Shown here piece by piece: positions 1 to 64,000 of a DNA stretch of 64,000 nucleotides. Location: the NCBI GenBank assembly GCA_050015075.1, contig JBEKCB010000013.1:32001-96000 (forward strand), in the 5' to 3' direction. The notes under the pieces were generated by a model. That model was given only the letters and a program-made list of their open reading frames with translations. It did no database searches and was not told the DNA's origin. How positions within the stretch are numbered: the first letter of the stretch is position 1; every line of letters begins with the position of its first letter. The position numbers and the translations under genes were made by a program. This DNA is from Candidatus Brocadiia bacterium (lineage in GTDB: Bacteria; Planctomycetota; Brocadiia; CAIUPP01).

Positions 1-324
1 CCGAAAAACCGCGCGCCGCTGCCCGAAGAGTCCGCGCTGTGCCTGCCCTACCTGCGACGCCAGATCGAGATCATCCGCCCGCGCATCATCGTGACGCTCG
101 GCAACGTCCCGACGCAGACGCTGCTCCAGACCACCGTCGGCATCACGAAGACGCGCGGCATCTTCGTCGAGCGCGACGGCATCCTCTTCATGCCCACCTT
201 CCATCCCGCGTACCTCCTGCGAGACCCGAACAAGAAGAAGGAGGTCTGGGAGGACATGAAAAAGGTCTGGGCGAAGATGAAGGAACTGGGCCTCCGGATC
301 GGCGAGTTGAAGTCCGCAAGATGA
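1..324 (+). CDS. uracil-DNA glycosylase family 4 (5' partial)
   Basis: Open from window start: PKNRAPLPEE..C.PYLRRQIEIIRPRIIVTLG...TFHPAYLLR motifs. Confidence 0.9.
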   Translation, partial: PKNRAPLPEESALCLPYLRRQIEIIRPRIIVTLGNVPTQTLLQTTVGITKTRGIFVERDGILFMPTFHPAYLLRDPNKKKEVWEDMKKVWAKMKELGLRIGELKSAR

Positions 325-367
325 AGCGGCCGGCTTGGCCCGACGCGAATCAGTAAGGTGAAAACCC

Positions 368-2275
368 ATGCGAAAATTCTGGATGGATCTGGAAGAATGC
401 CCCGCTGAACTCCGCGGCGGGCTGGCGGAAATCGCTGCCGAATATCCGAAGCGCTTCACGCGCGCGAAACGGCTCGGCACGGCGCTGACGTTCGAGCAGG
501 ACCCTGCGCTCAAGGGCGGCGGACTGGCGGTCGCGAAGCGCGGCTCGGCCTGCGCTGTTCGGTACGGGCGCAAGACGGATGCCTTCCGCGCGCTCGGCCG
601 GCTGATGGGCGAGGCCGCCGACGGCGCCGCGCGGCGCGGGAGTTTCTCCGAGACGCCTCGCTTCGATCTGCTCGGGATCATGATTGATATCTCCCGCAAC
701 GGCGTCCTGACGCCCCAGGCGGCGCGGGCGATGCTCCGCCGCTGCGCGCTGATGGGCCTCAACATGGCGATCCTCTACTCCGAGGATACCTACGAAGTCC
801 CCGGCGAGCCGTTCTTCGGCTACCTGCGCGGGCGCTGCACGCACGACGAGATGAAGTCGCTCGACGACTACGCCGACGCGCTCGGCATCGAAATGTTCCC
901 CTGCATCCAGGCGCTCGCCCACTTGCAGCAGGTCCTCCAATGGCCCGCTTATGCGGAATACCGCGACACGGGCGACGTGGTGCTCGCCGGCGAGCAGAGG
1001 AGCTACGCGCTGCTCGACAAGATGATCGCGGCCGCCTCGGCCCCGTTCCGCTCGCGGCGCATCCACCTCGGGATGGACGAGGCCTGGGGCATCGGCTCGG
1101 GCCGGTTCAAAGAACTCCACGGCGAAAAGCGCCCGTTCGACATCCTCAACGACCACCTCGCCCGCGTGCGCGATCTCTGCCGCAAGCGCGGCCTGCGGCC
1201 GATGATCTGGAGCGACATGTACTTCCACCTCGGCTCCAAATCCGGCGACTACTACGACCGCGACTGCGTTATCCCGCCGGACGTCGTCGCGAAAATCCCC
1301 AGGGACGTGCAGCTCGTGTATTGGGATTACTATCATTACGAGACCGACTTCTACCGCGGCATGATCCGGCGCCACCGCGCACTCGGCTCCGAGCCGGTCA
1401 TGGCCGGCGGCGTCTGGACGTGGAACCACTTTTGGGCCGCGCTGCCGCACAGCTTCAGCGTGGTCAACGCCTGCATGCGCGCGTGCCGGGAGGAAAAACT
1501 GCGCGAGGTCTTCATGACGATGTGGGGCGACGACGGGATGGAGTGCGACGTGTTCTCCGCGCTGCCGGGCCTGCAGCTTTTCGCCGAGCACGGCTATGCG
1601 GATGCCGTGGACCCGGCGCTGCTGCGCGCGAATTTCCGCGGCTCGTGCGACGCCGTCCTCGACGACTGGGTCCAGGCGTCCGGCGTGGATTCCGTCCCCT
1701 GTCTGGCCGACCGCGCGAAGAGCCGCACGAACGTCGGCAAGTGGCTGCTCTGGCAGGACCCGATGCTCGCGCTGATGGACCCGGAACTCGAGGGCTGCTC
1801 GCTGCGCGGGCATTATGAGAAGCTCTCCGCCGCGCTCTTCCGCGCCGCGAAGGAGACGCCCGCCTCGCGCCGGCTGATCTTCCCCGCGCGGCTGGCGCGG
1901 GCGCTGGCGCTCAAGTGCGACCTGCGCCGCAACCTGGCCGAGGCGTACGCCGCCGGCAACCGCAGGAAGCTCAGACGAATCCACGAGGGCGACCTGGTCG
2001 CGCTCCGCAAGGCGGTGGACGAACTCTGGAAATGCCACCGCGACATGTGGCTGGCGACGTACAAGCCGTTCGGCCTGGAGGTGATCGAGAAGCGCTACGG
2101 CGGGCTGCGCGCGCGGCTGGAGAGCCTGTCCGACCGGCTGTACGCCTACCTCAGCGGCAAGGTCCCGGAGATTCCCGAGCTCGAGGTCCGGCTCGAAAAG
2201 ATCGGCCCGAGGACGCCCGGCGACCTGCCGACCGTCGCCTACTCGCGCGTCTCGACGCCGAGTTGCATCAAGTGA
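368..2275 (+). CDS. GH20-family beta-N-acetylhexosaminidase (GcnA-like)
   Basis: MIDISRNGV, YSEDTYEV, IHLGMDEA catalytic DE pair, WSDMYF, YWDYYH. Confidence 0.85.
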   Translation: MRKFWMDLEECPAELRGGLAEIAAEYPKRFTRAKRLGTALTFEQDPALKGGGLAVAKRGSACAVRYGRKTDAFRALGRLMGEAADGAARRGSFSETPRFDLLGIMIDISRNGVLTPQAARAMLRRCALMGLNMAILYSEDTYEVPGEPFFGYLRGRCTHDEMKSLDDYADALGIEMFPCIQALAHLQQVLQWPAYAEYRDTGDVVLAGEQRSYALLDKMIAAASAPFRSRRIHLGMDEAWGIGSGRFKELHGEKRPFDILNDHLARVRDLCRKRGLRPMIWSDMYFHLGSKSGDYYDRDCVIPPDVVAKIPRDVQLVYWDYYHYETDFYRGMIRRHRALGSEPVMAGGVWTWNHFWAALPHSFSVVNACMRACREEKLREVFMTMWGDDGMECDVFSALPGLQLFAEHGYADAVDPALLRANFRGSCDAVLDDWVQASGVDSVPCLADRAKSRTNVGKWLLWQDPMLALMDPELEGCSLRGHYEKLSAALFRAAKETPASRRLIFPARLARALALKCDLRRNLAEAYAAGNRRKLRRIHEGDLVALRKAVDELWKCHRDMWLATYKPFGLEVIEKRYGGLRARLESLSDRLYAYLSGKVPEIPELEVRLEKIGPRTPGDLPTVAYSRVSTPSCIK

Positions 2276-2357
2276 GCCGCTGGTAGTGTGCCCGTCAGGG
2301 CATACGAATTAGCGCCTTACGGCGCCACGACCAGCGACGCCTGCGCTCCGCGGCGGA

Positions 2358-3152
2358 TCAGGGTGATCGCGGCGGGATTGCCGGCTGAGGAGCGGTCGGA
2401 CGATTTTCAAGAAACTGCTGCACGGTTCTCCCCTCGAGGCTCCGCGAAATTTCCGCCGGCTCGCCGGTCGCGGAGGGGCTGACGATCCGCAGCGTGTGGC
2501 CGGCGTGCGCCAGGTCCGGCGTGAGGAACGGCGCGAGGTCGAACCGCACCGTGCCCTCCGCGTCGCTGACGCCGCTGGCGAGCGGGCGGCCGTCCAGGCT
2601 CAGCGTCACGTCGCGGCCGGCGACCGGCGCGCGCCGCTCGCGGGTCACCGCGACGACCTGCTCCAGGAGGATCCGCTCCTCCTGCATTCGGACTTCCCGG
2701 CCGCCCATCGGCACGGCGGAGCAGAGGTTGAACCACGCGCCCACGTCGTGGAAATAGTCCCAGCGCGTCCAGGTTCCGCCGCCGTACGTGGTCGGATCAT
2801 GGAACGCCAGGAAGAACGGCGGGAAGATCGTCACCGCGATGGGCAGCTTGACCAGCGGATGATACCAGCGCCAGGGAACGTACGTCGGCTTGCCGAACCG
2901 CTCGAGCTGCGCCGGCCCGATGGTCGTCTCGAGCAGGTCGACGCGCACTTCGAGGACGGCGTTGCGCTCGGAGATCTCGCGCGTGATCCGCAGCGGCCGT
3001 TCGAGCGGCGCATTCGTGACGCGGCTCTCGCCGAGCGGCGTCAGCACGGACCGGATATCCACATAGCCGGTCGGATGCGCGCAGCCGGCGATCAACGCCA
3101 GGCCGGCCAGCGACGCCAGCCCGCGAAGGCTCCAATGCGGCGCTCGATTCAC
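2358..3152 (-). CDS. hypothetical lipoprotein
   Basis: GTG at 3152 gives VNRAPHWSLRGLASLAGLALIAG-C lipobox; no family recognised. Confidence 0.6.
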   Translation of the reverse strand: MNRAPHWSLRGLASLAGLALIAGCAHPTGYVDIRSVLTPLGESRVTNAPLERPLRITREISERNAVLEVRVDLLETTIGPAQLERFGKPTYVPWRWYHPLVKLPIAVTIFPPFFLAFHDPTTYGGGTWTRWDYFHDVGAWFNLCSAVPMGGREVRMQEERILLEQVVAVTRERRAPVAGRDVTLSLDGRPLASGVSDAEGTVRFDLAPFLTPDLAHAGHTLRIVSPSATGEPAEISRSLEGRTVQQFLENRPTAPQPAIPPRSP

Positions 3153-3260
3153 AGGGATCTCCGGTTTTTGGCGATATCGCGCTTGAAGCAGGCAAGGGCC
3201 GAGTATAGGCGCGCCGCCGCCAAAATGCAACCGCGGCGGCCGCGCAGGCGGTCCGGGGAG

Positions 3261-3289
3261 TTGACACGGGCCGCGCCGGCGGGTATTTT
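3261..3289 (+). promoter_or_regulatory. possible sigma70 promoter for tolC
   Basis: TTGACA-N17-TATTTT. Confidence 0.4.
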
Positions 3290-3332
3290 TGGCCGTCGGC
3301 GGGAATATGGCGCGGAGCATAAGTCATGCTTC

Positions 3333-3417
3333 ACCACGACGGCACGACGAGCACTACGTACGGATTAGAACCATTAATCTAACTTTCCGTACGTCGTGTT
3401 CGTCGCGCCGTCGTGGT
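3333..3417. repeat. 85-bp inverted-repeat element, ACCACGACGGCACGACG class
   Basis: ACCACGACGGCACGACGAGCACTACGTACGGA...TCCGTACGTCGTGTTCGTCGCGCCGTCGTGGT; sibling at 43776-43860. Confidence 0.9.
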
Positions 3418-3491
3418 AAAAGCGTGTGCTTCGTGGTGAGAGGATGAGGATGTTTTCGTTGAGGCCGCTGGTTCGCGGGAGGAGCGCCCCG

Positions 3492-4964
3492 ATGCCGGAT
3501 CCACTTCGCACGCCGTGCGCCATCCTCGTCGCCGCCCTGGCGGTGTCGCTCGCGGGCGGTTGTTTCGACACGACCGGGCTGAAGTCGGATGTCCTGGCCG
3601 GCCGCGAGAGCCGGTACGAGGGCTGGCGCTCCGAGAAGCGCGGCGAGGAAGCCCAGCGCCCGACGCTCTCGGGCCAGCTTTCGCTCGAGGACGGCATCCT
3701 GACCGCGCTGCGGAACAGCCGGCAGATCGAAATTGCGGTGCTCGAACGCGTGAAGGCGGGCGCTCGCATTGAGGAGGCGTGGTCGCAGGCGCTGCCGGAC
3801 CTGGACCTGGGCGCCAGTTACACGCGCCTCGGCGAGGCGCCCAAGGTCAGCTTCAACGGCAACACGATTACGGTCGGCACGCTGGACAACTATGCCCTGA
3901 CGGCGAAGGTCAGCCAGCCGCTCTATCGCGGCGGCGCGATCACCGCCGGCGTCCGCGGCGCCCGAATCTACTCCGTCCTCGTGGACGAGGAAATGCGCGG
4001 CACGCGGCAGGCGGTGATCTTCGCCGCCCGCAAAGCTTACTACGACGCGCGCCTGGCGCTGGAACTCAAAGCCGCCAGTGCCGACGCCGTCAGCGTAGCG
4101 CAGCGCCACCTCGAAGACGTGGACAAGAACGTCAAGGCCGGCAAGCTCTCCGATTTCGACCACCTCCGCGCCGGGGTGGAACTCAAGACCCTCATCGCGC
4201 AGAACGTGCAGGACGAGAACCGCTACCACGTGGCGCTGACCACGCTGCTCAACGTGCTCGGCGTCTCGCAGGAGAGCCAGATCGAGCTGTCCGAGCCGCT
4301 GCATTACCGGCCCCTGACGCCGGTGCTCGAGGAGACCGTGCATATGGCCTTCACGCAGAACTCCGATATCCTCCAGGCCGAACTCACGATCCGGCTCCAG
4401 CGCGAGGCGGTCAACGTCGCGCGCGCCGGATATTACCCGCAGATGGACGCGTTCGCCCAAACCGAGGAGGCGAAGCCGAACCCGAATAACGAGACGGACA
4501 CCGCGTGGGGCAGCGCGTGGAGCGCCGGGGTGACGCTGACGTACCGCGTCTTCGACGGCTTCAAGACGCGTTCGCAGGTGCGGCAGGCGGAGGCGCAGTT
4601 GGAGCAGTACGAGGTGACGCTGCGCGACACGGAGGAGCGAACGCTTTTGCAGATCAAGCAGGCGATCCTCAGCATCGAGGACGCGTCGAAGGAAGTGACC
4701 GCGCAGCAGGCGAACGTCGAGGAGGCGCAGGAGGCGCAGCGGCTGGCCGAGCTCGGTTTCAGCCAAGGCGTGCGCTTGCAGGTGGAGGTGCTCGACGCGC
4801 AGCGCGCGCTCACCAGCGCCCAGGCGACCTACGCGACGGCGGTGTACAACCACGAGCTGGCGCGACTTCAGTTGGAGCAGGCCATCGGCACGCTCGAAGC
4901 GCCGGAAGGCGCCGAGCAGGAACCGTTAGCGCCGCCCGCGCCCGTCGCGCCGGAAGCGAAGTAA
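3492..4964 (+). CDS. TolC-family outer membrane efflux lipoprotein
   Basis: GGAGGAG RBS, LAGG-C lipobox, LSLED..ALRNS, two OEP repeats (SQPLYRGG; YRVFDGF), EVLDAQ. Confidence 0.9.
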   Translation: MPDPLRTPCAILVAALAVSLAGGCFDTTGLKSDVLAGRESRYEGWRSEKRGEEAQRPTLSGQLSLEDGILTALRNSRQIEIAVLERVKAGARIEEAWSQALPDLDLGASYTRLGEAPKVSFNGNTITVGTLDNYALTAKVSQPLYRGGAITAGVRGARIYSVLVDEEMRGTRQAVIFAARKAYYDARLALELKAASADAVSVAQRHLEDVDKNVKAGKLSDFDHLRAGVELKTLIAQNVQDENRYHVALTTLLNVLGVSQESQIELSEPLHYRPLTPVLEETVHMAFTQNSDILQAELTIRLQREAVNVARAGYYPQMDAFAQTEEAKPNPNNETDTAWGSAWSAGVTLTYRVFDGFKTRSQVRQAEAQLEQYEVTLRDTEERTLLQIKQAILSIEDASKEVTAQQANVEEAQEAQRLAELGFSQGVRLQVEVLDAQRALTSAQATYATAVYNHELARLQLEQAIGTLEAPEGAEQEPLAPPAPVAPEAK

Positions 4965-5009
4965 CCGACCCCGCGCGCGGCCGGGCATGCGATGCGCCGA
5001 ACGGCGCGC

Positions 5010-6062
5010 TCACCCGCCCGGATCGCGCTCCTCCGCCGACCCGCTGCGATCCCAGCGTTTCGTTCTCCACGAGACCAGCCTCGCCGCGATCGGCGGGCAG
5101 AACGTGGCGCTCCACAATGCCAGCGTTGCAGGCTTCGGCCGGGCTCGCAGCGCGGCAATGTAATGGGCGCGCGCCTCGCGCATCTCGCCCTGGTTCACCC
5201 GCGCCGTCGCGCAGTTGTCGTGCAGCCGGGCCATGCTCGAGAGGATGGTCCGCCGCCCGGCCTGCCGGCATATTTCCGGCGACCGGAGCCACCGCTCCAT
5301 CACCACCAGCAGGTCGCGGAGCATCTGCGTTCCTCCGTGCTGCGTGTGCTGCCGCGCGTGATGCCGGTACTGGTAAAGCGCCTCCGGGATGTACGCGAAG
5401 GAATACCGGACGGCCAGCCGCATCCAGAGATCCCAATCGTCCGGCCCTCGAAGCCCGGCATCGAAACCGCCGACCTCCATGAGGACCGACTTCCGGGCGA
5501 TGACTCCGGAACAGGAGTTGACCAGGCACCGCTTCACGAGGGCCTCGGTGAAAGGCTTTTCGGGAAGCAGCACGGCGCCTCGCCCGAGCGGTTTTGCCTG
5601 CCGGCTCACCGAATCGAGCAGGCGATCCCGCTCAGCCGTTGAACCGTGCGTCATGGGCTTTCCCTGGTCGTCAATGTGGCTCCATCGGGTGAAGCAGACG
5701 ACGGTGGACGGCTCTTCCAGGAACACGGCGGCCTGCCGTTCGAGTTTCTCCGGCAGCCAGAGGTCGTCCTGGTCGAGGAAGGCCACCCAGTCGCCGCGCG
5801 CGGCCGCAATGCCCTGGTTTCGCGCCGCGGCCCCGCCCTGGTTGCTCTGCCGGAGGTATCGGACGCGGTCGCCGAAGCGGCGCACGACTTCCGGCGTGGC
5901 ATCGGTCGAGCCGTCATCCACGACGATGATCTCGACGTTGGAGTAGGTCTGTGCGAGGGCGCTCTCGATGGTCTGGCCGATGAAGCGCTCGCCGTTGAAT
6001 GCCGGGATGACCACACTGACCAGCGGGGCTGCCGGTCCGGCGTGCGTCACTTGGGCCTCCAT
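5010..6062 (-). CDS. GT2 glycosyltransferase
   Basis: VSVVIPAFN, VVDDGSTD, FLDQDD, DDWDLW. Confidence 0.9.
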   Translation of the reverse strand: MEAQVTHAGPAAPLVSVVIPAFNGERFIGQTIESALAQTYSNVEIIVVDDGSTDATPEVVRRFGDRVRYLRQSNQGGAAARNQGIAAARGDWVAFLDQDDLWLPEKLERQAAVFLEEPSTVVCFTRWSHIDDQGKPMTHGSTAERDRLLDSVSRQAKPLGRGAVLLPEKPFTEALVKRCLVNSCSGVIARKSVLMEVGGFDAGLRGPDDWDLWMRLAVRYSFAYIPEALYQYRHHARQHTQHGGTQMLRDLLVVMERWLRSPEICRQAGRRTILSSMARLHDNCATARVNQGEMREARAHYIAALRARPKPATLALWSATFCPPIAARLVSWRTKRWDRSGSAEERDPGG

Positions 6063-6262
6063 TCCGGTGCGCTCCGCCTCTCGGGACGAACGCGCCGCGC
6101 CTCGCGGATCCGGCTGCGTCGGTTGGATACATGGCGCCGTATGAACGATCGGGCGGCGCCGGCAAATCTTACCCTGAGCGGCCCGGACAAGTCAACGTCT
6201 GGCTGCAGGCCGGCGGATATAACCATCTTAGCAGGCCATGCTTACGCGCATGATCTGCGCTG

Positions 6263-6313
6263 TGTACGGGAATATCAACAGAACGAAGGCGACGGTGTGG
6301 ACTTTCTTATACA
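6263..6313. promoter_or_regulatory. pair of TGT-N12-ACA putative enhancer boxes
   Basis: TGTACGGGAATATCAACA (6263-6280) and TGTGGACTTTCTTATACA (6296-6313), upstream of a sigma54 site. Confidence 0.6.
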
Positions 6314-6451
6314 AAGCCTGTCCCATTTTGCGTAAATAACGTTTCATGTCTGCACAGCCTGCATATTGTAGCGTTAAGCGACCGTCATATCGTGCGCTCA
6401 GACAGTGATATAGGACATCACTTCTCGATTTGGCCGCGTCGCGACATGGCA

Positions 6452-6466
6452 TGGTATGGCAATTGC
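6452..6466 (+). promoter_or_regulatory. sigma54 -24/-12 promoter of PEP-CTERM gene
   Basis: TGGTATG-GCAA-TTGC(T), canonical spacing. Confidence 0.75.
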
Positions 6467-6563
6467 TAAGATTTCATTGTGCAGTTCGACTTGTCGAATC
6501 TGCGCCATCATCTGCTGGGGCTCAGCATGATGAGGAAAACGTAGATCAGAAAAAGGGCATGTC

Positions 6564-6956
6564 ATGTCTGAAAAAGCTGCGCGTAAATTGTCGGTCGTTC
6601 TTGTCGGCGCTGTCGTTCTCTTGCTGATCGGCTGCACGCCTGGTTCGAGCGGCAGCTCGAATGATCCTGCTGCGAGTTCCACCGGCGGCTCCGGCGTCAC
6701 CGCGCTCGCGACAGATCCCATTAAGGATCCGCCTCCGGGCTCCACCGGCGGTTCCGGCGGCACCACGCTCGTCGGTGATCCCGTTAATGATCCGCCTTCG
6801 GACCCCGTCAGTTTGGGCAACGGCCCGCTCGGCGGAGATCCCCCTGCCAACGATCCGCCTCCGGCCAGTCTTCCCGAACCGGCGACCGGCCTGTTGTTCC
6901 TTTGCGCGGCGGGCTCTGCGGCGTTGGCCCGATTGAGGGCGCGCAAGCGCGCCTGA
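6564..6956 (+). CDS. small PEP-CTERM protein with N-terminal lipobox
   Basis: LLLIG-C signal; S/T/G/P/D-rich middle; LPEPATGLLFLCAAGSAALARLRARKRA tail. Confidence 0.85.
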   Translation: MSEKAARKLSVVLVGAVVLLLIGCTPGSSGSSNDPAASSTGGSGVTALATDPIKDPPPGSTGGSGGTTLVGDPVNDPPSDPVSLGNGPLGGDPPANDPPPASLPEPATGLLFLCAAGSAALARLRARKRA

Positions 6957-7069
6957 CGGCCGGGAGTTTTCCCGGACGACCGTTTCCCTTCCGAGATGTT
7001 TTTCGGGCAGGACTGCCCGATCTGCATCCGTGCCTGCCTTGTTCCGGCAGCGCTTCCATCTCGATGCCG

Positions 7070-7098
7070 TTGACACGCGGATGAAACTCTCCGATAAT
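7070..7098 (+). promoter_or_regulatory. sigma70 promoter for MFS gene
   Basis: TTGACA-N17-GATAAT. Confidence 0.55.
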
Positions 7099-7233
7099 TG
7101 GGCGTCATTGAGGCGCCGCCGCCCCAGCCGAGGGGCGCATCGGACGAGCGGATTCCCGCCCGCTCGAAGGGCGCAGGAACGCCAGGGAGGGCCGTGCCAT
7201 CCGGCTCACCGTGAAATCAGCCCAGGAAACCGC

Positions 7234-8541
7234 GTGAGCGACGAAACGGTCACGAACCGCGCCCAGCATGCCCAGGCGCACTTCATCGCCATGGCGGTCG
7301 CGTTCTCGCTGGGGGTGTTCAACGATAACTTCTTCAAGCAGGCGGCGCTGCTGATCGCCATCGCTATCGGCCGCAGCTCGATGCAGGGCTGGGCGACGGC
7401 CATTTTTTCGCTGCCGTTCCTCCTCTTCGCCGCGCAGGCCGGCTGGCTGGCCGACCGGTTCCCGAAACGGAACATCGTCATCAGCGCGAAGGTGCTCGAA
7501 CTGGCGGCGATGATCTGCGGAGCGATCGGCATCTGCATGCCGCAGATCAACGTTACGCTCATCCTGATCATGCTCGGCGTAATGGGGTTGCAAGCCACGC
7601 TCATCAACCCCGCGCTGAACGCCTCCATCGCCGAGCTTTATCCGGCCGCCGGCGTCCTGAAGGCGAACGCGGTCCTGCGGCCGATCATCACGAGCAACGT
7701 GCTCGCCGGCGTGGCGCTGGCCGGCTTTGCGCTGGCGCGGCCCGGCGCGGCGCTCTACGGCATTCCGCGCGGGCGGCTGACCGTGGCGGTGACGGTGGTG
7801 GCTGTCGCCGTGGTCGGAGTGCTGGCCAGCCTGGGTGCGCCGCGCCGTTCGGCGGCGGCGCCCGCCCTGAAATTCCCGTGGAGCGGGCCGCTGGATACCA
7901 TCCGCGAACTCAACGCCATCCGCAAGGATTTCCTGCTGTACCTGACGATCATCGCCGACGTGTTCATCTGGTTCGCCGGCACCGTGCTGATGCTGGTGAT
8001 CAACCAAATGGGGATGTACCAATACCAGGCCGTATTCGGCGGGCGCCGGGAGTACGCGACCAGCGGGCTGGTCGTGGCGCAACTGGTCGGGTTCGCGTTC
8101 GGCGGCGGGATCAGCAGCAAGCTGGCCGCCGGCGAACGATGGCACCGCGTGCTGGTGCCGGGGGCGCTGGGCATGGCGGCGCTGATGTCCATGATGCCCT
8201 GGGTTCCGAGCCTGAGCCTTGCGATGCAGCCGGCCGCGCTGTTCGCGCTGATCTGCCTGATCGGCATCGGCGGCGGCATCGTCCTGGTTCCGTGCGAGAG
8301 CTTCATCCAGCTGCGGCCGGCGCTGGAGAAGAAAGGGGCGGTGATCGCCGCGTCGAACTTTGCGGCCTTCAGCGGAATCCTGCTTTCCGGGCCGGTGGCC
8401 AACCTGCTGAATGCGCATCTGCTCCCCACGGACAGCTTCGGCGTGATCGGGCTGCTGGCGTGGGGTGTCGGGGTGGGCGTACTGGTGGCGCTCAGACGCG
8501 GCCTGAAGCCCGTTCCGGTCTCTCCTTCGATCCGGGCGTAG
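7234..8541 (+). CDS. MFS transporter, LplT/Aas-associated type
   Basis: LGVFNDNFFKQ, LPFLLF..AGWLADRFPKR, many TM helices; GTG start after AGGAAA. Confidence 0.8.
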   Translation: MSDETVTNRAQHAQAHFIAMAVAFSLGVFNDNFFKQAALLIAIAIGRSSMQGWATAIFSLPFLLFAAQAGWLADRFPKRNIVISAKVLELAAMICGAIGICMPQINVTLILIMLGVMGLQATLINPALNASIAELYPAAGVLKANAVLRPIITSNVLAGVALAGFALARPGAALYGIPRGRLTVAVTVVAVAVVGVLASLGAPRRSAAAPALKFPWSGPLDTIRELNAIRKDFLLYLTIIADVFIWFAGTVLMLVINQMGMYQYQAVFGGRREYATSGLVVAQLVGFAFGGGISSKLAAGERWHRVLVPGALGMAALMSMMPWVPSLSLAMQPAALFALICLIGIGGGIVLVPCESFIQLRPALEKKGAVIAASNFAAFSGILLSGPVANLLNAHLLPTDSFGVIGLLAWGVGVGVLVALRRGLKPVPVSPSIRA

Positions 8542-8625
8542 CCAATCGGCAAGAAGCCAGGCGGGGCAGTCTTGCGGCTGCATGGCGTGTTGCCGACGCT
8601 GATTCCTTAGACATTTCTCAAGCGC

Positions 8626-8665
8626 AGTTGATAAAACGCCACAAGAGTGTATAGTTTTTAGGACA
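8626..8665. promoter_or_regulatory. pair of TGT-N12-ACA-type boxes
   Basis: AGTTGATAAAACGCCACA (8626-8643) and TGTATAGTTTTTAGGACA (8648-8665), starts 22 bp apart. Confidence 0.6.
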
Positions 8666-8757
8666 CTGCGCTATTCGAGGAAGAGGCTCCCAAGCTGTAA
8701 AGCATTGGTATAAGGCATGTTGCGAATTCGCGCAGATTATACATTTTCGTTTTTGAG

Positions 8758-8772
8758 GGGCACAACTTTTGC
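8758..8772 (+). promoter_or_regulatory. sigma54 promoter of glycan operon
   Basis: GGGCACA-ACTT-TTGC(T). Confidence 0.7.
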
Positions 8773-8841
8773 TAAGTCTGTAACTATTCAGCCGGCGCGC
8801 TGTCGGCTGATGCTCTGTTCTTTTCGGGAAAAGGGACCTTC

Positions 8842-10161
8842 TTGGCGTACGCCTCGCTGATCGCCTACGTTCTGATCCTCTTCATCCGCCCGCAGGAGTG
8901 GGTGTCGTGGATGCTGAACCTGAATATCATGGTTTTCGTGGCCGGCTTCGCGGTGTTCGCGACCCTGATAGGGATCGCCAGCAACAAGTGGCGCTTCAAG
9001 AACGCGCCGCAGAACGTGCTGGTCTTCTGGTTCTTCGTTGCCGTGCTCGTGAGCAACCTGCTGTGCTTCGAAAGTCCGTTCAATAAACGCCCTACGCTGT
9101 TCGCCTTCACGAATTTCGGGAAGGTCGTCTTCTTCTTCTTCCTCATCTCGATCAACCTCCGGACGGCAAGGCAGGTGAGAGGGTTGATCGTGGCGGTCAT
9201 CATCGGCTGCCTGTTCATGTCCATCCACGGGATATTGCAGATCCATACCGGCTCCGGGTTCGGCGCAGGCGTCAACAGCCCCTCCGCGCTGCCGCTGAAC
9301 ATGGTGTACGAGCACACGCAGCGCATCCAGGCTTTCGGTTTTTTCGCGGACCCGAACGACCTGGCGCTGGCGCTGGTGGTGGCGCTGCCGTTCGTGATCA
9401 ACGTGATTCACCGGCCGGGGTCCTCCGCTCCGGCGCGGCTGCTCTGCCTGGGGATCGCCGGCGTCCTCGGTTATGCCATTTTCCTCACCAACTCGCGCGG
9501 AGGCTGGCTGGCGCTGGCCATCACGACGATGTGCTACCTGCTGCTGAACTTCCGCATGAAGAAGATCGCGGTCGTGACGGGGATCCTGTTTACGGTCGGG
9601 CTGATGATGCTGGCGCCCGGGCGCGTCTCCTCATCCTCGATGAGCAGTCATGACGAATCCGCGCGCGGCCGCATGGTGGCGTGGACCGATGGCAACCGCA
9701 TGTTGAAGAGTTCGCCTATTTTCGGCGTCGGCTATGAACGGTTCACCGACTTCGCCGAAGGCAACCGGGTGGCGCACAATTCCTTCGTGCATTGCTACGG
9801 GGAGCTGGGCCTGTTCGGCTACTTCTTCTGGCTGGCGCTGCTGTTCGCGTCGGTGAAGGACTGTTACGCGATGGGGAAGGACCTGACTTCAGACGATCCC
9901 GAGCGGCGCGAGATGGGCCGCCTGGCCCGGGTCATGCTCGCCTCGTTCATCGGATATATAGCGGCGTCCGTGTTCCTGAGTCGAACGTACACGCCGCTGC
10001 TGTTCCTCATGTTCGGGCTGATTGCGGCGCTGCACGCCGCCTACGAGCGGCAATTCGGCGCACTCAAGGGCGGCATGATTCGGCGCGACCTGAAGTATGT
10101 CCTGCTCATCGAGTTGGCGAGCATCCCGTTCTTCTACCTGTTCCTGCGTTTCGCGCTGTGA
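8842..10161 (+). CDS. O-antigen ligase / O-glycosylation ligase family (Wzy_C) protein
   Basis: Polytopic; FADPNDLAL, TNSRGG, PIFGVG, VAHNSF. Confidence 0.85.
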   Translation: MAYASLIAYVLILFIRPQEWVSWMLNLNIMVFVAGFAVFATLIGIASNKWRFKNAPQNVLVFWFFVAVLVSNLLCFESPFNKRPTLFAFTNFGKVVFFFFLISINLRTARQVRGLIVAVIIGCLFMSIHGILQIHTGSGFGAGVNSPSALPLNMVYEHTQRIQAFGFFADPNDLALALVVALPFVINVIHRPGSSAPARLLCLGIAGVLGYAIFLTNSRGGWLALAITTMCYLLLNFRMKKIAVVTGILFTVGLMMLAPGRVSSSSMSSHDESARGRMVAWTDGNRMLKSSPIFGVGYERFTDFAEGNRVAHNSFVHCYGELGLFGYFFWLALLFASVKDCYAMGKDLTSDDPERREMGRLARVMLASFIGYIAASVFLSRTYTPLLFLMFGLIAALHAAYERQFGALKGGMIRRDLKYVLLIELASIPFFYLFLRFAL

Positions 10162-10189
10162 CGAGGTCATCCTGGAGAGACGCAGTCCG

Positions 10190-11713
10190 GTGAGCGACAA
10201 ACATATCGCGGTCAGAAACGTCGCTGCGAATTGGATCGGCGCGGCCTTCACCATGATGGCCGGGTTCTTCCTGATGCCCTACACGATCCACAAGCTCGGC
10301 GACGCTGTGTACGGGCTCTGGATGCTGCTCTCCCTGTTCACCGGCAATTTCGGCGTGCTGGACCTGGGCGTCCGCGACGCCGTAGGGCGGTACATTGCGT
10401 TCCACCGCGCGCGGGGCCAGCCGGAAGAAGTCAACTCGATCCTCAGCACGGCCATGGTAATCCTGTTGACGGCCGCCTGCGTGTCCTTCCTCATCTTCCT
10501 GGTCACGCAGTTCCTGTTCTACCGGGTCTTCCAGGTCCCGCCGGGCACGGAGACCATGGCGCGGCTGGCTTTCCTGGCCATCGGGCTCAACATGGCGCTG
10601 AGGTTCCCCCTGAGCGTGTTCGACGCCACCCTCTGGGCGAACCAGCGGTTCGATCAGATCAACGCGGTCAACATCGTGACCGACCTGTTAAGGGCCGGGG
10701 CGATGTTCCTGTTCCTTTGGAGGGGATACGGCCTGGTGATGCTGACCGTGCTGACGCTGGCCAGCACGATCGCCAACGCGGGGCTCAAGGCGGTGCTCTC
10801 ATTCCGGCAGAATCCGGAAATGGTCATCCATCCCAGGTTCTTCCGCCGGAAATCGGTCCGGGAGCTGTTCAGTTTCGGCCTCTCGAGCTTCATGAACGCC
10901 ATGGGCAGCCGGCTGAGCTCGTTTCTGACGGCCGCATTTGCGGGCCACTACCTGGCGCTGGCCGCCGTCACGGGCCTGAGCATCGCGCAGAGGCTCTGCG
11001 ACTACGCCACGCAATTCGTCTGCGACGCGGCCGCCGTGCTCACGCCCATCGCGACCAAGTTCCACGCCAAGAACGACCTGGCGCGCCAGCAGAACCTGGC
11101 CGTCACGGCCGGCCGGTACATGTTCGCGCTGAGCCTGTATTTCTTCATCGGCTTCGCGTTTCTCGGCGGGCCTTTGATCGTGCGGTGGATGGGGCCCTCC
11201 TACGGCCATCTCCACGCGATCCTCGTCATCCTGGCCGCCGGCGCGCTGTTCGGAGCCGCCCAGAATGTCAGCACCAACATCATCCTGAGCATGGCCAAGC
11301 ACAGGATTCTCGCCTATGTCCGGGTCGCCGCCGCGCTGCTGCTCATCGGCACTTCCTACATGCTGCTGCAGTACGGCCTGACAGGCCTGGCGGTGGCCAA
11401 AGCCGTTTTCATCGGGGGATTCCTTCCCACGATCGGGGTCATCTACGCCTGCCATCTTCTCCACTTGCCGCTGTGGAGCTACTTCATCCGCACGCTCGTG
11501 CGGCCGACCCTGACGGCCCTGGTTCCTGCGGCGATCCTGTGGGGCATGGTGACCTTGCATCGGCCGGCGACGTGGGCCGGCATTCTGCTCATGGGCGCGG
11601 CCTATTCGGTCGTCTACGCCGCGGCCTGCGTTCACCTGGTCGGCTACCGGCAGTCCGCAGAGCTGGTCCGGGGAGTCCTGGGGCGGCGCGCTGAAGTCGG
11701 GGAGTCCGCATGA
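10190..11713 (+). CDS. Wzx-like oligosaccharide flippase
   Basis: RNVAANW..FFLMPY.IHKLG...YGLW, DLGV..AVGRYIA; many TM helices; GTG start. Confidence 0.85.
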   Translation: MSDKHIAVRNVAANWIGAAFTMMAGFFLMPYTIHKLGDAVYGLWMLLSLFTGNFGVLDLGVRDAVGRYIAFHRARGQPEEVNSILSTAMVILLTAACVSFLIFLVTQFLFYRVFQVPPGTETMARLAFLAIGLNMALRFPLSVFDATLWANQRFDQINAVNIVTDLLRAGAMFLFLWRGYGLVMLTVLTLASTIANAGLKAVLSFRQNPEMVIHPRFFRRKSVRELFSFGLSSFMNAMGSRLSSFLTAAFAGHYLALAAVTGLSIAQRLCDYATQFVCDAAAVLTPIATKFHAKNDLARQQNLAVTAGRYMFALSLYFFIGFAFLGGPLIVRWMGPSYGHLHAILVILAAGALFGAAQNVSTNIILSMAKHRILAYVRVAAALLLIGTSYMLLQYGLTGLAVAKAVFIGGFLPTIGVIYACHLLHLPLWSYFIRTLVRPTLTALVPAAILWGMVTLHRPATWAGILLMGAAYSVVYAAACVHLVGYRQSAELVRGVLGRRAEVGESA

Positions 11714-12897
11714 ACATCTGCTTTCACTGCTTCTCCCTGTTTCCGACCACGCTGCGCGGCGGCATTTCGTATTATGTCCTGCGCATAGCGCGCGAGCTGA
11801 CCGCGCAGGGTGAACACTCGATCCACATCCTGACCGACCATGAACCGGACGCGGACTGGACCGATCCGCCGAACGTGCGGTTGCACGTGGTCAAGGTCCG
11901 CTGGCTTCCCGTGGTCGGGCGATGGTTCCCCGGAGTGCGGGAGAGCGCTCAGATCGCGCGCGCCCTCTGGCGGGTGCACCGGCGGTATGGCATTGACGTG
12001 GTGGAGTTCCCGAACTGGGAGGCGCCCAACCTGATTTATAACTGGTGGAAGCCCGCCCCGAGCGTCACGCGCTTGTCCACCTCGTTCGCCGAGACGCGGC
12101 GGATTGACGAGCTGCAGCTCGGCCCGTCGGAGCGTTTCGCGCTCTGGAGCGAGCGCGCGGCCGCCCTCGACAGCACCGCGCTGATGACCCATACCCTGGC
12201 GCATCGCCGCACCATGGTCGCCGAACTCGGCGTGCGCGAAGAGCGGATCGGCCTCGTCCCGCACGGCATCGAAGTGCCCGAGCAGTTCCCCGAGCCGGCC
12301 GCGCGCGCGCCGGATGCGCCGCTCAAGGTCCTCTTCGTCGGGCGGCTGGAGCATCGCAAAGGGATATTCGATCTCTTGCAGGCCCTGCCGGCGGTCGTGG
12401 ACCGCGCGCCGCGTTTCGACCTGACGATCATCGGGCGGGACCGGCGGCATGCGCCCGGCGGCCGGACGTTCCGGCAGTATTTCGAGCAGGAGTTCCCGCC
12501 GGCGATGAAGGCGCGGGTGACCTTCTGCGACGTGGCCTCGGATGCGGAACTGGACAACGCCTACCGAACCACCGACCTGTTCGTGGCCCCGGCGCTGTAC
12601 GAATCCTTCGGCTTGACCTATATTGAAGCGATGCGCTACGGCAAGCCGGTGATCGGCTGCCGCGCCGGCGGAGTGCCCGAGGTGGTCAAGGACGGCGTCA
12701 CGGGCGTGCTGGTTCCGCCTTCCGATCCCGAGGAGCTTGCGAAGGCAATGATCGCCCTCCTGTCGAATGACGCGTTGCGCAATTCGATGGGACGCGAGGC
12801 GCATCGCTGGACGAAAGCGACTTACTCCATCCACCACACGGCCCGGCGCCAGGTGGAGTTCTATCGCGAAGTGATTGCGCGGGAGAATCGCCGATGA
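11710..12897 (+). CDS. GT4 glycosyltransferase
   Basis: FVGRLEHRKG, ESFGLTYIEAM (EX7E). Confidence 0.9.
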   Translation: MNICFHCFSLFPTTLRGGISYYVLRIARELTAQGEHSIHILTDHEPDADWTDPPNVRLHVVKVRWLPVVGRWFPGVRESAQIARALWRVHRRYGIDVVEFPNWEAPNLIYNWWKPAPSVTRLSTSFAETRRIDELQLGPSERFALWSERAAALDSTALMTHTLAHRRTMVAELGVREERIGLVPHGIEVPEQFPEPAARAPDAPLKVLFVGRLEHRKGIFDLLQALPAVVDRAPRFDLTIIGRDRRHAPGGRTFRQYFEQEFPPAMKARVTFCDVASDAELDNAYRTTDLFVAPALYESFGLTYIEAMRYGKPVIGCRAGGVPEVVKDGVTGVLVPPSDPEELAKAMIALLSNDALRNSMGREAHRWTKATYSIHHTARRQVEFYREVIARENRR

Positions 12898-13838
12898 TCG
12901 CGGAGGCGCATCCGCTGGTCAGCGCGATCATACCCACGTACAATTACGGCCGGTTCGTCGTCGAGGCGGTGGAGAGCGCCCTGGCGCAGACCTGGTCGCC
13001 GGTGGAGGTGGTCGTCGTGGACGACGGCTCGACGGACGACACTGCGGAGCGCCTGCGGCCTTACGGCGAGCGCATCCGCTATATCCACCAGCAGAACCGC
13101 GGCCTTTCCGGCGCGCGCAACGCCGGCATCCGCGCGGCGCGCGGAGAGTACGTGGCGCTGCTGGACTCCGACGACACGTGGAAGCCGGAGAAGATCGCCG
13201 CGCAGATGTCGCTGGTCAGCGCGAAAGGCTACCCGGCCGTCGTCTGCCGGACCTCATGGCCGAAAGGCGCGGCTGAGGAACTCGGCTTCGAGGACTGCTT
13301 CTTCTCCGGCCCCGGGTTCGGCTCGACGGCGCTGATGCGCAAGTCGCTTTTCAACGAGGTCGGGGAGTTCGATGAGACCCTGCGGAGCGTCGAGGACCGC
13401 GACATGATGCTCCGCCTGACCCGTGGCCGGCGGAAGATCGGCGTGCTCGTCGGCGACTACGTGACGATCCGCCACCATCCCGGGAACATGAGCAAGAACG
13501 CCGCGACCATGGAACGCAACTTCCTGCGCGTCTTGGACAAGGCCTTCGACTGGCCCGAGGCGCGCCGCCGCTACGTCCTCAAAGCGAAGGCCCGCAGCAA
13601 TGCCTGCATGGATTGCTCCTGGGTGTATTTCGTCCAGGGAGACCGCGGGAAGGCGCTGGCCCGGCTGGTCGCATCGTTCTGCCTCTTCCCGCTCCCGGCC
13701 GGAGCGAGCTTCGGCCGGACGCGTTTCATCCGGTTGAAACTGCTGCTGCGCTACCTGCTCGGCGACCGGCGGAGCGGCGCGATGAGGGCGGCTTCCGGCG
13801 GAGCTGAATCAGATCGAGGAGGCTCGGTGCGCGGATGA
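12894..13838 (+). CDS. GT2 glycosyltransferase
   Basis: VSAIIPTYN, VDDGSTD, LDSDD, VEDRD. Confidence 0.9.
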   Translation: MIAEAHPLVSAIIPTYNYGRFVVEAVESALAQTWSPVEVVVVDDGSTDDTAERLRPYGERIRYIHQQNRGLSGARNAGIRAARGEYVALLDSDDTWKPEKIAAQMSLVSAKGYPAVVCRTSWPKGAAEELGFEDCFFSGPGFGSTALMRKSLFNEVGEFDETLRSVEDRDMMLRLTRGRRKIGVLVGDYVTIRHHPGNMSKNAATMERNFLRVLDKAFDWPEARRRYVLKAKARSNACMDCSWVYFVQGDRGKALARLVASFCLFPLPAGASFGRTRFIRLKLLLRYLLGDRRSGAMRAASGGAESDRGGSVRG

Positions 13839-14593
13839 ACCTCGTGCAACGAATGAAGGACAAGCTGCGGAACCCTCAGACGCCGTTCACCCGGCTTCTC
13901 CGGGCCGCGGTGCTGTTCGTTTACAACTTCTCCATCCGGCCGGTGGGGCCGCTGAAATGGTTCTACTTGGCGCTGTACTACAGCGGCCACGCCGGCGCCG
14001 AGGTCTGGCGGCGGGTCATTGCCGGAATCCTGTGGAAGCCGATGTTCATAGCCCGCTGCCGCCGCGTCGGCCGGCGGCTGCAACTCGAGCAACTGCCCTA
14101 CGTCACCGGCGCCGGGATCATCGAGCTGGGCGACGATGTGCGGATCAGCGGGAAGATCGGCATCACGTTCAACGACCGGTTCGCCGAGGCGCCGCGGCTC
14201 GTCGTCGGCGACAAAACGTTCATCGGGACCGGGTGCAGTTTTTCGCTGGCCAGCCGCATCACCATCGGGCAGAGGTGCCTGCTCGCCTCTCGCGTTTCCA
14301 TTCGCGACAACGACGGCCATCCGCTGAACCCCGAGCAGCGCGGCCAGGGCCAGGCCATTCCCGCCGAGAGCGCCCGGCCGGTGACCCTCGGAGACAACGT
14401 GTGGCTGGGCCGAGGCTGTCAGATCCTGAAAGGCGTGACGATCGGGAACAACTCCGTGATCGGCATCGGTTCCCTCGTCAACAAGGATGTCCCCGCGAAC
14501 TGCGTGGCCGCCGGCACCCCCGCGAAGGTCATCCGTGAATTCAGCGGCGACACGCCGGCAGCGCGGCCGGCTCCGGACGCGGCCGAGGCATGA
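13835..14593 (+). CDS. hexapeptide-repeat (LbH) O-acyltransferase
   Basis: DNDGHP, PVTLGDNVWLG..ILKGVTIG, AAGTPAKVIR. Confidence 0.9.
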   Translation: MNLVQRMKDKLRNPQTPFTRLLRAAVLFVYNFSIRPVGPLKWFYLALYYSGHAGAEVWRRVIAGILWKPMFIARCRRVGRRLQLEQLPYVTGAGIIELGDDVRISGKIGITFNDRFAEAPRLVVGDKTFIGTGCSFSLASRITIGQRCLLASRVSIRDNDGHPLNPEQRGQGQAIPAESARPVTLGDNVWLGRGCQILKGVTIGNNSVIGIGSLVNKDVPANCVAAGTPAKVIREFSGDTPAARPAPDAAEA

Positions 14594-14630
14594 CTCCGCC
14601 GGCGAAGGCCGCGCATGAAAGGACACGGGC

Positions 14631-15656
14631 ATGGAATTTCTGAAGCGGTCCGGCGTTCAATTGTGGAATCCCTTTGAGGTCGAGTCGCTGCCGCTGCTCG
14701 CCGCGACCTTCATGCAGGGATATCGCCATTACCCCAAGCGAAGCCTGGCGACCGCTCTTCGCAAGCGCCCGTTCCGACTGCTCTACAAGATGCTCCGTTC
14801 CGCCGGCGTCGGCGGCCGCGGCCGGGCGCTTTATCGCCGCGGCGGCCAGGTCCGGCCGTTCAGCTTCAACGCGCGCAACATTCAGTTCGAGAGCATCTAC
14901 ATGCCGCACCTCGTCGGCGCGTACGAGCCGGAAACCCTGGCGTTGCTGGACGCCCTGATCGGCGCCGGGGATGTCTTTTACGACATCGGCAGCAACTGGG
15001 GGCATTATACCCTCCACGTCGCGAGCCAGCCCGGATTCCAGGGAAAAATCCACTCCTTCGAGCCGTTCCCGGCGACCTTCAAGGACCTCGAGGAAACGGT
15101 CCGCCAGGCGGGCCTGCAGGAGATCGCGACCTGCCACAACTTCGCGCTGTCGAACGCGCGCGCCGAAAGCGCGATGACGCTGCCCGACGGCCTCCGGTCC
15201 GGCCTGGCGACTTTGAGCAATGCCGGCGGCGGCGTCCCCGTGACCACGCGCAGGCTGGACGATCTGGGGCTGCCTCCGCCGGCGGTCATGAAGGTGGACG
15301 TGGAAGGGCACGAAGCGCAGGTCTTCGAGGGCGGACGGAAACTCCTGACCGCCGCCGCGCCTTTCATCGTCTTCGAGAACCAGGCCGGCTACGAGAACCC
15401 GGCCCAGGCCGTGGAACCGTTGAATGTCCTCGAGGCGCTCGGCTATGTTTTCTTTGTGCCGGTGCTCCTCGCGCAGAAGGACGGCGTCCTCTGCGCGCTG
15501 CCTTCCGGCGTGGGCGAGCGGCGCTACGCCGCGCTGGACCTCGGCCTGTTCCGGCTCCGCAAAGAGGCCCGCTTTCTCTTCGAGGAGCAGATCAACATTC
15601 TGGCCTGCCCGGCCTCGAAGCTCGAAGAGTTCGCGCGCCGGTTCGAGCAAGCCTGA
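14631..15656 (+). CDS. FkbM-family methyltransferase
   Basis: FYDIGSNWG, SFEP, MKVDVEGHE. Confidence 0.9.
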   Translation: MEFLKRSGVQLWNPFEVESLPLLAATFMQGYRHYPKRSLATALRKRPFRLLYKMLRSAGVGGRGRALYRRGGQVRPFSFNARNIQFESIYMPHLVGAYEPETLALLDALIGAGDVFYDIGSNWGHYTLHVASQPGFQGKIHSFEPFPATFKDLEETVRQAGLQEIATCHNFALSNARAESAMTLPDGLRSGLATLSNAGGGVPVTTRRLDDLGLPPPAVMKVDVEGHEAQVFEGGRKLLTAAAPFIVFENQAGYENPAQAVEPLNVLEALGYVFFVPVLLAQKDGVLCALPSGVGERRYAALDLGLFRLRKEARFLFEEQINILACPASKLEEFARRFEQA

Positions 15657-15703
15657 AGGCGGGGTTTCATGTCTCGGACACCAGGGGACGAAGAGCGGCT
15701 CGA

Positions 15704-17122
15704 ATGAAGAAGGTGCTTTTCATATCCTATTTCTTTCCGCCCTCGGCCGGCTCGGCCGCGAAGTGCACCGCGCCCTTCGCGAAGTACCTGCGCGAGTTCG
15801 GATACGAGCCGATCGTCCTCGCGCCGGAGCCGCGGACGTTCGCCGAGGACCCGCTGTCGCTGGGCGTGGACCACTCGGGCGATGCCGAGATCCCGCGCGA
15901 CGTGCGCGTCTACCGCGTGCCGCCGTGCGAGCCGTTCGAGCTGCTGCGCCTGCTGAAAAAACTGAAGCTGCTCTGGGTTTTCCATTTCTTCGCGCGGCCC
16001 GACGAGCGGCTCACCTGGTCGCTGGCGGCGATCGCGAAAGGGCTCGACGTCGCGCGGAGCGAGAACGTGGACCTGATTTGCCAGAACCTCGGCCCCTGGA
16101 GCACGTCGGCGACCGGCTACGTGCTGAAATCGGTCCTGCAGAAGCCGCTCGTGTACGACATCAACGATCCATGGACGCAGTGGGCGCTGGGCGTCTGGCC
16201 GACGCCGCTGCATTTCGCGCTGGAACGCCGGATGGAATCGCGCGTCCTGGCCAAGGCGGACGGTATCAGCATGCGCGGCGACACCTATCGCGCGGAACTG
16301 CTCCAGGCGCACCCGGAACTCGATCCGGCGAAGGTCGTCGTCTTCCCGAACGGCTACGATTCGAGCCGTTTGCCGTCGCGCGAGGAGTTGCTGCGCGACC
16401 GGCCCGCCGACGGCCTGCTCCGCATCGTCCACGCCGGAAAATTTTACGACACGTGGGGCCGCCAGGACCGGACCGCCCTGAGCGCAACGCTCAAGTGCGC
16501 CTACGACGCCACGCTGGGCCGGCTGCGGTACTCGCCGCGCGGGCTCGATACCGCCGTCGCCGGGCCGCGCTTTCTCCTGGAAGGTCTCGCGCTCGCGCGA
16601 CGGCGCGATCCCGCCGCGGGGCGAATCCGGCTGGAGTTCATCGGCCGCGTGCATCCCAGCGTCCGCCGGCAGGTCGAGGCGCTCGGCCTCGGCGACGTCG
16701 TCAGGTTGCCCGGCCCGATGCCGCACGACCAATGCCTGCGAAAACTCTTCCAGGCCGATGCGCTTTTCCTGCCGCTCTTCCGCTGGCGCGACGGCGCGCG
16801 CATGGGCGTGCTGCCGCTGAAGCTGTACGAGTACATGGCGACCGGAAACCCCGTCCTCGCCGCCGTGTCCGAGGGCGACCTGAAGGACACGCTCGGACGC
16901 GCCGGCACCGGCATCTTCGTCCGGCCGGACTCGCCGGAGGATTTCGCCGACGCGCTCCTACGCCTCCAGCGCGAGCACGCCGGCGGCGGCATCCGCGTCG
17001 CGCCGGACTGGGACTATATCCGGCAGTTCGAGCGCCGCGCGCTCACGGGGCGGCTGGCGAAACTCATGGACGCGGTCCTCGAGAATCACGCCAGAGGCCG
17101 CCTGAAAAGAAAAGGGGCATGA
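15704..17122 (+). CDS. GT4-like glycosyltransferase
   Basis: MKKVLFISYFFPP, DPW, PNGYD, PLKLYEYMATG. Confidence 0.85.
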   Translation: MKKVLFISYFFPPSAGSAAKCTAPFAKYLREFGYEPIVLAPEPRTFAEDPLSLGVDHSGDAEIPRDVRVYRVPPCEPFELLRLLKKLKLLWVFHFFARPDERLTWSLAAIAKGLDVARSENVDLICQNLGPWSTSATGYVLKSVLQKPLVYDINDPWTQWALGVWPTPLHFALERRMESRVLAKADGISMRGDTYRAELLQAHPELDPAKVVVFPNGYDSSRLPSREELLRDRPADGLLRIVHAGKFYDTWGRQDRTALSATLKCAYDATLGRLRYSPRGLDTAVAGPRFLLEGLALARRRDPAAGRIRLEFIGRVHPSVRRQVEALGLGDVVRLPGPMPHDQCLRKLFQADALFLPLFRWRDGARMGVLPLKLYEYMATGNPVLAAVSEGDLKDTLGRAGTGIFVRPDSPEDFADALLRLQREHAGGGIRVAPDWDYIRQFERRALTGRLAKLMDAVLENHARGRLKRKGA

Positions 17123-18753
17123 TGAACGGAGAGGAAAAACCGAAACCGGCGCCGAGTCTCGCGGCCCGCGTCGCGATCGTCCTGGCCATCGTCCTGGCCG
17201 GCGCAGCGGTGCGCATGGTGATGGTGGCCGGAAAGGCCCAGTTGACTCACGACGAGTGCGACGCCTTCGTGCTCGCGCTCGGCCATGCGCCGCAATACTT
17301 CCACGCGCAGCAGGGCGCGTACCCGGCCGGCCAATGGGTGCCGGCGCGCGTCTGGAAGGACTTCCTGCGAGTGGACCAGCGGTTCTGCTTCGCCGCCATC
17401 CGCTACGGGTGCGCCTTCTACGACAATCATCCGCCGCTCTATTTCTCGCTGCTGCACGTGTGGATGCTGCTGATGGGCGTGACGCCCTGGTCGGGCGTGC
17501 TGCTCAACACGGCGATCGCCATGGCGACCACCGCGGCGCTGTACGGCTTCGCGCGCTTCCTGACCGGCAGCCACTGGGAGGCCGCCTTCATCGCCGCGGC
17601 CTGGGCGCTGAGCCCGATCGTCGTGTCGGTCGCGTTCGAGGCGCGCCCGTACGAACTCAAGGCGCTGATCGCGGTCCTCTTCGTGTGGCAGTCGCTTCGG
17701 ATGATCCGGAACGACCCGACCGCAGGCTGGGGAAACCGCACGGCGATACTGGTCACGGCGCTGGCCGGGATGCTGACCCATTATTACTTCGCGTTCGTGA
17801 TCGCGGCGACCGGGTTCTACGCGCTCGTCCGGCTGGCGCGGCGCGACAACCGGCGGCTGGCGCTCTGGATCGCCCTGTCCGCGGCCGGCTGCCTGCTCCT
17901 CTTCGCGGTCCATCCGGGAGCGCTCGGCGCCGTCGGCCGGCAGCAGCAGACCGTTCCGCCCTTCCAGGCCGAGAACCTGCCCGTGCGGGCCTACCGCGTG
18001 GGCACCACGCTCCTCGGGTTCGCCGCCTATCCTAAATTGCTGAAGGCGGCGCTGCTGGCGGCGCTGATCGTCGGCTTCGTCGCCGGGGCCGTCTGGGTTG
18101 GTCGGCACCGCGAGAAGGCCCTCGCGCTCTACAGGGCCAACGCCGCGGCGCTGATCCCGGTTTACTACTTCGCATTCGTGGGGAGCCTGATCATCCTGCT
18201 CTACATGGCCTTCTTCAGCCACGCCCTAGCGATGGGCGGCAAGTACCTGGCGGCGGCGTGGCCGTTTTGCGCGTTCATTCCGGCGCTGCTGCTGCGGCTG
18301 GTCCCGCGGCGCAAGGCGCTCGTCGCGGGAGTGTTCCTCGCGCTGCTGGCGGCGCAGAGCCTCTGGCAGGCGGCCAATGTCTGGCAGCGGTCGCCTGCGG
18401 CGGATCCTGCGCCCATTTTCGCCGGGCGCGCCCGCCTTCTCTGCGACGATCCGGTCCGAGGTTTCTTCCCGAGGGTGTTCATCCACGCGCCGGACGACAT
18501 GGTGGTCTTCGCCGCGCCGGTGAGCGATCTGCTCAAAAAGCCGGATACCTGGCTCAATGATCTGGGTCCCAGCGCGGTCTACGTGAGCGACTGCACCGAC
18601 GAGTTCGGGAACAGCGACGAGCTGACGCAAATGCTCGGCCTCGTCCGGCCGAACTATACGGCGACACTCCGCGGCGGTGGAATCTACGGCGTCGGCGAGG
18701 TGTTCATGCTCGATCGGTCCACGCCATCCGTTGCACGTCAAGGGAGCCATTAA
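17119..18753 (+). CDS. GT-C (GT39/GT83-like) membrane glycosyltransferase
   Basis: HDE, DNHPPLYF, EARPY, LTHYY; ATG overlaps upstream stop. Confidence 0.8.
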   Translation: MMNGEEKPKPAPSLAARVAIVLAIVLAGAAVRMVMVAGKAQLTHDECDAFVLALGHAPQYFHAQQGAYPAGQWVPARVWKDFLRVDQRFCFAAIRYGCAFYDNHPPLYFSLLHVWMLLMGVTPWSGVLLNTAIAMATTAALYGFARFLTGSHWEAAFIAAAWALSPIVVSVAFEARPYELKALIAVLFVWQSLRMIRNDPTAGWGNRTAILVTALAGMLTHYYFAFVIAATGFYALVRLARRDNRRLALWIALSAAGCLLLFAVHPGALGAVGRQQQTVPPFQAENLPVRAYRVGTTLLGFAAYPKLLKAALLAALIVGFVAGAVWVGRHREKALALYRANAAALIPVYYFAFVGSLIILLYMAFFSHALAMGGKYLAAAWPFCAFIPALLLRLVPRRKALVAGVFLALLAAQSLWQAANVWQRSPAADPAPIFAGRARLLCDDPVRGFFPRVFIHAPDDMVVFAAPVSDLLKKPDTWLNDLGPSAVYVSDCTDEFGNSDELTQMLGLVRPNYTATLRGGGIYGVGEVFMLDRSTPSVARQGSH

Positions 18754-18754
18754 A

Positions 18755-20116
18755 ATGTATGGCCCGGTTTTCCGCAATTTGATCTGGCCGGTCTGGGAGC
18801 GGCTGCACGGCCGGAAGACGCCCGGCTACCTGTCGGAACTCGAACGGACGCAGTGGCTTCCGATGCGCGAGGTTCTGGCGCGGCAGTCCGAGCGGCGCCG
18901 GCGCATCGTGGAGTATGCACACCGCGAAGTGCCGTTCTACCGTCAGCGGTTCGACGCGCTCGGGATTGATCCGGCGCGCTGCCTGGAGCCGGAGACCTGG
19001 CGGCGCATCCCGCTCCTGACGAAGTCGGACCTGCGCGAGCACTTGGAAGAGATGATCGCCGACCGCTTTCGCGGCAAGCCGCTCATCGTCTCGCACTCCG
19101 GCGGCTCGACCGGCACACCCGTCGAGTTCCGTTTCGACCGCGATTACTACGACCGCCGCATCGCCGGTTGGTATCGCGCCGACCGATGGGCCGGATGGGA
19201 CCTCGGCGAGCGGCACATCCTGTTCTGGCTCGGCGTCGGCACCGGCGTCGGCGAGCGCCGGAAGACCGAAGCCTGGAAGGAGCACCTGCACTGGCGTCTC
19301 CTCCGGTGGAAGACGCTCACCGTCACGCGCCTGAGCCCGGAGCGCATTCACCTATATCACCGGGAGCTGCTCAAGTATCGGCCGCGCTCGATCTACGGCA
19401 TCGGCAACGCCATGTACACCGTCGCGGCGCTCCTGGAAGAGGCCGGTCTGGAGCCTCCGCCGGTCCGGGGCATCATCGTCTCAGGCGAGAAGATCTTCGC
19501 GCACCAGAAGGAGCGCATCGCGAAGGTGTTCCGGTCGCCCGTCTTCGAGCGGTACGGCTGCCAGGAATTCACGAACATCGGCGAGGAATGCGACCGGCAC
19601 GACGGCATGCACATCAACGCGGACAGCCTCTACGTCGAGATCACCGACGACCAGGGCGCGCCGGTGCCGCCCGGCGAGGTCGGCCAGGTCGTGGTCACCA
19701 GTTTCGACTCGACAGCCATGCCGTTCATCCGCTACAAGATGGGCGACCTGGCCAGCCTGATCGAAAAACCGTGCGCGTGCGGACGCGGCCTGCCGCGCAT
19801 CGGCGAGGTCCTCGGGCGCGAGATGGACATGATCCACACGCCCGAGGGGAACATCTGCGCGGGGATCATGATGCCGCATTTCATGAAGGAATTCGCGCAC
19901 ATCCGCGGCTTCCAGTTCGTACAGGAGGAACTCGGGCGGCTGCGCGTGCGGCTGGTCCTGGAAAAGGGATTCGATAAGGCGATCCTCGGCTTCATGGAGG
20001 AGCAACTGCGCCGATATCTCGGGCCGACGATGAAAATCGAGTTCGAGTTCGTGGACGAGCTGGAAACGCTGATGTCCGGGAAGTACAAGATGGTGGTCTC
20101 CAAGCTGAAGAAATAG
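18755..20116 (+). CDS. phenylacetate-CoA ligase family (CapK-like) adenylate-forming enzyme
   Basis: SGGSTGTP, YGCQE, MPFIRYKMGD, CACGRGLP, SGKYK. Confidence 0.85.
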   Translation: MYGPVFRNLIWPVWERLHGRKTPGYLSELERTQWLPMREVLARQSERRRRIVEYAHREVPFYRQRFDALGIDPARCLEPETWRRIPLLTKSDLREHLEEMIADRFRGKPLIVSHSGGSTGTPVEFRFDRDYYDRRIAGWYRADRWAGWDLGERHILFWLGVGTGVGERRKTEAWKEHLHWRLLRWKTLTVTRLSPERIHLYHRELLKYRPRSIYGIGNAMYTVAALLEEAGLEPPPVRGIIVSGEKIFAHQKERIAKVFRSPVFERYGCQEFTNIGEECDRHDGMHINADSLYVEITDDQGAPVPPGEVGQVVVTSFDSTAMPFIRYKMGDLASLIEKPCACGRGLPRIGEVLGREMDMIHTPEGNICAGIMMPHFMKEFAHIRGFQFVQEELGRLRVRLVLEKGFDKAILGFMEEQLRRYLGPTMKIEFEFVDELETLMSGKYKMVVSKLKK

Positions 20117-20127
20117 GAGCGCGGGCG

Positions 20128-21243
20128 GTGAAGTTCGTCGTGGCACAAGTCATCAGTTCGTTCCAGGTCGGCGGCGCGGAGGCGCTGGCGCTCGAGCTGG
20201 CCTCGCGCGCGAGCCGCGACCGCTTCGAGCCGATCGCGATCGCGCTGAGGCACACCGGCGACATGGAGCCGCGCTTCCGGCAGGCCGGGATCGAGACGCT
20301 CATGCTCGGTTGCGCGGAAGGGCGCGGACTGGACCTCGGCGGCGTGGTGCGCCTGGCCGGGGCGCTTAGGCGGCGGCGCGTGAGGGTGCTGCACTGTCAC
20401 AATTCCATGGCGACGGTCTACGGCGTGCCCGCCGCGCGGCTGGCCGGCGTGCCGGTGATTGTCTGCACGCGCCACGCCGCGCCGACGATCTATAGCGACC
20501 GCGGGCGGCCGAGGCTGCTCGAACGGATGGCCATCCCGTTCGTGGACCATTTCGCGGCGGTGTCGAACGAGGTCCGCGAGACCGCCGCGCGGCTCGGAAG
20601 GCTTCCTGAGAAGCGCTCCAGCGTAATCTACAACGGCGCGGACATGCAGCGGTTCCGCCCGGCCGACCCGCCGAGGCGCGCGGAAAAGACCGCGCTGATC
20701 TGCGTCGCACGGCTCTCGCCGGAGAAGCGGCACGACGTGCTGCTCGCGGCGGTCCGGCGGCTGCTGGATTCCGGGCTCGCGCTCGAGTTGTCCATCGTCG
20801 GCGACGGGGCGACGCGCCCGGCGCTGGAGAAGCAGATCGCCGACCTGCGCCTGGAGGGCGCCGTCCGCCTGCTCGGCATGCGCGGCGACGTCGCCGAACT
20901 CCTGCGCGAGGCCGACCTCTTCACGATGCCGTCCTCCACGGAGGGAATGCCGATCACCGTCATCGAGGCCATGGCCTGCGCACTGCCGATCGTGGCGACG
21001 GCGGTCGGCGGGTTCCTCGAGCTGGTCAAGGAGGGCGAGAACGGCTTCCTGGTCCCGGTCGGCGACGCGGCGGCGCTCGCGCAGGCCCTAGGCCGGTTGA
21101 TCAAAGACCGCGACCTGCTCCACCGCGTCGGCGCGGTGAACCGGCGCGTCGCCGAGGAGAAGTTCGACATCGCCGACACGGTGCGCAACTACGAGGCGCT
21201 CTTCCTTCGGCTGCTGGAGGCGAAGATCGGAGGCCGCCGCTGA
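20128..21243 (+). CDS. GT4 glycosyltransferase
   Basis: GGAE, VARLSPEK, EGMPITVIEAMA. Confidence 0.9.
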   Translation: MKFVVAQVISSFQVGGAEALALELASRASRDRFEPIAIALRHTGDMEPRFRQAGIETLMLGCAEGRGLDLGGVVRLAGALRRRRVRVLHCHNSMATVYGVPAARLAGVPVIVCTRHAAPTIYSDRGRPRLLERMAIPFVDHFAAVSNEVRETAARLGRLPEKRSSVIYNGADMQRFRPADPPRRAEKTALICVARLSPEKRHDVLLAAVRRLLDSGLALELSIVGDGATRPALEKQIADLRLEGAVRLLGMRGDVAELLREADLFTMPSSTEGMPITVIEAMACALPIVATAVGGFLELVKEGENGFLVPVGDAAALAQALGRLIKDRDLLHRVGAVNRRVAEEKFDIADTVRNYEALFLRLLEAKIGGRR

Positions 21244-22475
21244 CGAAAGAGATCCCGAATTCGCCGCTGCGCTGCCTGGTGCTGGCGGACACGTTCCCCA
21301 GCGCGCTGGAGCCGTGGCGCGGCCCGTACAACCGCCGGCAGATCGAGTGCCTCGCGCGGCTCTGCCGCGTGACGGCGATGGACCCGATGCCCTGGCCGCG
21401 CCTGCTGCGGGACCGGCGCGCGTGGGCGCTTGCGGCGCGGCCTGACGGCGTGCTCGACGGGATGACGATCCATCATCCGGTCTTCTGGTACCTGCCGGTG
21501 CTCGGCCGCGGGCGGACGTGGCGCGGTGTGGCTTCCGCAGTCGAACGCGCTCTGAAGCGCGAGCCGGACGCGCGCTGGGACGTGATCCTGGCGACGTTCG
21601 CCTATCCGCACGGCCTGGCCGCCAAACGGCTGGCGGAGCGGATGGGCGTGCCGTACCTGATCAAGGCGCGCGGGAGCGACCTGCACTCGCTGCCGGCCTC
21701 CGGCGCGCGCCGCGAGCTGACCGGCGAGGCGATCCGCGGCGCGGCGGGCGTCGTCGCCGTCAGCCGGACCCTGGCCGAGATCGCGCTGCAGCTCGGCGCG
21801 AAGCCGGACGGCGTGCGCGTGCTCACGAACGGCATTGACGCGGCGGCGTTCCAGGTGCTGGACCGCGCGGGCGCGCGGCGAGAACTCGGCCTGCCGGAAA
21901 TCGGCAAGCTGGTCCTTTTCGTCGGGAGCCTTCTGCCGGTGAAAGGGATTGACGTGCTGATGGAGGCGTTCCTGGCGATGCGCGCGCGGAACCCGGCGCT
22001 TTTCGCGCAGACGCAGTTGCTGATCGCCGGCGAAGGGCCGAAGCGAAGCTGGATCGTCCGGCGCATGGCCGACGAGGGATTGAGCGGCTCGGTGAAGCTG
22101 CTCGGCCACGTCGGGCGGGAAAGGATCGCCCGGCTGATGAGCGCGGCGGACGTCCTGGCGCTGCCGAGCCGGAACGAGGGCTGCCCGAACGTCGTGCTTG
22201 AGGCCCTCGCCTGCGGCACGCCGGTCGTCGCGGCGCGGGTCGGCGCGGTCCCGGACCTGCTGGACGAAAGCAGCGGGATCATCGTGCCGCCGGAGGATCG
22301 CGCGCAGTTCGCCGCGGCGCTGGAGCGGGCGCTCGCGAGGCCCTGGGACCGCGCGGCGCTGCGGCGGCGCGTGGAAGGAATGTCCTGGGAAGCGAACGCG
22401 CGGGCGCTGTATGAAATGCTGGCGCTGGTGGTTGGGAGAGTGGGAGATTTGGAAACTGGGAAATTGGGAGATTAG
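21240..22475 (+). CDS. GT4 glycosyltransferase (TuaC-like); start probably CTG 21240
   Basis: RGSD, FVGSLLPVKG, EGCPNVVLEALACG; first beta-strand LRCLVL begins upstream of GTG 21279. Confidence 0.85.
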   Translation: MTKEIPNSPLRCLVLADTFPSALEPWRGPYNRRQIECLARLCRVTAMDPMPWPRLLRDRRAWALAARPDGVLDGMTIHHPVFWYLPVLGRGRTWRGVASAVERALKREPDARWDVILATFAYPHGLAAKRLAERMGVPYLIKARGSDLHSLPASGARRELTGEAIRGAAGVVAVSRTLAEIALQLGAKPDGVRVLTNGIDAAAFQVLDRAGARRELGLPEIGKLVLFVGSLLPVKGIDVLMEAFLAMRARNPALFAQTQLLIAGEGPKRSWIVRRMADEGLSGSVKLLGHVGRERIARLMSAADVLALPSRNEGCPNVVLEALACGTPVVAARVGAVPDLLDESSGIIVPPEDRAQFAAALERALARPWDRAALRRRVEGMSWEANARALYEMLALVVGRVGDLETGKLGD

Positions 22476-22547
22476 GAGATTGGGAGATTGGGTCACGGAT
22501 AACCGCGTCACCCAATTTCCTGATTTCCCAATCTCCTAATCTCCCAG
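22432..22547. repeat. inverted repeat whose arms are 8-bp (TGGGAGAT-like) tandem repeats
   Basis: About 7 units TGGGAGAT, a short spacer, then about 5 units ATCTCCCA; sibling at 53132-53210. Confidence 0.85.
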
Positions 22548-22562
22548 TTCCGAGGAAAGCGC

Positions 22563-23201
22563 ATGAAGTTTCTGACGGACCAGTTCCAGGAAGTGCAAAT
22601 CGAGAACGGCGGCCGCCGGCCGTGGCTCTTTCCCGACCTGCGCGCCGACATGCGCGCGAAGGCCGTCTGGTATTACGGGGCGCAGCGGCAGGGCCGGCTC
22701 GACGGCCTGCGAATGCTGATGAGCGACGGGAGCCTCTGCACCGTGCTGTACCGGCTGATGCGCGCGCTGCGGCGGATGCATCTCGGCCCTCTGGCCGCGG
22801 CGGTGTACAAGCTGAATGCGTTCCTGACGCGGGCGGTCATCGGGCGCGGCGCGGAGTTCGGGCCGGGGCTGATCATCCTGCACAGCGTCGGCGTCATCGT
22901 CAACACGGCGGTGCGCGGCGGCGAAAACGTGATCCTGGAGGGCGGCGTGACGCTCGGCGCTGAGAAGAAGCAGTCGCCGACGCTGGGCGACAACGTCTTT
23001 ATCGGAGGCGGCGCCAAAGTGATCGGAGGCGTTCGTCTCGGAAACGGCGCGCGCATCGGCGCGAACGCGGTGGTCGTGGAAGACGTGCCCGAAGGCGCGA
23101 CGGCGGTCGGCATCCCGGCGCGCGTGGTCCGTGTTCGCGGCGGCGAACATTCTGATTCACCACCAAGACACCAAGGCACCAAGGACGGAGAGTCAGGCTA
23201 A
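22563..23201 (+). CDS. serine O-acetyltransferase-like LbH protein
   Basis: GPGLIILHSVG, PTLGDNVFIGGGAKVIG, IGANAVV, VGIPAR. Confidence 0.85.
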   Translation: MKFLTDQFQEVQIENGGRRPWLFPDLRADMRAKAVWYYGAQRQGRLDGLRMLMSDGSLCTVLYRLMRALRRMHLGPLAAAVYKLNAFLTRAVIGRGAEFGPGLIILHSVGVIVNTAVRGGENVILEGGVTLGAEKKQSPTLGDNVFIGGGAKVIGGVRLGNGARIGANAVVVEDVPEGATAVGIPARVVRVRGGEHSDSPPRHQGTKDGESG

Positions 23202-23242
23202 CTTCAAAGGATTCGTTCTTGGTGTCTTGGTGCCTTGGTGGT
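23159..23242. repeat. ACCACCAAG-class inverted-repeat element (empty form)
   Basis: ACCACCAAGACACCAAGGCACCAAGGA...TTCTTGGTGTCTTGGTGCCTTGGTGGT. Confidence 0.9.
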
Positions 23243-23260
23243 TAAACTGGGCGCGGCAGC

Positions 23261-24517
23261 ATGCACGTATTGTATCACCATCGGACGGCCGGCGACCGCG
23301 TGGAGGCGGTGCACATCCTCGGGATCGTGCGCGCGCTGCGCGCGATGGGACACACCGTCGAGATTTCCAGCCCGCCCGGCTGCAACCCGGAACGCAAGGC
23401 GGCGGAGCCGCAACGCGCGGAAGGCCACGCGCCGCAGGAAGGGGCGCTGCGCGGCCGGCTGAAGCGGTTCGCGCGGAAGGCGCCGCCGTGGGTTTTCGAG
23501 GCCGCCGAACTAGGGTACAATGCGTATTCGCTCTTCGACATGCTGCGGCGCCGTTTTGCCACGGGCCGGCCGGAGATGATCCTCGAGCGGGCCACGTCGA
23601 ACAGCTTCGCGCCGACGTGGCTGGCCGGGCGGTGGAACGTCCCGATCGTTCAGGAAGTGAACGTGACGACGCGCATCGGCCGGCTGCGGCCGCTGGTGCT
23701 GCGCGGCACGACGCAGCGCATCGAGCGCTGGGTCTACGGGCGCGCGGCGGTGATCGTGACCGTCTCCCGCGCGTTCGAGCGCATGCTGGCCGAGGACGGC
23801 TGGCCGGCGGAGAAGATGCTGGTCTGCCAGAACGCGATTGACCCGGCGGAGTTCGCCCCGGAATCGGTGAAGCCCGCCGCGCGCCCGGCCGGAATGAAGG
23901 AGGCTTTCATCGCCGGCTACGTCGGCGCGTTCGTGCCGTGGCACCGCGTGGACTTGATGGTCGAGTCGGCGCGCGAGCTGGCGCCGCGATATCCGCGCCT
24001 GCGCTGGCTGCTGGTCGGCGACGGCGTCGAGCGGCCGCGGATCGAGAAGATGCTGGCCGACTTCGGGCTGGCGGAAAAATTCTGGCTGCCCGGCGCGGTG
24101 AAGCACTCACTGATCCCATCGTATCTGATGGCGATGGACGCGGCGGTGATGCCGCATTCGAACCTGTTCGGTTCGCCGATGAAGCTCTTCGAGTACATGG
24201 CGATGGGCCGCGCGGTCGTGATGCCGGACGTGCCGCCGATCGCCGAGGTCGTGGAAGACGGCGTGAACGGGATGCTCTTCCGCGCGGAGGACGCCGCGGC
24301 GCTCAGCGGCGCGCTGGCGAAACTCGTCGAGGACGAGGCGTTCCGGCGCCGGCTCGGAGCGCGGGCGCGGCAGGACGCGCTCGAACGGCACACCTGGGCG
24401 GCGAACGCCCGGCGGCTGCTGGCGGCAGTCGCGGAACATAAAGGATTAACCACCAAGGCGCCAAGGCACAAAGAAACAACAGCTTCCACCACGGAAAACA
24501 CGGAGCACACGGAATGA
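23261..24517 (+). CDS. GT4 glycosyltransferase
   Basis: EAVHI, EVN, GYVGAFVPWH, SPMKLFEYMAMG. Confidence 0.9.
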   Translation: MHVLYHHRTAGDRVEAVHILGIVRALRAMGHTVEISSPPGCNPERKAAEPQRAEGHAPQEGALRGRLKRFARKAPPWVFEAAELGYNAYSLFDMLRRRFATGRPEMILERATSNSFAPTWLAGRWNVPIVQEVNVTTRIGRLRPLVLRGTTQRIERWVYGRAAVIVTVSRAFERMLAEDGWPAEKMLVCQNAIDPAEFAPESVKPAARPAGMKEAFIAGYVGAFVPWHRVDLMVESARELAPRYPRLRWLLVGDGVERPRIEKMLADFGLAEKFWLPGAVKHSLIPSYLMAMDAAVMPHSNLFGSPMKLFEYMAMGRAVVMPDVPPIAEVVEDGVNGMLFRAEDAAALSGALAKLVEDEAFRRRLGARARQDALERHTWAANARRLLAAVAEHKGLTTKAPRHKETTASTTENTEHTE

Positions 24518-24594
24518 ATTGCCTAAACACCTTCAGTGTCTTCCGTGTGTTCGGTGGTTGCAATATCAGCTGACGTTCTTGGCGCCTTGGTGGT
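24449..24594. repeat. nested element: ACCACCAAG outer arms enclosing an ACCACGGAA inner hairpin (24488-24558)
   Basis: Single-unit version of the 37332-38019 array. Confidence 0.9.
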
Positions 24595-24630
24595 GAGAAT
24601 GGGGTTTTCGGGAAACGGAGAGACTGAAGC

Positions 24631-26778
24631 ATGAAAGCGCTGATCACCGGAGCGAGCGGGTTCCTGGGCGGCTACGTCGCGGAGGCGCTCGTCAAAGCCG
24701 GGCACACCGTGCGCGTCCTGGTCCGGAACACCAGCCGGACCGACCGCCTGGAGAAGCTCGGCGTGGAAATTCTCCGCGGCGACCTGAAGGACGCCGAGTC
24801 GCTTCAGCACGCGGTCGCCGGCATCGAGACGGTGATCAACACGGCGGCCAGCGTGGACGCGCCCGCGCAGGAATTCGAGGCGGCGACGATCCAGGGCACG
24901 CGCGCGCTGCTCCAGGCCGCCGAGGCCGCCGGCGTCGGCCGCTTCGTCCACATCAGCTCGGTCGGCATCTACGCGATCCGGCCGCGCCGCGGGACCACGC
25001 AGATCAGCGAGGATTGGCCGCTCGAGGAGGACCCGCGGTTCCTGAGCGTCTACGTCAGGTCCAAGCTCGAGTCGGAACGCGCCGCCGTCGAGTTCGGCGG
25101 GCACGGCAAGATGCAGGTGATCGTCCTCCGCTCGGGAATCCTCTACGGCCCCGGCGGCAAGTGGACGCTGCCGCGGATGGGCTATCCGCTCGGCCGGAAC
25201 CGGTACGTCGTCATCGGCCGCGGGAGCAACCCGCTGCCGGTCTGCTACGTGGAAAACTGCGCGAAGGCGGCGGTGCTCGCGGCAGAGAAGCCGGACCTTT
25301 CCGAAGGGATTTTCAATATCGTGGACGACGAGCCGTTCACGACGATCGAGTTCCTGCGCCGCCTCCGGAAGGAGGCGCGGCCCCGGCTGAAGATCGTGCG
25401 CTTCCCGTACGCGCTCGCGTACGGCATGGCGACGATCGGCGAGGCGCTGGGCAAGCGGCTCAAGCTGCCCTGCCCGATCCGCACGACGTACCTGACGATC
25501 TGCCGCTGGCGCGTGAGGTATTCGAACGAGCGCGCGAAGAAGCTGCTGGGCTGGCGGCCGGAGATCGCGAAGGAGGAGGCGCTCGCGCGGACGATGCGGT
25601 TCCTCGCGCAGGGCGAGCGCGTCAGCCGGCGCGCGGACCTGGCGCTGCTGCGGAGTTCGCCTGCGAACGTGGAGAAGCCCCTCACCGCCTGCGTGATCGG
25701 CTGCGGCGCGATCGCCGAGGTGCACCTGGGAATCCTCAACCGGCTGGACTGCGTGAAGGTGCGCGGCGTGTGCGACTCCAATCCCGATGTCGCGCGCAGG
25801 ACGGCGGAGAAATTCATGCTCCTGCGCTCCTACACGGACCCGGAGGAGATGCTGATCAAGGAGAAGCCGCAGGTCGTGCACATCGTCACGCCGCCGCAGT
25901 CCCACGCGGCGCTGACGGAGCTGGCCACGAAGCACGGCTGCCACGTGCTCGTCGAGAAGCCGATGGCCGTGAACGCCGCCGAGGCGCGGCTCATGGCCGC
26001 CGCCGCCAAAGAGCGCGGCGTGACGCTCTGCGTGGACCACAACCTGCTCTACGAGCCGGTGATGGTCCAGGCGCGGCGGTTCATCGAGCAGAAGGAGTTC
26101 GGGGACATTCTCTGGGTGGAGAGCTATTACGGCTTCGACCTGGGCTCGTCCCCGGCGAACCGCTACCTGCTTCCCGGCGGCGAGAAGCACTGGACGTTTC
26201 AGCTTCCCGGCGGGATGTATCAAAACCTGGCGCCGCATCCGCTTTCGCTGGCGCTGGACGTGCTCGGGCCGCCGGATCAGGTGCAGGCGCACGCCCGCTA
26301 CGGACGCGTGCTGCCGCATGCGGCGACCGACGAGCTGCGCATCCTGCTCGAGACGCCGCGCGCCGGCGGCATCGCCACCGTCTCGATCGCCGCCAGCCCG
26401 CGCTTCATGTACCTGAACATCTTCGGCACGAAGATGGCGCTTTTCGCGGACCTGCTGAACAAGTGGATCATTCCGCAGCGCGCCGCGCGCGGCATCCCCA
26501 GGCCGATCTCGCGGGCGATGATGAACCTCCAACACGGCCGCGCCGTCCTCGGCGGCACCTTCGGCGGCGCGATCCGCATTCTCCAGAGAAGCTGGTCCGA
26601 GTACGAGGGAATGGACCTGCTCATCCGTGAGTTCTACGCCTCGCTCCAGGAAAAGCGCCCGCCGCCGGTCACCGCGGAAGAGGGCCTGCGCGTGATGGAG
26701 GTCATGGACGACGTCTGGGCGCGGATCGGCGCCGGCGCGGTCGGCCCGGCCTCGGCGGAACACCCTCCGGTGCGCTGA
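24631..26778 (+). CDS. fusion of NAD-dependent epimerase/dehydratase and Gfo/Idh/MocA oxidoreductase
   Basis: ITGASGFLG and YVRSK in the N-terminal half; VIGCGAIA and VEKPMA in the C-terminal half. Confidence 0.85.
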   Translation: MKALITGASGFLGGYVAEALVKAGHTVRVLVRNTSRTDRLEKLGVEILRGDLKDAESLQHAVAGIETVINTAASVDAPAQEFEAATIQGTRALLQAAEAAGVGRFVHISSVGIYAIRPRRGTTQISEDWPLEEDPRFLSVYVRSKLESERAAVEFGGHGKMQVIVLRSGILYGPGGKWTLPRMGYPLGRNRYVVIGRGSNPLPVCYVENCAKAAVLAAEKPDLSEGIFNIVDDEPFTTIEFLRRLRKEARPRLKIVRFPYALAYGMATIGEALGKRLKLPCPIRTTYLTICRWRVRYSNERAKKLLGWRPEIAKEEALARTMRFLAQGERVSRRADLALLRSSPANVEKPLTACVIGCGAIAEVHLGILNRLDCVKVRGVCDSNPDVARRTAEKFMLLRSYTDPEEMLIKEKPQVVHIVTPPQSHAALTELATKHGCHVLVEKPMAVNAAEARLMAAAAKERGVTLCVDHNLLYEPVMVQARRFIEQKEFGDILWVESYYGFDLGSSPANRYLLPGGEKHWTFQLPGGMYQNLAPHPLSLALDVLGPPDQVQAHARYGRVLPHAATDELRILLETPRAGGIATVSIAASPRFMYLNIFGTKMALFADLLNKWIIPQRAARGIPRPISRAMMNLQHGRAVLGGTFGGAIRILQRSWSEYEGMDLLIREFYASLQEKRPPPVTAEEGLRVMEVMDDVWARIGAGAVGPASAEHPPVR

Positions 26779-26792
26779 CCCGCGTAAAACCG

Positions 26793-26876
26793 TGTTGAAA
26801 TCGCGCTACAGCCGGGGGTATCTCGAAAAATCAACATGTAGAATTTCTTGACACGACGCGGAAGGCGGGGTATACT
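26793..26876 (+). promoter_or_regulatory. sigma70 promoter of kinase/regulator operon, abutted by TGT-N12-ACA boxes
   Basis: TTGACA(26848)-N17-TATACT(26871); TGTTGAAATCGCGCTACA 26793-26810; TATCTCGAAAAATCAACA 26819-26836. Confidence 0.75.
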
Positions 26877-27005
26877 TGGTTAAATCGCATCGGTTGCGCC
26901 GCTGCAACACGATGCCGGGGGCCAGGCTGCCAGGCGGAATGGGACGATCTGCCATGGCGCTGAGACTTACAAATACCGATTTCCAGCGCGGAGAGACTTG
27001 CTCTG

Positions 27006-29129
27006 ATGAGCGGGGCTGAACATATCTTCGTTATTTCCATGGGCCGCCCGTCGGATATCATGCTGGAAGATACCATCGCGGCGGAGGGGTATAAAGTCAC
27101 GCACACCCCGACGTTGCAGGAAGGCCTGGCGAAACACGGCCCGAAAGCATGCAGCGCGGTGGTTTTCCTGGCCGGACTGCCCGAAAGCAAGCAGGTCGAA
27201 GCGCTCCTGCGCGAGGCCACCGAACAGCTTCCGGCGGCGAAGTTCCTCGTCGCCATGGACGACGGCGCCCTGACGGTGATCTCGAGCGATTTGGAGAAGG
27301 CGCTCGCCGGCCGGCTGCTGCGGCTCGAGGGCGAAATCGCTCTCTCGAAGAACATTGAGAAAATTCGCCGTTTCCTCCGGGGCGAAGGCTATAGCTGGGC
27401 CAGCGACCTGGGCGGCGCGGCCGACCACGACGACTCGCTGCTGGCGGCGACCGGCAGCCTGCCGGAGGGCCGGCAGGACAAGCTGCGCAGCATCCATCGG
27501 TTCGCCAGCGACCTTTCGCGGTACACCGAACTCCAGCCGATGCTGCAGGAGGCGTTGCGGCGCTACCTCGACATTCTGCAATGCGACGCCGGCAGCATCT
27601 ATCTCTGGGACGAGAACACCGAGACGCTGATCCTGGAAGCCGCGCACGGGGCCGATGAGCACGAGCGGGTCGGCCTGCGCCAGAAACTTGGCGAAGGGCT
27701 GGCCGGCTGGGTGGCGCAGGTCGGCGAGCCGATCCTCGTCACCGACTCGCGCAAGGTGCACAAGCTCCAGGGCCGGGTCAGCAGCCGCTACAGCAACTTC
27801 AGTTGCATCGCCGCGCCGATCACGCACGGCGGGCAGTTGTTCGGCATCGTCTGCCTGACCATGCCGAAGGACAACGAGCCGTTCGACCCGGAGGAGTTGC
27901 GCCTGGCGCAAGCCCTCTCGCAGAAGCTCGCCAGCGCCATCCGGCCGCTGAGCGTGCTCTCCGAACTGCGGCGCTTCAGCGAGCGGCTCCTGGGCGCCTT
28001 CAAGTCCTCCAGCGACAGCGAAATCAAGAAGGACGCGCAGGTGGAATCGCTGCGCGTCCTCAGCGGGAACATCCTCGAGAGCGTGCCGATGGCCATCATC
28101 GCGTACGACCGCGAACTGCGCGTCCGGTCGTCGAACCGCGTCGCCCGGTCGCTCTTCGCCATCGAGACGCCGGCGGCCTCCGAGCCGGGGCCCGCGCCGC
28201 TCGAGCAGGGCGTCGAACTGGACAAGGCGCTCTGGCGCAACCGGCTCCTGAGCGTCATCGAGGCCGGGCGCAAGTTCCGGCTCCAGCGCGTCGGCTATCG
28301 CGCCCGCCCGACGGATGGCGGCCAAACCGGCGACCGCAAGCTGGTGCTGGACATCCATTGCTCGCCGCTGACGGACCCGGAAGGGCAGACCGTCGGCGGC
28401 ATCCTGACCGTGCAGGACGTGACCGAAGACCTGGAGATGGAGGCCAAGCTCTCCTCGGCCGAACGGCTGGCGCTCGTCGGCAAGCTGGCCGCCAAGGTGG
28501 CGCACGAGCTCAACAACCCGCTCGACGGCATCCTGCGCTTCCTCAACCTGGCCATGCGGCAGCTCGACAAGCCGGAGCAGGCGCGGGCGTACTTGGAGGA
28601 CAGCCGCATCGGCCTGCTGCGGATGAGCAACATCCTCAAGGAACTGCTGGTCTTTTCGCGCAGCCACCGCGAGCCGGCCACCGTGGCCAGCCTCAGCCTG
28701 GTGATCCAGCAGGCGCTGGCCCCGTACGAGCACCGCGCGCGCGAGTGCCACACGCAGATCCGGCTCGACGTGCCGCCGAACCTGCCGCCCTGCCCGAGCA
28801 ACGAACTGTGGGAGGTCATCGGCAACGTCGTCAAGAACGCCCTCGACGCGATGGGCGAAAACGGCACGCTGACGATCCGCGCCGTTCAGGACGACCAGCG
28901 GGTGACGATCACCATCTCCGACACCGGCCCGGGCGTACCGGAAGAGCTTCGCGAGAAGATCTTCGAGCCGTTCTTCACCACCAAGCAGGACCGCCATGGA
29001 ACCGGCCTCGGCCTGGCGCTTTGCCGCGACGCCCTCCGCCGGATCGGCGGCGAAATCACCCTGGTCCCGTCCGAGCGCGGCGCCGCGTTCCAACTGGTCT
29101 GTCCGATCAAACCCATGTCGGAGAGTTGA
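27006..29129 (+). CDS. cytoplasmic GAF-PAS sensor histidine kinase
   Basis: GSIYLWD..GEGLAGWVA (GAF), VAHELNNPL (H box), NALDAM, DTGPG, FEPFFTTK, GTGLGL; no TM helix. Confidence 0.92.
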   Translation: MSGAEHIFVISMGRPSDIMLEDTIAAEGYKVTHTPTLQEGLAKHGPKACSAVVFLAGLPESKQVEALLREATEQLPAAKFLVAMDDGALTVISSDLEKALAGRLLRLEGEIALSKNIEKIRRFLRGEGYSWASDLGGAADHDDSLLAATGSLPEGRQDKLRSIHRFASDLSRYTELQPMLQEALRRYLDILQCDAGSIYLWDENTETLILEAAHGADEHERVGLRQKLGEGLAGWVAQVGEPILVTDSRKVHKLQGRVSSRYSNFSCIAAPITHGGQLFGIVCLTMPKDNEPFDPEELRLAQALSQKLASAIRPLSVLSELRRFSERLLGAFKSSSDSEIKKDAQVESLRVLSGNILESVPMAIIAYDRELRVRSSNRVARSLFAIETPAASEPGPAPLEQGVELDKALWRNRLLSVIEAGRKFRLQRVGYRARPTDGGQTGDRKLVLDIHCSPLTDPEGQTVGGILTVQDVTEDLEMEAKLSSAERLALVGKLAAKVAHELNNPLDGILRFLNLAMRQLDKPEQARAYLEDSRIGLLRMSNILKELLVFSRSHREPATVASLSLVIQQALAPYEHRARECHTQIRLDVPPNLPPCPSNELWEVIGNVVKNALDAMGENGTLTIRAVQDDQRVTITISDTGPGVPEELREKIFEPFFTTKQDRHGTGLGLALCRDALRRIGGEITLVPSERGAAFQLVCPIKPMSES

Positions 29130-29133
29130 ATCT

Positions 29134-30507
<1,374 letters not shown>

Positions 30508-30569
30508 CGCGCGGCGAAGGCCGAAGTTATTCCCGAGATCGCATAACGCGCGTGGCTCACGAGGGGCTT

Positions 30570-30654
30570 GTCATGCCGAGCGCAGCGAAGCATCTCACAC
30601 GCTTCGGCCTGCAGGCATGCTGTGTATGAGATTCTTCGCTTCGCTCAGAATGAC
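30570..30654. repeat. REP-like inverted pair (GTCATTCTGAGCGAAGCGAAGAATCTC type) between convergent genes
   Basis: 27-bp arms 30570-30596 and 30628-30654, 4 mismatches. Confidence 0.8.
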
Positions 30655-30714
30655 GGCGCAACAGGAACTGCGTCTGGGAAGCGGACCATCACGGACAGCG
30701 GCGGGGCTTCGCGG

Positions 30715-31116
30715 TCATTCCAGCCAGCGGTACACCTCGAAGTACGGACGCTCGCTGAACCGGGCGGCGACGCCCGCCTTCGCGTACGCGGTGCTGTTCT
30801 CCGTGGGCCTTTCCACGCGGAGCACGGTCGCTCGGGCGCGAAGGCTGCGGAAAAGCGGGCCGGTTCCATAGCCGGACAGGCCGGAAAGCCGAATCCCCAG
30901 CTCCTGCCCGACCTTGAGGTCCTTCCACTCGTCCGCGAGGAAGTAGATTCCGCCGGCGGAGACATTCCCCGATGTGCCGATCCGCTGGGCGGTGCGGCTC
31001 TCGCCCTCTCGGAGATACTCGACGTTCAGTCGCAGGTTCAGCCTGGGTGATTCGCGCCGGTCAGTGTCGCTCTTCGCCACGCCATCAGCGCCCCCCGCTG
31101 CGCATGAGCTTGCCAC
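30715..31116 (-). CDS. PilZ domain protein
   Basis: RRESPR (RxxxR) and NVSAGG ([D/N]xSxxG) motifs. Confidence 0.85.
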   Translation of the reverse strand: MASSCAAGGADGVAKSDTDRRESPRLNLRLNVEYLREGESRTAQRIGTSGNVSAGGIYFLADEWKDLKVGQELGIRLSGLSGYGTGPLFRSLRARATVLRVERPTENSTAYAKAGVAARFSERPYFEVYRWLE

Positions 31117-31195
31117 CGTTTTTGACCCATTTCAGTTGCTGAATGTAAGGCCACAGCCCAGGACGGCAACTTGGGCGCGCGTATATCTACTCGGA

Positions 31196-32644
31196 TCAGG
31201 CCCATTTGTCAAGATTGAAACGCCGTTTCGCGCCCGCCATGGCGCGAATCGGCGCTCCGCTCGAGATTCCGCGCGGCTCAAGCTCCTCCAGATCGAACTT
31301 TTTCATCTTCTTATAGAGAGTCGAACGGCTGATCCCCAGCTCGGAAGCGGCGTTCCGCTTGTTCCAGCCGGCGACGTTCAAAGCGCGCATGATCCATTGG
31401 CGTTCCGGCTCGTGCATCGCCTCGCGCAGCGGCCGGGGCTTGTGCCGCGGCGCCGCCTCCGCCGGGAAAGGCTTCGTGCAGAGCACCCACGACGGCAGGT
31501 GTTCCGCCAGCAGCATCTCGCCCCGCGCCAGCACCACGGCATGCTCGATGACGTGCCGCAGCTCCCTCACGTTCCCGGGCCACGGGTAATGCACCAGGCA
31601 CTCCAGCGCGCTCGGCGAAATCCCGCGCACCCGGCGCCGGTGCTGCAGGGCGAAGTGCTGGAGGAACTGCCGCGCCAGCAGCGGGATGTCCGCCACGCGC
31701 TCGCGCAGCGGCAGCAGTTGGAGCTTGAGCGTGCTCACGCGGCGATAGAGGTCCTCCCGGAACCGGCCGCGCGCGACGGCCTCCTCGAGCGGCGTGTTCG
31801 CCGCCGCGATCAGCCGCGCGTCGCTCTGGATCATCCGCGTGTCGCCGACGCGATGGAACTCGCCCGACTCGAGCGTCCCCAGCAGCCGCTCCTGGAGCGC
31901 CGGCGAGGCGTTCTCGATCTCGTCGAGCAGTATCGTGCCCCGGTCGGCCAGCTCGAACTTGCCCGCGCGCTCCGGGCACTTGGATTCCGGCGTCCCGCGC
32001 GCCTGGCCGAAGAGCTCGCTCTCGAGCAGCGCCTCGGCCGGCATGCCGCAGTTGGCTTCGACGAAGGGCCCGAGCCGGCGCCAGGAACAATCGTGGACCT
32101 TCCTGGCCAGGAAGCTCTTTCCCGCGCCGCTTTCGCCCTCGATCAGGAACGGCATCCGGCTGTCCGCCGCGCTCAACACCAGGCGCCAGAGCGCCAGCGT
32201 GCGCTCGTCGGCGGTGAAGAATTCCTCCGGCGCTTCCTTTTGCCAGGGCGGCGTGCGAGCCGCGCCCGGCGCCTCTTCCACGGCGGACAGGGCGTGGGCG
32301 AGCGCGCTCCGGAGCGAGGGCTCGTCGAGGGGAAAGACCGAAACGTAGTCGCTGGCGCCGGCGCGGATCGAGTGCACCGCGTCGCGGATCGAACGCTCCC
32401 GCCCCACGGCGATCACCGGCGGCCTGGCCCCGAAGAGAACTCCTTCATCCCATCCGTGACGATCATGCCCGTTCGGCGCGTCGGTCTGGAGCAGCAGCGC
32501 CCCGAAGGCTTTCTTCTCTTGAACTCGGCCTGCTTCTTCGAGCGAGTCGGCGATGCGCAGAGTATACCCCATCGTGGCAATGGCTCTCTGCACCGCCGCA
32601 ATGACTTCCGTGTCTGTAGAGACCAATAAAATTGACGCCGCCAC
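31196..32644 (-). CDS. degenerate sigma54 activator-like AAA+/HTH protein (no GAFTGA, pseudo-receiver)
   Basis: GESGAGKS, LLDEI, WPGNVREL and HTH intact; ESELFGQARGTPESKC replaces GAFTGA; start uncertain (GTG 32644 or 32653). Confidence 0.85.
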   Translation of the reverse strand: MAASILLVSTDTEVIAAVQRAIATMGYTLRIADSLEEAGRVQEKKAFGALLLQTDAPNGHDRHGWDEGVLFGARPPVIAVGRERSIRDAVHSIRAGASDYVSVFPLDEPSLRSALAHALSAVEEAPGAARTPPWQKEAPEEFFTADERTLALWRLVLSAADSRMPFLIEGESGAGKSFLARKVHDCSWRRLGPFVEANCGMPAEALLESELFGQARGTPESKCPERAGKFELADRGTILLDEIENASPALQERLLGTLESGEFHRVGDTRMIQSDARLIAAANTPLEEAVARGRFREDLYRRVSTLKLQLLPLRERVADIPLLARQFLQHFALQHRRRVRGISPSALECLVHYPWPGNVRELRHVIEHAVVLARGEMLLAEHLPSWVLCTKPFPAEAAPRHKPRPLREAMHEPERQWIMRALNVAGWNKRNAASELGISRSTLYKKMKKFDLEELEPRGISSGAPIRAMAGAKRRFNLDKWA

Positions 32645-32700
32645 TGCTTGCACCGCAAGAGGCTTAGCGGAAACAGTCCGACACATTGCCCGAACCGCCC

Positions 32701-32715
32701 GCAAACCTCATGCCA
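32701..32715 (-). promoter_or_regulatory. sigma54 promoter
   Basis: Minus strand TGGCATG-AGGT-TTGC. Confidence 0.8.
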
Positions 32716-32874
32716 CCCTTACAATCGAAAAGCTGCTTCCCGATGTGTGCACTGATTTGACATCTCCGGGGCTGACCATGCGCGTAACATGCTATGTAAG
32801 CTAATGTAATGACCTTAACGGCGCAGTGTTCAAAATTGGGAATTATTCGGCTCCATCTGCGCGCCTAAACGTGA

Positions 32875-32922
32875 TGTCGAGAACAGACAACACTTCGCGC
32901 GCCGTTTAGACAGATTTGGACA
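32875..32922. promoter_or_regulatory. TGT-N12-ACA boxes
   Basis: TGTCGAGAACAGACAACA 32875-32892; TTTAGACAGATTTGGACA 32905-32922. Confidence 0.55.
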
Positions 32923-33082
32923 TCAGCGAGTCCCGTTTCGGAGTCAGCCTTTCGACAGACCTCGTTTCAATCGAGATGCGGCCTTGCCGCTGGCATAGTC
33001 GCTGCCGGGATAGTTCTCCCGCGTTTAGTGAATGCGACGAAATCGTCGCAAGATAGAAGCCGAGATGGGCCATGGCTGGGCC

Positions 33083-36000
33083 TCAGAGCCGAAGGCACGG
33101 CCGCCGGATCTCAAGCAGGGGGCTTTCCATGAGTCCGCAGGGGACGAGGTTCCAGGCGTCGGACCACTGTTCGCCCTGGCTGATGAACTGCTCCGGCCCG
33201 ACCCAGGGCGGTGACTTTTCGGCGTAGTGAAGCGGGCCATGACTGTTGCGCCGATGGCCGAGGACCTCGATGCCCAGCTCGAAGGCTTCCCCCTCGATGA
33301 AGTCCGTGACGTCCGCCTCGTTGGGTTCCCAGCCGATGAACCCGGCTTCCCTGCCGTTGACCAGGACGCGCGCCGCCACGCCGTGGTAGCTCGGCAGGCG
33401 GACGAAAAGCCGCTCGCCATCCACCAGCCGAGGCGTCGCCATGGCCCGCCGGTAGCAGACCGAGCCGGCGTAAAATGGCAGGCCCTGTGCAGTCCAGTCG
33501 CCGATCTTCAATTGCTCGGGCGCGGCGACGATTAACGCCTCGCCGCCGGCCAGCTTCACGCCGAAGTCGCCCAGAAGATAAATGATCTCCAGCCCGTCGT
33601 TCTCCGTATAGGCGATGTCCAGGCGCAGCCGGTTCTCGCCGAGATGCAGCCAGGCAGGATCGAGCGCCCGCAGTTTCAACGATGGGTCCACCCACCAGCC
33701 GCGCGTCGCGTCCGAAGAAACCGAATGGCCGTTGATCGCAATCGTGAAACGTTCCGGCGATTCGAGCGCAAGGAGGAGTTCGCTTTGCGGCAGCGCGTCC
33801 GCGTGAATACGGTACTCCAGGACGACCGGGACGGACTTCTTCCTCGCCGGCTGTTTGCGCGCCCAGGGCTGGACCATCCCGCCGCTGCGCGCGGGAACGC
33901 CGAGCGTCCGACGGATCCTTCGGTCGAGGCGGAGGATTTCCACCTCGCCTTCTCCGCTCCTGCCGGCGATGCGGCAGCGGGCCTTGTCGAGGACGAGAAC
34001 GTTCCGTTCGGAGAGCGCGATCTCCCAGGGCCGGGCCGCCATCGCGATTCGGCGCACGAGGGTTGAAGTCGGCCGCCTCGCGAGCGAGCCGCGCGTTTTT
34101 CCCTTGGGCAAAACGAACAGCCGGCTGCCCAGTGCGGGCAGATTGGTGGCAATCTCCCATGCGCCGTCTTTCGCCCGTGTCGCGTTTGCGGCAAAGCGCC
34201 GGCCCGTGGACGGGTCCCATTCCTCCGGCGCGCCGGCGCACTCGGCGAAGCCGCGGACCCGGACCGCCGGCCATGCCGCGCGTCGCTCGCGGAGGCTCAG
34301 TTCTTCGTTGAAGCCCAGGCGGCTCCACTGCGCGGAGGTGTAGCCGGTGTTGCAGATGAAGAGGCGGAAGGCGTCGCGATCTTCCCGCAGCAGGTAGAGG
34401 ACGCCGCCGATCTCGTTCCCTGCGGCGTCCGTGATGGACACGCGCCGGCAGAGCGGGTCGAGCGCGGCGGCGAGTTTCGGCCCACGGGCCGGCGTCCGCG
34501 GGCATCGCCCCGCCAATGCGGCCGGCCCCGGATCGCGCACCGCATCCACGCAGGCCGCGAGCCGGCCCGCGAAAACCACCCTGCCTCCGGCGTCATGGAA
34601 CTGCTCAAGAAGGCGCAGCGTCGTCCGGCGCATCGTAGTCATCGGCGGCGCGAGCACGGCTTTGTAGGTCGCGCGGCCGACTCGGAGCGTCGGAGCGCCG
34701 TTCCGCCGGAAGACGCGCGCGTGGCGCGAGAGGAGTTCCTCATCGCCGTAGTCGAAATCGAGATGCCCGGCGAGGAGTTCGTCGCGCAGCTTCCCGAACT
34801 CCTCGTCCAGCCGCGCGCAGAGCGCCTCCTTACTCCAACCTTTCCGTACCTGGAGCCAGGTGCTTTCGACCGGGTGGATCACGAGCAAGTCGCGCACTTC
34901 CTCGCCCGGAGTGAGCGCCGCATTCAGCCGCGCGAAGTAGTCCTCCAGCTTCGCGTAATGCGTCCACCAGGGCGACTGCGCGCCGACCGGGGTCGGGTAA
35001 TCGCGCTTGATCTCGCCCTTCATCGTGTACCAGTACAGCATCTCGCAGCGCAGGTTGATCCCAAGGGCCGTCTGCCAATCGCCGACCGCCTTCAGGCCGG
35101 CGAAGGAAAGGTCCCAGCCGGTGCAGCCATAGGTCTCGGTAAAGCGCCACTTGCGCCCGAACTGCCGCGCGACGGAGCTGACCTGCTTGGCCGTGTCGTA
35201 GAAGCGCGCGCGCGCCGTCAGCAGGTCCATCCCCGGCGCCTGCATGTGCTCGTAGAACCGCATCGGCGCCGAGATCAACGCGACTTGTCGCGAGAGAGTG
35301 TCCTCCATCAGGACGTGACCGGTGAAGAGCAGGTGGTTCCGCGCGCACCAGTCGCCGATCTGTTTCGAGAAGGCGGTCACGAAGAGGTGCGTGACGAAGT
35401 CGAGGAAATGGTAGCGCGCCGTGCGCGTGCTGGGGCCCTCGATATCGTAGCAGAGTTCCGGCAGGTGCGGCAGTAGATCGTAGCCGTATCTCTCGCGGAA
35501 GAGTTTCGGCAGCGCGTCAGTCCAGGGGAGCGCGTTGGTCTCGCCGATCCCGCCTCCGTGGCGCATCATCAGGCCGGTGTTGGGCTCGTCGCTGAAGATG
35601 CCCTGCACGGTCCGTCCGAACTCTCGGCCGCACTCGCGGCGGTAAGCCTCGTGCGTCACGCGGATGAACTCGCGCACCGCTTTGGGGTTGAGCGTGTCCA
35701 GATAGGTCTGGCCGTTGTACCAGCTCGACGGCTCGGCGAGGCGCAGCTCGAAGGAGAGGATCTTTTCCCCTTTCGCGAGCCGCGGGCGGCGGCCCTTCGG
35801 GATCGGCCGCACGGACGAGGCTGCAGGCCCTCGCACCACGGCCGTGAACGCCGCGAGCGTCGCGGGCGTCCACCGGAACGCCGCCGGGTCATCCCACTCG
35901 AAGAAGCGCAGCATCCGGCTGCGACATGAGGGTTTCTTCGTCGCCAGTCCGCCGGCCGAGCCGGACGGCCAGCGCTCCTCGTCGTAGAGCCAAACCTCCA

Positions 36001-36265
36001 TCTTGAGCTTCTTCGCCTCGTCCATGCCAGCCTTGACGCACTCGAACCAGCGCCTCGACAAGTACGGCGTCGCCAGGCCCCAACCCGGGTAGATGAAGAA
36101 CCCGCCGAAGCCCATCCGGCGCATGACGCGGATTTGCCGGCGCAGTTCCTCCGGCTCGATCTCCCCGTTCCACGACCAGAACGACTTCCCGCGCCAGGCG
36201 GCGCCGGGGGAGGCGAACTCGCGCGCTATGGCCGATCGCGGCCGGGGCCGATCAGCGCTGCTCAC
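33083..36265 (-). CDS. large glycoside hydrolase, GH106 (alpha-L-rhamnosidase-like) type
   Basis: FWSWNG, MGFGGFF, WLYDEERWPSG.AGG, FSDEP, ETYGCTGW; GTG after AAGGAG. Confidence 0.75.
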   Translation of the reverse strand: MSSADRPRPRSAIAREFASPGAAWRGKSFWSWNGEIEPEELRRQIRVMRRMGFGGFFIYPGWGLATPYLSRRWFECVKAGMDEAKKLKMEVWLYDEERWPSGSAGGLATKKPSCRSRMLRFFEWDDPAAFRWTPATLAAFTAVVRGPAASSVRPIPKGRRPRLAKGEKILSFELRLAEPSSWYNGQTYLDTLNPKAVREFIRVTHEAYRRECGREFGRTVQGIFSDEPNTGLMMRHGGGIGETNALPWTDALPKLFRERYGYDLLPHLPELCYDIEGPSTRTARYHFLDFVTHLFVTAFSKQIGDWCARNHLLFTGHVLMEDTLSRQVALISAPMRFYEHMQAPGMDLLTARARFYDTAKQVSSVARQFGRKWRFTETYGCTGWDLSFAGLKAVGDWQTALGINLRCEMLYWYTMKGEIKRDYPTPVGAQSPWWTHYAKLEDYFARLNAALTPGEEVRDLLVIHPVESTWLQVRKGWSKEALCARLDEEFGKLRDELLAGHLDFDYGDEELLSRHARVFRRNGAPTLRVGRATYKAVLAPPMTTMRRTTLRLLEQFHDAGGRVVFAGRLAACVDAVRDPGPAALAGRCPRTPARGPKLAAALDPLCRRVSITDAAGNEIGGVLYLLREDRDAFRLFICNTGYTSAQWSRLGFNEELSLRERRAAWPAVRVRGFAECAGAPEEWDPSTGRRFAANATRAKDGAWEIATNLPALGSRLFVLPKGKTRGSLARRPTSTLVRRIAMAARPWEIALSERNVLVLDKARCRIAGRSGEGEVEILRLDRRIRRTLGVPARSGGMVQPWARKQPARKKSVPVVLEYRIHADALPQSELLLALESPERFTIAINGHSVSSDATRGWWVDPSLKLRALDPAWLHLGENRLRLDIAYTENDGLEIIYLLGDFGVKLAGGEALIVAAPEQLKIGDWTAQGLPFYAGSVCYRRAMATPRLVDGERLFVRLPSYHGVAARVLVNGREAGFIGWEPNEADVTDFIEGEAFELGIEVLGHRRNSHGPLHYAEKSPPWVGPEQFISQGEQWSDAWNLVPCGLMESPLLEIRRPCLRL

Positions 36266-36496
36266 GGCAATCTCCTTTTCAGTCGGGATTTCCCATTCGA
36301 CCGTCCTCCCGAGGGCGTTATGCCTTCGAACCTGTGGTTGAATCCGGATGGCGTCGTAAAAGCGCGGCAGGCGGCGAATCAACACCACGGCGCACGACGA
36401 GCGGAATCTCTCCCGACGCCCTTCTCAACAGCGCGGTGTTTCCCCGTTCCATCGTTCTTGCGTGTTGACGCTTGGCTGGTTTGAGAATGACCGGGG

Positions 36497-37309
36497 TTAC
36501 GAAGGCCGCCGCGTTTTCGCCGCCGCCAGCTCGGCCAGGAAATCGCCCATGCCGGAGATCAATTCCGCGCGCGGGCGGCTGGACAGCTCCGCGATCTTCC
36601 GCACCAGCGCGCTGCCGACGATCACCCCGTCGGCGGCGCGGGCCACGGCGGCGACCTGCTCCGGACGCGAAATCCCGAACCCCACCGCCACCGGCTTGTC
36701 CGTCACCGCCTTGAGTTTGGCGATGTGATCGGCCAGGTCGGGCGGCAGTTCATGGCGCGCGCCGGTGGTGCCGGCGACGGCGATATAATAGATGAACCCG
36801 CGCGAACGCGCGGCGACGGCCTTCATCCGCTCCGGCGGCGTCGTCGGCGCCACCAGGAAGACCGGATGCAGCCCGTGGGATTCCGCCAGCCGCGCCACCT
36901 CTTTCCCCTCGTCGGCCGGCAGCTCCGGGATGATGACGCCGTCCACGCCGGCGTCGGCCGCGCGTTGGAAATAGCTCTCCGGCCCGATGCGCCAGACGAT
37001 GCTGTAGGAGACCATCGTCAGGATGGGCACGTCGCAGCGCCTGCGCACGTCGCGGACCATCTCCAGGATCGGCTGGACCTTCAGCCCCTTCTCGAGCGCG
37101 CGGACGTAGGAACTCTGGATCGTCGGCCCGTCCGCCACCGGATCGGAATAGGGGATGCCCACTTCGACCAGGTCCGCGCCGCGGCGCGCGAATTCCTCGA
37201 TCAACGCGCCCGTGGCGGCCAGGTCCGGGTCGCCGGCGGTGATGAACGGCATCAGCGCCGCCGCGTTCGCCGCCCGCGTTCGCCGGAACGCTGCGTCAAT
37301 CCGGTTCAT
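36497..37309 (-). CDS. trpA: tryptophan synthase alpha subunit
   Basis: ITAGDP, EVGIPYSDPVADGPTIQ, VGFGIS, ADGVIVGSA. Confidence 0.97.
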   Translation of the reverse strand: MNRIDAAFRRTRAANAAALMPFITAGDPDLAATGALIEEFARRGADLVEVGIPYSDPVADGPTIQSSYVRALEKGLKVQPILEMVRDVRRRCDVPILTMVSYSIVWRIGPESYFQRAADAGVDGVIIPELPADEGKEVARLAESHGLHPVFLVAPTTPPERMKAVAARSRGFIYYIAVAGTTGARHELPPDLADHIAKLKAVTDKPVAVGFGISRPEQVAAVARAADGVIVGSALVRKIAELSSRPRAELISGMGDFLAELAAAKTRRPS

Positions 37310-37331
37310 CGAACCTCACCCCTTCATTCTT

Positions 37332-38019
37332 ACCACCAAGGCGCAAAGAGACAACGGCTTCCACCACGGAATACACGGAGCACACTGAATGACTTTCCTA
37401 AACAGCTTCAGTGTCTTCAGTGTGTTCCGTGGTAGCAATATCAGTTGGCGCTCTCGGCGCCATACGTCTTTCACCACGGAATACACGGAGCACACCGAAT
37501 AACTTTCCTAAACAGCTTCAGTGTCTTCAGTGTGTTCCGTGGTTGCAACATGAGTTGGCGGTGTTGGCGCCATACGGCTTCCACCACGGAATACACGGAG
37601 CACACCGAATGACTTTCCTAAACAGCTTCAGTGTCTTCAGTGAGTTCCGTGGCAGCAATATCAGTTGGCGCTCTCGGCGCCATACGTCTTTCACCACGGA
37701 ATACACGGAGCACACCGAATGACTTTCCTAAACAGCTTCAGTGTCTTCAGTGTGTTCCGTGGTTGCAATATCAGTTGGCGCTCTCGGCGCCATACGTCTT
37801 TCACCACGGAATACACGGAGCACACCGAATGACTTTCCTAAACAGCTTCAGTGTCTTCAGTGTGTTCCGTGGCAGCAATATCAGTTGGCGCTCTAGGCGC
37901 CATACGGCTTCCACCACGGAATACACGGAGCACACTGAATGACTTTCCTAAACAGCTTCAGTGTCTTCAGTGTGTTCCGTGGTTGCAATAACTGTTGCCG
38001 TTCTTGGTGTCTTGGTGGT
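37332..38019. repeat. six tandem 110-bp hairpin units inside ACCACCAAG outer arms
   Basis: Units start at 37361, 37471, 37581, 37691, 37801, 37911. Confidence 0.97.
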
Positions 38020-38027
38020 TAACTATG

Positions 38028-39215
38028 TTAAAGTTTTTGTCCAAGTTTCTCCGCCACCTCGACGCAGTCCTTGTCGCCGCGGCCGGAGAGGCAGATCACC
38101 AGGATCTCCTCCGGCCTCATCTTCGGCGCCAGTTCCGCGGCGTGCGCGACGGCGTGCGCCGATTCCAGCGCGGGGATGATCCCCTCGAGCCGCGAGAGCA
38201 GCCCGAAAGCGTCCAGCGCCTGCTGGTCCGTCGCCGAGACATACCGCGCGCGGGCGGTCTCCTTCCAGTAGCTGTGCTCGGGGCCGACGCCCGGATAATC
38301 CAGCCCGGCCGAGACGCTGTGCACCGGCAGCGTCTGGCCCTCGCTGTCCTGGAGCACGTACGAGCGGCTGCCGTGGAGGACGCCCACGGAACCTTTCATC
38401 AGCGTGGCGGCGTGCAGGCCGCTGTCGAGGCCGAGCCCGGCCGCCTCGACGCCGATCAACCGGACCGCCTTGTCCTTGACGAACGGGTGGAACATGCCGG
38501 CCGCGTTGCTGCCGCCGCCGACGCAGGCGACGACCGCATCGGGCAGCCGGCCTTCCTTGCGGAGCATCTGGCGCCGCGTCTCGCGGCCGATCACGGTCTG
38601 GAAATCGCGCACCATCATCGGGTACGGATGCGGCCCGGCGACCGAGCCGATGATGTAATGAGTCGTGGCGGAGGAAGCCATCCAGTCGCGCATCGCCTCG
38701 GTCATCGCGTCCTTGAGCGTGCGCGCGCCCGAGCCGACCGGCACCACGCGCGCGCCGAGCGTGCGCATCCGGAAGACGTTGAGCGCCTGCCGGCGGATGT
38801 CTTCCTCGCCCATGTACACCGCGCACTCGAAGCCGAAAAGCGCCGCGACGACCGCGGTGGCCACGCCGTGTTGCCCCGCGCCGGTCTCCGCGATGACGCG
38901 CTTCTTGCCCATGCGCCGCGCCAGCAGCGCCTGCCCGAGCGTGTTGTTGATCTTGTGCGCGCCGGTGTGGAGCAGGTCCTCGCGCTTGAGGTAGACCCGC
39001 GCCCCGCCGCAATGCCGCGTGAAGCGCTCCGCGAACGTCAGCGCCGTCGGCCGGCCCGCGTACTCGCGCAGGTAGTAGTCCAGGTCCTTGCGGAACTGCG
39101 GATCGCGCCGAGCGGCCTGGTACGCCGCGGTCAGCTCCACCACCGCCGGCATCAGCGTCTCCGGGATGAACCGTCCGCCGAAGGGTCCGAAATGTCCTTT
39201 TGAGTCGGGCAGCAT
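38028..39215 (-). CDS. trpB: tryptophan synthase beta subunit
   Basis: [47 protein letters not shown]. Confidence 0.98.
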
Positions 39216-39498
39216 CTGAACTCCGATCATCCGATCTTGACAACTTCTTTTATCCCTATCCCGATTCACCCATAGCAAAAATTCCCCCCGCTGGCAAGGG
39301 CAGGCGCGGAGCTGGAGCAACTTCTGCACAGCGCTTGCCGTTGACTCCGCACCCGCGCTCCGCACTTTACACGCTGAACTCCCCCGAAATTCCTCGCCCG
39401 GAATTCGCCCCGAATTCACGAAAATCCCCCGGAATTCGCATGAATTTGAAGCCCTGGCTGAAGGGCACAGCAACAATTCACAATTTCTTAAAAAATCC

Positions 39499-39527
39499 TT
39501 GACACGTCATTGACCGGGTGCTATAGT
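39499..39527 (+). promoter_or_regulatory. sigma70 promoter
   Basis: TTGACA-N17-TATAGT. Confidence 0.7.
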
Positions 39528-39598
39528 TCTGCGTGCGGCATGGTGTCGCTGACAGTGTGTTGGGAAACGGTGTCTTTTTGCGGAAGGAGGGAGTCGCG

Positions 39599-41338
39599 AT
39601 GGTTCGAAAGCCGTCGTCGTTCAGGTGGAGCGCGTTCACGCTCATTGAGATGTTGGTCGTGATCGCCATTATCGCAATCCTTGCCTCTTTGCTGCTGCCG
39701 GCGCTGATCGGCGCACGCGAGAAAGCACGGCGGGCGAGCTGCATGTCCCGTCTGCAGCAGATCGGTCTCGCGCTCACCGCGTATTCCGGCGATTATGGCG
39801 AATACTTGCCCGGCGACCCCAACTGGGGCGCGGGGAATGCCTGTCACTTCGCCGACGATGCTCAGATCGGCGGCGACTGCTCAAGCCTGTGCATCCCGTA
39901 TTCTCAGGGGATGGTCGGGATGGGGCCGCCGATAGATTGCGGTGCTAGTGAGTATGGCGCTTATTGGCTCGGGATGTACACCGACTCCTCCGGCTCCGGC
40001 CCGCAGACTCAGATCACCATGGGCTGGGAAGAGGGCGGCGGCGGTTATGGCGGGCCCATGTTTGACAACCCGGGCTCCTTCTACGGCGTGATCGCCTATA
40101 ACCGCGACAGCGTGTTTGACGGCAACACGAACATGATTGACACTCCCGCCAACTGGGTTGCGGGCAACTGCACCCTGGGACCGACGGGTCTCGGCCTGCT
40201 CGCCTCGGGCAATTACATCGGGGACCTGCAGACACTCTACTGCCCCACCGGCCAGGCCTATGACGCGAGCATCCCGCCGGGCAGTGACCTGAGCAGCGGC
40301 ACCGCTTGGTGGTGCTCCAACAGCCCGGAATGGTGGTACTCGGGTGAGTCCGCAGCCGGACAGAGCGGCGGCATGTGGATCAACACCTCCGTCCAGAACC
40401 TCAAGTTGCTGGGCGGCACCGACTCGAAGTACCTCACCCACGGCGACCTCACCTCCGTTGCTCACAACTGCTCAAACGGCAGGTCCATCGCCGACTACGG
40501 CTCATTGTTCCCGTGGTCAGGCAATTACGGCGGCATGGACCAGTATGTCCAACCGCCGGCCGGAACGCCCCCCACGGCTACCGGCACGTACGTGGCGTAT
40601 GGCGGAAGCGGGAACAGTGTCGTGATCGGCTGCGGTTATGCCTATCGCGGCACGGCGCACAGCAGCAGTGGTCTTCACATCACCCAGAACCTGTGGAGCT
40701 GCCGTACTACCAGCGCTCAGCTTAACGGCAACTTCCCCAGCCTCTACATCCCTGGCAGCGGCGCAGCGGACCCGACCGGCGTCAATCACTTCTACGACAG
40801 GATGCCGTCTCCGCGGTTCGTGCAGCTTCAGAACACCTGCCCGGAACGGAAGACCACCAAGCAGCTCGGTTCCTTGTCCGTCGCGTCTGACCGTTTCGAC
40901 ACCCATATGTACACGTTCAACCTGGGTGGCGGCGACAGGTGGTATGCCAACCCGTTCCCGTTCCCGATCGCCGGCATGGGCGCTTACGGACACAAGGTCG
41001 GATACAACGTCCTCTTCGGCGACGGCCACGTGTCCTGGGATGCTGACCCGCAGCAGTGGTGGGCTTGGTCGTTCAACAAGAACATGCACTGTTCCGCATA
41101 CGGTCACAATGCCACGCAAGCCCCGCCGTCCTTCTCGGGCGACGTGATTGCGAACTGCGCAACCGACATCAACGGCGGCTGCCCGAACTTTGCTGGCGGC
41201 GCCTGCGGCACGTTCGGTTACGGCATGGGAATCTTCACCATGTTCGACGACAAGTTCAACAACGAGGCCGTCCCGGGCTTCTATCTCGGCGATGGCACCG
41301 GCGTCAATTGGTGGGGACCGACCAACGATACTCCGTAA
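39599..41338 (+). CDS. prepilin-type N-terminal cleavage/methylation protein with H-X9-DG motif (DUF1559-like)
   Basis: [31 protein letters not shown]; [14 protein letters not shown]. Confidence 0.9.
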
Positions 41339-41419
41339 GTGTTGACGAGCCGTTATTGTGTTAGCGCGCGATGGGCCGGCCCGCAATGGGCCGGCCCGCC
41401 GCGTTCCTGGGGCTGAATA

Positions 41420-41606
41420 ACCACCAAGGCACCAAGACACCAAGAGAGACTTAACCACGGAGCGATAGCGCGAGCCGGCGAGCGCTGCCTGTCGCCACAG
41501 ATAAACACAGACCAGGCCAAGAACGAAGTTTCTATCTGCGCTCATCTGTGTGCATCTGGGGTTCCCAAATCCGTTGCCGTTCTTGGTGTCTGGGTGACTT
41601 GGTGGT
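41420..41606. repeat. nested element: ACCACCAAG outer arms with a different (CCACAGAT/ATCTGTG) inner hairpin
   Basis: ACCACCAAGGCACCAAGACACCAAGA...CCACAGATAAACACAGA...ATCTGTGTGCATCTGGGG...TCTTGGTGTCTGGGTGACTTGGTGGT. Confidence 0.85.
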
Positions 41607-41643
41607 AAAAATGAAGGCGGTCCAGTAAGGAAAGGAGAGGAAC

Positions 41644-42414
41644 TTGAAGATTTCGATTGCGTCGTATTCGTTCCACGGGCTTCTGGCCGAAGGCCGGATG
41701 AACGCCTTCACATATCTGGAGGACATGAAATACCGCTACCGGCTCAACACGGCCGACTTCTGGAACGACACCATCGGCTCCACCGACGAAGGCGTCGTCC
41801 GCAAAGTCCGCCAGGCGATGGACCAGGAGGAGATCGTCTGCGTCAACTACCACATTGACGGCGTCCACGTCTGGGACCCGAAGCCCGAGGTGCGCGAGCA
41901 GAACTACCGCAACGCCCTCGTGCACCTGCGGCTGGCCGTGCTCCTGGGCGCCAGGACGGTGCGGATAGATTTCGGCGGACGCGAGAGCGAAATGTCCAGC
42001 GAGCAGTTCGACACCATCGTCAAGCGGTTCCGCGAGTACGCCCGCTTCGCCGGCGACCACGGTTTCAAGATCGGCCCGGAGACGCACTTCGGCCCGGCCC
42101 TGGTCCCCGAGAACATGAAGCGGGTCTATGAAGCGGTGGACCACCCCGCTTACGGCATCCTGCTGCACATCCGCCACTGGGTGCCCGGCAAGAGCGACGA
42201 GGGCGACAGGATGGCCGCCCGCTGGGCCATTCACACCCACATAGACCAGGCCACCACCCGCGAGTGCCTCGAGGAGAAGATCAAGCTCCTCCTCGACGCC
42301 GGCTACCAGGGCTACTGGGGCGTCGAGCATCACACCGCGAAGAACGAGTACGCCGAGGTCGCCTGCCAGCTCGCCGAACTCGAGAAGGCCCTGATCCGTC
42401 TGGGAGCGAAGTGA
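41644..42414 (+). CDS. sugar phosphate isomerase/epimerase (xylose isomerase-like TIM barrel)
   Basis: MKISIASYSF, LGARTVRID, ETHFG, GYQGYWGVE. Confidence 0.75.
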   Translation: MKISIASYSFHGLLAEGRMNAFTYLEDMKYRYRLNTADFWNDTIGSTDEGVVRKVRQAMDQEEIVCVNYHIDGVHVWDPKPEVREQNYRNALVHLRLAVLLGARTVRIDFGGRESEMSSEQFDTIVKRFREYARFAGDHGFKIGPETHFGPALVPENMKRVYEAVDHPAYGILLHIRHWVPGKSDEGDRMAARWAIHTHIDQATTRECLEEKIKLLLDAGYQGYWGVEHHTAKNEYAEVACQLAELEKALIRLGAK

Positions 42415-42448
42415 GGCTGCTCAGCGGCGCATGATGTGATTCGGGCGA

Positions 42449-42552
42449 CTCGTCCTCGTCCTCGGCCTCGTCCTCGGCCGTTCGTTACAGATATTCGAGG
42501 CCGAGGACGACGACGAGGACGAGGACGACGACGAGGACGAGGACGAGGACGA
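42449..42552. repeat. inverted repeat with (CTCGTC)n / (GAGGAC)n arms
   Basis: Intergenic; sibling at 58316-58406. Confidence 0.85.
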
Positions 42553-42633
42553 TTGGGAGGCTGCTAAACCTGGGCGTCCAGGTGACGGCGCGATACCGTG
42601 CAGAGGTTTTCGGGAAGGAGGAGTTGGAATCCA

Positions 42634-43743
42634 ATGGACAAGATTCGGATCGGCATCATCGGCGTGGGACAGATCGGCAAGCATCACCTGCAGGAGTACG
42701 CGAAGATCCCCGCCGCGGAGGTCGTGGCGGCGGCGGACGTGAACGAGGCGGAACTCAAGAAAGTGGCCGGGGATTTCAAGATCCCGAACGTTTACACCGA
42801 TTTCCGCAAGATGCTGGCGCGCGACGACATTCAGTCCGTGGACGTGTGCCTGCACAACAATTTCCACGCGCCGATGACCATCGCGGCCCTGCGCGCCGGC
42901 AAGAACGTCTATTGCGAGAAGCCCATGGCCGGCTCCTACGCCGATGCGCAGGCCATGTTCAACGCGGCCAAAGAGACCGGCCGCAAGCTCAGCATTCAGC
43001 TCGCCACGCTGTACTCCAAGGAAACGAAAGTCGCCAAGCGCCTGATTGACCAGGGCAAGCTCGGCAAGGTCTATCACGCCCGTTCAACCGGCCATCGGCG
43101 TCGCGGCCGGCCCTACGTGGACGGCTACGGCACCGCGTCGTTCGTCAAGAAGGATATCTCCGCCGGCGGCGCGCTCTACGACATGGGCGTTTATCACATC
43201 GCCCAGATGCTCTACCTCCTGGGCCTGCCCGCCATCCAGCGCGTCAGCGGCAAGGTCTACCAGGAGATTGACATGGACGCCAACCGCCGCAAGATCAGCG
43301 GTTACGACGTCGAGGAACTCGGCCTCGGGTTCGTGAAGTTCGCCGGCGGCCTCACCCTGGACATCATCGAGTCCTGGGCGATCAACATGAACCCCTTCGA
43401 GGGCAGTTTCGTCGTCGGCAGCCTGGGCGGCGTCCGCCTGCAGCCCTTCAGCTTCCACACCACCCTCGCCGACGTGGACCAGGACTCGACCTTCGACCTC
43501 AATTACGTGGACTACCGCTGGCACCAATTGGTCGAGACCGAGCCGACCTACGCGGCCTATGACGGCTCGCAGCACCACTGGATCGCCGCCCAGCAGGGCC
43601 GAGTGCCCCTGCTCCCGACCGCCGAGCTGGCCCTTCAGACCATGCTCATCAGCGAGGCGATCTACCTCTCCGACAAGCTCGGCCACGAAGTCACCGCCGA
43701 CGAGGTCAAAGCCCAGTCCAAGTCCCTGGCGGTCAAAGTTTGA
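42634..43743 (+). CDS. Gfo/Idh/MocA oxidoreductase
   Basis: IGIIGVGQIG, CEKPMA, GGALYDMGVY. Confidence 0.92.
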   Translation: MDKIRIGIIGVGQIGKHHLQEYAKIPAAEVVAAADVNEAELKKVAGDFKIPNVYTDFRKMLARDDIQSVDVCLHNNFHAPMTIAALRAGKNVYCEKPMAGSYADAQAMFNAAKETGRKLSIQLATLYSKETKVAKRLIDQGKLGKVYHARSTGHRRRGRPYVDGYGTASFVKKDISAGGALYDMGVYHIAQMLYLLGLPAIQRVSGKVYQEIDMDANRRKISGYDVEELGLGFVKFAGGLTLDIIESWAINMNPFEGSFVVGSLGGVRLQPFSFHTTLADVDQDSTFDLNYVDYRWHQLVETEPTYAAYDGSQHHWIAAQQGRVPLLPTAELALQTMLISEAIYLSDKLGHEVTADEVKAQSKSLAVKV

Positions 43744-43775
43744 CCCGTTATCGAACAGAGCGCAAGTAATCTTTC

Positions 43776-43860
43776 ACCACGACGGCACGACGAGCACGAC
43801 GTACGGATAAGATTTGTTAACCTCTTTTTCCGTACGTCGTGCTCGTCGTGCCGTCGTGGT
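43776..43860. repeat. 85-bp ACCACGACGGCACGACG-class inverted repeat between convergent genes
   Basis: Near-perfect ~32-bp arms; same length as 3333-3417. Confidence 0.9.
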
Positions 43861-43871
43861 AAGAGCCGGCG

Positions 43872-44294
43872 TCAGCCCGCGGCGAGCGCGGTTTCGAGGA
43901 GCGAGGCGTTGGCGCCTTCGAGGGCGCGGATTTCCTCGATCATCGCGGCGAGCCGGTCGAGCAGCCGCTCGAGCTGCCAGCGGTTCGGGCATGGTGACAG
44001 CTTTCGACCCAGCACGAGCGTCTTGGCGCCTTTCATCACCGATTCGACCTGCTCGATCATCCGCAGCAGGTCCTCCTTCTCGTCGAGCAGGTCCCCGAAC
44101 CGGTCCAGGTCCCAGCCCCAGCCGTCGCAGAGCGTGTCGCGCTGCCGCCGGGTGAGCGCGCGGACGGTCGAGTAGATCTCCAGCTCCGCGCGGTAGCCGT
44201 GGACGAGCGCGTCCATCGCCGCGGTGAGATTCGCCGGCGGGTTGCACTCCGCGGTGGCCGTCGCGTGCGAGGCGCCCGATGTCTTCCGGTTCAT
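43872..44294 (-). CDS. small helical protein, FlgN/FliT-like
   Basis: E..IY..V..L...Q...L...LLDEKEDLL..I pattern; AAGGAG RBS. Confidence 0.5.
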   Translation of the reverse strand: MNRKTSGASHATATAECNPPANLTAAMDALVHGYRAELEIYSTVRALTRRQRDTLCDGWGWDLDRFGDLLDEKEDLLRMIEQVESVMKGAKTLVLGRKLSPCPNRWQLERLLDRLAAMIEEIRALEGANASLLETALAAG

Positions 44295-44307
44295 CTGGAT
44301 CTCCTTG

Positions 44308-45693
44308 CTAAGACTGCGCGGGACCCGGCGCAAGCTCGTATTCGCGGATCTTGTTGTGCAGCGTGGTGCGGTTGATGCCCAGGATCCGCGCGGCCTCGGT
44401 CTTGCGCCAGGAGGTATTCCCGAGGACCTTGCTGATGAGGCGCTTTTCCATTTCGGCGATGGAGAGGTTCCCGGTGGCGCTTTCGAGCTGCGGGTCGGCC
44501 AACTGCGGCGCGCCGGCGAAGAGGAGCGATTCGGGGCCGATCGGGGCGCCGGCGGAGAGGATGACCGCGCGCTCGATCACGTTGCGCAGCTCGCGGACGT
44601 TGCCCGGCCAGGAGTACGCCTCGAGGGCCTCGAGCGCCTCGGCGCTCAGCTCGGTGACTCTTTTGAAGAGGCTCGCGCTGAAGAACTCGACGTAGTGCCG
44701 GGCGATCGGGGCGATGTCCTCGGCCCGGTCGCGCAGCGGCGGGATCAGGATCGGGATCACGCGCAGCCGGTAGTAGAGGTCGAGCCGGAACTTGCCCTCC
44801 TGCACGAGCGTCTCCAGGTCGCGGTTGGTCGAGGCGATGATGCGGACGTCCACCTCGACGTCCTCGACCCCGCCGACGCGCTTGAAGCGCTTCTCCTGGA
44901 GCACGCGGAGCAGCTTCGCCTGCAGCGGCAGGCTCATCTCGCCGATCTCGTCGAGGAAGACGGTGCCGTCGTTGGCGACCTCGAAGAGGCCCGGCTTGCC
45001 GCTGTTGGCCGCGCCGGTGAAGGCGCCCTTCTCGTAACCGAAGATCTCCGCCTCGAGCAGCGACTCGGTCAGCGCGGCGCAGTTGATGTCCATGAAGCAC
45101 TTCTCGCGGCGGTCCGAGGCCAGGTGGATCGCGCGGGCGATCAGCTCCTTGCCCGTGCCGCTCTCGCCCTGGATCAGGACGGTGGTCGTCGGGCTGTGGG
45201 CGACCTGCTTGAGCATGCGGTAGACCGCGATCATCTTGGGGCTGGCGCCGATGAGCGTGGCGCCCGCCTCGCCCAGGCGCAGGCACTGCTCGGAGCGCAG
45301 GCGGAGCACGTCGCGCCGGAACAACTGGCGGCCGAGGGCCTTCTTCACCGAGTCGGTGAGCTGGTCAATCTTGAACGGCTTGGCGATGAAGTCGCACGCG
45401 CCCTTGCGCATCATCTCGACGGCCGCGTCCACGGTCGCCAGGCCGGTGAGCACGATCATCGGCAGCATCGGGTCGCGCTTGCGCACTTCCTCGATCAGCC
45501 GCGCGCCGTCCATCTTCGGCATGGCCAGGTCGGTCAGGACCAGGTCGGGCAGCTTCTCGTCGAGCAGCCGGAGCGCCTCTTCGCCGTCGGCGGCTTCGAC
45601 CACGTCGTGCCCGGCGCGCGCCAGCACCGTCCCGACCAGCGAGCGGAGCTGCGCGTCATCGTCCACGACCATCACGACCGCATTGGATGCCAT
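44308..45693 (-). CDS. sigma54-dependent response regulator (canonical GAFTGA)
   Basis: VVDDD/TDLAMP/AKP; GESGTGKE; GAFTGA; WPGNVRELRN; HTH. Confidence 0.95.
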   Translation of the reverse strand: MASNAVVMVVDDDAQLRSLVGTVLARAGHDVVEAADGEEALRLLDEKLPDLVLTDLAMPKMDGARLIEEVRKRDPMLPMIVLTGLATVDAAVEMMRKGACDFIAKPFKIDQLTDSVKKALGRQLFRRDVLRLRSEQCLRLGEAGATLIGASPKMIAVYRMLKQVAHSPTTTVLIQGESGTGKELIARAIHLASDRREKCFMDINCAALTESLLEAEIFGYEKGAFTGAANSGKPGLFEVANDGTVFLDEIGEMSLPLQAKLLRVLQEKRFKRVGGVEDVEVDVRIIASTNRDLETLVQEGKFRLDLYYRLRVIPILIPPLRDRAEDIAPIARHYVEFFSASLFKRVTELSAEALEALEAYSWPGNVRELRNVIERAVILSAGAPIGPESLLFAGAPQLADPQLESATGNLSIAEMEKRLISKVLGNTSWRKTEAARILGINRTTLHNKIREYELAPGPAQS

Positions 45694-45723
45694 ATCAGTG
45701 TTTCCTTCCTTGCCGGTAGAAAA

Positions 45724-45738
45724 GCAAAAGCGATGCCG
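45724..45738 (-). promoter_or_regulatory. sigma54 promoter of the regulator gene
   Basis: Minus strand CGGCATC-GCTT-TTGC(T), 30 bp before the ATG. Confidence 0.7.
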
Positions 45739-46002
45739 ACGGAAGACCTATATGGTTACGACTGGGAGATTTGCTCTAAGATGCTGTGGGTAAGTATCTT
45801 ACGTATAATAGTATTATCGCAAGATAACAAAATGGTTCGGGCGCTAACGGCAGAGGAATTATCAACCTGGAATCGTTCCATGTCGTCCCGAGCGGTGAGC
45901 CAGATATAACATACTGTTGCACAACTAGATACGTATAGAAGATTTGCAATAGCATCTATTATCAACTCGGAACGCATCGGCGAGTGAAGCGATCGTTTTC
46001 AA

Positions 46003-46042
46003 TGTCGCTCTATCGCATCATCGGTGTTGATTTTAATGGACA
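46003..46042. promoter_or_regulatory. pair of TGT-N12-ACA boxes
   Basis: TGTCGCTCTATCGCATCA 46003-46020; TGTTGATTTTAATGGACA 46025-46042. Confidence 0.6.
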
Positions 46043-46145
46043 GATATCTGGTACGCAAAGTCGGAGCAAGTTAAGCCTGCGTAGTAACTGGTTGTATTAC
46101 AGCATGTTGCAGCAAGGCGCGTGCTGGCCAGGTTTGTGTCTTTTC

Positions 46146-46160
46146 GGGCACGTAGTTTGC
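46146..46160 (+). promoter_or_regulatory. sigma54 promoter
   Basis: GGGCACG-TAGT-TTGC(T). Confidence 0.75.
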
Positions 46161-46206
46161 TTAATGTCTTCCGACCGCCAGCAGCACCAGAAGTGAGACT
46201 CAGCAA

Positions 46207-46725
46207 GTGAGCAGATTTTGGCTGGACCCTATTCCGTACGGCGATAACGGGATCGTTCCCGTTTCGCTGCCGCGCGTTGACCAATGCCAGGAAGTCTTCA
46301 ACGCCACGGTGAGCCCGTGGCTCGGCTACGACTGTGCGCAGACATTTGTCGCCGGAATTTCGGGCATGCTCCGCCGTATCGAATTGAACTTGTCGGTTTC
46401 AGATGAGTCGAGCTCGGCGCGCGTGGCCATCTGGAAGGCCGCCGAGGGACTTCCGGCGCAGGAATTCGACGATTTCCTCGGACTGACGGAGCTGGTCCGC
46501 CCGCTGTCGGACGGCTGGAACGTTTTCCATCCGCCGTCCGGCGTCATCGCCATCACCGCCGGGCAGCAGTACGCCCTCGTCCTGGAGACGACGACTGTCT
46601 GCGACTGGCGCGTGAAGGTCGAAGGAAGGCTTCCGCGCAGCGGCGCGCTCTGCCAGTGCTTCGGCACGCGCGGCTGGGAAGTCATGTGGCCGGCCGCCAC
46701 CGCGGCGTTCCGCACCTACGTGTGA
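46207..46725 (+). CDS. hypothetical beta-rich protein
   Basis: Follows a sigma54 promoter; AQTFVAGISGMLRRIEL, GQQYALVL; high-GC codon pattern. Confidence 0.65.
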   Translation: MSRFWLDPIPYGDNGIVPVSLPRVDQCQEVFNATVSPWLGYDCAQTFVAGISGMLRRIELNLSVSDESSSARVAIWKAAEGLPAQEFDDFLGLTELVRPLSDGWNVFHPPSGVIAITAGQQYALVLETTTVCDWRVKVEGRLPRSGALCQCFGTRGWEVMWPAATAAFRTYV

Positions 46726-46817
46726 CCGCCTCTTTCCGCAACTGAACGATCCTGCCTTATCAGATTGCCGATTGTGACCTCACCCGGTCAATCGGCAATC
46801 GCCTCGGCGCCCTCATT

Positions 46818-46832
46818 CGGCACGCTAATTGC
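46818..46832 (+). promoter_or_regulatory. sigma54 promoter
   Basis: CGGCACG-CTAA-TTGC(A). Confidence 0.75.
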
Positions 46833-47053
46833 AATTCTCCCCAACGACGCCAACGCAGTTCAACCGGCGCACATCAGCCTTCTGAAGCATGCCGGTTTAA
46901 CAGACTGCGGCAAAAGGAGTTGTGACTTGAGATCGGACACTGCATCCGCCATGGTATTGTCCCAGCATTGGACAAGAACGAGTTTTAGTGTGCCTTTTCA
47001 AGTCAGGTTGAGATCCACTGAGACATCCGGTTTTCTTTCAGGAGTAAGGCACC

Positions 47054-49393
47054 ATGCATCCCAGTGATTTTGCACTGCTGGTTCGATCGGACGCGGTGGA
47101 CGCGGCCCGGAAGACTTCAAAGCCGGCCAGCTCGCTGATCCATAATCACTCCACCCTTGAAGGACTGCTCTACCCGATCGTGATCGTCAACCAGCAGGGG
47201 AACATCTGCTTCATGAACAGCGCAGCCCGGCACCTGCTCGCCGAAGGACTCGACGCGCGGCTGGCGGCGCACGTCCGCAACCATCCGGAGATGGGGCCGA
47301 TCACCCAGGTGCACTTCAAGCTCCAGAACGGGCACGACCTGATTCTCAAGGTCCGCCTCGGCGAGATCGAATGGCTCGGCGAAAAGGCCATGCAGGTCTC
47401 GATCTCGAACGTGACGCCGTATCTGGTCATGATCCAGGAACTGCAGAAAGAGCGCGCGACGCCGAAGCAGGCGCCGGAGGAACCCGCGGCCCGGCAGCCC
47501 GAGGCGGAGCAGCCGCCCGCCGCGCCCAGCGAGGCGCTGGCCAAGCTCCAGGCGGAACTTGCGGACGAGTCTGCCGCCCGCGCCAAGGCGCAGGAAAACG
47601 CCCGCGCCGTGCAGGAGAAACTGGACCACGTCACGCAGGAAAACGCCCGGCTTCAATCGGACCTGGCCCGGGTCGCGCGCGAGAGCGAGGAATCGAAAGC
47701 GTCTCAGACTGCCGAACTGGAGCAGGCCCGCTCGGAACTTAAGCTGGAAGCGGGCAAATCGGCCGAAGCCTCTCGGCCATGGGAAACCGAGCGCTCGGGG
47801 CTCGTCTCCGGCGCCGCCGCGCTGGCCGCGTCGCTCGAACTGGCGCATCAACAGACCGAGGCGGAAGCCTCGCAGCGCCGGCAAGCCCAAGCCGATCTCG
47901 AGAAGGCCCGCGCCGCCGCGTCCGCGTCCGAGCAGGCCCAGTCCGCGCTGAACCAGGAACTGGAGGCGCTCCGGCGCGACCTGAAGCAGCGCATCGCCCG
48001 CGAAGAAGAGCAATCCGCGCAGGCCGAGACGCTCCAATCCGAACTCTCCGCCGCCGTCGCCGAGCGAGCCGGGCTCGTCTCCGGCGCCGCCGCGCTGGCG
48101 GCGTCGCTCGAACTGGCGCACCAGCAGACCGAGGCGGAAGTCGCGCAGCGCCGGCAAGCGCGGGCCGACCTCCAGAAAGCCCGCGCCGCTGCGGCCGCAT
48201 CCAAGCAGGCCCATTCCAAGCTGCGGCAGGAATGGCAGGCGCTCCAGCGCGAGATGGAGCAGCTCACCGTCCGCGCCGAGGAGAAATCCGCGCAGGTCGC
48301 GAAGCTCCTCGAAGAGAACAAGCGTCTGGCGCAGGACCTCGCCGACCGCGCCCGGAGCGAAAGCGAATTGACCGCCGCGCGCGATGCCCTCCGATCCGAA
48401 CTCTCCGCCGCCACGGCCGAGCGCGAGGAATTGCGACGCGAGATCACCGAGCTGCGGCAGCACCTGGCCGCCGCAGAACAGGCCCGGTCGGAGCAGGCCG
48501 AGACGTTAGAGAAGCTGAAAGGCGAAGCCCAGGGCCATGCCGAGGCGCTGGCCCGCGCGCGCGAGGAAGCGGCCGAAGCCGCCAGGCTCGCGGAGGCCCA
48601 GGAGGCCAAAGCCGCAGAGGCGGAGAAGCAGGCCGCTTCGAAAGCGCAGGAACTGGAACAGGTGCGCGGCGAATTGAGCCGCAGCAAGGACGAAGCCCAG
48701 TCCTCGGAGAAAGCCTGGGTGCAGGAGCGCGCCGAGCTTGAACGCAGTGCGCATGAAGGCCTGGAACAGGAGGCCGCGCAAACGGCGGATGAACTGCGGA
48801 GCTTGCGCCTGAAGCTCCATGCGGAAGTCCAGGGGCGGCGGCTCGCGCAGGAGAAGATGGCGCAATTTCAACAGGAGATGGCCGCCTACCGGCAGACCCA
48901 GAAGAACCCGGCCGCGCTGCGCGAGACGGAAGAGCGGCTCACCAAGCGGGTCCAGGATATGGCCGTGGCGGAGGAGCAAGTCCGCAAGCTTGCCGAGGAG
49001 TTGCGCATCGCCCGCGAGGCGAATATCGAGCAGGACGAGCGCGTGCGCAAGCTGCGCTTTCTCACGAGCGAGTTGAAGAAGAAGAACGAGGTCCTGGCCG
49101 CGGACGCGCAGGCGCGCGCACAGGAGCAGGCCCTGCTTCAAAGCAAGCTTCACGAGGAGACGGCGGGGCGCCTGGCGGCCGAGGTGGAAATCGAACGGCT
49201 TCACCGGCAACCGGCGCCGGCGAAAGCGCAGGAACCGGCGTCTGAAGAGATTGATGCCGATTTCATCGCGGACCTGCGCCAGGAGATCCAGGCCGCTTTG
49301 AAAGCCACCGCGTCCAATCACTCGGGCGCGCCTGCGCCTGCCGGGCCGCGCGGAATGATGCCCCGAGCCGGGGCGGCTCAGCGGCGGCCTTGA
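47054..49393 (+). CDS. PAS-like N-terminus plus long coiled-coil protein
   Basis: PIVIVNQQGNICFMNSAARHLL..IEWLGEKAMQVSISNVT (PAS-like), then a long E/A/Q/R/L-rich heptad region. Confidence 0.8.
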   Translation: MHPSDFALLVRSDAVDAARKTSKPASSLIHNHSTLEGLLYPIVIVNQQGNICFMNSAARHLLAEGLDARLAAHVRNHPEMGPITQVHFKLQNGHDLILKVRLGEIEWLGEKAMQVSISNVTPYLVMIQELQKERATPKQAPEEPAARQPEAEQPPAAPSEALAKLQAELADESAARAKAQENARAVQEKLDHVTQENARLQSDLARVARESEESKASQTAELEQARSELKLEAGKSAEASRPWETERSGLVSGAAALAASLELAHQQTEAEASQRRQAQADLEKARAAASASEQAQSALNQELEALRRDLKQRIAREEEQSAQAETLQSELSAAVAERAGLVSGAAALAASLELAHQQTEAEVAQRRQARADLQKARAAAAASKQAHSKLRQEWQALQREMEQLTVRAEEKSAQVAKLLEENKRLAQDLADRARSESELTAARDALRSELSAATAEREELRREITELRQHLAAAEQARSEQAETLEKLKGEAQGHAEALARAREEAAEAARLAEAQEAKAAEAEKQAASKAQELEQVRGELSRSKDEAQSSEKAWVQERAELERSAHEGLEQEAAQTADELRSLRLKLHAEVQGRRLAQEKMAQFQQEMAAYRQTQKNPAALRETEERLTKRVQDMAVAEEQVRKLAEELRIAREANIEQDERVRKLRFLTSELKKKNEVLAADAQARAQEQALLQSKLHEETAGRLAAEVEIERLHRQPAPAKAQEPASEEIDADFIADLRQEIQAALKATASNHSGAPAPAGPRGMMPRAGAAQRRP

Positions 49394-49399
49394 TCCATT

Positions 49400-50182
49400 T
49401 CAGCGGCCGAGGATCTCGCGCACGAGCGCGGCGTTCTCCTCGACCACGCCGTCCTTATCGCCGCGGTGCATGCCGACGTTCACCACGTCGGCCGGCTTGA
49501 TGTTCTCGAAGGCGTACTCGAACGCCATGCGCGGGTCCAGCCGCCCCGAGCCCATGATTTTGTACGCGATGCACGGCTTCCGGATGCGGCGGACGCAGGC
49601 GACCGCCGGCGCGACGTCGCTCAGCCTGAACTTGTCCCCTTTTCCGGCGTGCAGGCTGCCGCAGTTGAAGAAGCAGACGGCGTGGAAGTCGGCGACGCCC
49701 AGTTCGTCCGCCCAGAAATGCACCTCCGGCGCGTGGCCGCCCACGCCGGCCGGCACGCCCAGCAAGCGCGCGCGTTCGCACCAGCCGCGGACCTTCGCCT
49801 CGTCCTTCTGCTGGTAAGCCTCGTCCACCAGCCCGCCATGGAAATACATCGCGCGGCACCCGATCCGCACCGCCTCGTCAATCGCCTCCTCCATGCTCTG
49901 ACCGGGGCGGAAGGCGATCTGGGCGATCCACTGGAGCGCGCCGCCGGCGCTGCGATACTCCCGCACCGCCTGGAGGACGTTCGGGGTGGTGTTGTTGGTC
50001 ACCATCGTATTGATGCCGGCCGCCTCCGCGCGGTCCCAGGTCTCGCGGATCCGAGCGACGGTGTAGTAAGCGAGCATCGCCTGGTCGCGCTGGGGGCTCT
50101 GGTGGCTGTACCCGGCGAACGGATTCGCGCCCAGGACGAGCCGCGTGACCTTCAACCCGCAGAAATCCACGCACGGTAGCAT
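49400..50182 (-). CDS. aldo/keto-reductase-like TIM-barrel protein
   Basis: GLKVTRLVLGANPFAGYSH, KPCIAYKIMGSGR. Confidence 0.6.
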   Translation of the reverse strand: MLPCVDFCGLKVTRLVLGANPFAGYSHQSPQRDQAMLAYYTVARIRETWDRAEAAGINTMVTNNTTPNVLQAVREYRSAGGALQWIAQIAFRPGQSMEEAIDEAVRIGCRAMYFHGGLVDEAYQQKDEAKVRGWCERARLLGVPAGVGGHAPEVHFWADELGVADFHAVCFFNCGSLHAGKGDKFRLSDVAPAVACVRRIRKPCIAYKIMGSGRLDPRMAFEYAFENIKPADVVNVGMHRGDKDGVVEENAALVREILGR

Positions 50183-50241
50183 ATCGGCATCCTACCACAC
50201 CGGCGGTCCTTTTCCCAGGCAGACCCGCGCCGCGAAATTCC

Positions 50242-50270
50242 TTGAATCGGCTTTTGCAGGCTGCTATACT
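50242..50270 (+). promoter_or_regulatory. sigma70 promoter
   Basis: TTGAAT-N17-TATACT. Confidence 0.55.
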
Positions 50271-50486
50271 TTCAGTGTGGGGTGTGGAATGGGGAAAATC
50301 GGCAAATCGGAGAGGGGGTTCCGTCGGCACTGATCCACTTCCATCGTGCGCGTACGCAGGAAGGAGGCCCGCGTGAGCCAAAGCTGAGGTCGCCGTCGCA
50401 CTCCTGCGACTTGGGCGGCTGAGGGCAGCCGCCGCTGAGGCATTTTCCGCAGGGGTTATGGGTAATTTGCCATCATGGAGGGCACG

Positions 50487-50669
50487 ATGAAGAAGACCGA
50501 TCTTCGCAAAGTTCTGGCCGCAGTGACGGTGGTGAGCGTGGCGGCGGGCCTCGTCCTCGCGGGCGGCTGCAAGAGCAGTTGCAGCGGCGGATCGTGCAGC
50601 GGCGGCAAACCCGCCACGACCGATACTACGCAGCCGAAGAGTTCCTGCTCCGGCGGCACCGCCAAGTAA
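50487..50669 (+). CDS. 60-aa Cys-containing lipoprotein with SCSGG repeats
   Basis: GGAGG RBS; MKK..LAGG-C lipobox; KSSCSGGSCSGG...KSSCSGG. Confidence 0.75.
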   Translation: MKKTDLRKVLAAVTVVSVAAGLVLAGGCKSSCSGGSCSGGKPATTDTTQPKSSCSGGTAK

Positions 50670-50767
50670 TCGCGCGGGCTGGGAGCCGTTCTCGAGACCT
50701 CGCGCCCTGCAAGGCGATGCCGTGGAGCAGGGCGCGAGGTTTTCGCTTCGACTCGCGTCTTCGTAAC

Positions 50768-50792
50768 GTCATTCCCGCGCAAGCGGGAATCC
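50768..50792. repeat. GTCATTCCCGC-N4-GCGGGAATCC REP-like palindrome
   Basis: GTCATTCCCGCGCAAGCGGGAATCC. Confidence 0.7.
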
Positions 50793-50932
50793 ACTTTTTC
50801 GTTGTGCGGCCTGGCCGCCGCAGGCAGGGAGTGAAAAGGCGCCTTTTTCAGCAGGCCCACGATCCCCCACACATTTATTGCAGAGATGACGACCGCCCGC
50901 CTTAGCAGTTCCACCGATTCAGGGCCCCACGC

Positions 50933-52081
50933 TCAGGGTGTCGCCTTCTCAATCTTCTGCAACGCCTCTAGCGCCTCAACATTGCCCTGGTCGGCGGCCT
51001 TGCGGTACCACTTCACCGCCTCGGCCTTATCCTGCACGACGCCTCCGCCATTGTCGTAGCAGACCCCGAGGTTGTATTGCGCTGCCGCGTAGCCCTGGTC
51101 GGCGGCCTTGCGGTACCACTTCACTGCCTCGGCCCTGTCTTGGGCTACGCCTCCGCCTTTATAGTAGCAGTTCCCGAGGTTGAATTGCGCCTTTGCGTAG
51201 CCTTGGTCTGCGGCCTTGCGATACCACTTGACCGCCACGGCCTTGTCCTGCTCGATGCCTCCGCCATTGTCGTAGCAGACCCCGAGGTTGTATTGCGCCC
51301 CCGCGTCGCCCTGGTCTACAGCCTTGCGGAACCACTTCACCGCCTCGGTCCTGTCTTGGGCTACGCCTCCGCCATTGTAATAGCAGTTCCCGAGGTTACA
51401 TTGCGCCTGCGCGTAGTCCTGGTCTGCGGCCTTGCGATACCACTTCACCGCCGCAGCCTTGTCCTGCACGACGCCATCGCCATTGTCGTAGCAGACCCCG
51501 AGGTTGTATTGCGCCCCCGCGTCGCCCTGGTCCGCGGCCTTGCGGAACCACTTCACCGCCTCGACCCTGTCCTGGGCGACGCCTTCGGCATTGTAGTAGC
51601 AGAGGCCGAGGTTGTATTGTGCCGCCGCGAAGCACTGGTCTGCGGCCTTGCGGAACCACTTCGCCGCCTCGGCCCTGTCCTGGGTGACTCCTTCGCCATT
51701 GTAATAGCGGTTCCCGAGGTTGACTTGCGCCGCTGCGTCGCCCTGGTCTGCGGCCTTGCGGTACCACTTTACCGCGGCGGCCTTGTCCTCGGCGAAGCCT
51801 TCGCCATTGTCGTAGCAGAGCCCGAGGTTGTATTGCGCCTGCGGCAGGCCCTGCTCTGCGGCCTTGCGGTACCACTTCGCCGCCTCGGCCTTGTCCTGGG
51901 TGACACCTTCGCCATTGTCGTAGCAGACACCGAGGTTGTATTGCGCCTCCGCGTCGCCTTTCTCTGCGGCCGCGCGATACTGGTCCACGCTTTGGGGACG
52001 GAGAATAGAAATTGCAATGAAAGCGGACAGAGCGAATACTACGACTAGGATGACGCCTATCAAGAATGACTTCCGGCTCAT
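50933..52081 (-). CDS. membrane-anchored Sel1-like repeat protein (9 repeats)
   Basis: N-terminal TM helix; 36-aa AQYNLG.CY.NG.GV.QD..EAVKWYRKAADQG repeats. Confidence 0.95.
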   Translation of the reverse strand: MSRKSFLIGVILVVVFALSAFIAISILRPQSVDQYRAAAEKGDAEAQYNLGVCYDNGEGVTQDKAEAAKWYRKAAEQGLPQAQYNLGLCYDNGEGFAEDKAAAVKWYRKAADQGDAAAQVNLGNRYYNGEGVTQDRAEAAKWFRKAADQCFAAAQYNLGLCYYNAEGVAQDRVEAVKWFRKAADQGDAGAQYNLGVCYDNGDGVVQDKAAAVKWYRKAADQDYAQAQCNLGNCYYNGGGVAQDRTEAVKWFRKAVDQGDAGAQYNLGVCYDNGGGIEQDKAVAVKWYRKAADQGYAKAQFNLGNCYYKGGGVAQDRAEAVKWYRKAADQGYAAAQYNLGVCYDNGGGVVQDKAEAVKWYRKAADQGNVEALEALQKIEKATP

Positions 52082-52277
52082 GAAGCGCTCCTTACGTTCT
52101 CAGGAGTTCGTGTTCCTTTCCACCCCCGTTTGAGCCGAGGCAACGCCATCCTCTCCGGCGCGCCTTGACAAGAAAAATGGCCGGCACAATACATGCTTTA
52201 AAAGCTGATACCTTTGTGTTTAGGTGGTGAATTCAGCCCATTCGCGAACCCCTCAGTCCGCATTCATCACTCGCCGG

Positions 52278-53069
52278 TCATGAATCCGCGACCACCGGAT
52301 TGCGCAGCGTGCCGATCCCCTCGATCTCCACCTCATACGAGTCGCCCGGCTTCAGCCAGACCGGCGGCTTGCGCGCGAAGCCGACTCCGGCGGGCGTGCC
52401 GGTCAGCAGCACCGTGCCGGGCAGCAGCGTCATCCCGCGAGAGAGGTAGCTGATCACGGACCGGACGCTGAAGATCAGCTCCGAGGTGTTCGCCTCCTGC
52501 ATCGTCCGCCCGTTCAGCCGGCCGCGGATGCGGAGGTTCGCAGGATCCAGTTCCGTCTCGATCCACGGGCCGAGCGGGCCGAACGTGTCGAACGACTTGG
52601 ACCGCGACCACTGTCCGTCGCCGGCCTGGCAGTCGCGCGCGCTCACGTCGTTGGCGCAGGTGTAGCCGAGCACGCAATCGAGCGCGTCCATTTCGCTCAC
52701 TCGGCGGGCGGGCTTGCCTATGACCACCGCCAGTTCCGCCTCGAAATCCACCTGGCCGGGCGCCGCCGACGGGATCACGATCGGGTCGTCCGGCCCGATC
52801 ACGCACGAGGTCGCCTTGATGAAGAGCAGCGGCGCCTTCGGCGGCGCGCCGCCGCCCTCCGCCGCGTGCGCGCGATAGTTCCGGCCGAGGCAGAGCAGGT
52901 TGGCCGGCGCGATCGGCGCGAGCAGCCGCAGTTCCTTCAGCGGCAGGACCCGGGAAGGACTTTCGCGCCGCGGGCCGAACAGGTCCCCTTCGATCACATC
53001 AAGCGAATCGCCGCGCACGACGCCGTGCAGAATTTTCCCGCCGGCGGTCCGAACACGCGCCAGACGCAT
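52278..53069 (-). CDS. fumarylacetoacetate hydrolase family protein
   Basis: GRNYRAHA, DFEAEL, NDVSARD, KSFDTF, LTGTPAGVG. Confidence 0.93.
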   Translation of the reverse strand: MRLARVRTAGGKILHGVVRGDSLDVIEGDLFGPRRESPSRVLPLKELRLLAPIAPANLLCLGRNYRAHAAEGGGAPPKAPLLFIKATSCVIGPDDPIVIPSAAPGQVDFEAELAVVIGKPARRVSEMDALDCVLGYTCANDVSARDCQAGDGQWSRSKSFDTFGPLGPWIETELDPANLRIRGRLNGRTMQEANTSELIFSVRSVISYLSRGMTLLPGTVLLTGTPAGVGFARKPPVWLKPGDSYEVEIEGIGTLRNPVVADS

Positions 53070-53101
53070 AGTTTCTCGCTTTTTCTATAACCTTTGGATT
53101 C

Positions 53102-53220
53102 ACCACCCGGACACTAAGACACCAAGAACGGCGGAGATTGGGTAATTAGGAAATTCGGAAATTGGGATTCGGTAACGCGGCCGTCCTAATTTCCCAATCT
53201 CCCAATCTCCAAGCCGTGTT
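53102..53220. repeat. hybrid element: left ACCAC..CACCAAG arm plus 8-bp-unit inverted repeat
   Basis: ACCACCCGGACACTAAGACACCAAGAACGGC then GGAGATTGGGTAATTAGGAAATT...AATTTCCCAATCTCCCAATCTCC. Confidence 0.75.
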
Positions 53221-53330
53221 CCTTTCACGAACAATACCATAATCAGCAAACGATGGAAAACCGGCGCACAATATTGTATGGTGATTGCGTGGGTTTCGCC
53301 CCGTTCTTCTGGTTTTTGAGGGAGAGCGCC

Positions 53331-54224
53331 ATGCCGGAAGCCGACCACGCCGCGAAGGAGAAGGAGTTCTTTCTCGACATCCCGGTGGTGACGCCCGGGT
53401 TCTTCCTCAAGGGCGCCGGCTCGTACGATTGGGGGATGAAGAACCGGCTGGCGCGCATCTTCCGGCCGAGCAGCGGGCGGACGGTGATGCTGGCGATTGA
53501 CCACGGCTATTTCCAGGGGCCGACGACCGGGCTCGAGCGCGTGGACGTCACCATCGTGCCGCTGATCCCGTATGCCGACGCGCTGATGCTCACGCGCGGC
53601 ATCCTGCGCACGACGATCCCGCCCGCGACGACCAAGCCCGTCGTCATGCGCGCCAGCGGCGGACCGAGCATCCTCAAGGAACTTTCCAACGAGGAGATCG
53701 CCGTGGATATCGAGGACGCCGTGCGAATGAACGTGGCCGCCGTGGCGATCCAGGTGTTCATCGGCGGCGAGTTCGAGACGCGCTCGGTCCACAACATGAC
53801 GCGCCTCGTGGACCAGGGGCTGCGCTGCGGCATTCCCGTCCTCGGCGTCACCGCCGTCGGCAAGAACATGGTGCGCGACGCGCAGTACTTCCGGCTGGCC
53901 TGCCGCATCTGCGCCGAGCTCGGCGCGCAATTCGTCAAGACGTACTACCTCGCCGAGGACTTCGAGACCGTCACCGCCAGTTGCCCCGTGCCGATCGTGA
54001 TGGCCGGCGGGAAGAAAATTCCCGAGCTCGACGCGCTGACCATGGCCTGGAACGCCATCCAGCAGGGCGCCGCCGGCGTGGACATGGGCCGCAACGTCTT
54101 CCAGAGCGACGCGCCCGTGGCGATGATCCAGGCCGTCAACGCCGTCGTCCACGACGGCCTGAAACCGAAGCAGGCGCTGGAACTTTACGAAACGCTGAAA
54201 CGCGATCACCGGAAACGGCCTTGA
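53331..54224 (+). CDS. lsrF: LsrF-type thiolase / class I aldolase
   Basis: [48 protein letters not shown]. Confidence 0.88.
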
Positions 54225-54280
54225 CCCGGAAGCGCCGGCGCGCCGATGGGTGAAGACACGGGCCACGAAAGGAGCGCGGG

Positions 54281-54724
54281 ATGAAGACGAAGTTGCTCGC
54301 ACTGTTGCTCGCAGCGGTCCTTGCGACGTGCGCGATGGCGGCGCCGGATGCCGGCAGCCTTCCGCCCATCATCCGCTCCGGCTTGGCCAAGTACAAGGCC
54401 GACGGCGCGCAGGCGGCGGTCAACGCGTGGATGATCGGCAGCCCGATCGCGCTGAGCGAGGAGCCCCAACACCAGGTCCACGCGCTGCGGGCCTTCGAGG
54501 GCCAGTTCGGCGTCTACCAGGACTTCCACGTCGTCCGCATCGTCTCGATCTCGCCGACCACGCAGATGATTTACATCCAGCTCGACTATGTCAACGGCCC
54601 GGCGTTCGGGAAATTCCTCGCCTACCAGGCGAGGGAGTCGTGGAATGTCGTCAGCTTCGGCTTCGGCGCCGACCCGGAAGTCGTCTGGGGCCTCAGCCTC
54701 TTCGGCGCGCCGGATATGCAGTGA
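54281..54724 (+). CDS. secreted hypothetical protein
   Basis: MKTKLLALLLAAVLATCAMA signal peptide. Confidence 0.75.
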   Translation: MKTKLLALLLAAVLATCAMAAPDAGSLPPIIRSGLAKYKADGAQAAVNAWMIGSPIALSEEPQHQVHALRAFEGQFGVYQDFHVVRIVSISPTTQMIYIQLDYVNGPAFGKFLAYQARESWNVVSFGFGADPEVVWGLSLFGAPDMQ

Positions 54725-54796
54725 ACGGTCTGAGGGAATTACCTGATAGAATAACAGGATTACCTGGCCTGATTTGAAATCGTTAGGAAACCCTCC

Positions 54797-55144
54797 GTGG
54801 CGCAGGGCAGAAAAATGTGGGTCGCGGGTCTGGCGCTGAGCTGCTTCTGCGCGGCCGGCTGTGCCTCGCTCTGGCGGCCCGTTCCGCAGCAGGTCGTGCC
54901 GCCGACGGCGGGCGGTGATGTCAACTTTAAGCCCATCACGCCGCCGCCGCCGCTGCACGAGACCGTTCCCGACGCACCCTCGGACGAGCACGTCTGGATT
55001 CCCGGTTACTGGATCTGGCGAAACGGCTACTACGTCTGGTCGCCCGGCCGCTGGGTGATTCCGCCGCACCCGGGCGCCAAGTGGGTGCCCGACAAATGGT
55101 CGCCCGGCTATACCACTCCGGACGTTCCCGGGCATTGGGAATAG
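54797..55144 (+). CDS. YXWGXW/WXXGXW-repeat lipoprotein
   Basis: AAG-C lipobox; VWIPGYW, YVWSPGRW, WVPDKW, VPGHW. Confidence 0.8.
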   Translation: MAQGRKMWVAGLALSCFCAAGCASLWRPVPQQVVPPTAGGDVNFKPITPPPPLHETVPDAPSDEHVWIPGYWIWRNGYYVWSPGRWVIPPHPGAKWVPDKWSPGYTTPDVPGHWE

Positions 55145-55225
55145 CCCGCGCAGAGGGCCGCGCCCGAAGAGAGACTCAGCGGTTTGTTTCCGGCGAAGGA
55201 GCAGCGAGTGAGTTTTGCCACGGCG

Positions 55226-56227
55226 ATGAGCGCCGCTGAGTGTCGGACCGCGAAAGCGGCGGCGCGGCGCCGGCGGATTCTGCGCATCGCCGCGGCGCTC
55301 GCGATCGCGGCCATGCCGGCGGCCTGCAATCGCACCGAAAGCCCGCGCGTGCAGGGTTACGTCGAGGGCGAGTATGTGTACGTCGCCGCGCCTGCGTCCG
55401 GGCAATTGGAAGCCCTGACCGTGCAGCGGGGCCGGCAGGTGAACGCCGGCGACGCGCTCTTCGCCCTCGAAAGCGCCCGCGAACAGCACGCGCGCGACGA
55501 AGCCGCCCAGCGCCTGGCCCAGGCGCGCGCCACGCTGGAAGACGTGAAGAAGGGAAGACGCCCCACCGAAATCGAATCGCTGGAGGCGCAACTGACCCAG
55601 GCGCACGCGGCGCTGGATTTCTCGGAGAAGGAATACCAGCGCGAGGCGGACCTGGTCGCCGGCGGCGCGACCACTGCCGAGTCGCTCGACCGGGCGCGGT
55701 CCGCGCGCGACGAGGACCGCCAGCGCGTGGCGCAAGTGACCGCCGACCTGGCCACGGCGCGCCTGGGCGCGCGGGAAGACCAGGTCGCCGCGGCCGAGGC
55801 GGAAGCGCACGCGGCCGAGGCCGTCCTGGCGCAGGCGGAATGGGCCCTGGCCCAGCGACGCCAGGCCGCCCCGCAGGCCGGGCTGGTCTTCGACACGCTC
55901 TACCGAGAAGGCGAATGGGTCGCCGCCGGCCGGCCCGTCGTCGTCCTGCTCCCGCCGGCCTCCATCAAGGTGCGCGTCTTCGTGCCGGAGCGCCGCGTCG
56001 GCGCGCTGCATGCGGGCGACGCCGCGCGCGTCATCGTGGACGGCGTGCCCGAGCCGCTCGCCGGGCGGATCAGCTTCATCTCGCCCCAGGCCGAGTACAC
56101 TCCGCCGGTCATCTTCAGCGAGGAGAGCCGGTCGAAGCTGGTCTTCATGATCGAGCTGACGTTCGACCCGGCGGTCGCCGCGAGCCTCCATCCCGGCCAG
56201 CCTGTGGATGTGGAATTCGGTCCCTGA
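55226..56227 (+). CDS. HlyD-family membrane fusion protein
   Basis: QGYVEGE, lipoyl-like halves, SPQAEYTPPVIFS; start uncertain. Confidence 0.88.
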   Translation: MSAAECRTAKAAARRRRILRIAAALAIAAMPAACNRTESPRVQGYVEGEYVYVAAPASGQLEALTVQRGRQVNAGDALFALESAREQHARDEAAQRLAQARATLEDVKKGRRPTEIESLEAQLTQAHAALDFSEKEYQREADLVAGGATTAESLDRARSARDEDRQRVAQVTADLATARLGAREDQVAAAEAEAHAAEAVLAQAEWALAQRRQAAPQAGLVFDTLYREGEWVAAGRPVVVLLPPASIKVRVFVPERRVGALHAGDAARVIVDGVPEPLAGRISFISPQAEYTPPVIFSEESRSKLVFMIELTFDPAVAASLHPGQPVDVEFGP

Positions 56228-56229
56228 AG

Positions 56230-57156
56230 ATGGGTGAGAACTTCGCGATTGACGTGCGCGGCCTGACCAAACGCTTCGGCAGCCTCGTCGCCGTCAACCA
56301 CATTGACCTGCAGGTGCGCGCGGGCGAAATCTGCGGCTTCCTGGGGCCCAACGGCAGCGGCAAGACCACGTTCATCCGCATGCTCTGCGGCCTGCTCCGC
56401 CCCGACGAGGGCAGCGGCCGCTGCCTGGGCCTCGACGTCGTCGCCGAGAGCGAGGCGATCAAGCGGCAGGTCGGCTACATGACGCAGCGGTTCAGTTTCT
56501 ACGAGGATCTGACTCCCGCTGAGAACCTGGAGTTCGTCGCGCGGATGTACTCGGTTCCCGACCGGCGCCAGGCGGTCCGCCGGAGCCTCGACCGGCTCGG
56601 GCTGGCCACGCGGCGGAACCAGTTGACCGGCGAACTCTCCGGCGGCTGGAAGCAGCGCCTGGCGCTCGCGGCCTGCCTGATCCACGAGCCCAAACTGCTT
56701 CTGCTCGACGAGCCGACCGCCGGCGTGGACCCGAAGGCTCGCCGCGATTTCTGGGAGCATATCCACCGGCTCGCCGCCGAAGGCTTGACCTTCCTGATCG
56801 CGACGCACTACATGGACGAGGCGGAGCGGTGCCACCAACTGGCGTACCTTTCCTTCGGCAGGCTGCTTGCGCGCGGCACGGCCGAGGAAGTGGTCGCCGC
56901 GGCGCACCTGGCGACCTGGTCGGTCACCGGCCCGGACCTCGCGGCGCTCTCCGAGCAGCTTCAGTCGCGGCCGGGCGTGCAGCAGACCGCGGCGTTCGGC
57001 AACGAGCTGCACGTCAGCGGCGACGATCCCGCCGCCCTCGAGCAGGCCATCGCGGAGTTCCGCGCCGGCCCGCGCGAATGGCGGCGTATCGAGCCGGGGC
57101 TCGAGGACGTTTTCATCCACCTCATGGACCAGTCGCGGGACAACGTGCAGGCATGA
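56230..57156 (+). CDS. ABC transporter ATP-binding protein
   Basis: GPNGSGKT, LSGGWKQR, LLLDEPTAGVDP. Confidence 0.95.
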   Translation: MGENFAIDVRGLTKRFGSLVAVNHIDLQVRAGEICGFLGPNGSGKTTFIRMLCGLLRPDEGSGRCLGLDVVAESEAIKRQVGYMTQRFSFYEDLTPAENLEFVARMYSVPDRRQAVRRSLDRLGLATRRNQLTGELSGGWKQRLALAACLIHEPKLLLLDEPTAGVDPKARRDFWEHIHRLAAEGLTFLIATHYMDEAERCHQLAYLSFGRLLARGTAEEVVAAAHLATWSVTGPDLAALSEQLQSRPGVQQTAAFGNELHVSGDDPAALEQAIAEFRAGPREWRRIEPGLEDVFIHLMDQSRDNVQA

Positions 57157-58295
57157 AGAACCATCCCGCATTTTCCCCGGCGCGGTTCTGGGCGATCCTC
57201 GTCAAGGAGTTCGTCCAGATGCGCCGCGACCGCCTCACGTTCGGCATGATGATCGGCATCCCGCTGCTCCAGCTCATCCTCTTCGGCTACGCCATCAATT
57301 CCGACCCGAAACACCTGGCGACCGCCGTCCTCCTGGCCGACGACGGGCCGCAGGGCCGGACACTCCTGTATGCCATGCGCAACAGCGCGTACTTCGACTT
57401 CGTCGGGCAGGTGGAGAACGAATCGGCCGGGCGCGCCGCCCTGGCGCGCGGCGAAGTCCAGTTTGTCGTCAACATCCCGCAGCATTTTTCGCGCGACCTG
57501 CTGCGCGGCGACCGGCCCGCCGTCCTCATCGAAGCTGACGCCGCCGACCCGGCGGCCACCAGCAACGCGCTCGGCGCGATGGCCCTGCTGCTCAACGGCG
57601 CGCTGCAGAACGACCTCAAGGGATCGCTCGCCTTCCTGGCCGTGACGGACAGCCCGATTGACCTGCGCATCCACGCGCTCTACAACCCCGAAGCGGTCAC
57701 GCAGTACAACATCGTCCCCGGCCTGCTCGGCGTCGTCCTCACGATGACCATGGTCATGATCACCGCGCTGGCGATCACCCGCGAGCGCGAGCGCGGCACG
57801 ATGGAGAACCTGCTCTCCATGCCCACCCGGCCGGCGGAAGTGCTCGCCGGGAAGATCATCCCGTACATCCTCGTCGGCTACATCCAGGTGGGGCTGATCC
57901 TCGTCTGCGCCCGCCTCTTCTTCCACGTGCCGATGGTCGGCAGCCTGGTCCTGCTGCTCGCCGTGGCGCTCGTCTTCATCGCCGCCAACCTCGCCATGGG
58001 CATCACCTTCTCCACCGTCGCCAGCAACCAGCTCCAGGCCGCGCAGAGCGCGAGCTTTTTCTTCCTGCCCTCCATGCTGCTCTCGGGGTTCATGTTTCCG
58101 TTCCGCGGCATGCCGCACTGGGCGCAGGCGATCGGCGAGTTCCTGCCGCTGACGCACTTCCTGCGGATCGTCCGCGGCATTCTCCTCAAGGGCAACGGAT
58201 TGGCCGAAGTGGCCGGCGAGATTTGGCCGATCGCCCTGTTCACCGTAGCCGCGTTCGCCGTCGCCGTCACGCGCTATCGGCGGACGCTGGATTAA
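57153..58295 (+). CDS. ABC-2 permease
   Basis: KEFVQMRRD, RERERGTMENLL, LSGFMFP. Confidence 0.93.
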   Translation: MKNHPAFSPARFWAILVKEFVQMRRDRLTFGMMIGIPLLQLILFGYAINSDPKHLATAVLLADDGPQGRTLLYAMRNSAYFDFVGQVENESAGRAALARGEVQFVVNIPQHFSRDLLRGDRPAVLIEADAADPAATSNALGAMALLLNGALQNDLKGSLAFLAVTDSPIDLRIHALYNPEAVTQYNIVPGLLGVVLTMTMVMITALAITRERERGTMENLLSMPTRPAEVLAGKIIPYILVGYIQVGLILVCARLFFHVPMVGSLVLLLAVALVFIAANLAMGITFSTVASNQLQAAQSASFFFLPSMLLSGFMFPFRGMPHWAQAIGEFLPLTHFLRIVRGILLKGNGLAEVAGEIWPIALFTVAAFAVAVTRYRRTLD

Positions 58296-58315
58296 CGCTC
58301 GGCGCAGCGCAACCA

Positions 58316-58406
58316 CTCGTCCTCGTCCTGGTCCTCGGCCTCGTCCTCGAATTGCCATTCTTGACGGCCGAGGCTGAGGACGACGACGAGGACGAGGACG
58401 AGGACG
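58316..58406. repeat. (CTCGTC)n/(GAGGAC)n inverted repeat
   Basis: Intergenic; sibling of 42449-42552. Confidence 0.85.
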
Positions 58407-58495
58407 CGTCGTTCCGCTTGCCGCCGATTCGGCAGCAGCGTAAGATTATGGGCAGATGGCCGGCTTCCACGCTTGCCTCGGAGAAGGAGAAACGA

Positions 58496-59620
58496 GTGAA
58501 TCCCGGCGAAACCGCGCGGTCTGCTGAAGCGCGGCTGGCATCCATCGCGCCGATCGTTCGCGGGCTGCTCGCGACGCCCTCGGGCGACGACGACAGGCCC
58601 TGGCGGCGCGTGATCGTGCAATCGCGCGCGGAGGCGGCGGCGCGGCCGGAACCGCAGCCGGCGGCGCTGCGGCTGGACGCGCTCGACCCGGACGCCGCGC
58701 CGGAAACGCTGCGCGAGCGGATCGCTTCCGCGCTCGCGGCCCGCCGGCCCGAGGCGATCCTGCTGCCGGGCGCCGGGATTTTCCGCGTCCTCACGGACGC
58801 GCCGGACCCGCACCGGCCGCTGGAGAACGAGACCGCGCTGGTCACCGGTGCGGCCGGCGCGATCGGCGCGGCGATCTGCCGCGAGCTGCTCGCCTGGGGC
58901 TGCCGCGTCGCGGCGACCGATCTGCCCGGCGAACGCCTCGACGGCCTGGCGGCGGAGTTCCAGAAGACCGCGCCCGGCCGCATCGCCGGCATCCCGCTCG
59001 ACGTGACCGACGAGCGCTCCGTGAAATCCGGCTTCGACCGCGCAACGCTGGAATGGGGCGGCGTGGACATCGTCATCGCCAACGCGGGCATCCCGCTGAT
59101 CGCCTCGCTGGTGGAGATGCGCCTCGAGGACTTCCGCCGCCTCGAACGCGTCAACGTCGAGGGCACGCTGCTGACGCTCGCCGAGGCCGGCCGGCGCATG
59201 CGGCTCCAGGGGACCGGAGGCGACATCGTCCTGATCTCGACCAAGAACGTCTTCAGCCCGGGCGCGCGGTTCGGCGCATACAGCGCCACGAAGGCCGCCG
59301 CGCACCAGCTCGCCCGCATCGCCAGCCTGGAAATGGCGGAGTTCGGCGTGCGCGTGAACATGGTCGCGCCCGACGCGGTGTTCGGCGACGCCGACCGCAA
59401 GTCCGGCCTTTGGGAAGCCATCGGCCCCGACCGCATGCGCGACAAGGGGCTGGATGCGCAGGCGCTGCAGGAGTACTATCGAAAGCGGAACCTGCTGAAG
59501 GCGCGCGTGACGGCGCAACACGTGGCGGAGGCCGTGCTGTTCCTGGTCGCCCGCCGCACGCCGACCACCGGCGCGACGATCCCGGTGGACGGCGGATTGC
59601 CCGACGCGACGCCCCGATAA
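58496..59620 (+). CDS. SDR oxidoreductase related to the C-terminal half of aldolase/SDR fusions
   Basis: VTGAAGAIG, ANAG, STKNV..PG..FGAYSATK, YYRKRNLLK, TTGATIPVDGG; AAGGAG RBS. Confidence 0.85.
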   Translation: MNPGETARSAEARLASIAPIVRGLLATPSGDDDRPWRRVIVQSRAEAAARPEPQPAALRLDALDPDAAPETLRERIASALAARRPEAILLPGAGIFRVLTDAPDPHRPLENETALVTGAAGAIGAAICRELLAWGCRVAATDLPGERLDGLAAEFQKTAPGRIAGIPLDVTDERSVKSGFDRATLEWGGVDIVIANAGIPLIASLVEMRLEDFRRLERVNVEGTLLTLAEAGRRMRLQGTGGDIVLISTKNVFSPGARFGAYSATKAAAHQLARIASLEMAEFGVRVNMVAPDAVFGDADRKSGLWEAIGPDRMRDKGLDAQALQEYYRKRNLLKARVTAQHVAEAVLFLVARRTPTTGATIPVDGGLPDATPR

Positions 59621-59657
59621 GTACTGCCGAACGTATAGTTATTGAAAGAGGCGGCCA

Positions 59658-60374
59658 ATGGATATTGAGGCGCGTCAGACGCGGCGCGATTTTCTCGTCG
59701 CCGCCGGGACGGTGGGCGCAGGGCTGCTGCTGACCGGCTGCAGCGGCATCGCGGCGAGGCCGGAGGAGAAAAAGCTCGAGGAAGGCGAAGCGGGCGTCGC
59801 GGCGACGGAGGGCCTGATGCGCCAGCACGGCGTGCTCGAGCGCGTTCTGCTGATCTACGAGGAAGGCGTCCGCCGCATCGAGACGGATGACGTGCTGCTG
59901 CCGGAGAACCTCGCCGGCGCGGTGGCGATCGTCCGCGCGTTCATCGAGGATTTCCACGAGAAGCGCGAAGAGTCGGACATCTTCCCTCGCCTGGAGAAGG
60001 CCGGCAAGCTGGCGCCGCTGACGGCGGTCCTCCGCGCGCAACACAAGGCCGGGCGCGACGCGACCGATAATATCCTGAAGCGGCTCGAGCCGCAGCCGTT
60101 CAATGTGCCGGACACGCGCCGCGAGCTGGCGGCGCTGATGCGCGGTTTCGCGCGCATGTACCGGCCGCACTACGCGCGCGAGGATACGGTGGTGTTCCCG
60201 GCGTTCCGCCAGGCGATGCCGCCCGGGGAATTCACCAGGCTCAGCGACCTGCTCGAGGAACGCGAGCGGGAGACGCTCGGGCCGGGAGCCTTCGAGAAGG
60301 CCGTCGCGCAGGTGGCGCAGATCGAAGCGGCGATGGAGATCGCCGACCTGGAGCAGTTCACGGCGAAGAGCTGA
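59658..60374 (+). CDS. Tat-exported hemerythrin-domain lipoprotein
   Basis: TRRDFL, LLTG-C, LMRQHG, FHEKREE..IFP, QH, H.AREDTVVFP. Confidence 0.85.
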   Translation: MDIEARQTRRDFLVAAGTVGAGLLLTGCSGIAARPEEKKLEEGEAGVAATEGLMRQHGVLERVLLIYEEGVRRIETDDVLLPENLAGAVAIVRAFIEDFHEKREESDIFPRLEKAGKLAPLTAVLRAQHKAGRDATDNILKRLEPQPFNVPDTRRELAALMRGFARMYRPHYAREDTVVFPAFRQAMPPGEFTRLSDLLEERERETLGPGAFEKAVAQVAQIEAAMEIADLEQFTAKS

Positions 60375-60422
60375 GGCAGGCGGAACGGCGGGCAAGCCCG
60401 TCGTTCGTATGGCGGGTATTCA

Positions 60423-60653
60423 TCACTCGCCGTTCTTCTTCGGGATCACGAGCGCGAAGAACGCCGACGCGACGGCGATGATCGTCCCGCCGGTGATGCC
60501 GCAGAGCGAGAGGATCGTCGCGGCGAAACTGCCCATTTCGACTCCGCTGCCGAACTTGAGCACGACGAAGGGCACCAGCACCGCCACTGCCGCGCCCAGC
60601 GCCATCCCCAGCGCGCCGAGCAGCCAATTCGAGCCGCTCCCGTTCCGATCCAT
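60423..60653 (-). CDS. small two-TM membrane protein
   Basis: GGGAGG RBS; two hydrophobic segments. Confidence 0.65.
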   Translation of the reverse strand: MDRNGSGSNWLLGALGMALGAAVAVLVPFVVLKFGSGVEMGSFAATILSLCGITGGTIIAVASAFFALVIPKKNGE

Positions 60654-60672
60654 GTCACCCTCCCGATTTCAG

Positions 60673-60704
60673 CATTCGGCAATCGCCATTCGGCAATCGG
60701 CAAT
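60673..60704. repeat. 7-bp tandem repeat (CAWTCGG)
   Basis: CATTCGG CAATCGC CATTCGG CAATCGG CAAT immediately after the purF stop. Confidence 0.7.
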
Positions 60705-62105
60705 TCATTCCGTTCCGTCCCAGCAGTACGTGCAAAGCTTCTCCCGCGGTAGCCCGATGGCGGCCACGAGGTCCTCGAGGCGCTGGTACTTCAGCGTGCT
60801 CAGGTGCAGCATCTGGCGGACGCGTTCGACCACGGCGCGGTTCTTCTCCGACCCGCAGGTCACGCACTCGCGCAGGTCCGGTTCGGCGCCGACGGCCAGC
60901 TCCTTCATCGCCTTCCGCGCGGCCAGGTCGAGCTCCGAGCGCCAGCGCGAGAAGTTCAGGAACTTGCAACTGTATGCCAGCGGCGGGCAGGCCACGCGCA
61001 TGTGCACTTCGCGCGCGCCGCAATCGTAGAGCCGCTGGATCGCGCCGCGGAGCTGCGTGCCGCGCACGATCGAGTCCTCACAGAAGAGCATCTTCTTGCC
61101 GCGGATGATCTCGGCGATCGGGATCAGCTTCATTCGCGCCACCAGGTCCCGCACCGACTGGTCCTGCCCGATCAGGCCGCGCGGCCAGGTGGGCGTGTAC
61201 TTCACGAACGGCCGCTCGTACGGCAGCCGCCGCGCGTTCGCGTAGCCGAGCGCGTGCCCCGTCCCGGAATCGGGGATGCCCGACACGAAGTCCACCTCGA
61301 CGTCGTCGTCCTTCGCGAGCGCCGCGCCGCAGCGGTTGCGCGCGACCTCGACGTTGACGCCCTCGTAGTTCGAGGCCGGATAGCCGTAATACACCCAGAG
61401 GAACGTGCAGATCTGCATGCGCCGGCCGGGCGCGCGGAGGGTCTCGGCGCCGTCCTCGGTCATCAGGACGACCTCGCCGGGCCCGAGGTCGCGCTCGTGG
61501 TCGAAGCCCAGGTTCGGGAAGGAGCAGCTCTCGAGCGCGGCGGCGTACGCGCCGGAGCGCGCGCCGAGGACGACCGGCGTGCGGCCCAGGCGGTCGCGCG
61601 CCGCGTAGATGCCCTTCTCGGTCAGCAGCAGCATCGAGCAGGAGCCCTCGATCGTCTCCTGCGCGCGGCGGATGCCCTCCTCGAAGCTCGCCTCTTGGTT
61701 GATAAGCGTGGCGACGAGTTCGGTGGGGTTGATCTGGCCGCCGCTCATCTCCGAGAAGTGCGTCGCGCGCTGGCGGAACGCCTGCCGCGCGAGCGCGTCG
61801 GCGTTGAGGATGCGGCCGACGGTCACGATCGCGTACTGGCCCAGGTGCGAGCCGATGATCAGCGGCTGGTCCTCGTAGTCGCTGATGATGCCGAGTCCCC
61901 AGCGCCCGTGCAGTTTCGGCAGGTCGGGTTCGAACTTCGACCGGAACGGCGTGCCGGTGATGTCGTGGATGAACCGCGTGCAGCCGCCGTTCGAGCGCAC
62001 CGCCAGCCCGCCGCGCCGCGTGCCCAGGTGTGAATGGTAGTCCGTGCCGTAGAACAGGTCCGACACGCAGTCCGACCTGGCCGCGACCGCAAAGAAACCG
62101 CCCAT
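60705..62105 (-). CDS. purF: amidophosphoribosyltransferase-like protein lacking N-terminal Cys
   Basis: MGGFF..YHSHLG, ARDRLGRTP, GIPDSG, EDSIVRGT, CTYCW. Confidence 0.8.
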   Translation of the reverse strand: MGGFFAVAARSDCVSDLFYGTDYHSHLGTRRGGLAVRSNGGCTRFIHDITGTPFRSKFEPDLPKLHGRWGLGIISDYEDQPLIIGSHLGQYAIVTVGRILNADALARQAFRQRATHFSEMSGGQINPTELVATLINQEASFEEGIRRAQETIEGSCSMLLLTEKGIYAARDRLGRTPVVLGARSGAYAAALESCSFPNLGFDHERDLGPGEVVLMTEDGAETLRAPGRRMQICTFLWVYYGYPASNYEGVNVEVARNRCGAALAKDDDVEVDFVSGIPDSGTGHALGYANARRLPYERPFVKYTPTWPRGLIGQDQSVRDLVARMKLIPIAEIIRGKKMLFCEDSIVRGTQLRGAIQRLYDCGAREVHMRVACPPLAYSCKFLNFSRWRSELDLAARKAMKELAVGAEPDLRECVTCGSEKNRAVVERVRQMLHLSTLKYQRLEDLVAAIGLPREKLCTYCWDGTE

Positions 62106-62255
62106 GACGCCTCCGATTCCGCTGCGAGATGCCCGCGCGCAAAAATGTGATTTTATCACCAGCCGCCGCGTAAAGATAGCCACGCAGAAAGTCAGCCCTC
62201 GTTGCGACCTTCGGAGGAATGTGGTAATCTTGAAGCAGCAATCGGGAGAACGTCC

Positions 62256-62540
62256 ATGCACAAAGTCATCGAAGTCAACGTACTCGATCGTTACAGGTTA
62301 GACCTGCGGTTTGAAGACGGGGCGCGCGGGGCCGTAGATTTATCGCACCTCGTCGGGAAAGGCGTTTTCCGAAAATGGGAAGACTACCAGGCCTTCCGCC
62401 AGGTCAAGATAGGTCCCGCAGGAGAGTTGGCCTGGGGAGACGATCTGGACTTGTGCCCGGACGCCCTGTACCTGAAGGCGACAGGGCGTCAACCGGAAGA
62501 CATTTTTCCGGGTCTGAAACGAGAACCTGCGCATGCCTGA
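62256..62540 (+). CDS. DUF2442-family protein
   Basis: [37 protein letters not shown]. Confidence 0.8.
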
Positions 62541-63336
62541 TAGCGCCACGATGGACACGGCTACGGCAAAGGCGAAGAAACGTAAGTCTCCTGCAGGTGT
62601 GGCGACGAACGACCTCGTGTTTAGTTCGTATGTTGGGACCAACGACGAGGTTTTCCCGTTCGTCCTTTCGCTCTATGTGGCCAAAGGAAGCACCGTTGCA
62701 GATGTAACTTACGGCAAGGGAGTTTTTTGGCGAAAGGTCCATGCCGACAGCTACAAGCTCCTGGCGACGGACCTTTCAAGCGGCGTGGACTGCCGAAATC
62801 TGCCGTATCAGGCCGATTCAATAGACTGCGTTGTTTTTGATCCGCCCTACATGCACACGCCCGGCGGAAGCGCACATGCGAACCATCAGAATTACGAAAA
62901 TTACTACCGCAACAACAAAGCTCTGTCAGAGCGCAAGTACCATGAAGCGGTGCTGGACCTTTATTTCACCGCGGCCGCTGAAGCATGGCGGGTTCTGCGG
63001 CCCGGCGGAGCTTATATCGTCAAGTGCCAGGATGAGGTCTGCGCCAACGTCCAGCGCCTGACCCATGTCGAAATAATTAACGAATACGCGAGGCGCGGTT
63101 TTGTCGCTGAGGATTTGTTTGTCGTTGTGCGAAATGGGAGGCCCGGCGTCAGCCGCCTTCTGAAGCAGGCTCACGCGCGGAAAAGTCATTCATACTTTCT
63201 CGTCTTCTTGAAACCCCGAGGGCGCAAACGTTGGGCTGGCCTTCACTCAACGGCGCGTCTTGAAGTGCAGGAAACGCCAAAGGTCAGGTCTGCCTGCGTC
63301 GGCCCCGGCGTCCGAACAAGGACGCTCTTTCCTTGA
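62533..63336 (+). CDS. amino (m6A/m4C) DNA methyltransferase
   Basis: [10 protein letters not shown] (motif I) followed by VVFDPPY (motif IV), RVLRPGG..IVKCQD. Confidence 0.8.
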
Positions 63337-64000
63337 AGAACTCGCCGAACTGCTTGATCTGAATCACTTCCGGGAAGCTCTCTGTCAGTGTCTTGTATCG
63401 GCATGGAACGTCGAAGTAGTAAATGCGCTCCATTTTCGATAAGAGCGTCTGGTACACAAGCCACTGGTCCGGGACGCATATCTCGACAACTTCGCGAGTC
63501 CGGGAATCCAGTTTTGTTTCCGAAAAAAGAACCATTATCCCCCTGAACACGTTCTCTCCATGTGCACTGTCCAGAATACGCTGGTGCGCCCAGGCCTGAA
63601 CCACCCGCTCGCGCGTGGACATCTTCACGGGCAGGTGTATCTGTCGCCCGCTTTGCCCGGCGAAAAGGAAGTCCATAGTCAGGCGAACACTTCTCCCTTG
63701 CACCCTTATGGACGCCTGCTTCTGAGGGTTGACGCCGAGCTCCCGGGCGAACATGTGCCCGATGAGGCACTCAAAGTATGTCGCCGGCGCTTTCTTGTTC
63801 TGCCTGTCGAACAGCTCCATGGCAAGGCAAGGGGCCAGTACAACGGTGTATGAGAACCGCGCGAAGCTTCTTGGGGCGATTCTGCCGCGTTCCCATTCAC
63901 GCCAGGAAAGCGAGATTTTTCGAGGGTCTCGAATGAACAAGTGCGCATTGGCCGGTCTCGCCACAAGACGCCTGTTTCCCCGGCGCGCAAAAGAGAAGTA
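63284..64000 (-). CDS. putative type II restriction endonuclease (5' partial)
   Basis: Open to the window edge; [22 protein letters not shown] resembles the K-x-S/T-x-R-E-R motif; convergent with the MTase. Confidence 0.65.

Follow-up and report, generated by a model that had tools for sequence, protein, structure and literature searches.

The trpB and trpA genes of this Candidatus Brocadiia genome are separated by six tandem copies of a nested palindrome. We consider it probable that a dispersed, non-coding palindromic element of a REPIN/BIME-like kind has here expanded locally in tandem, and that any consequence for trpA is a side effect that is tolerated. The array is a real feature, ordinary in kind at the trpB-trpA junction, and it looks like selfish DNA, not like a dedicated regulator.

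Anatomy of the array at the trpB-trpA junction

Both genes lie on the minus strand of the window (the whole 64-kb stretch of DNA that was analysed): trpB at 38028-39215, with its start at 39215 as read from the sequence, and trpA at 36497-37309 (270 aa). Both score above their TIGR cut-offs, and the first-pass annotation was thus right in stating that the array splits trpB from trpA. The two genes are 718 nt apart, a distance that would shrink to 30 nt if the element were removed. The whole composite, an outer palindrome that encloses six tandem inner hairpins, spans 37332-38019 (688 bp) and has a G+C content of 51%, compared to 66% for the window. In the sense of the mRNA it starts 8 nt past the trpB stop codon and ends 22 nt ahead of the trpA start, and the Shine-Dalgarno-like site of trpA itself (about 37316-37325) lies outside it. 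No other trp genes are found near the pair (36497-39215), and its upstream neighbour, a prepilin-type gene (DUF1559), is divergent and comes with a strong sigma-70-like site at 39499-39527. A search with TrpA showed that relatives exist in which this protein is 87-95% identical.

The outer palindrome had gone unnoticed in the first-pass annotation. Its left arm (37332-37348, plus strand) consists of ACCACCAAG-type short units and has one unit fewer than in the monomers; the right arm (38003-38019, minus strand) is the part that lies next to the trpB stop codon. The six inner hairpins, at 37363-37433, 37473-37543, 37583-37653, 37693-37763, 37803-37873 and 37913-37983, all have arms of 27 bp, made of three 9-nt units, and a loop of 17 nt, and the loops are near-identical. 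The first of the five junction linkers, which recur every 110 bp, is found at 37434-37472 and consists of a truncated right outer arm and a truncated left outer flank that are fused at GGCGCC. The most diverged linker follows the second hairpin, the fourth hairpin lies within a 108-nt exact repeat at lag 110, and the sixth is followed by the intact outer right arm. The ~27-bp stem per unit described earlier was thus recovered in all six cases, and the small hairpin seen earlier in most linkers measures 6 bp in four of the five and 5 bp in the remaining one. On both strands the region folds more stably than any of 20 shuffles (z-score -14.5 on the plus and -11.3 on the minus strand).

Tandem Repeats Finder reported a period of 110, 5.9 copies, 92% matches and 0% indels (span 37354-38004), and the self-identity of the array is 93% at lag 110 versus 22% at lags 109 and 111. 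The period is therefore as exact as first described; the units are not, as they show 2-7 differences from each other over the 88 columns common to all six. The odd/even alternation that had been read from the units is real at unit column 81, where A and T alternate perfectly, and is absent from columns 4 and 8, which read G,T,G,T,T,G and C,T,C,T,T,C. The 220-bp higher-order repeat that was deduced from it had to be dropped, and with it the proposed dimer-wise amplification: a single column alternates, the parity statistic is matched or exceeded in 144 of the 720 unit orders (permutation), and exact matches reach 108 nt at lag 110, compared to 67 nt at lag 220. A coding role of the array was also discarded, given stops in every frame on both strands.

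Relatives in the window and in other genomes

The element is not confined to trpB-trpA. A single copy of the composite, already pointed out in the first-pass annotation, is present at 24449-24594 and shares 88% identity with the first array unit along 126 nt; the glycosyltransferase frame upstream reads into it and stops at 24517. The outer palindrome also occurs without an inner hairpin (23159-23242), around a different inner palindrome (41420-41606), and as a left arm together with an inner palindrome built of octamers (53102-53226), the latter with a homolog at a locus of another genome (L070; 79% over 125 nt). A scan for long palindromes recovered 11 clusters at 10 sites in the window, versus 0, 0 and 0 in three order-3 Markov simulations. 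One of these sites (30570) belongs to another type, and the threshold of the scan was not reached by the 24449 monomer, so that the ten short-unit sites considered here are nine from the scan plus that monomer. By our gene calls, the genes on either side are co-directional at seven of the ten, divergent at two and convergent at one, which makes trpB-trpA one among several occupied operon junctions. Three of the seven are consecutive junctions in one polysaccharide cluster, the genes of which (21279-22475, 22563-23201 and 23261-24517) each read into the palindrome downstream; their final codons and stops thus derive from repeat DNA.

Other repeats in the window were recorded as well. A different palindrome of 9-nt units, also ending in ACCAC, is present twice, at 3329-3421 and 43769-43867 (81% alike), once between divergent and once between convergent genes. 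Palindromes of 8-nt units are found at 22432-22553 and 53132-53211, the second one nested in the outer element as at L070:2405-2555, and palindromes of 6/9-nt GAGGAC-type units, with co-directional genes on either side, at 42445-42557 and 58305-58419. The palindrome at 30570-30654, between convergent genes, is of a different class without short units, which we take to resemble REP/TIR-type ends. The gene at 50933-52081 encodes a Sel1-like repeat protein with nine 108-bp coding repeats, which are ordinary and unrelated to the 110-bp array. Finally, the stretch 62202-64000 holds a methyltransferase-like frame, a convergent endonuclease-like one and a small DUF2442-like one (named by eye), with a possible restriction-modification pair among them.

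Relatives were sought across a genome collection with an exact 23-nt arm pattern, and this yielded 72 loci (561 kb of sequence) in Verrucomicrobiota, Planctomycetota, Acidobacteriota, Armatimonadota, Chloroflexota, Desulfobacterota, Proteobacteria and others; the loci are not independent, several being from the same few genomes, and they include neither the genome of the window itself nor a close relative at trpBA. An inverted partner (at least 17/23 within 300 nt) was present downstream of the arm in 42 of the 72, only upstream in 7 and on neither side in 23, while 4 of 730 control stretches reached a partner score of 17. No fixed target was apparent; the dinucleotide before the arm was TA in 20 cases, GA in 18, AA in 12 and another one in 22. 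Two loci in one Candidatus Brocadiia MAG (L059 and L070) carry the same composite with the same loop as single copies (85-94% identity over 97-150 nt), and their neighbours are not trp genes: an AAA-type ATPase gene in one case and an oxidoreductase-like plus a convergent gene in the other (names read from the sequences). The element thus has unrelated genes as neighbours and can point either way with respect to their transcription. None of the 72 loci contains a tandem array like the one at trpB-trpA, nor three or more exact arms, and six copies are therefore unusual for the family. The first array unit gave no match to plasmids (blastn).

Some loci show other arrangements. Six loci from one Holophagae MAG (L023, L031, L034, L040, L063 and L069) have their arms tail-to-tail around a conserved spacer of ~45 nt, which is the reverse of the hairpin topology, resembles the array junction and could be a circularly permuted form. 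A 293-bp duplication that contains two copies was found at L033, and tandem duplications of 41-293 bp occur inside or within a few hundred bases of arms (L008:5068-5226, L010:4639-4795, L034:4432-4667 and 5277-6141, L048:1-142 and L033:4650-5100; four of the six from one genome), hinting that such sites promote local duplication. At L059:4941-5306, a four-helix-bundle gene (TIGR02436) is situated between inverted 7-nt-unit repeats, a parallel type of cassette.

Formation of the array and alternative explanations

All five junctions of the array are identical in register, and the junction motif, which occurs five times in the array, is found in none of the three monomers. From the five identical junctions we infer one founding duplication with later expansion and shuffling. 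Six independent insertions were rejected as an origin, since independent events would not repeat the single junction that all units have in common. Among the shared variant columns, six of ten pairs show all four gametes, a pattern that points to recombination or conversion among the units and not to clean dimer copying. As read from the sequence, GGCGC(C), which is self-complementary, is present in both outer arms at a spacing of 116 bp; compared to a clean join at these two sites the junction lacks 6 bp, which results in 110 bp.

The proposed series of events sets out from two observations: the unit is present as single copies at unrelated sites, in the window and in another Planctomycetota genome, and the composite consists of an inner hairpin of 9-nt units within an outer hairpin of 9/8-nt units that is also found empty or with other inserts. 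One composite copy would then have entered a trpB-trpA gap of ~30 nt, such that the trpB stop and the trpA ribosome-binding site were kept. A single duplication, to which the identical junctions point, would have brought the right outer arm and the left outer flank together at the GGCGC(C) microhomology, and the loss of 6 bp from the spacing would have fixed the period. Slippage or unequal recombination, as suggested by the mosaic variants, would finally have produced six copies and shuffled the variants among them.

Two other readings concern the reality of the array and its purpose. That the copy number or the order of the units is an artefact of assembly from a dispersed repeat appears quite improbable to us: the 108-nt exact repeat and the mosaic variants would suit an artefact, and a short-read graph could become tangled through near-identical copies at other places in the genome, but all six units differ from each other, unit 2 has a private diverged linker, 108 nt is less than a typical read length, and the presence of a junction that no monomer has implies that a duplication, at least, is real. 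Unlikely, though somewhat less so, is that the array has been selected as a structured RNA that sets the trpB:trpA ratio, whether as a 3' decay shield for the trpB mRNA, through processing, or by masking the ribosome-binding site of trpA. The array lies close to both genes, and its absence from the 72 other loci would agree with a local function; REPs have moreover been reported to stabilise mRNA and to act as terminators (PMC3333891). In the models, the trpA site is unpaired with a probability of 0.13-0.22 in the presence of the six copies versus 0.52-0.57 after removal of the element in silico (span 80 or 150 nt), and it is also paired in one global fold. However, with unlimited span the two values are 0.40 and 0.46, one copy has the same effect as six at a span of 80, and the values for 11 native control starts range from 0.00 to 0.66. 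The occupation of so many co-directional junctions, including the three in the polysaccharide cluster, equally speaks against a role specific to trpBA. Over the 27 pairs in nine aligned copies there are 0 compensatory changes, and 8 pairs vary only by breaking; as there is little divergence among the nine copies, this should be read as an absence of support and not as proof that selection is absent. With no promoter- or terminator-like site inside the array, no Rfam match at gathering score in the 64 kb, and unrelated neighbours in either orientation elsewhere, the earlier suggestion that the array tunes trpA as a selected structure finds no support. An incidental effect on trpA translation or mRNA stability is possible on the basis of the folding models. 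Liang, Rudd and Deutscher reportedly found in 2015 that E. coli REPs at most ~15 nt from a stop codon can affect translation under stress. The 8-nt distance from the trpB stop would by analogy fit such an effect, as a plausible side effect and not as evidence of purpose.

Readings in which the array yields or encodes a regulator of its own fare worse. We regard it as very improbable that the array gives rise, on its trpBA-antisense strand, to phased small RNAs or guide RNAs of a CRISPR-, TIGR- or retron-like kind. The hairpins are regular, and the centroid fold of the whole array favours the plus strand (-263 versus -177.5 kcal/mol), as does the count of G-T pairs on that strand in fixed register (12 versus 6 A-C), so that the G-U preference stated in the first-pass annotation does exist in the array. 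Nevertheless, this count equals two inherited positions times six, mismatches over the 42 paired loci from other genomes are balanced (36 G-T versus 41 A-C), and the strand of the arm, antisense at trpBA, is the sense strand at 24449; of the single units, four of six fold slightly better on the minus strand. The near-identical loops leave no variable spacers, cas, Tas and RT genes are absent among the window proteins scanned, and neither an Rfam match nor a promoter-like site in or just before the array was found, such that the proposal of an antisense small-RNA source was not sustained. A CRISPR array as such was rejected, as whole 110-bp units repeat at 92-93% without unique spacers and no cas gene is among the window proteins scanned. 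Hardly any credence can be given to a tryptophan-sensing leader, for which a 59-codon frame at 37316-37495 (minus strand) with two adjacent Trp codons, ending just before trpA, might be taken. Frame and WW are present in the sequence, but the Trp codons are the end of an arm read backwards, and the same nine bases recur at L059 beside a non-trp gene (they are absent at L070); the frame has no Pfam match and by eye no evident ribosome-binding site, and there is no terminator for it to control. A trp attenuator was on this last account likewise discarded despite the WW frame.

The GxxExxY nuclease and comparison with known systems

Within the 561 kb of the arm loci we found four GxxExxY genes, three of which (L022, L027 and L038) pass the TIGR04256 cut-off; the fourth (L049) is just under it and is truncated, broken off beside a transposase-like frame. 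A motif match at L061, a candidate fifth, was judged spurious by eye. The gene at L038 is bracketed by inverted arms of the same type and the one at L022, tightly, by an inverted sister arm type; at L027 an arm is found only upstream in the stretch viewed, and at L049 the searched arm is in frame with the start of the gene. The searched arm type itself adjoins a GxxExxY gene in only 2 of the 72 loci, similar arms being found at some others. At L078 and L080, the GxxExxY genes have direct copies of short-unit repeats before and after, and not inverted arms. GxxExxY, four-helix-bundle and RAYT genes were not found among the window proteins (47 scanned with NCBIfam, 17 with Pfam).

As an independent sample we took all 8 plasmid records that match GxxExxY, picked by protein alone. 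Flanking inverted arms scored above the shuffle maximum in two (19/20 and 18/20), equal to it in two and below it in four, and by eye, two of these four have short-unit repeats either on a single side or as direct copies. Of the two that exceed the maximum, one is located between fabD and fabG, which parallels the situation at trpB-trpA. The arms also appear in proteins: N-terminal extensions are present in 14 of 120 close GxxExxY homologs, all relatives of one query, and 12 of the 14 look by eye like translated arms. In a search with peptide signatures among 150 distant representatives, 13 of the 83 with extensions matched (3 of the inner and 2 of the outer type), which is uncontrolled and anecdotal. 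With the GxxExxY profile, 36,017 cluster representatives were recovered at E up to 0.001; among the best 150 of these (P0241-P0390), 30 have two matched stretches, i.e. tandem domains, and the ranking by score favours such proteins. No match of GxxExxY to phages was found by tblastn.

A structural model (pLDDT 95.7) was built on two locus proteins together with 115 of the 120 homologs. It resembles the folds of restriction nucleases, Cas4 and the Holliday-junction resolvase Hjc (best Z 7.4, rmsd 3.2, 112 aligned), where all matches are at Z <8, the best tied among several, too low to single out a relative or to show a function; with Foldseek nothing matched at E up to 0.001, and a comparison to PDB gave a chance-level match by sequence and none by profile. 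D69, E79 and K81 are invariant in 117 sequences, and the predicted restriction-endonuclease-like fold with an invariant D and ExK is what characterises PD-(D/E)XK nucleases.

These associations suggest that the repeat family of the array is possibly spread by GxxExxY instead of by a RAYT. As the last and weakest step of the proposed series, the family would consist of gene-free derivatives of arm-bracketed GxxExxY nuclease cassettes, with the nuclease as their likely mobiliser. In its full form we put this forward tentatively, as an idea that has less than an even chance of being right: the palindromes would be non-autonomous members of a widespread, RAYT-independent REPIN-like system in which the ~125-residue nuclease recognises or cuts arms of 9-nt units, as a cruciform or a single-strand hairpin, spreads cassettes and empty hairpins into operon junctions and into each other, and primes local tandem amplification as at trpB-trpA. 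Alternatively, the GxxExxY gene may be a passenger.

What the array teaches about trpBA itself is modest, namely that palindromic inserts are tolerated at operon junctions of this lineage, including one of 0.7 kb between genes for a stoichiometric complex. The wider interest is that ACCAC-ended palindromes of short units, found in Planctomycetota, Verrucomicrobiota, Acidobacteriota, Desulfobacterota and others, nest within each other and match the arm design of nuclease cassettes, and that arms translated into spurious protein tails matter for annotation. If GxxExxY does move the arms, REPIN-style spread would have been solved a second time, by a DNA-mobility system of very compact size. This would define a minimal new class of mobile DNA and provide a function for a family of 36,017 cluster representatives. 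Neither the repeat family nor its tie to GxxExxY was described in the literature within reach on GxxExxY/PDDEXK_3, REPs in Planctomycetes and four-helix-bundle proteins in connection with repeats (a body without most subscription journals), and the short-unit nested palindrome family is apparently undescribed.

Among known systems, GxxExxY/PDDEXK_3 (TIGR04256, PF13366) is listed in PMC3424549 as of unknown function, with many transfers; the likeness is that its genes are at several loci bracketed by arms built like those of the array, and the array itself is gene-free. Terminal inverted repeats in common with a gene-bearing element, as expected of a MITE, come down to the same arm type beside GxxExxY in the 2 of 72 loci, with similar arms at some others. 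The conserved GTAG or CGTC tag that accompanies REP palindromes of 20-40 nt in REPINs and BIMEs is missing here: GTAG occurs in one and CGTC in three of the six array units, and neither is found in that position in the three monomers, such that the element is not placed in the GTAG/CGTC REP superfamilies (Di Nocera et al. 2013, PMC3733652). It further differs from REPINs in that its arms are trimers of 9-nt units ending in ACCAC, where REPINs use short REP palindromes, and in that the 47 window proteins include no RAYT, the candidate partner here being a PD-(D/E)XK nuclease. Like REPINs and BIMEs, on the other hand, it is a dispersed, extragenic inverted pair that forms a hairpin and occurs singly as well as in tandem clusters of near-identical units repeated with flanking DNA, and in both, elements are found inserted within other elements; for REPINs, Bertels and Rainey 2011 (PMC3116915) report such nesting as well as ordered clusters in which near-identical units recur along with the flanking DNA, the largest >700 bp. 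As compared to BIME-2 and TnpA(REP) of E. coli, the conserved GTAG tag is lacking and a single arm is not itself a REP hairpin, while tandem copies that are conserved within a locus, variable linkers and a two-step model of spread followed by local amplification are shared (Ton-Hoang et al. 2012, PMC3333891). Tandem BIMEs are described there as varying in number between strains, and the earlier reading of the trpB-trpA array as a copy-number-variable locus would fit both its anatomy and the BIME/REPIN precedent.
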